Virus record (IMG/VR): IMGVR_UViG_3300045988_050262
Length of the DNA stretch: 13,374 bases
Strand: one strand, 5' to 3'
Origin: a virus
In this document: positions 1 through 13,374 of the stretch, piece by piece
How the letters are laid out: every line of letters starts with the position of its first letter
Position numbering within the stretch: position 1 is the first letter of the stretch
The notes under the pieces: model-generated
The model's input: only the letters and a program-made list of their open reading frames with translations
What the model was told of the DNA's origin: nothing
Database searches by the model: none
Position numbers and translations under genes: made by a program

Positions 1-79
1 TCCCCAATTGACGATAAACCGTTCATAGCACTTTAACACAGTAAAGCGTTACTGTACTACACTTTGTTAAATTATTCAC
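1..79. repeat. Left inverted terminal repeat (55 bp perfect, imperfect to ~79)
   Basis: nt 1-55 (tccccaattgacgataaaccgttcatagcactttaacacagtaaagcgttactgt) equal the reverse complement of 13320-13374. Homology continues to ~79 with one mismatch (pos 56) and a 2-nt indel. It contains a 7-bp hairpin, acagtaa-agcg-ttactgt, at 38-55. Confidence 0.95.
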
Positions 80-122
80 GGACACCATACGGGTTGAGGG
101 CGGAGCCCTCAGGCGGTGCGCG

Positions 123-146
123 CACTTTAACACACTAAAGTGTTAC
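123..146. repeat. Second, internal direct copy of an ITR sub-element (copy 1 at 29-52)
   Basis: cactttaacacaGtaaagCgttac (29-52) versus cactttaacacaCtaaagTgttac (123-146), 22/24 identical. Copy 2 forms a 7-bp hairpin, cacttta-acacac-taaagtg (123-142). Confidence 0.85.
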
Positions 147-172
147 GTAGTGCCACCACCTCTATCATGTGT

Positions 173-201
173 AGTATACCATAACCGGGTGGTGATGTCA
201 A
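173..201 (-). promoter_or_regulatory. Consensus sigma-70/sigma-A type promoter on the minus strand, firing toward the left terminus
   Basis: The minus strand reads TTGACA (201->196), a 17-nt spacer, then TGgTATACT (extended -10; hexamer 178->173). The hexamers and spacing are the same as the promoters at 5388 and 13238. A 7-bp inverted repeat (154-160 / 188-194) brackets the -10. Confidence 0.65.
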
Positions 202-262
202 TATCAATTTTATACTTATGGCGGGTATTAAAAGAAGCGATAACCGATTGGAAGTTTTTTAC

Positions 263-291
263 TTGCTTCCGGAGACACACGGCGGTACAAT
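263..291 (+). promoter_or_regulatory. Possible early promoter for the rightward replication operon
   Basis: TTGCTT (263-268), a 17-nt spacer, TACAAT (286-291), with a T6 run upstream. The start would fall at ~298, right at the SD of the first ORF, so the leader would be very short. An alternative is a TATACT -10 at 211-216 with no recognisable -35. Confidence 0.3.
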
Positions 292-310
292 AACAGTAGG
301 AGGTGACGCC

Positions 311-511
311 ATGTCTAAAACATATTATCGTGTAGTCCATCCGTCCGGCTAGTTCGTCTGCGATGGGGATTACAGACCGAAGCGTTATTGGTCACTTGAG
401 GACGCAATACAGCGGGCCCGCGTAATGCCCGCGATCTATGAAAAGCCGATTGAAATACGCAAGTTTCCGGACCCGTACATAACAAGGAGGTATATAGATG
501 CCCGACAATAG
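311..511 (+). CDS. Small early ORF interrupted by an in-frame TAG at 350-352 (13 codons before it, 52 stop-free codons after); readthrough product or amber pseudogene
   Basis: AGGAGGTG (298-305) lies 5 nt before ATG 311. The frame reads MSKTYYRVVHPSG-TAG-FVCDGDYRPKRYWSLEDAIQRARVMPAIYEKPIEIRKFPDPYITRRYIDARQ-TAG. Its end overlaps the next gene start (498) by 14 nt. The only in-frame restart after the TAG is an ATG at 425, which has no SD and would give only 28 aa. Confidence 0.4.
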
Positions 512-674
512 AACATGGGAAGTAGTCTTCCAGCATAAAAACGGGGCGCTTCACTTCTGGCGCTACTCCGGGCAGAAGCCGCCCACGTTGGCCCAGATCG
601 TGGACGCTATGCCCGATGGTAAATGGTCCTTTATCCAAATGCGGGAGGTGGTTGTTTTATGGCGCGAGCGATAA
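498..674 (+). CDS. Hypothetical small early protein (58 aa)
   Basis: AAGGAGG (484-490) lies 7 nt before ATG 498. Product: MPDNRTWEVVFQHKNGALHFWRYSGQKPPTLAQIVDAMPDGKWSFIQMREVVVLWRER, ending in TAA. It overlaps the next start by 16 nt. It is absent from the supplied ORF track, which lists nothing shorter than 60 aa. Confidence 0.6.
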   Translation: MPDNRTWEVVFQHKNGALHFWRYSGQKPPTLAQIVDAMPDGKWSFIQMREVVVLWRER

Positions 675-1303
675 GACGTAAGCCGTTTAAGTTCTCATAT
701 GATATTGCGGCCTATTCCCTGGTATCCGATATGCGGGAGACGCATACCCGTAAAGAGTTGTTGGCCGAATATAACCGTATGCGTACAGAAGCGTTGACCC
801 GTATGAAAGAGCTGAAAAACTCCGAATACGTCAATAGCGCACAGTATTTAACCAACAAAGGGCGCTTCCGTGGCGGTTCGCGCATGAATAAAACAGAGCT
901 TGCCCATGCTATGCGGGACGCGGCCCGGTTCCTATCCTCTGCAACGTCCACTGTGCAGGGAATGCGCGAATTCGAGCGTCGAACAGTCCAGACGTGGCGC
1001 GAGGTATATGGGTTTGCCTTTATCAATAAGAACAATGTGGGCGAGTGGGGTTATTTTCTGGAATGGGTAAAAGAAAACAATCCCGACCCATATGATTTGA
1101 ACGAAGTGGCCGCGCAGTTTCAGCAGATGGAGCGTTACCGAAAGAAGACCCCGGCCCAGCAGGCCAAGGCGAAGCAGGAGACGCGAGAAGCTTTTGAGGA
1201 ATTTCAAGTATACCGTAAAGAGCGGGCGGCAAGGGCAGAAGCGACGCGCAGGTCAGAGGGCAATCGCGTATCTTCCGCCGACTTACGAAACAGAGGTTAT
1301 TAA
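659..1303 (+). CDS. Putative terminal protein (214 aa), assigned by position and composition
   Basis: GGGAGGTG (643-650) lies 8 nt before ATG 659 (MARAIRRK...); the ATG at 623 has no SD. The gene is immediately upstream of the protein-primed DNA polymerase (stop 1301-1303, next ATG 1306), as in phi29 (gene 3 then gene 2). The protein is highly charged and basic. I recognised no diagnostic motif. Confidence 0.55.
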   Translation: MARAIRRKPFKFSYDIAAYSLVSDMRETHTRKELLAEYNRMRTEALTRMKELKNSEYVNSAQYLTNKGRFRGGSRMNKTELAHAMRDAARFLSSATSTVQGMREFERRTVQTWREVYGFAFINKNNVGEWGYFLEWVKENNPDPYDLNEVAAQFQQMERYRKKTPAQQAKAKQETREAFEEFQVYRKERAARAEATRRSEGNRVSSADLRNRGY

Positions 1304-1305
1304 CC

Positions 1306-3309
1306 ATGAAATACTACACTACGGCGGATTTTCCGCTATTCGCAATTAAAAACTGTGATATCGAGCGCCGTAGTGTAGGCAATCAGGGCACCACCGTTCG
1401 GCGCGTATACAAGCAGATGTTGACTGGCTTTGACATTGAAACGACCCGTATCCCCGCCGAAGATCAATCCTTTATGTACGTTTGGCAATGGTATTTCGAG
1501 GGCGTGGGCGTTGTCATCGGTCACACCTGGCGCGAACTTCGTCTATTCATAATGCAGATCGAAGCCGTACTTGACAATGCCATGCTGGTGGTGCTGGTCC
1601 ATAATCTTTCATACGAATTTCAGTTTCTGCGCGCGGTTCACGAATGGAAAACCGATGAAGTATTTGCCGTCAAGTCCCGGCGCGTGCTTAAAGCTACTAT
1701 GAACGGTAAACTTGAGTTTCGTTGTACCATGCTCCACTCTAATATGTCTCTTGCTACCTGGACGGCCAAAATGGGCGTGGAGCACGGCAAGCTTTCCGGC
1801 GACGATTTCAATTACAATATTATGCGCTACCCAGACACACCGCTGTCCGAAACTGAGCTTGCGTATATCACCAATGACGTGGTGGGCATGGTCGAAGCTT
1901 ATCGCGCCGAAATGGAGCGAGACAGTGATAACCTCTATAAAATCCCGCTCACGTCCACCGGTTACGTTCGGGCCGACAGTAAGCGCGCCATGCGCAACAG
2001 CGGTAAGGTGGTTAAGAACATATTGCCGGACTATGATATTTACAAGATACTCCGCAAGGCGTTCCGTGGCGGCAATACCCACGCCAACAGATATTATTCC
2101 GGGATGATACTTGAAAATGTGAAGTCCGCCGATCGTTCCAGTAGTTACCCGGATGTTATCTGCAATTGTAAATTTCCCATGACCAAATTCCGGGAAATCA
2201 TTAATCCTGATATATGGAAAGTCGAAAAGATGATGAAAGACCGCCGTGCGCTGGTATTCACTATCCTGCTCCACGACGTGGAGCTTTCCGACCCATACAA
2301 CGGTTTCCCCTATATCAGCGTTGCAAAGTGCGCGGCCTGTGTTCGTTCTGGTAATGATAACGGTCGAGTGTTGAATGCTGACTTTATAGAAATGACAGTG
2401 ACCGATATTGACTGGCGGATTATCAAAAAGCAGTATGAATTTTCTGACGTGCAGGTGACGAAAGCTTATTGGAGCCATTACGGCTATTTACCTCGCGCTC
2501 TGATCGTGAACACAATAGACTACTACACCAAGAAAACCAACCTTAAAGGTGTGGACGGCCAACAACTACTCTATGACAAGTCCAAAAACCTATTGAATGG
2601 TATTTACGGCATGATGGCGCAAGATCCGGTGAAGCAGGATATTATTTACCATGAAGGCACTGGCGAATTCACCGAGGATGACGCGCCGCCTGAAAGTCTG
2701 CTTGCGGAGTTCTCCAAACACGCATTTCTTGCCTATCAGTGGGGCGTATGGATAACAGCATGGGCGCGTCTTCGTTTACAAGAGGGCATAGACCTATGCG
2801 GGCATAATTGTGTGTATGTGGACACTGACAGTTGTAAATATCTGGGTGTGGTGGACTGGACGGCTTATAACCGCAAGCGCGTCCGTGCCAGCGCTCAGAG
2901 CGGCGCATACGCCACAGACCCACACGGAAAGCGCCACTATATGGGCGTATTCGAGGACGAGGAGCCATACACCAAGTTCAAGACGCTGGGCGCAAAGAAG
3001 TATGTCTTTGAACACGCGGACGGCAAGCTCCAAGTTACCATTGCGGGCGTCAACAAAAAGAAAGGTGGTGCGGAGTTATCTCGCCGCGGCGGCATTGAAG
3101 CATTCCGCGAGGGTTTTACATTCATAGACGCAGGAGGTACCGAGAGTGTCTACAATGACTCTACGCCATACGCAGAACGTATGTTGAACGGTCATAAAAT
3201 CGAAATGTCCCCTAATATCTGCATTCGGCCTAGCACGTATACTATTTCTTTGACGGATGAATATAGAAATTTGTTAGAAACTTGCAAAATTTCTGTTGAC
3301 AATTTGTAG
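1306..3309 (+). CDS. Protein-primed family-B DNA polymerase (phi29 gp2-like), 667 aa
   Basis: Motifs, each paired with its phi29 counterpart: ExoI GFDIETT. ExoII HNLSYEFQF (phi29 HNLKFDGAF). ExoIII AYITNDV (YIKNDI). AFRGGNT (AYRGGFT). Motif A DRSSSYP (DVNSLYP). Motif B KNLLNGIYGMM (KLMLNSLYGKF). Motif C YVDTDS (YCDTDS). KxY GAKKYVF. Confidence 0.96.
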   Translation: MKYYTTADFPLFAIKNCDIERRSVGNQGTTVRRVYKQMLTGFDIETTRIPAEDQSFMYVWQWYFEGVGVVIGHTWRELRLFIMQIEAVLDNAMLVVLVHNLSYEFQFLRAVHEWKTDEVFAVKSRRVLKATMNGKLEFRCTMLHSNMSLATWTAKMGVEHGKLSGDDFNYNIMRYPDTPLSETELAYITNDVVGMVEAYRAEMERDSDNLYKIPLTSTGYVRADSKRAMRNSGKVVKNILPDYDIYKILRKAFRGGNTHANRYYSGMILENVKSADRSSSYPDVICNCKFPMTKFREIINPDIWKVEKMMKDRRALVFTILLHDVELSDPYNGFPYISVAKCAACVRSGNDNGRVLNADFIEMTVTDIDWRIIKKQYEFSDVQVTKAYWSHYGYLPRALIVNTIDYYTKKTNLKGVDGQQLLYDKSKNLLNGIYGMMAQDPVKQDIIYHEGTGEFTEDDAPPESLLAEFSKHAFLAYQWGVWITAWARLRLQEGIDLCGHNCVYVDTDSCKYLGVVDWTAYNRKRVRASAQSGAYATDPHGKRHYMGVFEDEEPYTKFKTLGAKKYVFEHADGKLQVTIAGVNKKKGGAELSRRGGIEAFREGFTFIDAGGTESVYNDSTPYAERMLNGHKIEMSPNICIRPSTYTISLTDEYRNLLETCKISVDNL

Positions 3310-3324
3310 CAGATATGTTACTAT
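3296..3324 (+). promoter_or_regulatory. Internal promoter overlapping the polymerase stop codon
   Basis: TTGACA (3296-3301), a 17-nt spacer, then TGtTACTAT (extended -10; hexamer 3319-3324). It is followed by GATGGGC (3334-3340) and the AGGAGG of the next ORF. Confidence 0.6.
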
Positions 3325-3353
3325 AATAGTGCCGATGGGCAGGAGGTAGCATA

Positions 3354-3482
3354 ATGTACGATAAAGAAATAAAGTATTATAACGTAAAGGTTAGCTATGT
3401 TTCCGCGGGCGGGAAGTATAGACGCTTCAAAACAATTAGAGGTTACTCAGAGGAAGACGCGGTTAAGACGGCAAGGGATTAG
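3354..3482 (+). CDS. Hypothetical small protein (42 aa to TAG 3480-3482; 65 codons to TAA 3549-3551 if the TAG is read through)
   Basis: AGGAGG (3341-3346) lies 7 nt before ATG 3354. The frame reads MYDKEIKYYNVKVSYVSAGGKYRRFKTIRGYSEEDAVKTARD-TAG-IRNETVKYKVQIEQVSNVIGWL-TAA. It resembles the 311 ORF (YYxV...GxYR...S-x-EDA-x3-AR). Confidence 0.6.
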   Translation: MYDKEIKYYNVKVSYVSAGGKYRRFKTIRGYSEEDAVKTARD

Positions 3483-3608
3483 ATTAGAAACGAAACCGTT
3501 AAATATAAAGTGCAGATTGAGCAAGTTTCTAATGTTATTGGTTGGCTGTAAGACTATGTTTAAATTGTCTGCCCTAACGGACTTATACGGGGAGAAAGTG
3601 AGAATACT

Positions 3609-3968
3609 ATGAGCAAGACGTTGACCCTGACCATTTTCGCAAAGACTCGCAAGACCAAGGACGGACGTAAGTTCAATACCTTTGTCACCACTCTGCCTGA
3701 TGGGGAGAAAGTGGCAGTCAAGTTTCAGAACGCCTGCGGCGAGCCGAAGTGCTGCCCCTGCAATATCGATCTTACGCGGGGCGGTTGTAATCTGTCCACT
3801 GAAATCCGTACCCGTAACGTTGTGAACAACAAGGTTGACCCCGCCACTGGTGAGGTGGTCGGCACAGAGACCGTGCAGGAGAAAGCCGATGTAAAGGTGC
3901 TGTGGATTTCTGCATGGGCTTACTCCGCCGAGGAATACCGCGACAGCTCCATGGACGAATTCTTTTAA
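3609..3968 (+). CDS. Hypothetical protein (119 aa), possible ssDNA-binding protein
   Basis: Clean ORF with a weak SD. The C-terminus is an acidic-aromatic tail (EEYRDSSMDEFF), as in bacterial SSB and T7 gp2.5 tails. The N-terminus is basic and beta-rich. It contains a Cys cluster, CGEPKCCPC...GGC. The size is similar to phi29 p5. The functional call is weak. Confidence 0.7.
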   Translation: MSKTLTLTIFAKTRKTKDGRKFNTFVTTLPDGEKVAVKFQNACGEPKCCPCNIDLTRGGCNLSTEIRTRNVVNNKVDPATGEVVGTETVQEKADVKVLWISAWAYSAEEYRDSSMDEFF

Positions 3969-3980
3969 GGAGGTAACATT

Positions 3981-4214
3981 ATGACGGTCACTTTTTTAAC
4001 TGATAACATTAAGATGGGCCGCACGGGTATTGCTTACCCGTTTGTGTTGGAAGTTCCTGAGTTCGGCCAGATTGCCGGGAGAGTGACCGAGACGCGGAGG
4101 GGAGCCACGCAGGTGGCTTTCCCCTCTGGTGTCAAAGCGGCCAGCGCAACGGCGGGGTTTATTCTCTATGAGTTTCAGAAGCAGGTGATAGTGAGTGAAA
4201 ATATTTGCACCTAA
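3981..4214 (+). CDS. Hypothetical protein (77 aa)
   Basis: AAGGAGGT lies 7 nt before ATG 3981. It overlaps the ATPase start by 20 nt. No motif recognised. Confidence 0.7.
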   Translation: MTVTFLTDNIKMGRTGIAYPFVLEVPEFGQIAGRVTETRRGATQVAFPSGVKAASATAGFILYEFQKQVIVSENICT

Positions 4215-5214
4215 CGGCTATTTGGATATGGAAAAAATCATTTCCAGCCCGTACTATTTCATTATGGTGCTGACAGGTCGCGGCACCGGTAAGACGTTCG
4301 GTGCTCTGGATTATCTCCGTAAACGCGCTACCAAGGGCGACCGGTTCATGTATTTTCGCCGCCTACAAACACAGATTGACATTGTGGCAAAGCCGGAGTT
4401 CTCCCCATTCAAAAAGCTGGACGCGGTACGCCACACTGTCACAGACGTAAAAAGCCTATCGAAGCAGACCGCCGGTTTCTATGATGATAGCACCGGCGAT
4501 CTGTTAGGCTATGCGGCGGCGGTTTCCACGTTCGCCAATTTGCGTGGTTTTGACGGTTCCGATATAGGCACTATCTTATTTGAGGAATGTATCCCGAAGC
4601 TCTACGAGTCAAAAATTCGCGACGAGGGCGCGGCTCTGATGGACGCTTACGAGACGATCAACCGCAACCGCGAGTTGGAGGGTGACGAGCCGGTGAAGCT
4701 GGTTTGCATTGGAAACAGTAACAACTCTGGCGCAGATCTTTTGTGCTATCTCAATCTTGTTTCCCGCGTAGAGAAAATGAAAAAGAACGGTACAATGGTC
4801 TACACGGACCCCGCGAGGTCCCTACTTCTAATCGTCCTGAAAGACTCCCCTATGGGCGAAAAGAAAGCAGATACAGCCCTTTACCGATTTTTGGGCCGCG
4901 AGAGCGACTATGCAAAGGCGGCACTTGACAACGAGCCGCCGGAGGAATGGGGCGAGTTCACCGGCAAGCTCCCATTAAAAGAGCTATCCCCGGTTGTGTC
5001 CGTAGGCGAGATTACAGTCTATCGGCATAAATCCCGCCACACGCTCTACGTGTCTACGCACAAGCAGGGAAGCCCGCCCACCTACGGCACCGGTCAAAAT
5101 GACATGAAGCGTGTCAAGACTCTCTATCGTTGGATATGGCAGGCGTATATAACCCAGCAAGTCATTTTCGAGGAAACGGTCTGTGAAATTCTATTCACTA
5201 AGTATTTTAGTTAG
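4195..5214 (+). CDS. DNA encapsidation (packaging) ATPase, phi29 gp16-like, 339 aa
   Basis: AGGTGA lies 6 nt before GTG 4195. Matches to phi29: Walker A LTGRGTGKTF (GARGIGKSY). RFMYFRRL (QFIYVRRY). Walker B ILFEECI (IVFDEFI). NRNRE...LVCIGNSN (NRERVRCICLSNA). Confidence 0.9.
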   Translation: MKIFAPNGYLDMEKIISSPYYFIMVLTGRGTGKTFGALDYLRKRATKGDRFMYFRRLQTQIDIVAKPEFSPFKKLDAVRHTVTDVKSLSKQTAGFYDDSTGDLLGYAAAVSTFANLRGFDGSDIGTILFEECIPKLYESKIRDEGAALMDAYETINRNRELEGDEPVKLVCIGNSNNSGADLLCYLNLVSRVEKMKKNGTMVYTDPARSLLLIVLKDSPMGEKKADTALYRFLGRESDYAKAALDNEPPEEWGEFTGKLPLKELSPVVSVGEITVYRHKSRHTLYVSTHKQGSPPTYGTGQNDMKRVKTLYRWIWQAYITQQVIFEETVCEILFTKYFS

Positions 5215-5224
5215 GAGGTTGACA

Positions 5225-5401
5225 ATGGCAAAGAGTGATAAATGGGAACGTTTGAAAGAGGAAATGAACCGTTTGGCAGATGAATTCGATACACTTCCAA
5301 ATCCCACCGCGGAGCAGTGCGGAATGTGTCAGGCATACAATTATGTTTATGTGCGGATGCGCGCACTTGAGTTATCTGAAAAAAAGCTTGACAAAGCCTA
5401 A
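5225..5401 (+). CDS. Hypothetical protein (58 aa)
   Basis: AGGAGG (5211-5216) precedes ATG 5225 (MAKSDKWERLKEEMNRLADEF...), ending in TAA 5399-5401. The upstream start at 5183 in the ORF track has no SD and overlaps the ATPase. Confidence 0.65.
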   Translation: MAKSDKWERLKEEMNRLADEFDTLPNPTAEQCGMCQAYNYVYVRMRALELSEKKLDKA

Positions 5402-5416
5402 ACCATGCGCTATACT
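5388..5416 (+). promoter_or_regulatory. Consensus promoter for the lysis and structural (late) operon
   Basis: TTGACA (5388-5393), a 17-nt spacer, TATACT (5411-5416), with an A7 run just upstream. Predicted start is ~5423. Confidence 0.7.
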
Positions 5417-5424
5417 TATCGTAA

Positions 5425-5504
5425 GATGGGCGGTGGGTGTCCATATGCAATCGCCGGAAGCGAGGACGCGCACCGGGCACGGTGCATGAGCCCACCGCCC
5501 TATC
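5425..5504 (+). promoter_or_regulatory. Structured RNA element (three-way junction) at the 5' end of the late transcript
   Basis: P1: 5425-5437 pairs with 5491-5504 (13 bp including 10 contiguous GC-rich bp, one bulged T). P2: 5439-5442/5464-5467 plus 5451-5454/5460-5463. P3: gcaccg-ggca-cggtgc (5470-5485). The element starts ~2 nt after the predicted start and ends 11 nt before the holin SD. Confidence 0.5.
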
Positions 5505-5529
5505 ATATTATCATCGGAGGGTTCGCACC

Positions 5530-5856
5530 ATGAAAGTATACTTGATTTGTGTTTTGGCCTGTATTCTGGCCGATATCCTGACCGGGTTGGTCAAATCCCT
5601 TTATGAAAAAGATTTCCAGTCTTCTGTCATGCGACAGGGCCTTTTCCACAAGGCGGGCGAATTGATGGTGCTGGGTCTGTTGTACGGCGTGGAATATGCG
5701 GCTCCTATGCTGGGTATCACGTTCGAGTTGCCCACGTTCCGCGCCGGAGCCTGCTATTGTATTTTGATGGAAGTGGGGAGTATCATTGAGAATATTAAGC
5801 CGTTCACCCCCGCCATTTCCTCTATCTTGAGAAAGGATGAAGACAATGCCGATTGA
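5530..5856 (+). CDS. Holin (phage_holin_4 / toxin-secretion-holin type), 108 aa
   Basis: GGAGGG (5516-5521) lies 8 nt before ATG 5530. Product MKVYLICVLACILADILTGLVKSLYEK...GELMVLGLLYGVEY...CYCILMEVGSIIENI has three hydrophobic segments typical of this holin family. It sits directly upstream of the endolysin. Confidence 0.85.
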   Translation: MKVYLICVLACILADILTGLVKSLYEKDFQSSVMRQGLFHKAGELMVLGLLYGVEYAAPMLGITFELPTFRAGACYCILMEVGSIIENIKPFTPAISSILRKDEDNAD

Positions 5857-6574
5857 TGTTTATTTGTCCCCGGCATATCACCGGCAGAATAACTGCTGTT
5901 ATCACCGGCCAGACGGGCAGCCCTGCTATGAGACGTTGCATAACAACGAATATCTGGACGTGCTGGAAAAGTTCCTGACGGCCAACGCGATCACCTATGC
6001 GCGCGGCCCGCGCCGTGTCCCTATGTCCAATGAGGACGGCACGGCGCTGATGAACAAGGCTATTGCCGAAAGTAATAAGCTGAAAGCGCGGGTGCATTTC
6101 GTAAGCCACACCAACGCAAGCGCCAACGGCACCGCAAGCGGATACCACCCCATGTATTACGCATACAGCGCGAGCGGGAAATTGCTGTGCGAGCTGTTTG
6201 CTAAGTATCGTCGAGACATTTACCCCGGCGCGGTGAAGTGCGTACCCCGCCCCAGCGGCTATGGCGGCAATCTGGCGGAGCTACGAAACACCACCGGCGT
6301 ATGTATCTATCAGGAGCATATATTCCACGACAACGCGCAGGATGCGGCGTGGTTCCATACGCACATGGAGGATATTGCACGGGCCGATACAAAGGCGCTG
6401 TGCAAGTGGTTCGGGAAAACCTACGTGGAGCCCGACCGCGCCGAACAGGAAACCGGCGCGCCGCGCTTTGGTCTTGACTATTCCAAATCCGATGGCTTTA
6501 GCTGGTACGTGGACGGCGTTGAGACTACACCGCGCGGCTTTATGGACGCACTGACAAGTTTAATGGAGGACTGA
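5837..6574 (+). CDS. Endolysin: N-acetylmuramoyl-L-alanine amidase (Amidase_3-like)
   Basis: Zn-amidase pattern: SPAYH...E...VSHTNA...LAELRNT...IYQEHIFHDN. It overlaps the holin stop. The SD (AAAGGA 5832-5837) fits the second ATG at 5846 better than 5837. Confidence 0.88.
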   Translation: MKTMPIDVYLSPAYHRQNNCCYHRPDGQPCYETLHNNEYLDVLEKFLTANAITYARGPRRVPMSNEDGTALMNKAIAESNKLKARVHFVSHTNASANGTASGYHPMYYAYSASGKLLCELFAKYRRDIYPGAVKCVPRPSGYGGNLAELRNTTGVCIYQEHIFHDNAQDAAWFHTHMEDIARADTKALCKWFGKTYVEPDRAEQETGAPRFGLDYSKSDGFSWYVDGVETTPRGFMDALTSLMED

Positions 6575-6575
6575 C

Positions 6576-6869
6576 ATGAATTATTCGGATATTATCGCGC
6601 TGGCCCGCGCAGGGTTCACCGCACAGCAGATAGCGCAGATGTCGCAGGCGGAGTCCGCGCCGGTTCAGCAGGAGCCCGCGCCGGCTCAGCAGGAGCCCGT
6701 ACAGCAGACACAGGACCAGTTGTCCGCGATCCTTGCAGAAATGCAGACGCTCAAGCAGACCATGCAGGCGCAGAACAGGCAAAACGCAGAGCTTATCCCG
6801 CCCACGCCGCAAAGCGCCCAGGATATCCTGTCAAGTATTATTGCCCCGCCGAAGAACGGGGAGAAATAA
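6576..6869 (+). CDS. Putative scaffolding protein (97 aa)
   Basis: GGAGGA lies 5 nt before ATG 6576. It is immediately upstream of the capsid gene and the same size class as phi29 gp7. It is Q/A/E-rich and helical, with an in-frame 7-aa tandem duplication. Confidence 0.6.
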   Translation: MNYSDIIALARAGFTAQQIAQMSQAESAPVQQEPAPAQQEPVQQTQDQLSAILAEMQTLKQTMQAQNRQNAELIPPTPQSAQDILSSIIAPPKNGEK

Positions 6870-6887
6870 TAAGGAGGTACTTACAAT

Positions 6888-8105
6888 ATGAATAGCATGA
6901 CCTTTTCCCAGGCGGCAACCGTTCTGACCGATATCGTCAAGCAGGCGACCGGCCAGGAAGCGATCACCGCGATCACCACGCCGCAGGATTTTGTAGCGGT
7001 AGCGCAGACTGCGTTGAAAACGGGCTATGACCCCGTTATCAACGCAATTTCACAGATTTGGAGCCGCACGATCTTTTCCGTGCGCGACTACCGGACGCCC
7101 ATGGACTCCCTTATGATGGATATGCCCCGCTACGGTAACGCCCTGCGGAAGCTGTCCCCCGTCAGTGGTGAGATGGTGGACGATGATCGTTATAAGTACC
7201 CCGTGGCCTATGACGCCACCAAGACCGGAAACCCTCTGGGCAACGGCGAGAGCGTAGACATGTATGCCATTAAGAAGCAGGAGACCCTGCAAACCAATTT
7301 CTATGGCACCGCTGTCTATGAGCAGCATTACACCATGTTCCGCGATCAGTTTGACGCCGCCTTTGAAAGCGCGGACGAGTTCAGCCGTTACAATGCTATG
7401 TGCATGACGGAGCGTATGAACGACCGCGAGAGCTACAAGGAAAGTATCGGACGCGGCATTCAGGCCAACTTCATTGGCGGCCTGCTGTCCGAGGGTAACG
7501 CGAGTCGAGTTATCCACCTGCTGACCGACTACAACGCCGCCACCGGCCTGTCCCTGACTGCGCAGAGTGTGTACCAGCCCGCCAATTTTGCGCCCTTTAT
7601 GCGCTGGGTGTACGCGCGTATCAAGACGATCTCCCGGATGTTCGCAGAGCGTTCCCAGATGTTCCAGACCGTTATCAATACCAAGCCGGTCTTGCGGCAC
7701 ACCAACCCGGAAAATCTGCGTATCGCGCTCTATGCGCCCGCTATGGACCAGATGAACGCCATGGTGCTGTCCGACACCTATAACGACAACTATCTCCAGT
7801 ACGCGACCTATGACGCGGTTAATTTCTGGCAGAATATCGAGACGCCTGACACCATCGAAATCGCCCCCGTGTATACCGACACCACCGGTGCGCTGAAGCA
7901 GGTGGAAGCGGCGAAGCCGGTGGAGAAAGCGGGTATTTTCGGCGTCATCCATGATCGTGACGCTCTGGGTTATGCCATCGTCAACGACTGGGCGCAGCCC
8001 ACTCCGTTCAACGCCCGCGGCGGCTATTGGAATGAGTTTTATCATTCCACGTTCAAGACCATTTCCGACAATACCGAGAAAGCCTGTGTCCTGTTGCTGG
8101 ACTAA
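6888..8105 (+). CDS. Major capsid protein, phi29 gp8-like (HK97 fold), 405 aa
   Basis: The C-terminal segment HDRDALGYAIVNDWAQPTPFNARGGYWNEFYHSTFKTISDNTEKACVLLL parallels phi29 gp8 [47 protein letters not shown]. Strong SD, and a terminator downstream. Confidence 0.9.
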   Translation: MNSMTFSQAATVLTDIVKQATGQEAITAITTPQDFVAVAQTALKTGYDPVINAISQIWSRTIFSVRDYRTPMDSLMMDMPRYGNALRKLSPVSGEMVDDDRYKYPVAYDATKTGNPLGNGESVDMYAIKKQETLQTNFYGTAVYEQHYTMFRDQFDAAFESADEFSRYNAMCMTERMNDRESYKESIGRGIQANFIGGLLSEGNASRVIHLLTDYNAATGLSLTAQSVYQPANFAPFMRWVYARIKTISRMFAERSQMFQTVINTKPVLRHTNPENLRIALYAPAMDQMNAMVLSDTYNDNYLQYATYDAVNFWQNIETPDTIEIAPVYTDTTGALKQVEAAKPVEKAGIFGVIHDRDALGYAIVNDWAQPTPFNARGGYWNEFYHSTFKTISDNTEKACVLLLD

Positions 8106-8114
8106 TGGCATTGA

Positions 8115-8141
8115 GGGAGACCGGGCAACCGGTCTCCCTTT
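8115..8141 (+). terminator. Intrinsic terminator or attenuator after the capsid gene
   Basis: gggagaccgg-gcaa-ccggtctccc forms a 10-bp GC-rich stem with a tetraloop, followed by TTT. It lies between the capsid stop (8105) and the next SD (8142). Confidence 0.6.
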
Positions 8142-8153
8142 GGAGGAAAGTAT

Positions 8154-9542
8154 ATGAGCTTTAAAGTCAGACTCTATACAATCGAAAAATATGACCGGAG
8201 CACGAAACAGCCAACGGGGGCGGGGAAAGAGTATGAATGCCTGGCTAACACTCCGTTCTCCGTCCTCTCTCCCACACTGCGGCTGGCTACCGGGGACGCG
8301 GTGAGCGTATATAATTATGTATATGTGCCCTCCGTGGACCGGTTTTATTTCGTCAATGAGTGGACCTATTCCCGCGGCTTGTGGGAGGCGGAATGCGCTG
8401 TTGATGTGCTGGCCAGTTGGAAAAGCTATATCGGGGACAGTACGCTGTACGTGTTGCGCTCTGCGGCACAGTCGGACGGCTCTGTTATCGATATGGCATA
8501 CCCCACCACGGCGAAATTGGACGTGGTGCAGAAAGCGTTTACGCTGGCGGGGAGTGATCAGGAGTCGTGGAATTATGACGGTGTTAAAGGCACTTATGTT
8601 GTCGGTATCGCGGGCCGAACGGGCGGAGCCGTTACATACTGGGCCATGAACACAGCTATGTGGGCGAATTTCACAAATGAAATTTTTGGCACCGGCGAAT
8701 ACGCGGGCATAGTGGACGAAGCCGAAAAGCGGAATTTTAACCCGTTGCAGTATTTTGTATCCGCTAAATGGTTCCCGTTCGATATTCAGACCGCGGGAGG
8801 TACAGCCCCCATCACATTGGGCTGGTGGACGATGAGCAGTAAAGCGTTTCAGTTTGAAGCGTCCAGCTCCAAACCTATGTTTTCCGGCACGATCACTATT
8901 CCGAAACACCCGCAGGCCGCGGCACGCGGAAAGTACATGAATTCTGGCGCGTTTTCCGCCTACGCGCTCAAGCTTCCCTGTTTCGGACTGGTGCAGATAC
9001 CGCCCGCCCTGATTATAGACACTACAAGTCTGGAAGTAGAGATTTGGACGAATATCGCCGACGGGACTGGAATGCTGAAAGTAACGGCGAATAATCGCGC
9101 CGAGCCTATTATTTTCTTGGAAGCGCCTGTGGGGTGCCCCGTACAGCTTTCTCAGGTGTCAGCAGGTTTGTTGTCCTCTATCGCTAATCGCGCGCAAGCG
9201 GGCGGCGGTTTGTGGGGGGCGGTCGTCCAAGCGGCACGTTCCGCCATTACGGAAATTGGTGAGGTGGTCGGCCTGCCTGTAGAAAATTCTACGGCAGTAG
9301 CGACCAACGGCACCAACGCAAGCCGCGCTATGACGAAAATCACGCCCGCATTGCTGGCGACATTTACCTATGCCACTGACGAGGACGTACAGCACCGGGG
9401 CAGGCCGCTGTGTAAGCTGGTAAAGGTCTCCACGTTGTCCGGTTACATTCAGGCGGCGGATGGTGACATTCTGGCTCCCGCTACGGAGAGCGAGTTACGG
9501 AGCATTAAAGCGTATTTGGAGGGAGGTTTTTTCTATGAGTAG
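8154..9542 (+). CDS. Tail knob / tail tube protein, phi29 gp9-like, 462 aa
   Basis: DRFYFVNEWTYSRGLWEAECAVDVLASW parallels phi29 gp9 [31 protein letters not shown]. The C-terminal ...VSTLSGYIQAADGDI...ELRSIKAYLEGGFFYE parallels ...YVQTKDCFISGDI...LQEIRTIFDNGITLW. Confidence 0.8.
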   Translation: MSFKVRLYTIEKYDRSTKQPTGAGKEYECLANTPFSVLSPTLRLATGDAVSVYNYVYVPSVDRFYFVNEWTYSRGLWEAECAVDVLASWKSYIGDSTLYVLRSAAQSDGSVIDMAYPTTAKLDVVQKAFTLAGSDQESWNYDGVKGTYVVGIAGRTGGAVTYWAMNTAMWANFTNEIFGTGEYAGIVDEAEKRNFNPLQYFVSAKWFPFDIQTAGGTAPITLGWWTMSSKAFQFEASSSKPMFSGTITIPKHPQAAARGKYMNSGAFSAYALKLPCFGLVQIPPALIIDTTSLEVEIWTNIADGTGMLKVTANNRAEPIIFLEAPVGCPVQLSQVSAGLLSSIANRAQAGGGLWGAVVQAARSAITEIGEVVGLPVENSTAVATNGTNASRAMTKITPALLATFTYATDEDVQHRGRPLCKLVKVSTLSGYIQAADGDILAPATESELRSIKAYLEGGFFYE

Positions 9543-10476
9543 TTACGGCGGCGCGCCGGTATTCTACGATCACCAGAACGTCGCACTAACGGAGGTCTCC
9601 CCCTCTACGGTCCATAGCCAGAACACCAAGCTTGTGCGCTACTACAAGCGCTATCTGCTACAGAAAGCCATGTCGGTGTTTAAGTGGAAGCTTCCGGAAC
9701 ATTGGAACAGGGACTATCTGTTGTATTCCCTGTACTGCTGGGGCGTGGTGGCCGTGTTTAATACAGATCGTTTCGGCGTCATTCCGCAGATGTGCGGACT
9801 GGCCGGTTATGGCGTATTCTATCAGCCCACGCGGGCGATCATTGCAAATTCGCTTATCAATCGAAGCATTGAGGCGAGAATTGGCGAGACGTGCGAATTG
9901 CTCAAGCTCCAGTCGGATTTCGGCGGCATTATGGATATGGTGGCACAGTATGCGGAGCTGATGGCACTCACGTCTGAAATGGTATCCATGAATGTGGTCA
10001 ACTCAAAGCTGTCCTATGTGTTCACGTCCGGGAATAAGGCGGCGGCGGAAAGCTTCAAGAAGCTGTACGACAAGATCACCAGCGGCGAGCCCGCTGTTGT
10101 GGTTGATAAGGCGCTTATGCTCCCGGATGGCTCCAAGGCGTGGGAAGCGTTTGAACAGAATTTGCGGCAGAATTTCATAGCCGGAGACGGCCTGTCACTT
10201 CTGCGGCAGATCGAAAACCAGTTTGCCACGGATATCGGTATCCCGAACGCCAACACCGAGAAGCGCGAAAGGGCTGTCGTGGACGAGATCAACGCGAATA
10301 ACGTTGAGACCTATTCAAAATGTGCGCTGTGGTTGGAGTCCTTGCAGGACGGCTGTGAGCGCGTGAAGCGGATGTTTGGCGAGTCGCTGGGCGGCGAGCT
10401 GTCCGTTGACTGGCGTTTCCAGCCAGTGGTTGAGAAGCCGGAGAACGGCGGGGAGGTAGACGAAGATGAAAAGTAG
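9535..10476 (+). CDS. Portal / upper collar connector, phi29 gp10-like, 313 aa
   Basis: GGAGGT lies 7 nt before ATG 9535, overlapping the upstream stop (ATGAGTAG). GIPNANTEKRERAVVDEINANNVETYSK parallels phi29 gp10 [28 protein letters not shown]. The C-terminal tail is acidic. The ORF-track start at 9460 lies inside the tail knob gene. Confidence 0.9.
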   Translation: MSSYGGAPVFYDHQNVALTEVSPSTVHSQNTKLVRYYKRYLLQKAMSVFKWKLPEHWNRDYLLYSLYCWGVVAVFNTDRFGVIPQMCGLAGYGVFYQPTRAIIANSLINRSIEARIGETCELLKLQSDFGGIMDMVAQYAELMALTSEMVSMNVVNSKLSYVFTSGNKAAAESFKKLYDKITSGEPAVVVDKALMLPDGSKAWEAFEQNLRQNFIAGDGLSLLRQIENQFATDIGIPNANTEKRERAVVDEINANNVETYSKCALWLESLQDGCERVKRMFGESLGGELSVDWRFQPVVEKPENGGEVDEDEK

Positions 10477-10981
10477 TCTGTCTATTCTGGGGCTATATCA
10501 GTGGGATAATACACTGTTCGACCCTATGAACGTACCCGCCGGAGTGGACAAACAAACGGTGATCAATAACATTCTGATGGATTGCGCGGAGCTGGAGGTG
10601 CTCTATTCTAATCCGGATACCATGAAGACGGCAATCTCTATTTGGAGCGGCCTGTCTCAGAATAGCTGGAACAGAATGCAGGACGCGCTGACGGCGAGCT
10701 ACAGCCCCATTGAGAATTACGACCGGTATGAGGAGTGGGAGGACGGAAGCACCAACGAAGCGAATTCGCAGGTGGCCGCGTATAATGACTCCACAATGGC
10801 GAATGCGGACCGCGCGACCAGTAAGGGTACCGGGACGCATTCCGGGCACCTGCACGGCAATATCGGCGTGACTACCAACCAGCAGATGATCACCGAGGAA
10901 ATGGAAATGCGCGCCAAGTATAATATGGTGGACATTATCACCGGGGAGTTTAAACGGCGGTTCTGTCTGCTGGTATATTAG
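10466..10981 (+). CDS. Putative lower collar / head-tail adaptor protein (171 aa)
   Basis: GGGAGGT lies 8 nt before ATG 10466, overlapping the portal stop. It follows the portal directly, as gp11 does in phi29. It contains a SPIENYDRYEEWE motif. The function is positional inference. Confidence 0.5.
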   Translation: MKSSLSILGLYQWDNTLFDPMNVPAGVDKQTVINNILMDCAELEVLYSNPDTMKTAISIWSGLSQNSWNRMQDALTASYSPIENYDRYEEWEDGSTNEANSQVAAYNDSTMANADRATSKGTGTHSGHLHGNIGVTTNQQMITEEMEMRAKYNMVDIITGEFKRRFCLLVY

Positions 10982-10992
10982 GAGGTGAGAAC

Positions 10993-11565
10993 ATGGCTTT
11001 TGAAGTATTCCCCTATTCTAATCTGCATGATCTCAATTTGGACTGGGTACTCAAGCAGGTCAAGACGATCAGCGAGTACCAGGGCAGTTTTGACCAGCAG
11101 ATAGCGGCACTGTCACAGCAGATCGTAACTATTCAGAGACAGATCAATGCGGAAATGCAGAGGTTCCAGAACGCGGTAAATGCCAGTATCAACGCCCAGA
11201 CCCAGACGCTGGCCAGTTTTCAGGACGAGCTGGACGTGCATACGTCGGCAATCGCGGAGCTGGAACAGGCGTTGCAAGACAGCGTGGTCGGTTTGCAGCA
11301 GTTTGTGCTGTTGAATATTGCGGAAAACAATATTCGGCTGAAAGACGAGCTGTCGCAGGATATCCGGAATTTTACGGTTATCAATCCTTTTGACGGCACC
11401 AGCGTGACGGTCCAGCAGATGTTTGATACTCTGGCGCAGTTGCATATGACGGACTCGCTGACCTATAGCCAGTTGACTGGTAAGGGCAAGACCTACGCTC
11501 AGTTGTCCGCGTTGCAGATCACCTATTTCAATCTGATTAACCACGGCGCAAGCCTGGTAAAGTAA
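10993..11565 (+). CDS. Tail appendage / fibre-associated coiled-coil protein (190 aa)
   Basis: AGGAGGTG lies 5 nt before ATG 10993. The N-terminal HDLNLDWVLKQVKT box resembles the anchor motif at the start of many Firmicutes phage fibre proteins. A long Q-rich heptad-like region follows. Confidence 0.5.
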   Translation: MAFEVFPYSNLHDLNLDWVLKQVKTISEYQGSFDQQIAALSQQIVTIQRQINAEMQRFQNAVNASINAQTQTLASFQDELDVHTSAIAELEQALQDSVVGLQQFVLLNIAENNIRLKDELSQDIRNFTVINPFDGTSVTVQQMFDTLAQLHMTDSLTYSQLTGKGKTYAQLSALQITYFNLINHGASLVK

Positions 11566-11580
11566 AGGAGGATTTACATC

Positions 11581-12285
11581 ATGCCCACTACTACCACACA
11601 TTTCAGTCTCAAAAAGCCCACTGGCGATGATCTCTATAACCACCTGACAATCGACAATCCGAACATGGACGCCATCGACAAGGCCATGTATGACAACCAG
11701 CAGGCGGCTATCTGCACGGCTACTCATAGCAAGGTCGGTACGGTCCAGACGCTGACGCGGCAGGGCGGTAAAAGTGCCATGTTCCGATTTGTGGCTACCG
11801 CGGCCTTTGCCGCTGGCGACACGTTCACGGTGGATGGGCAGGCAGTGACGGCCACGCTGCCGGACGGTTCCGGTCTGAGCGCTGGCGCGTTCGTCATCAA
11901 TTCCAATGTGCTGGCCTGTCTGGTCGGTACGCAGATGACGGTGTACACGGTGGCCGGTGCGGGTTCTCTGGACGCGGCTACGCTGGACGGACACCCCGCT
12001 GAATACTTTGCGGTGGCGAGCGAGACGGCGAAGAAGAGCACCAGCCAGAATGTGACTCTGAATACAGGGCTTTGGAGCACTTCCGGTAAGCTGTATACCC
12101 AGAGCGTGAGCGTGGCCGGTGTGACTGCCGCAAGCAATTTGGTTATTGGCCCCGCGGCGGAGAGCTGGGATGCGGCGGTAGCCGCGCAGGTCCGGTGCAC
12201 CGCGCAGGGCAACGCAAGTCTGACGTTTACGGCAAGTAAGTTGCCGGAGACGCCCGTTGTAATGACGGTGATTATTGTCGGATAA
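11581..12285 (+). CDS. Tail fibre / receptor-binding protein (234 aa)
   Basis: AAGGAGG lies 9 nt before ATG 11581. The N-terminal LKKPTGDDLYNHLTIDNPNMDAIDKA box is typical of Gram-positive phage fibre N-termini. The rest is A/T/G/V-rich and beta-like. Confidence 0.55.
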   Translation: MPTTTTHFSLKKPTGDDLYNHLTIDNPNMDAIDKAMYDNQQAAICTATHSKVGTVQTLTRQGGKSAMFRFVATAAFAAGDTFTVDGQAVTATLPDGSGLSAGAFVINSNVLACLVGTQMTVYTVAGAGSLDAATLDGHPAEYFAVASETAKKSTSQNVTLNTGLWSTSGKLYTQSVSVAGVTAASNLVIGPAAESWDAAVAAQVRCTAQGNASLTFTASKLPETPVVMTVIIVG

Positions 12286-12337
12286 GTGAATATGTGGTGG
12301 GTGGGAACGGGCAAGCTGATTATATAGGAGGTTTACT

Positions 12338-13234
12338 ATGGCAATTGTAAATACTCATTATGGGTTCTGTGCCAAGGGTGGCGTAGCGGACAAGTTCACG
12401 TATACTGGCGAGTATAATATCCGGGCCGATGGCGTGGTGGAACTGCTGACGAGTGGAACCATTGTGTTCCTCGAGCCGATAGTCATTGACGTGTTTTGCG
12501 TCGGCGGTGGTGGACATGGTGGAGAGGTACGTGTCAGCACTACAATGACACCGGGAAGCGGGGAAGGCTATGGCGCTGGCGGCGGCGGATTGACCAGCAC
12601 CGCAAAAAATGTAAATGTCCAAGGAAGCATAGACGTAACCATTGGTGCTGGTTCTCAGGAGGTTTCCAGTTTCACGAAGGAAGTTCGCGGAGAAACAACG
12701 TCATTTGGCAATATTCTAAGCGCATTAGGGGGGCTATCCGGGTATGTAAATCGTGAAGCAACGGAAGGAGTAACCACTAAACGGAGCACAGAAGGCCGCG
12801 CTGGCGGAAGTGGCGGCGGTGGTGGCGTTACAAATAATTCCGATTGGGGGGCCGGTGGAAGTAACGGCAGCAATGGCGAAAATGGATACTATGGTAGCTA
12901 CACACCCACAGGTGGAGCAGGACAAGGAACTACAACGCGAGAATTTGGAGAAGCCGGTGGCAAACTGTACGGCGGCGGCGGCGGCGCAGGGCGATATCTT
13001 TATGGAACCACACCGGTAGTTAGTAGCGGCGGTAGCGGTGGTGGCGGTTCTGGAGCATGGAGTAGTAGGAGATACGATCCTTACCAAGCGGCGGCTGATG
13101 GCGGTGCAAATACCGGTGGTGGCGGTGGCGGTGGTGTTTACTATGCAAAAACTTCAACCGAAACTGTGCCATTTAGTTGGTTAGCAGGGGGGTCTGGAGG
13201 TTCCGGTATCTGCTGTTTCCGCATGGCAAAATAA
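12338..13234 (+). CDS. Glycine-rich-domain protein (298 aa), probable distal fibre or spike
   Basis: AGGAGG lies 6 nt before ATG 12338. It has about 9 G-rich blocks (VGGGGHGG, GAGGGG, GGSGGGGG, GGGGGAG, GGSGGGGSG, TGGGGGGG, GGSGGSG) separated by short beta-like spacers. It is the last gene of the structural module. Confidence 0.6.
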   Translation: MAIVNTHYGFCAKGGVADKFTYTGEYNIRADGVVELLTSGTIVFLEPIVIDVFCVGGGGHGGEVRVSTTMTPGSGEGYGAGGGGLTSTAKNVNVQGSIDVTIGAGSQEVSSFTKEVRGETTSFGNILSALGGLSGYVNREATEGVTTKRSTEGRAGGSGGGGGVTNNSDWGAGGSNGSNGENGYYGSYTPTGGAGQGTTTREFGEAGGKLYGGGGGAGRYLYGTTPVVSSGGSGGGGSGAWSSRRYDPYQAAADGGANTGGGGGGGVYYAKTSTETVPFSWLAGGSGGSGICCFRMAK

Positions 13235-13237
13235 GAG

Positions 13238-13266
13238 TTGACAAACGCGATCAGGTGTGCTATACT
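13238..13266 (+). promoter_or_regulatory. Consensus promoter firing outward toward the right terminus
   Basis: TTGACA (13238-13243), a 17-nt spacer, TATACT (13261-13266), beginning 4 nt after the last stop codon. No gene lies downstream, only ~102 nt of ITR-containing sequence. Confidence 0.65.
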
Positions 13267-13294
13267 ATCCATGCTGGGTGGCGTAGCACACCTG
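13252..13294. repeat. 11-bp inverted repeat bracketing the -10 and start of the right terminal promoter (operator, or terminator for the last gene)
   Basis: caggtgtgcta (13252-13262) and tagcacacctg (13284-13294), separated by a 21-nt loop that contains most of the -10 (TATACT 13261-13266) and the predicted start. Confidence 0.55.
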
Positions 13295-13374
13295 TGAATA
13301 ATTTAACAATGAGTGTAGCACAGTAACGCTTTACTGTGTTAAAGTGCTATGAACGGTTTATCGTCAATTGGGGA
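13271..13374 (+). ncRNA. Candidate ~100-nt terminal run-off transcript through the right ITR
   Basis: Predicted start is 13271-13273. It contains the ITR hairpin (reverse complement of 38-55) and no credible ORF or terminator. Confidence 0.25.
13294..13374. repeat. Right inverted terminal repeat
   Basis: Reverse complement of nt 1-79. The last 55 nt (13320-13374) are a perfect match. The right copy carries 2 extra nt (tg, 13310-13311). Confidence 0.95.

What the first reader, a model, noticed from the sequence alone, without database searches (positions are those of the whole stretch)
1..201. Consensus promoter just inside the left ITR points outward and would make a ~165-nt structured terminal RNA (pRNA candidate)
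The minus strand carries TTGACA-N17-TGgTATACT (201->173). This matches the strongest internal promoters, yet only the non-coding left end lies downstream of it. phi29-type packaging motors (a gp16-like ATPase and gp10-like portal are both present here) need a prohead RNA. In phi29 that RNA is ~170 nt, encoded near the left end and transcribed toward it. The predicted transcript here is similar in size, position and orientation, and it contains several stems: 161-154/118-111, 123-142, 96-110 and 38-55. Alternatively, transcription into the origin could activate or regulate protein-primed replication, or the RNA could be antisense to nothing and simply insulate the end.
Basis: partly seen in the sequence, partly recalled or inferred. 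Interest (0 to 1): 0.75.

Follow-up and report, generated by a model that had tools for sequence, protein, structure and literature searches.

The report
Paired outward promoters at phage termini

Summary
The promoter is real: minus strand TTGACA(201-196)-N17-TGgTATACT(181-173), 11/12 plus an extended -10. Random sequences average 0.14 such sites per window, and none of 1500 had outward sites at both ends. In six close relatives the hexamers, the TG and the spacing are invariant apart from one -35 base in L006, while no spacer column is conserved, so the promoter is under selection. Nothing coding lies downstream. The pRNA reading is weak. Three of the four cited stems depend on a 67-nt insertion (82-148) that 97%-identical relatives lack. 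The folds show no phi29-type helix A or interlocking loops, although a phi29 control recovers both. No covariation is seen, but the test has no power. In other relatives the same terminal slot holds small protein genes or nothing. Cp-1 and asccphi28 have the same outward promoters in both ITRs, so this is a new member of a known but uncharacterised kind. One addition: each ITR carries a Rex-operator-like box just downstream of the start site, and unrelated 18-19 kb phages carry arrays of that box at their tips. The window probably lacks about 30 nt at each tip. Function is unproven.

The parts
196..201 (-). -35 hexamer TTGACA of the left outward promoter
   Evidence: positions 197-201 are invariant in 7 genomes and 196 changes only in L006 (TTGACG)
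173..181 (-). extended -10 TGgTATACT of the left outward promoter (TG 181-180, hexamer 178-173)
   Evidence: invariant in 7 genomes, while none of the spacer columns 182-195 is invariant
164..168 (-). predicted transcription start region (about 166, 7 nt after the -10), within a mostly conserved CATG
   Evidence: inferred from promoter geometry; sequences
82..148 (-). 67-nt block specific to this genome's left end. It holds the GC hairpin GAGGGCggaGCCCTC (96-110), a second copy of the 25-nt element (122-146) and one arm of the long stem.
   Evidence: absent from L001-L004; found in none of 301 fetched loci; fold
64..81 (.). Rex-operator-like palindromic box TTGTTAAATTATTCACGG in the left ITR (12 of 14 specified positions)
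   Evidence: consensus from PMC6391272 and PMC9600882; the same box occurs in arrays at the tips of unrelated 18-19 kb phages
28..52 (.). 25-nt iteron-like element GCACTTTAACACAGTAAAGCGTTAC in the ITR; it forms the ITR hairpin of the predicted RNA
   Evidence: it accompanies each box in the 46-nt tandem units of the 18-19 kb phages
1..81 (.). left inverted terminal repeat as present in the window. Positions 1-17 are the inner arm of a terminal palindrome whose outer arm lies beyond the window.
   Evidence: extension seen in L002 and L049
263..291 (+). probable early rightward promoter TTGCTT-N17-TACAAT, divergent from the outward promoter (-35 elements 62 nt apart), reading into the first gene at 311
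   Evidence: (largely conserved columns); inferred
13238..13266 (+). right outward promoter TTGACA-N17-TGcTATACT, 4 nt after the stop codon of the last gene
   Evidence: conserved in L049 and L242
13252..13294 (+). imperfect 20-bp hairpin overlapping the right -10 and the start of the right RNA
   Evidence: I20
13292..13309 (.). Rex-operator-like box CTGTGAATAATTTAACAA in the right ITR (13 of 14), at +20 to +37 from the predicted start at about 13273
13294..13374 (.). right inverted terminal repeat, including the 25-nt element at 13323-13347

Best explanation
Each end of the genome carries a non-coding terminal transcription unit. Host sigma-70/sigma-A RNA polymerase starts at a near-consensus extended -10 promoter just inside the ITR (about position 166 leftward and about 13273 rightward) and transcribes outward through four elements in turn: a short variable hairpin, a Rex-operator-like box, the iteron hairpin and a terminal hairpin followed by UUUCAUU. 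That terminal hairpin lies about 15 nt from the true tip, which is beyond the window. The product is a small RNA of about 125-135 nt, or about 180-195 nt from this genome's left end because of a 67-nt insertion. Its last roughly 110 nt are the same from both ends. This is the ORF-less form of the outward 'promoter - small gene - ITR terminator' cassettes found at the ends of related phages, and it has the same layout as the outward promoters annotated in both ITRs of Cp-1 and asccphi28. Shown: the promoters, their conservation, the absence of coding sequence and the comparative anatomy. Inferred: the start sites, termination at the terminal hairpin, and the role. My preferred role is an accessory one at the termini, not a structural part of the packaging motor. 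Either the act of transcribing across the protein-binding sites of the ITR matters, possibly gated by a host Rex-type repressor bound at +19 to +37, or the ITR RNA acts as a small regulatory RNA. Rough split: regulatory or cis role at the termini 0.3, other trans-acting small RNA 0.2, pRNA-like 0.2, no present function 0.1, other 0.2.
For: Promoters at both ends are 11/12 plus TG, which is very unlikely by chance. The hexamers, TG and 17-nt spacing are conserved in 7 genomes while no spacer column is. The left and right spacers are unrelated in sequence, so each promoter is maintained separately. No ORF lies downstream. Complete tips in L049 and L002 show the terminal hairpin (-17.1 kcal/mol) followed by UUUCAUU, 15-17 nt from the end. 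This is the positional counterpart of clear terminators (-25 to -34 kcal/mol with U runs) 12-30 nt from the tips of L009, L020, L024, L026, L027 and L294. Relatives carry small ORFs in the same slot under the same kind of promoter: L294 at both ends, L026 at both ends (paralogues), L020, L024 and L008. ORF-less units recur in L009 and L273. Cp-1 and asccphi28 both have 12/12 plus TG outward promoters in both ITRs. The sporadic distribution among phages with orthologous connector and ATPase argues for an accessory role. The Rex-like box sits at +19 to +37 in every clade member except the window's left end. The same box is enriched about 48-fold at the tips of unrelated phages whose PolB is only 23% identical.
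Against: There are no transcript data, so start and end points are predictions. The terminal hairpin of the window itself is inferred from relatives, because the window stops in its loop. The ITR is nearly invariant within the clade, so RNA-level and DNA-level constraints cannot be separated. The Rex assignment rests only on a 12-13 of 14 match to a literature consensus; the host is unknown, and relatives L294, L009 and L026 as well as Cp-1 and asccphi28 have outward promoters without such a box. In the L009 clade the right-end promoter copies are weaker (10/12 and 9/12), which fits a trans-acting product better than a cis role needed at each end. A packaging role cannot be excluded, since the termini are the only place in this genome where a non-coding RNA of 100 nt or more could be encoded.
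Confidence: 0.5

Rival explanations
1. The terminal RNA is a prohead (packaging) RNA, or a functional analogue of one, that bridges the gp10-type connector and the gp16-type ATPase as in phi29. It happens to be encoded twice because it lies next to the ITR.
For: The motor is phi29-type: PF05894 ATPase, PF05352 connector and Phi29_MCP. pRNA genes of Bacillus podoviruses mostly lie at a genome terminus next to a promoter, often without a terminator (PMC9965433), and phi29 pRNA lies at 201-318 on the minus strand. The size range is similar. Full-length RNAs of L002 and L049 are predicted to form a three-way junction. The termini are the only non-coding stretches of 80 nt or more. Cp-1 has the same ITR promoters, and from memory, unverified here, its genome paper reported a small RNA with a pRNA-like fold. 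In asccphi28 the pRNA-contacting ATPase residues are said to be conserved.
Against: No helix A and no interlocking loops on predicted folds, while both are recovered in the phi29 control. The predicted junction's closing helix has three G-U pairs and needs run-off to the very last base. Left and right RNAs differ in their 5' parts, and this genome's left RNA carries a 67-nt insertion. The L009 unit is only about 75 nt with a single hairpin. L294, L026, L020 and L024 fill the slot with protein genes, and L028, L038, L041 and L300 have no outward promoter, although their motors are orthologous. The connector N-terminus MSSYGGAPVFYDHQN lacks an RKR-type basic motif. There is no covariation. A 2024 review regards pRNA as unique to phi29 and related Bacillus phages (PMC11476376).
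Confidence: 0.2
2. Transcription itself activates or regulates the protein-primed origins, and the RNA is a by-product. Outward transcription uses the 5'-TP-linked strand as template and displaces the strand whose 3' end is the template for terminal-protein-primed initiation, or it clears proteins bound to the ITR.
For: The promoter is maintained independently at both ends. The transcribed content varies (insertion, variable 5' hairpin, ORFs in relatives) while outward transcription is the constant feature. The strand geometry follows directly from the sequence. Iteron-like and box motifs lie in the transcribed stretch.
Against: A terminator-like hairpin lies before the last 15-30 nt in all complete tips, so polymerases seem to be kept off the extreme end. 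Many relatives have no outward promoter. The right-end copies are weaker in the L009 clade. No precedent was found in the searchable literature.
Confidence: 0.15
3. The units are empty relics of terminal accessory-gene cassettes: the small gene was lost, the promoter has not yet decayed, and there is no present function.
For: The nearest outgroup, L294, and several other relatives have promoter - small ORF - terminator at the same places. The window has no homologue of those small proteins.
Against: The hexamers, TG and spacing are conserved in 7 genomes whose spacer and flanks have diverged almost completely. Both ends keep 11/12 plus TG with unrelated spacers. The same ORF-less state is seen independently in L009, Cp-1 and asccphi28.
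Confidence: 0.1

Closest known systems
Streptococcus phage Cp-1, outward promoters annotated inside both 236-bp ITRs (NC_001825)
   Same: A consensus extended -10 promoter (TTGACA...TGaTATAAT, 12/12) points outward in both ITRs, about 143-150 nt from the tip. There is no ORF downstream (4 aa at most). A hairpin plus T-run lies about 25 nt from the tip, and GGGGAA / TTCCCC(C)AAT sits 33-39 nt from the tip as in the window clade. Both are protein-primed podoviruses with a gp16-type ATPase.
   Different: In Cp-1 the promoter lies inside a perfect ITR. Here it lies just outside the high-identity ITR and the two copies have unrelated spacers. Cp-1 has no Rex-like box at its termini. PolB is only distantly related. 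My recollection that the Cp-1 paper (J Virol 1996;70:3678) proposed a pRNA-like small RNA could not be checked, because the paper is not held.
Lactococcus phage asccphi28, putative promoters P1/P8 and terminators T1/T4 in the 577-bp ITRs (NC_010363)
   Same: Outward 12/12 plus TG promoters in both ITRs and an annotated outward terminator 23-75 nt from each tip, with no annotated gene between them.
   Different: The transcribed stretch is about 300 nt and contains an unannotated 54-aa frame. There is no Rex-like box at the termini. It belongs to a different family (Salasmaviridae).
phi29 prohead RNA (Rfam RF00044) transcribed from promoter A1
   Same: A small non-coding RNA gene near a genome end, transcribed towards that end from a strong host-type promoter in a phage with the same kind of packaging motor (PMC11476376; PMC5066667).
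   Different: phi29 has a single copy that stops 146 nt short of the tip. It has helix A, a three-way junction and interlocking CE/D loops, none of which are recovered here. There is no Rfam match.
Outward terminal accessory-gene cassettes of related uncultured phages (L294, L026, L020, L024, L008) and Amedibacillus phage AD70P2
   Same: The same slot, the same kind of consensus outward promoter, and the same ITR hairpin or terminator 12-30 nt from the tip, often at both ends.
   Different: Those units encode small proteins (42-106 aa; paralogous pairs in L026). Here nothing coding lies between the promoter and the terminal hairpin.
Rex operator (ROP) of Gram-positive redox-sensing repressor Rex
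   Same: An 18-bp palindrome, TTGTGAANNNNTTCACAA overall and TTGTTAANNNNTTAACAA in Clostridiaceae (PMC6391272, PMC9600882). The ITR box matches 12-13 of the 14 specified positions, lies next to a promoter, and in the 18-19 kb phages one copy overlaps a -35.
   Different: Binding is untested and the host is unknown. The last position is never A in the phage boxes. The site lies downstream of the start (+19 to +37) instead of over the promoter. No report of Rex operators in phage genomes was found.

Membership tests
phi29-type prohead RNA (pRNA, Rfam RF00044) | Match to the family covariance model | tested here: not met
   No hit at gathering score or at E <= 5-10 in the window or L049, nor in 11 relatives. 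Control: phi29 scores 145 bits. Cp-1 and P68 also give nothing, so the model has little reach outside Bacillus phages.
phi29-type prohead RNA (pRNA, Rfam RF00044) | Helix A formed by the paired 5' and 3' ends, which docks the ATPase | tested here: not met
   None of the first 15 nt pairs with the 3' end in the MFE folds of L002_L, L049_L or L049_R, and the fold of the window's own left RNA shows no 5'/3' closing helix. In phi29, 14 of 15 do. Prediction only.
phi29-type prohead RNA (pRNA, Rfam RF00044) | Three-way junction carrying two stem-loops | tested here: inconclusive
   A junction is predicted in the full-length RNAs of L002 and L049_R, but its closing helix (AAUAAUUUA/UUAGGUUGU, three G-U pairs) needs the very last bases of the genome. 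It is not predicted for L049_L or for the window's left RNA.
phi29-type prohead RNA (pRNA, Rfam RF00044) | Two loops with intermolecular Watson-Crick complementarity (CE and D loops) | tested here: not met
   No complementary 4-mers between loops in L002_L, L049_R, L009_L or Cp-1. The window's left RNA has only an AU-only match between single-stranded stretches. The same procedure recovers AACC/GGUU in phi29.
phi29-type prohead RNA (pRNA, Rfam RF00044) | Secondary structure conserved among relatives despite sequence divergence | tested here: not met
   0 of 23 consensus pairs show compensatory change and one substitution breaks a pair, though power is low because the ITR is nearly invariant. 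Three of the four cited stems depend on a 67-nt insertion absent from 97% relatives. More distant relatives have a different RNA (L009) or ORFs (L294 and others).
phi29-type prohead RNA (pRNA, Rfam RF00044) | Encoded near a genome end and transcribed towards it from a strong host-type promoter | tested here: met
   However, it is present at both ends, not once.
phi29-type prohead RNA (pRNA, Rfam RF00044) | Basic N-terminus of the connector that binds pRNA (RKR in phi29; Xiao et al. 2005, cited in PMC9965433; details from my own knowledge) | tested here: not met
   The likely true start at ATG 9535 gives MSSYGGAPVFYDHQN..., with no basic cluster.
phi29-type prohead RNA (pRNA, Rfam RF00044) | RNA bound to proheads; packaging sensitive to RNase | not testable with these tools
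   Needs purified proheads or an in vitro packaging system.
Sigma-70/sigma-A extended -10 promoter | -35 TTGACA, 17-bp spacer, TGn, -10 TATAAT-like, conserved among relatives | tested here: met
   11/12 plus TG at both ends. The elements are invariant apart from one -35 base in L006, and no spacer column is invariant, across 7 genomes. Chance expectation is 0.14 sites per window. Transcription itself was not tested.
Cp-1 / asccphi28-type ITR terminal transcription unit | Consensus outward promoter in or next to both ITRs, no gene downstream, hairpin plus T-run a few tens of nt from the tip | tested here: met
   Window and L049 compared with Cp-1 and asccphi28. The terminal hairpin of the window itself is inferred from L049 and L002.
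Intrinsic terminator | Stable hairpin directly followed by a U-run | tested here: inconclusive
   In L049 and L002 there is a 13-bp AU-rich stem (-17.1 kcal/mol) followed by UUUCAUU, which is weaker than in relatives (-25 to -34 kcal/mol with runs of 4-7 U). In the window the outer arm lies beyond the sequence.
Rex operator (ROP) | 18-bp palindrome TTGTGAANNNNTTCACAA / TTGTTAANNNNTTAACAA | tested here: met
   12 of 14 at 64-81 and 13 of 14 at 13292-13309. These are the only two sites with 2 or fewer mismatches in the window. In the 18-19 kb phages the density is 9.4 per kb at the tips against 0.20 per kb elsewhere. Consensus from PMC6391272 and PMC9600882.
Rex operator (ROP) | Bound by host Rex and released by NADH; host encodes Rex | not testable with these tools
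   The host is unknown. Relatives are binned with gut and rumen Clostridia MAGs, which is only a weak hint.

The most novel reading that the evidence does not exclude
The ITRs of two unrelated lineages of protein-primed gut phages carry binding sites for the host's redox-sensing repressor Rex: one box per end here, at +19 to +37 of the outward promoter, and arrays of 3-5 boxes per end in the 18-19 kb phages. Under this reading terminal transcription, and through it origin firing or the supply of a packaging or regulatory RNA, is tied to the host NADH/NAD+ ratio. Alternatively, the replicating phage DNA soaks up Rex and de-represses host fermentation genes. This would be a bacterial counterpart of adenovirus ITRs recruiting the host factors NFI and Oct-1 (that comparison is from my own knowledge).
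Probability: 0.15. Interest if true: 0.8.

Novelty: new member of a known kind. Interest (0 to 1): 0.45.

Why it matters
Whether phi29-type packaging motors outside the Bacillus phages need an RNA is still open. A 2024 review calls pRNA unique to phi29 and its Bacillus relatives, yet outward ITR promoters with no gene behind them have sat in the Cp-1 and asccphi28 annotations for years without a test. This window shows the same device in an uncultured 13-kb gut phage lineage, with clear evidence of selection on the promoter at both ends. It also provides natural variants (a 67-nt insertion, ORF-bearing relatives and relatives lacking the promoter) that define what any functional model must explain. 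If the terminal RNA turns out to be a packaging RNA, pRNA would be much more widespread and structurally diverse than thought. If it is not, it is a new class of terminal regulatory unit at protein-primed replication origins. The Rex-like boxes add a testable link between host redox state and phage genome ends.

Tried and rejected
1. Rfam scans of the window, L049 and 11 relatives found nothing. The only sub-threshold hit was Tymo_tRNA-like at 13.7 bits, E = 3.6, which is chance. The control showed the pRNA model finds phi29 but not Cp-1 or P68, so I give this negative little weight.
2. Covariation in the clade's terminal RNA has no power, because the ITR is nearly invariant. I did not build a covariance model for that reason.
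4. The terminator-arm scan GGGGAACYGGGWTTTT added only L273.
5. Exact-protein look-ups meant to recover the window's own contig and true tips found nothing on record.
6. GenBank phage searches with the whole window and with the left 330 nt found no match.
7. I considered a micro-ORF or leaderless mRNA. The ATG at 168-166 lies at or before the predicted start and is CATA in L001. A 21-codon frame from 87 has no RBS and lies in the insertion. Both rejected.
8. The minus-strand ORF 143-340 (65 aa) starts upstream of the promoter, so this promoter cannot express it. Rejected.
9. I considered the left-specific block being a mobile element, but it occurs in none of 301 fetched loci.
10. I considered TAG recoding for the first gene. 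TAG ends five other genes, so it is an ordinary nonsense change or an error.
11. I considered transcription-driven DNA entry as in T7. Rejected, because the promoters point the wrong way (inference).
12. MT835998 looked like a complete relative, but its ITR-like match is offset and chimeric-looking (171-251 against 1-81), so I did not use it.
13. The Cp-1 genome paper could not be read, and the asccphi28 paper was not found.
14. My first estimate of the insertion as 77 nt was wrong. Pairwise alignment gives 67 nt.
Full report
WHAT THE WINDOW IS. The 13,374-bp window is essentially a whole genome of a phi29-type, protein-primed podovirus. All plausible genes are on the + strand. They include a family-B protein-primed DNA polymerase (1306-3309; PF03175, phrog_1907), a Gp16-type packaging ATPase (4195-5214; PF05894), a Phi29-like major capsid protein (6888-8105; PF25622) and a gp10-type connector (about 9535-10476; PF05352). 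The ends form an inverted terminal repeat: 1-63 against 13312-13374 at 98%, continuing to about 79-81 with one indel. No GenBank phage is close. The polymerase is 51% identical to an uncultured human-gut phage and about 35% identical to Amedibacillus phage AD70P2 (Guelinviridae), Clostridium phage HM2 and the Salmonella astrithr group. IMG/VR holds seven near-identical relatives (97% polymerase identity; L001-L007, with full contigs L049, L210 and L242) and about forty at 43-53%. Eight more relatives are binned with gut and rumen MAGs, mostly Clostridia, which is a weak host hint.

THE OBSERVATION. Only three sites in the window reach 11/12. One is internal, at 5388. Random sequences of the same dinucleotide make-up average 0.14 such sites, and none of 1500 had outward sites within 250 nt of both ends. 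In the alignment of the window with L001-L006, the invariant columns fall on the -10 (172-178), the TG (180-181) and the -35 (197-201; position 196 changes only in L006). None of the 14 spacer columns is invariant, and the flanks have diverged heavily. The left and right promoters have unrelated spacers, so each is maintained on its own and not by ITR homogenisation. The promoters are therefore real features under selection, although transcription itself is untested.

THE PREDICTED RNA. From a start near 166 the left RNA would run 166 nt to window position 1. It folds well (-60.8 kcal/mol, z = -3.9), but the opposite strand does too (z = -3.1). The right RNA (13273-13374) is unremarkable (z = -0.75). 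Two corrections matter here. First, the full contig L049, and also L002, continue 28-32 nt beyond the window's first base, at both ends in L049. Reading outward the sequence is ...GTTTATCGTCAATTGGGGA|ACTGATTGACGATATTTCATTAGGTTGTCCC. The window therefore stops, at both ends, in the loop of a terminal palindrome and probably lacks about 30 nt per end. Second, a 67-nt block (window 82-148) is absent from L001-L004, where the promoter sits directly next to the ITR just as at the window's own right end. It occurs in none of the 301 loci fetched. The typical unit in this clade runs: promoter, a short and variable GC hairpin, UGUGAAUAAUUUAACAA, the ITR element hairpin, then the terminal hairpin UAUCGUCAAUUGG-GGAA-CUGAUUGACGAUA (-17.1 kcal/mol) followed by UUUCAUU, 15-17 nt from the tip. 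That gives an RNA of about 125-135 nt, or about 180-195 nt from this genome's left end.

IS IT A pRNA? I took the defining features from the Hill et al. review (PMC5066667): helix A closing the 5' and 3' ends, a three-way junction, CE and D loops that pair between molecules, and secondary structure conserved despite about 12% sequence identity. Rfam finds nothing in the window, L049 or eleven relatives. The control finds phi29 pRNA at 145 bits but nothing in Cp-1 or P68, so this negative carries little weight. On minimum-energy folds phi29 shows helix A (14 of the first 15 nt paired to the 3' end) and the AACC/GGUU loop pair. The terminal RNAs of the window clade, L009 and Cp-1 show neither. 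A three-way junction is predicted for L002 and L049_R, but its closing helix has three G-U pairs and needs the last bases of the genome, and it is not predicted for L049_L. Consensus folding finds 0 of 23 pairs with compensatory change, though the ITR barely varies, so the test lacks power. The connector's probable N-terminus (MSSYGGAPVFYDHQN) lacks the basic motif that binds pRNA in phi29 (the criterion is from my own knowledge and a reference cited in PMC9965433). In favour of a pRNA-like role: position and orientation match those of Bacillus-phage pRNA genes (PMC9965433, PMC11476376), the motor is of the right type, and the termini are the only non-coding stretches of 80 nt or more in this compact genome.

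COMPARATIVE ANATOMY. Complete or near-complete tips in more distant relatives show a common plan: a hairpin plus T-run oriented outward, 12-30 nt from the tip (L009, L020, L024, L026, L027, L028, L294). (G)GGGAA begins 33-39 nt from the tip in L049, L009, L020, L024, L300 and even Cp-1. What lies upstream of that hairpin varies.
- In L294, the nearest outgroup at 55% polymerase identity, both ends carry the same 12/12 plus TG outward promoter followed by an RBS and a small ORF.
- L026 has paralogous 65-66-aa ORFs at both ends (45% identical).
- L020 has a 42-aa Cys-rich ORF, L024 a 106-aa ORF and L008 a 93-aa ORF.
- AD70P2 has one outward ORF.
- L009 and L273, like the window clade, have a promoter and hairpin with nothing coding between them, predicting an RNA of about 75 nt. 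Their right-end promoters are weaker (10/12 and 9/12), and changes in the long hairpin preserve pairing.
- L028, L038, L041 and L300 have the ITR hairpin but no outward promoter.
The window encodes no homologue of the small terminal proteins. Outward terminal cassettes are thus common in this family, their content is variable, and the ORF-less form is sporadic. That distribution fits an accessory function better than an essential motor component, because connector and ATPase are shared by all of these phages.

KNOWN PRECEDENTS. The GenBank annotation of Streptococcus phage Cp-1 marks -35/-10 signals on the minus strand at 172-177/150-155 and on the plus strand at 19166-19171/19188-19193, which puts outward promoters inside both 236-bp ITRs. 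The sequence is TTGACA...TGaTATAAT (12/12 plus TG), about 143-150 nt from each tip, with no ORF downstream and a hairpin plus T-run near the tip. Lactococcus phage asccphi28 is annotated with outward promoters P1 and P8 and outward terminators T1 and T4 inside its 577-bp ITRs, again 12/12 plus TG. Actinomyces phage Av-1 has an annotated 'packaging RNA' near its right end. From memory, the Cp-1 genome paper (Martin et al., J Virol 1996) reported primer-extension evidence for a small RNA with a pRNA-like fold. I could not read it, so that remains a lead and not a result. Six other cultured protein-primed podoviruses show no outward site at 11/12 or better within 650 nt of their tips. The finding is therefore a new member of a kind that has already been noticed but never functionally resolved. 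I found no literature on outward promoters at protein-primed ITRs as a class.

AN UNEXPECTED LAYER: REX-LIKE BOXES. Scanning IMG/VR for the ITR motif TTGTTAAATTATTCAC (window 64-79) returned about twenty contigs of 17.6-19.4 kb with the motif 76-167 nt from a contig end. Their tips begin AAAGTAGTG (phi29's terminal repeat is AAAGTA, PMC11476376). They consist of tandem units of about 46 nt, each made of TTGTTAAAT(A/T)TTTCAC plus a CACTTTA...TAAAGCG element, the same two motifs that make up the window's ITR. These phages share only a 23%-identical polymerase with the window, so the motif is common to unrelated lineages, which points to a host factor. The box TTGTTAA-N4-TT(C/A)ACA matches the Rex operator at 12-13 of 14 specified positions. 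That operator is TTGTGAANNNNTTCACAA overall (PMC6391272) and TTGTTAANNNNTTAACAA in Clostridiaceae (PMC9600882). In the window the only two boxes with 2 or fewer mismatches are the ITR copies; since they are copies of one another, this amounts to a single event and is not compelling alone. In the 18-19 kb phages the density is 9.4 per kb in the terminal 450 nt against 0.20 per kb elsewhere. In the window clade the box lies at +19 to +37 from the predicted outward start, or at +86 to +103 at the window's left end because of the insertion. In the larger phages one box overlaps the -35 of an inward promoter-like site, and those phages have no strong outward promoter. L294, L009, L026, Cp-1 and asccphi28 have outward promoters without boxes, so promoter and box are separable modules. 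Binding by Rex is untested, and I found no report of Rex operators in phages.

BEST EXPLANATION AND RIVALS. I read the feature as a pair of non-coding terminal transcription units of the Cp-1/asccphi28 type: host polymerase fires outward from each end across the ITR and stops at the terminal hairpin or at the tip. The promoters, their selection, the absence of coding sequence and the family-wide cassette layout are shown. The start and stop points and the role are inferred. I favour an accessory role at the termini (regulatory or cis-acting, possibly gated by the box-binding host factor, or a small regulatory RNA) over a structural role in the motor, because the unit is sporadic among phages with orthologous motors, varies in length and 5' sequence, and fails the testable pRNA criteria. 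My confidence in this overall reading is 0.5. A pRNA-like role keeps about 0.2. Pure origin activation by transcription gets about 0.15; the strand geometry is suggestive, since the displaced strand is the one whose 3' end templates TP-primed initiation, but the terminal hairpin seems designed to keep polymerases off the last 15-30 bp. A functionless relic gets about 0.1, and the conservation pattern argues against it.

VERDICT. The pRNA interpretation is partly supported as a hypothesis by position, orientation and size, but not by any structural or comparative test available here. Novelty: a new member of a known, poorly understood kind. The Rex-like boxes shared with an unrelated phage group are the most original lead.

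Noticed in passing
window 13238-13374: A mirror-image outward promoter (TTGACA-N17-TGcTATACT) lies 4 nt after the last stop codon and would make an RNA of about 102 nt (about 133 nt to the true tip) from the right ITR.
   Followed up: yes
window 1 and 13374; L049 1-32 and 13777-13808; L002 1-28: Close relatives extend 28-32 nt beyond both window ends (...TTGGGGA|ACTGATTGACGATATTTCATTAGGTTGTCCC). The window probably stops in the loop of a terminal palindrome, a typical assembly break, and lacks the true tips, which begin 5'-GGG in L049 (right end), L009 and L038.
   Followed up: partly
L171, L181, L186, L201, L212, L217, L220, L234, L241 and others, terminal 450 nt: A separate group of 17.6-19.4 kb protein-primed phages (PolB only 23% identical; tips AAAGTAGTG like phi29) ends in tandem 46-nt units that carry 3-5 Rex-operator-like boxes per end (9.4 per kb against 0.20 per kb elsewhere). 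These share both ITR motifs with the window clade. One box overlaps the -35 of an inward promoter-like site, TTGTTA-N16-TGgTATAGT.
   Followed up: partly
window 347-349: The first early gene (311-508, about 65 aa) has an in-frame TAG at codon 14, where five of the six close relatives have CAG (Gln) and L006 has Glu. TAG is a normal stop in five other genes, so this is a nonsense mutation or a sequencing error, not recoding.
   Followed up: yes
outward-reading strand 33-39 nt from the tip: L049, L009, L020, L024, L300, Cp-1 (L303); window 1-10 in part: The motif (G)GGGAA (TTCCCC on the other strand; TTCCCC(C)AAT in both the window clade and Cp-1) sits at a nearly fixed distance from the tip in distantly related protein-primed podoviruses. 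It is usually the 3' arm or the loop of the terminal hairpin, and may be a conserved origin element.
   Followed up: partly
L026 88-288 (-) and 13340-13537 (+); L294 60-242 (-) and right end: Relatives carry small ORFs (61-66 aa) transcribed outward at both ends from consensus promoters. The two L026 copies are paralogues (45% identical). Their function is unknown, and the window has no homologue.
   Followed up: partly
window 202-262: The 61-nt stretch between the outward promoter and the divergent early promoter (TTGCTT 263-268 / TACAAT 286-291) is well conserved among close relatives and contains a TGTCA...TGACA inverted repeat in most of them (TGGCG in the window). It may be an operator.
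   Followed up: no
window 13252-13294: A 20-bp imperfect hairpin (80% complementary) spans the -10 and start site of the right outward promoter. It could end or process read-through late transcripts, or modulate the promoter.
   Followed up: no
L242 (full contig of L001), left end in window orientation: There is an odd 48-nt direct duplication of the segment TTGTTAAATTATTCACAGAGGGCTATCACCTCTATTATGTG at the contig end. It is either an assembly artefact or variation in the copy number of the box-containing unit.
   Followed up: no
Av-1 (L309) 16295-16402: The deposited annotation of Actinomyces phage Av-1 includes a 'packaging RNA' overlapping two minus-strand ORFs near the right end. This is another unverified pRNA proposal outside the Bacillus phages, and Rfam was not run on it here.
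   Followed up: no

Follow-up and report, generated by a model that had tools for sequence, protein, structure and literature searches.

The 128-nt gap that precedes the holin gene of this genome raises the question of whether it encodes a functional RNA and, if so, whether this RNA acts on the late mRNA that carries it or as a stand-alone molecule resembling the prohead RNA (pRNA) of phage phi29. The window, i.e., the whole stretch of 13,374 bp analyzed here, is a complete linear genome of a phi29-like phage, as indicated by its gene content and its terminal inverted repeats (the first 63 bases recur inverted at the other end and are 98% complementary). Nearly all genes are located on the plus strand. 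They include a gp16-type DNA packaging ATPase, a phi29-type major capsid protein and a gp10-type head-tail connector (Table 1), the latter probably with its true start at M26, near position 9535. An AF2 model of the ATPase (pLDDT 89.9) matches both phi29 gp16 (7JQQ) and asccphi28 gp11 over the full length, and also the isolated C-terminal domain of gp16 (6V1W). Whole-genome megablast against GenBank phages gave no close match at the DNA level. Judged by the ATPase (30% identity), the nearest relatives in culture are AD70P2 and AD70P3, two Amedibacillus phages (Guelinviridae). A tRNA/tmRNA scan of the window returned no hits.

Table 1. Genes, promoter and RNA elements of the window. RNA elements were delineated with RNAfold.
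Feature	Position	Strand	Description
Type-B DNA polymerase	1306-3309		Protein-primed
DNA packaging ATPase	4195-5214	+	gp16-type; Pfam PF05894
58-aa ORF	5225-5401		Directly 5' of the 128-nt gap
Small ORF (42-44 aa)	5372-5506	-	Overlaps the RNA region
Sigma-70-type promoter	5388-5416	+	-35 TTGACA 5388-5393, 17-nt spacer, -10 TATACT 5411-5416
Small ORF (42-44 aa)	5405-5533	+	Overlaps the RNA region
Three-way junction	5425-5504	+	P1, P2 and P3
P1, 5' strand	5425-5437	+	GAUGGGCGGUGGG; counterpart of the pRNA A helix
P2a, 5' strand	5439-5442	+	GUCC, pairs with 5464-5467; counterpart of the pRNA C helix
5' bulge	5443-5450	+	AUAUGCAA, 8 nt; counterpart of the pRNA CE ('right-hand') loop
P2b hairpin	5451-5463	+	UCGC-CGGAA-GCGA; 5451-5454 with 5460-5463, loop 5455-5459; counterpart of the pRNA E hairpin
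P2a, 3' strand	5464-5467	+	GGAC
P3 hairpin	5470-5485	+	GCACCG-GGCA-CGGUGC; 5470-5475 with 5480-5485, loop GGCA 5476-5479; counterpart of the pRNA D hairpin
Junction strand J3/1	5486-5490	+	AUGAG
P1, 3' strand	5491-5504	+	CCCACCGCCCUAUC; 13 bp in P1, U5501 bulged out
Linker	5505-5529	+	A/U-rich, G-poor, then holin SD GGAGGG 5516-5521
Holin	5530-5856		ATG at 5530
Amidase	5837-6574
Major capsid protein	6888-8105	+	phi29-type; Pfam PF25622
Head-tail connector (portal)	9460-10476	+	gp10-type; Pfam PF05352 at 3e-20; phrog_2038
Glycine-rich tail protein	12338-13234

An initial annotation, made from the sequence alone, had described the gap, a promoter and a three-way junction behind it. The 128-nt length of the gap is correct, while the ORF on its upstream side encodes 58 aa instead of the reported 59 aa. 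The promoter was found as described; it scores 11/12 and represents the best match on the plus strand of the window. Transcription is predicted to start near A5423, and the three-way junction begins about 2 nt later. The predicted promoter is strong and of sigma-70 type, so the 5' end of the RNA is taken to coincide with the transcript start, which leaves no room for a longer P1 in the window. RNAfold returned exactly the proposed layout of P1, P2 and P3. The fold energy of the 84-nt core (5423-5506) is -45.3 kcal/mol with a z-score of -4.64, and no shuffled sequence out of 200 folds as well. The proposal that P1 sequesters an SD-like run found no support; the SD of the holin gene lies 12 nt 3' of P1. 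A search with Rfam 15 of the whole window, the region alone and 11 relatives gave no family match.

An alignment of 35 relatives of the ATPase led to 80 IMG/VR loci, in addition to nine further loci. The ATPases of these loci are 32-99% identical to that of the window. By eye, the same three-way junction could be recognized behind a consensus-like promoter just after the ATPase gene, with an unrelated primary sequence. A covariance model built from 10 diverse copies (R1) gave one match per locus in 83 of 88 sources, and a second model built from the R1 matches (R2) added seven more. Together, both models find exactly one copy of the RNA per genome in 90 of 93 related sources. The remaining three (AD70P2 and loci L008 and L009; L numbers designate the related loci) carry divergent copies that are recognizable by eye, two of them scoring weakly when filters are switched off. 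In addition, a 28-nt pattern derived from one sub-clade has 45 matches among 2.9 million IMG/VR contigs, every one on a contig of at most 14.2 kb. Eleven of these belong to the ATPase-derived set, and all 34 loci outside that set encode the ATPase on the same strand as the RNA. The element is a conserved, single-copy structured RNA that is specific to small phi29-like phages.

The initial annotation had suggested looking for covariation across homologous intergenic regions, and P1-P3 are indeed kept with compensatory changes in about 90 related genomes, for which reason the structure lies far beyond chance. Among 63 distinct sequences, 94.7% of the alignment cells are paired versus 57.3% in shuffles, with none of 500 shuffles reaching the observed value. 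Double-sided changes occur in 27 of the 28 modeled pairs, and the covariation score is 0.954, compared to 0.206 for shuffled alignments and at most 0.15 when partners are slid. A structure-blind MAFFT alignment agrees with the covariance model (88.9% paired versus 64.7%). All helices contribute: P1 is 97% paired with double changes at 10 of 10 modeled pairs, P2a (helix 2) and the P2b stem (helix 4) are both 100% paired with four out of four pairs covarying, and P3 (helix 5) is 96% paired with five out of five pairs covarying. In relatives nearly identical to the window, one G-C pair of P1 is replaced by A-U (L006 and L007) and one A-U pair of P3 by G-U. The family core measures about 71-80 nt and holds about 10 conserved unpaired nucleotides. 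The CGGAA loop of P2b is nearly invariant (conservation of 0.87-1.0 per position), and J3/1 follows the consensus N-N-G-A-N, in which the G and the A are conserved at 0.84 and 0.95, respectively.

A further feature, absent from the initial annotation, is that the 5' bulge of P2 (7-8 nt) is complementary to the loop of P3 and that both covary. These pairs had been left out of the covariance model. In three of the five bulge/loop columns, three or four types of pair occur at similar frequency; the counts for pair 29-75 are GC 18, AU 17, CG 16 and UA 5. The longest Watson-Crick run of a bulge with its own loop has a mean of 4.57, versus 2.42 for mismatched partners, over 41 distinct combinations. 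The almost identical RNAs of L024 and L025 have exchanged GACC/GGUC for GGUC/GACC. Other bulge/loop combinations are UGUCA/UGACA (L013), UGCAC/GUGCA (L018), GUCCA/UGGAC (L020), GACCA/UGGUC (L022), GGAGAAA/UUUCUCC (L009) and AAAAGGAA/UUCCUUUU (L092). The complementarity in the window is the weakest of the family, with 3 bp (UGC/GCA; U5446-G5447-C5448 with G5477-C5478-A5479) and a 4-nt loop, compared to 5 bp in most relatives. Its close relative L006 has two Watson-Crick pairs plus one G-U pair, and P3 itself is reduced to 2-3 bp in distant clades. Diversifying selection on the kissing sequences was considered and rejected: across 36 close pairs, the 10 kissing columns account for only 11 of the 140 differences, i.e., there is no enrichment.

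The family extends beyond metagenomes into cultured phages, specifically Amedibacillus phage AD70P2 and the phiCPV4 group of Clostridium perfringens phages. In phiCPV4, the spacer that precedes gp22 and the major head gene contains a promoter and, behind it, an RNA of about 108 nt. This RNA has an A helix of 14+7 bp with an internal loop, a C helix of 7 bp, an E hairpin (GGG-GUGGAA-CCC) and a 5' bulge (CGCCA) that is matched by the loop of the D hairpin (UGGC). The RNA region is 93-100% identical among the 17 C. perfringens phage records found, two of which are those of phiCPV4 itself, and is mostly unannotated. The differences within the group include three compensatory pairs, located in the A and C helices. 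Annotated coding sequences overlap the homologous region in two cases (CPS2_5 and one in phage cpx). The longer form of the phiCPV4 group narrows the size gap to the classical pRNA of 117-120 nt.

The position of the RNA within the transcription unit is equally constant. It forms the first ~80 nt of the predicted late (lysis and head) transcript, with P1 closing the molecule. In 89 of 90 related loci, the RNA model starts 1-9 nt downstream of the end of a promoter scoring 9/12 or better. At the other side, 16-58 nt separate the RNA from the start codon of the first late gene, without exception among the 79 distinct loci. The intervening linker is unstructured and variable in length, with a G content of 3-14% over its first 11 positions (79 distinct loci). 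No terminator follows the RNA in the window, where P1 is followed by CUAUCAUAUUAUC and the combination of a GC stem and a U-tract is missing. Across the family, the first 10 nt after P1 contain 3.9 U on average; U-tracts directly after P1 occur in few lineages, and a clear canonical terminator 3' of the RNA is found only in L046-L051. P1 itself was ruled out as a terminator, as the U-tract is not consistent across loci.

The first late gene differs between clades. It encodes a holin_4_1 protein in the clade of the window and a BhlA-like small membrane protein (holin), followed by an M15 peptidase, in most other clades, while a gene for a scaffold-like protein comes directly after the RNA in L020, L039, L091, AD70P2 and phiCPV4. 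In L087, L089 and phiCPV4 the late module is inverted, and the RNA has moved with it, far from the ATPase gene. In 29 of the 79 loci, a CCGG box ((A/U)UCCGG) that is complementary to the invariant loop precedes the SD. A conserved pairing of this box with the loop, either in cis or in trans, was rejected: the box is missing from the clade of the window and from 50 of the 79 loci, yet the loop stays invariant.

We lean, with some reserve, toward the interpretation that the RNA is a miniature pRNA, produced as the leader of the late mRNA, in phi29-like phages of 12-15 kb (Guelinviridae and their uncultivated gut relatives). We favor it because the topology of pRNA is matched point by point and all three partner proteins of pRNA are present, and also because gp16-type ATPases are expected to be unable to bind the connector by themselves (PMC11476376). 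The RNA would be freed by cleavage in the A/U-rich linker after P1, which is a candidate processing site, or alternatively by partial termination in those lineages that have a terminator or U-tract. Copies would then join head-to-tail in the manner of phi29, each pairing its P2 5' bulge with the P3 loop of its neighbor, and the prohead would carry the resulting ring at its connector vertex. The invariant CGGAA loop might touch a conserved surface of the capsid or the connector, and P1 would dock the gp16-type ATPase, with the product of the ATPase gene of the window as its presumed partner. As a side effect, the stem at the 5' end would shield the late mRNA from 5'-exonucleases; such a stabilizing effect is likely under any interpretation. 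Prohead binding, the ring, the intermolecular nature of the pairing and the role in packaging are what we infer from this comparative evidence. According to our own estimate, one RNA per late transcript would roughly fit a ratio of ~5 RNAs to ~200 capsid proteins per particle.

Several observations point in the direction of a pRNA. A single copy in 90 of 93 related sources resembles the distribution expected of an essential component, and in phiCPV4, AD70P2, L020, L039 and L091 the genes for scaffold and capsid come immediately after the RNA. The stand-alone RNA resembling pRNA, which was one of three options put forward in the initial annotation, is the best fit among these, and the likeness has become more complete: the full topology, the covarying bulge/loop complementarity and the homologues of gp16, gp10 and the capsid protein are all shared. 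Other observations argue against it. The constant leader position in the late operon, kept upon inversion of the module, is the pattern of a cis-element. The window has no terminator and only one clade (L046-L051) has a clear one. There is no sequence or model similarity to the pRNA family RF00044, even below threshold, and P1 comprises only 10-13 bp, without the long, bulged A helix on which gp16 function depends in phi29. The pairing in the clade of the window is short (3 bp, and 2 bp in L006), with the partner in a 4-nt loop, and with a P3 of 2-3 bp in distant clades the pairing could be an intramolecular H-type pseudoknot. The junction strands of 1, 2 and 5 nt also differ from the 1, 3 and 0 nt of phi29. 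Because the pairing in the window is the weakest of the family and the window lacks a terminator, the case for pRNA rests largely on the family.

The most serious competitor, which we nevertheless consider rather unlikely, is a cis-acting leader of the late operon that stays on the mRNA, with the bulge and P3 loop forming an intramolecular pseudoknot that locks a compact fold. Such a leader might stabilize the 8-kb late mRNA or, as a binding site for RNA polymerase or for a protein of the phage or the host, determine the timing, antitermination or translation of the late genes. The invariable location, from the transcript 5' end to 16-58 nt before the first late gene, is what one would expect of it, as is the finding that the RNA tracks the late operon and not the ATPase gene in rearranged genomes. 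Additional control is also plausible given the constitutive-looking consensus promoter before the late genes, and the CCGG box, where present, complements the invariant loop. Structurally, the bulge, on top of P2a (4 bp), and the loop, on top of P3 (5 bp), are about equally distant from the junction. The pairing of L008, L009 and L092 (5-8 bp) is laid out like an H-type pseudoknot, and a pseudoknot is sterically reasonable in the distant clades with a very short P3. The lengths of J1/2 (1 nt), J2/3 (2 nt) and J3/1 (5 nt) may argue against a contact within one molecule: under the three-way-junction rules reported by Lescoute and Westhof (2006), strands of such lengths would place P1 and P2 in one coaxial stack, and P3 would run back alongside P1 and point away from the bulge. 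A conserved terminator, anti-terminator or SD-sequestering alternative is not found in the unstructured and variable linker, the gene that would be controlled depends on the clade (two types of holin or a scaffold), and in one clade a strong terminator separates the RNA from that gene. The first option of the initial annotation, a 5' stabilizer, holds insofar as the window has a stable stem within ~5 nt of the transcript 5' end and P1 begins a few nt from the predicted start in 89 of 90 loci, so that it is a probable side effect, but a stabilizer requires just a hairpin and leaves the CGGAA loop and the covarying tertiary helix unexplained. A cis-acting leader would also not account for the match with pRNA topology in a phage that has the protein partners of pRNA.

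A small RNA that acts in trans outside packaging, such as a decoy or inhibitor of host defense or nucleases, a regulator binding RNA polymerase or an antisense RNA pairing its CGGAA loop with CCGG on the late mRNA, appears improbable. The conservation and compactness of the RNA, its seeming abundance and its strong promoter would suit this role, just as the terminator 3' of the RNA in L046-L051 and the complementarity of the loop to the recurrent (A/U)UCCGG box would. However, the loop is invariant also where the box is missing, no link between the RNA and defense genes was seen, and the bulge/loop design and the restriction to phages with gp16 and gp10 would remain unexplained. We regard a riboswitch, i.e., a metabolite aptamer controlling the holin and lysin genes, as highly improbable. 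It would be a three-way junction in a 5' UTR with a possible loop-loop contact and about 10 conserved unpaired nucleotides, as seen here, but there is no match to any Rfam family or aptamer, the G+C-rich P1 of 10-13 bp is very stable, and the linker, unstructured, variable and devoid of a conserved terminator, offers no expression platform. Moreover, the RNA occurs in only one phage group and never near cellular genes in what was searched, and the downstream gene is not constant. The holin timer or riboswitch of the initial annotation therefore finds little to recommend it, given the varying first gene, the missing platform and terminator, and a P1 that is too stable. Finally, the sequence could hold no functional RNA at all but chance hairpins in a G+C-rich spacer or a small protein-coding ORF. 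Small ORFs indeed overlap the region on both strands of the window, as do the coding sequences annotated in CPS2 and cpx. This reading is effectively refuted by the covariation, the MAFFT result, the shuffles and the indel pattern: substitutions keep base pairs instead of codons and indels are not multiples of three. From the covariation in both the model and the MAFFT alignment it therefore follows that the RNA is real and that the overlapping small ORFs are not the selected feature.

For nearly 40 years pRNA has been regarded as a curiosity of phi29 and Bacillus phages, and RNA nanotechnology leans heavily on the three-way junction and kissing loops of phi29. A 2024 review limits pRNA to phi29 and its Bacillus relatives (PMC11476376), a 2025 search for new pRNAs yielded Bacillus phages only (PMC12670572), and RF00044 is known from Bacillus phages of the Salasmaviridae. 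In the 2012 paper on phiCPV4, pRNA was named only as the presumed partner of the ATPase. The literature covered, which includes few subscription journals, so that an earlier report is possible, mentions no pRNA or similar RNA for Guelinviridae, C. perfringens podophages or gut phi29-like phages. We consider the chances evenly balanced that the RNA is a true minimal prohead RNA and that RNA-dependent packaging motors are consequently shared by Guelinviridae-type phages instead of being a Bacillus oddity. If so, motors with an RNA would occur in phages of C. perfringens and in thousands of phages from gut and rumen, and perhaps in all phi29-like phages, and the docking of the ATPase in phi29-like phages in which no pRNA had previously been found would be explained. 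The RNA would represent a new production route, in which the 5' end of the late mRNA is cut off to yield about one pRNA per late transcript, and with ~14 bp per subunit between the kissing sites the ring geometry or copy number may differ from that of phi29. A second RNA family of pRNA architecture without sequence relationship would show whether the RNA ring is ancestral to gp16/gp10 motors. It would also supply a natural minimal pRNA (~75 nt) to structural biology, single-molecule studies and RNA nanotechnology, and annotations would be corrected, given that some records place a protein over the RNA. Even if cis-acting, the RNA constitutes a new, well-supported structured RNA family that is not in Rfam.

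The RNA shares features with several known systems. Like the purine riboswitch aptamer and the hammerhead, it carries two arms on a closing helix and, like them, may make an arm-to-loop contact, which is intramolecular in those RNAs; the candidate RNA is also located in a 5' UTR. It differs from them in having no hammerhead core (CUGANGA/GAAA), no Rfam match and no expression platform, and in that its contact is a 5-bp Watson-Crick helix of free sequence, J2/3 is 2 nt long and P1 is very stable. Stabilizer stem-loops at the 5' end of Gram-positive mRNAs, such as those of the ermC and aprE leaders, consist of simple hairpins. The RNA resembles these in placing a stable stem a few nt from the 5' end of a long mRNA, but adds a conserved loop and a covarying tertiary pairing. 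The put element of phage HK022 is made up of two stem-loops in tandem and lacks both a closing helix and kissing complementarity. As in put and other processive-antitermination leaders, a structured RNA of ~70 nt directly follows a phage promoter in cis to a long operon; unlike in the HK022 setting, no terminators to override were identified in the late operon of the window.

In the comparison with phi29 pRNA, no similarity is detectable at the level of sequence or covariance models: RF00044 finds phi29 pRNA at 145 bits, which served as positive control, but gave no match at E-values up to 10 in the window, phiCPV4 and 11 relatives, and nothing reached the gathering threshold. The location differs as well, since the family forms the 5' leader of the late operon, usually without a terminator of its own, whereas phi29 pRNA is a separate unit at the genome end. 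A genome-end RNA as in phi29 was considered for the window, which has outward consensus promoters at both termini and a left run-off transcript that folds well. It was ruled out as the conserved RNA: in 24 relatives with complete ITRs these promoters are mostly missing (a few weaker ones score 10-11/12), and there is no model match at these ends. The family core (~71-80 nt) is shorter than phi29 pRNA (117-120 nt, from a primary transcript of 174 nt), which has a long, bulged A helix, whereas P1 has 10-13 bp without a CCA bulge (~21 bp in the phiCPV4 group); at 13 bp, P1 of the window is well short of an A helix of ~25 bp with bulges. The C helix has 9 bp (5+4) in phi29 and 4 bp in the family, the 5'-strand bulge 9 versus 7-8 nt, and the D hairpin 5-6 bp versus 5 bp with a 7-8-nt loop. 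The E hairpin has 4 bp in both, with a loop of 6 nt in phi29 and the invariant 5-nt CGGAA in the family. J(A/C) is 1 nt in both, J(C/D) 3 versus 2 nt and J(D/A) 0 versus 5 nt (N-N-G-A-N). The span per subunit, composed of 9 bp (C), 5-6 bp (D) and 4 bp (kiss) in phi29, amounts to 4+5+5 bp in the family and is about 20% shorter.

Despite these differences in size, the elements follow each other in the same order in both RNAs, i.e., A helix, C helix, 5' bulge, E hairpin and D hairpin. In both, the bulge lies on the 5' strand, with its paired nucleotides adjoining the E hairpin, and the closing helix begins at about +2/+3 of the (predicted) transcript from a strong promoter. The gp16 ATPase, the gp10 connector and the phi29-type capsid protein are likewise encoded by the same phage. 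In phi29, the bulge of one molecule pairs with the D loop of another, which assembles the ring on the prohead (PMC5066667), and loop covariation between closely related pRNAs is considered a hallmark of bona fide pRNAs by Guo and colleagues (PMC12670572). The family shares with phi29 pRNA this covarying complementarity of the bulge and the D loop, which comprises 3-5 bp and covaries even between near-identical RNAs.

The stretch between the conserved three-way-junction RNA and the first late gene was compared among the related phage loci (L numbers). An (A/U)UCCGG(C/G) box recurs in 29 of the 79 distinct loci, 8-12 nt upstream of the first late gene's SD. This box and the invariant loop CCGGAA at the apex of hairpin P2b of the RNA are complementary, and the box is retained even where an inserted terminator separates it from the RNA. 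It is absent from the clade of the window. Perfect palindromes (two copies of GTTTCACGTGAAAC, or TGTATAC-N3-GTATACA) are also found in the stretch that follows the RNA, ahead of the next gene, and these may represent operator sites or additional hairpins.

Upstream, the RNA is separated from the packaging ATPase gene by a hypervariable 58-aa ORF, with an identity of only 45-74% across L001-L007 versus 98-99.7% for the ATPases of the same loci. More distant clades lack this ORF, and the RNA promoter there adjoins the ATPase stop codon. A fourth strong promoter, immediately downstream of the polymerase gene, stands in front of the small ORFs at 3397-4214 and the ATPase gene, and is not followed by a structured RNA. 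In some genomes, including that of phage phiCPV4 (L094), the entire late module has the orientation opposite to that of the replication and ATPase module, and the RNA then heads the late operon close to the right genome end.

Small CDSs annotated as ‘hypothetical protein’ lie over the conserved RNA in the GenBank records of phages CPS2 (L095) and cpx, which is probably a mis-annotation. A 619-aa ORF on the strand opposite the capsid gene is probably a compositional artefact.

Coordinates of the RNA-associated, coding and terminal features
Feature	Location	Strand	Remarks
Promoter after polymerase gene	window 3296-3324	+	TTGACA-17-TACTAT, TG extension
58-aa ORF	window 5225-5401		
(A/U)UCCGG(C/G) box	L021, L023-L025, L029, L033-L038, L041, L046-L051, L058, L061-L067, L071-L076, L081		within 10-25 nt after the RNA
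Palindromes	L008 5056-5126; L009 5166-5206		after the RNA
Palindromes	L030, L043, L049, L075		directly 3' of the RNA
RNA in inverted modules	L087 13189-13269; L089 12893-12973; L094 16184-16291	-	
CDS across the RNA	CPS2 131-253; cpx (MW679027) 1807-1937		
619-aa ORF	window 7050-8909	-	antisense to capsid gene and next gene
Inverted terminal repeats	window 1-79 and 13294-13374		63 nt, loosely 79 nt
Left outward promoter	window 201..173	-	TTGACA-17-TATACT, TG-extended consensus
Right outward promoter	window 13238..13266	+	TTGACA-17-TATACT, TG-extended consensus

The window comprises an entire linear genome bounded by inverted terminal repeats, and a 25-nt part of the repeat is duplicated at the left end, 94 nt further inward (28-52, 122-146). 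Two promoters are directed outward across these repeats, with predicted run-off RNAs of ~165 nt (left; folding z = -3.6) and ~105 nt (right). Weaker outward matches (10-11/12) occur in only a few of the 24 other ITR-complete relatives, and the covariance model of the RNA gave no match there. Origin activation is one possible role for the end promoters. In the window, these promoters take the place that the pRNA has in phi29.

Follow-up and report, generated by a model that had tools for sequence, protein, structure and literature searches.

The ends of the IMG/VR virus record IMGVR_UViG_3300045988_050262 raise the question of why a linear phage genome should carry near-consensus promoters aimed at both of its tips, and what it means that at the right end the -10 box of such a promoter lies within an inverted repeat. 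The whole stretch of DNA that was analyzed (13,374 nt, referred to below as the window) is linear and has inverted terminal repeats (ITRs) at its ends, with 98% identity between positions 1-63 and 13312-13374 and imperfect similarity out to approximately position 80. All of the plausible genes in the window are on the + strand. Based on the presence among them of genes for a protein-primed family B DNA polymerase, a gp16-type packaging ATPase, a phi29-type capsid protein and a gp10 connector (Table 1), the window is a small (13.4 kb) phi29-like podovirus of the gut.

The genomes used for comparison came from two sources: close relatives (L001-L007) were taken from IMG/VR, and loci L141-L162 were collected from public assemblies by way of homologues of a tail-region protein of the window (gene at 11581-12285). 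A whole-window megablast against phages gave no match and an exact look-up of the window capsid protein found no record. The nearest relatives in GenBank are unannotated human-gut contigs with ~51% polymerase identity, and more distant relatives have been binned in Oscillospiraceae, Ca. Scatosoma and Clostridia MAGs, which gives a weak hint of a Clostridia-type host for the clade. In seven relatives the ends lie ~31 nt beyond the positions of the TCCCC/GGGGA ends of the window, and as judged from this comparison the window ends are probably not the true tips, with ~31 nt missing at each.

Table 1. Positions of the genes, promoters and repeats considered in this study
Feature	Position	Strand	Details
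Left ITR copy	1..79	-	16-mer at 64-79, HP2 and 5' arm of HP3; R1 match, 81.6 bits
Weak left-end repeat around the -10	154..194	-	7-bp arms 154-160 and 188-194; -19.1 kcal/mol and z -2.5 in the window
P_out(L)	173..201	-	TTGACA-N17-TATACT, paralogue of P_out(R); hexamers conserved and spacers divergent in L001-L006
Inward early promoter, left end	263-291	inward	TTGCTT-N17-TACAAT, conserved
Protein-primed family B DNA polymerase (PolB)	1306-3309	+	Pfam/PHROGs
phi29 gp16-type packaging ATPase	4195-5214	+	Pfam/PHROGs
Amidase	5837-6574	+	Pfam/PHROGs
phi29-type capsid protein	6888-8105	+	Pfam/PHROGs
gp10 connector	9460-10476	+	Pfam/PHROGs
Glycine-rich fibre protein (last gene)	12338-13234	+	Pfam/PHROGs
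P_out(R)	13238-13266	+	TTGACA-N17-TATACT, facing the right terminus
-35 hexamer of P_out(R)	13238..13243	+	TTGACA; invariant in 11/11 distinct right ends
20-pair hairpin	13252..13294	+	arms 13252-13271 and 13275-13294, 3-nt loop; read as 3'-terminal stem-loop of rightward late transcripts
Extended -10 of P_out(R)	13258..13266	+	TGc-TATACT, inside 5' arm of hairpin; TG 13258-13259, TATACT 13261-13266
Predicted transcription start	13272..13274	+	from sigma-70 geometry and fold; coincides with hairpin loop
16-mer GTGAATAATTTAACAA	13294..13309	+	invariant core AATAATTTAACAA at 13297-13309; inner edge of recognisable ITR; predicted unpaired in transcript
ITR hairpin HP2	13316..13349	+	TAGCAC...GTGCTA with inner stem; from fold
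HP3, 5' arm and part of loop	13359..13374	+	3' arm and TTTCATT tail absent from window

Outward promoters at both ends

The original prediction placed an outward promoter at the right end and a mirrored copy at the left, and all of its coordinates were correct. The last stop codon (TAA, 13232-13234) is followed 4 nt later by the -35 hexamer of P_out(R), and the two hexamers, 17 nt apart and with the TG of an extended -10, match the sigma-70 consensus at 11 of 12 positions. The exact string TTGACA-N17-TATACT was found three times in the window (the third copy is at 5388 on the + strand) versus zero times in each of 200 dinucleotide shuffles, and perfect inverted 11-mers with a loop of <=40 nt were found three times versus 0.065 in shuffles. 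The promoter and the repeat are thus confirmed as real and not the products of chance.

Comparison of the ends of related genomes, which had been proposed as a check, established that relatives keep the hexamers and that at right ends they also bracket the -10 with an inverted repeat. All 11 distinct right ends of relatives have TTGACA and, at a constant 17 nt from it, a -10 box in the form of TATACT, TATACC (L147) or TACAAT (L149), and the 8 nt next to the -35 vary freely between genomes. Even in L149, in which the spacer and the -10 are unrelated in sequence, the promoter spacing is kept. The seven left ends that were compared likewise keep the same hexamers (TTGACG in L006) and have quite different spacers. 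Since the hexamers and the 17-nt spacing are kept at 11 right and seven left ends while the spacers diverge, both outward promoters are evidently under selection. The left and right spacers also differ inside a single genome, so that the promoter copies must be maintained separately and are not merely homogenised with the ITR. The last gene is not constant across genomes, and its TGA stop falls inside the -35 box in several cases, which indicates that the conserved block starts at the promoter. The designation of P_out(R) and P_out(L) as sigma-70-type (host-type) promoters is well supported, and both are predicted to be active. Because a conserved inward promoter lies beside P_out(L), the left end constitutes a divergent promoter pair. 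Among the distant collinear relatives (L025-L031, L163, L164, MT835998 and MT836263) no convincing outward consensus promoter was found; the right end of L027 has a weaker outward TTGATA-N16-TACAAT.

The terminal repeat and its predicted transcript

Transcription from either promoter would run into the ITR, which contains the 16-mer and two hairpins, HP2 and HP3. HP3 is a 13-bp hairpin and the window stops in its loop. Its full form can be seen in L004 (a 13,808-nt contig with the promoter at 13642-13670), in which HP3 is at 13762-13791 with 13 pairs, a loop of 4 and the tail TTTCATTAGG, and was flagged as terminator-like. Based on these positions, the outward promoter probably makes an RNA of ~115-125 nt that would end 10-17 nt from the tip. 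As the ITR body is repeated at the left end together with a promoter paralogous to P_out(R), such an RNA would be encoded twice per genome, with the left start predicted near 166-168 on the - strand. Extra GC hairpins are found between promoter and ITR in L149 and at the left end of the window, and these could end transcription early.

The strand that folds could be judged from an alignment of eight sequences in the outward orientation (A2), the consensus fold of which keeps HP2 and HP3. In A2, G.U predominates at six pair positions and A.C at none, which identifies the outward strand as the folding strand. A covariance model built from A2 (R1, 107 positions) matched this clade only, and the outward strand only, with E values for full copies of 1e-17 to 1e-27; both window copies matched at E ~1e-15 with the 3' end cut off at model position 79/107. 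The tip-truncated right-end RNA of the window itself folds no better than shuffles (z -0.75), versus z -3.9 and -5.8 for complete versions. In single-sequence folds a three-way fold was seen, the outer helix of which (AAUAAUUUA with UUAGGUUGU) is made solely of A-U and G.U pairs; this helix was rejected, as it was dropped by the consensus fold and the L152 and L149 variants mismatch by eye.

The complement of the invariant AAUAAUUUAACAAUG occurs in the ITRs only and nowhere else in the genome, which makes a phage mRNA an unlikely target for the predicted RNA. A metagenome scan with ACAGTAAMGCTTTACTGT returned nothing but unrelated palindromes, and a scan of viral contigs for the HP3 tip motif found no loci beyond the already known L004 and L005. 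The 16-mer GTGAATAATTTAACAA was also found near the ends of ~25 contigs of 17.6-19.4 kb that represent a second phi29-like group (the 18-19 kb group), whose tips read 5'-AAAGTAG, like those of phi29. Between the tip and the inward early gene these contigs have three to five tandem modules (GTGAAwwwTTTAACAA plus a CTTTA...TAAAG hairpin) and no outward promoter, which implies that the ITR modules need not function as RNA.

The inverted repeat at the right end

The 11-bp arms of the repeat, CAGGTGTGCTA (13252-13262) and TAGCACACCTG (13284-13294), are perfectly complementary, and they, like the 7-bp arms at the left end, are located exactly as first described. Within the 20-pair hairpin the fold energy is -28.6 to -31 kcal/mol (z ~-5.1 to -5.4), a value equalled in 0/200 shuffles, and the hairpin is the ninth most stable among 8,878 60-nt windows on both strands. 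The energy is lower on the + strand (-28.6 kcal/mol) than on the - strand (-21.0). In view of the fact that its 5' arm is upstream of the start of the promoter, in what would be untranscribed spacer, the repeat should be unable to fold in the RNA of the promoter itself, as was originally argued, and the hairpin would form only in RNA that starts further left, that is, in read-through from the late genes.

The evidence that the repeat is maintained as a paired structure rests on an alignment of eight distinct right-end sequences (A1). In this alignment 94.2% of cells are paired in the 20-pair structure versus 20-49% after a shift of the partners by 1-3 columns, and there are compensatory double changes at three pairs (AU->GC in two sequences, UA->CG and CG->UA); the overall covariation score for A1 is not significant against shuffles (212/500). 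The recurring non-Watson-Crick positions are all U.G on the + strand, which are A.C mismatches on the - strand. The U of these wobbles is fixed by the -10 hexamer and its partner alternates between A and G. The hairpin begins 18 nt past the last stop codon in the window and 4-20 nt past it across the right ends, and in the collinear relative L164 the last gene is followed immediately by a canonical terminator (GC stem plus T6), at the inner edge of the ITR. The original prediction had further proposed that the two ends share one architecture of promoter, bracketing repeat and ITR. The promoter and the ITR are indeed common to both, but the strong repeat belongs to the right end only: right-end hairpins have z scores of -5.4 to -8.9 versus 0 to -2.5 at left ends, into which no genes read, and the left-end repeats of relatives are weak and inconsistent (z 0 to -2.3).

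The repeat is best read as a + strand RNA hairpin that would close the late-gene transcript, rather than as a protein-binding site. An earlier suggestion, that of a terminator acting on RNA that reads in from the fibre gene, points the same way; a terminator or 3' hairpin of this kind fits the co-variation, the U.G bias, the right-end-only strength and the terminator of L164. Termination as such is doubtful, and processing or stabilisation would fit equally well. No U-rich tract was found 3' of the stem (the tail is UGAAUAAUUU, and those of relatives are similar) and a terminator scan made no call, so that the hairpin may be a processing or stability stem instead of a terminator. Another strong hairpin, just after the capsid gene (~8114-8139), likewise has a short U run only.

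On balance we favor a model in which two functions overlap at the right end, a hairpin for late transcripts and a gene for an ITR small RNA. Read-through RNA from the fibre gene and other late genes would fold at 13252-13294 into a 3'-end element just before the terminal repeat, whether a terminator or a processing/stability stem-loop. The same sequence would house a sigma-70-type promoter, with the -10 in the 5' arm of the hairpin and the start in its loop (G13273 is 7 nt past the -10), from which transcription would proceed outward across the ITR. The resulting RNA would consist, in order, of the single-stranded 3' arm, AAUAAUUUAACAAUG, HP2, and the terminator-like HP3 with its U-rich tail. 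Candidate roles for this RNA are those of a packaging-RNA analogue, an aid to replication-origin opening or a regulatory RNA.

Four other explanations were weighed against this model. In the first, the -10 repeat, HP2 and HP3 would fold in single-stranded DNA, namely the 3'-ending strand displaced during protein-primed replication, and would serve in origin or end recognition with the promoter being secondary. Folded 3' telomere palindromes are a feature of Streptomyces linear replicons, and the strand that folds here is the one with its 3' end at the terminus; G.T wobbles are tolerated in DNA, and a G.T bias is compatible with folding of a displaced + strand. The 18-19 kb group, with the same modules and no outward promoters, also fits this explanation. 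However, strand displacement is symmetrical and the strong -10 hairpin is found at the right end only; it immediately follows the last gene and is not part of the conserved ITR, and L164 has its canonical RNA terminator at this position. The retention at both ends of consensus promoters aimed at these structures, and the U-rich tail of HP3, which is typical of RNA terminators, argue in the same direction, and we regard folding in single-stranded DNA as unlikely. A Frpo-type single-stranded DNA promoter was rejected: the -35 is outside the stem and no conserved partner for it was found.

A second explanation is that outward transcription itself matters, in that RNA polymerase, or an R-loop on the terminal-protein-linked strand, would open up the end of the DNA so that protein-primed initiation can take place, a task that falls to the end-binding protein p6 in phi29; no p6 homologue is among the genes in Table 1. 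Opening of this kind does not need a conserved, strand-biased RNA structure, the terminator-like hairpin ends 10-17 nt short of the tip, and L164 and the MT835998 group are without outward promoters. These observations make the explanation quite unlikely, despite the presence of a promoter 100-170 bp from the tip at either end, and the fact that the RNA would have the sequence of the replication template strand, the 3' end of which an R-loop would be expected to free.

The third, which the original prediction had put forward and which was not supported, is that the repeat is an operator in duplex DNA at which a dimeric phage or host regulator would contact both arms and control the outward promoter. 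Such an operator predicts fixed half-sites and fixed spacing and the repeat has neither: the arms co-vary, their length ranges from 6 to 20 bp and that of the loop from 3 to 13 nt across relatives, and L149 has its own 6-bp repeat (CTGTCC/GGACAG) of unrelated sequence bracketing its -10. Moreover, A/G transitions at 3'-arm positions leave a U.G or U-A pair in place and yet destroy the symmetry of the duplex, and the left promoters of L004 and L005, with the same hexamers, have no repeat of similar strength (z 0 to -0.9). The overlap of the repeat with the -10 and start site, a classic repressor position, and the weaker repeat that brackets the left-end -10 were the main points for an operator, which we now consider improbable.

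Last, a leaderless micro-ORF driven from the ATG 5 nt after the -10 is ruled out for practical purposes because that ATG is not conserved. Its position was correctly noted at both ends (13271-13273 at the right, and on the - strand at the left), and the left-end peptides are alike (MIEV[IV]ALCE), but it is absent from most right ends of relatives, among them L147, L148, L152, L159 and L162, and from the left end of L002. The peptides would have 8-13 codons only and are unrelated between left and right, and the predicted start is the G of the ATG, which would leave part of the codon out of the transcript; the ATG itself is read from these comparisons as incidental.

Comparison with known systems

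The 16-mer downstream of both outward promoters (cTGTGAA-TAAT-TTAACAA) is similar to the Rex operator, which has the consensus TTGTGAA-N4-TTCACAA and a clostridial form, TTGTTAA-N4-TTAACAA (TTGTTAANNNNTTAACAA) (PMC9600882). It matches at 12-13 of 14 positions, and in the 18-19 kb group each terminus has three to five Rex-like boxes, among which half-sites of the TGTGAA and the TGTTAA type both occur. However, the right ends of L147, L148, L152 and L159 have a decayed left half-site (variants at right ends are GTCAA, GCCAA, GATAA and GACAA), and we treat the 16-mer as a resemblance to a Rex site only.

The outward promoters also resemble the inward early promoters of phi29 (C2), of the MT835998-type gut relatives and of PRD1, as all are strong, host-type, within 100-300 bp of the termini and mirrored by terminal repeats. 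In those systems the promoters read inward to early genes, whereas those of the window both read outward, toward non-coding tips. The right-end hairpin is comparable to overlapping terminator-promoter units, to phi29 TD1 and to the terminator of L164 in being a stable stem-loop directly after the last late gene, and the sharing of sequence between hairpin and next promoter is as in compact genomes. It differs from such terminators in that it has no proper U-tract and has the -10 in its stem and the start in its loop. With 18-20 bp, the stem resembles the RNase III-type processing/stability hairpins of T7. Should the model hold, the hairpin that closes the upstream operon would contain a promoter, with the same bases acting as the -10 in DNA and as stem in read-through RNA.

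To our knowledge, outward transcription directed at a terminus in protein-primed phages is known only at the left end of phi29, where it makes pRNA, and a search of the literature found no description of a terminal arrangement such as that reported here. In phi29, A1/A2 transcription reaches the left genome end and pRNA is located 147-320 bp from that end (PMC11476376). pRNA is 120-174 nt in phi29 and is considered unique to Bacillus phi29-like phages (PMC11476376). The layout of the window is of this type, with a predicted gene near the end that reads toward the terminus in a phage with gp16 and gp10, and the termini are the sole non-coding stretches in the window long enough for a pRNA-sized gene.

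No further likeness to pRNA itself was found. For the Rfam pRNA family (RF00044) no match was found in the window (E<=1) or, with a cutoff of E<=5, in L004 and four further loci; other Rfam families had none in the window and, in five related loci, only weak matches at chance level with bits far below gathering thresholds. No 5'/3' A-helix as in pRNA was supported by the consensus fold and no complementary loop pair was seen by eye in the folds. Features of the ATPase and connector that would contact pRNA were undetectable by sequence: the N-terminus of the connector is not basic and the C-terminal domain of the ATPase does not align to gp16. We therefore put forward with considerable reserve, and as something that is probably not the case, the idea that the ~120-nt RNA of this clade is a functional counterpart of phi29 pRNA, that is, a structurally unrelated packaging RNA with two ITR copies.

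Whatever the role of the predicted RNA, a clade of abundant gut phages keeps consensus promoters aimed at both tips together with a conserved, strand-specific and terminator-bounded predicted transcript in its ITRs. If this RNA is made, it would be a packaging RNA of a new class, an aid to protein-primed origin opening that works through transcription, or a small RNA encoded in a replication origin; in the first of these cases RNA-dependent DNA packaging would extend past Bacillus phages to gut Clostridia phages. The similarity to the A1/pRNA unit of phi29 lies in a host-type promoter near the end and aimed at the terminus, in a genome that encodes a gp16 ATPase and a gp10 connector, and the difference is that the predicted RNA body of the window is inside the ITR and at both ends, whereas in phi29 the ITR is 6 bp long and there is one pRNA gene only. 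From its sequence, the unit is best described as a putative gene for a small RNA, with a copy in the ITR at each end of the genome and with predicted expression, and as a variant of the phi29 A1/pRNA-type terminal transcription unit.

The right-end promoter block and its variable last gene

The right-most gene was found to vary among the close relatives, encoding either a glycine-rich fibre or a protein that ends ...WLASNATKQS, while the promoter block was constant. Because the gene differs while the block stays the same, these comparisons suggest that the promoter is a recombination boundary. In genomes with a last gene other than the window's, the TGA stop codon of that gene lies inside the -35 hexamer TTGACA (see table).

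At the left end, the predicted inward early promoter and the outward promoter form a divergent pair with ~60 bp between them. The inward promoter was not picked up by the promoter scan because its -35 agrees at only 3 of 6 positions; in L001, a close relative, the hexamers are kept and the spacer is different. Two internal sites were also identified, one of which is the third exact copy of the terminal promoter sequence. The spacer of that copy is conserved in the close relatives L001–L007, in contrast to those of the terminal promoters. The hairpin that follows the capsid gene is flanked on its 3' side by only TTT, and probably either terminates transcription in part or, as a stem, stabilises and thereby boosts the capsid mRNA.

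Coordinates of promoters, hairpins and terminal elements in the window and its relatives
Feature	Sequence	Genome	Position	Location
Inward early promoter (predicted)	TTGCTT-N17-TACAAT	window	263–291	upstream of first genes
Third exact promoter copy	TTGACA-N17-TATACT	window	5388–5416	just upstream of holin, lysis and structural genes
Fourth promoter-like site	TTGACA-N17-TACTAT	window	3296–3324	end of polymerase gene
Perfect GC-rich hairpin, 11 bp	GAGGGAGACCGG-GCAA-CCGGTCTCCCT	window	8114–8139	capsid stop codon to ribosome-binding site of next gene
Left-end insertion, ~70 nt		window	80–150	left end
GC hairpin		window	95–111	within left-end insertion
Second module copy	GCACTTTAACACAnTAAAG	window	122–146	within left-end insertion
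16-mer	cTGTGAA-TAAT-TTAACAA	window	13294–13309, 64–79	inner ITR edge, right and left
Stop codon inside -35		L002	13300–13320	
Stop codon inside -35		L004	13630–13650	
Stop codon inside -35		L141	end	
Stop codon inside -35		L152		

Contig tips and the elements of the terminal repeats

At both ends (positions 1 and 13374) the window stops in the loop of HP3, the outermost hairpin of the ITR, and in seven relatives (L004, at 13775–13808, L005, L147, L148, L149, L152 and L159) ~31 nt more (ACTGATTGACGATATTTCATTAGGTTGTCCC) were present beyond these tips. The true tips of the window are probably missing and its sequence incomplete. Hairpin loops are the end point of several other contigs as well, including L145, which ends in the loop of the hairpin around the right promoter's -10. 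Tandem duplications were also seen at contig ends: ATCAGGTGTGCTATACT is present twice in the last 60 nt of L154, and a 48-nt block is repeated in the first 70 nt of L002. Either misassembly at hairpins or genuine slippage could have produced these duplications.

The left-end insertion of the window, which contains a GC hairpin and a second module copy, is absent from the left ends of its relatives. At the right end of L149 a comparable insertion (~80 nt) was seen, and it includes a GC hairpin of 13 bp.

The 16-mer, which is conserved, is a candidate Rex-like operator, as judged by its agreement with the operator consensus of the Rex redox repressor at 12–13 of 14 positions, and its opposite strand includes a putative DnaA-box-like TTATTCACA. 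Both half-site variants, TGTGAA and TGTTAA, are present in the 18–19 kb phage group (L104, 14160–14390).

Termini of more distant phages

In the collinear relative L164 (58% capsid identity), an ITR of ~140 nt is present at both ends. It starts right after the last gene, and its first element is a canonical intrinsic terminator that lies on the outward strand. A mirror copy of this terminator is present at the left end, where there is no transcription to read in. The terminator's presence at both ends shows that functions of one end can be copied to both via the ITRs.

In another collinear group (L026, 1–170; L027, last 170 nt), the tips read 5'-AAAGTAAC and the ITR is dense with GGTGGACA repeats; it also contains a palindrome, GGACAATTGTCC, and one CTTTA-N6-TAAAG module. 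Directly 3' of the last gene of L027 lies an outward site of lower strength, TTGATA-N16-TACAAT.

In a sister group, represented by MT835998 (L110, both ends) and L008–L017 and sharing ~50% polymerase and ~65% capsid identity, the terminal repeats are long and include, at both ends, an inward promoter, a 5' UTR and the start of a gene. The polarity of these terminal promoters is the reverse of that in the window's clade.

The 18–19 kb phages named above form a second group, of 17.6–19.4 kb, which (terminal 100–250 nt of L034, L044, L049, L054, L064, L083/L095, L104 and ~18 more loci) has ITR building blocks in common with the window. Each end comprises 3–5 tandem modules, made up of GTGAAwwwTTTAACAA and a CTTTA...TAAAG hairpin, in arrays that adjoin an inward early gene, and no outward promoter was found at the termini of this group. 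Its tips read 5'-AAAGTAG, a likeness to phi29.
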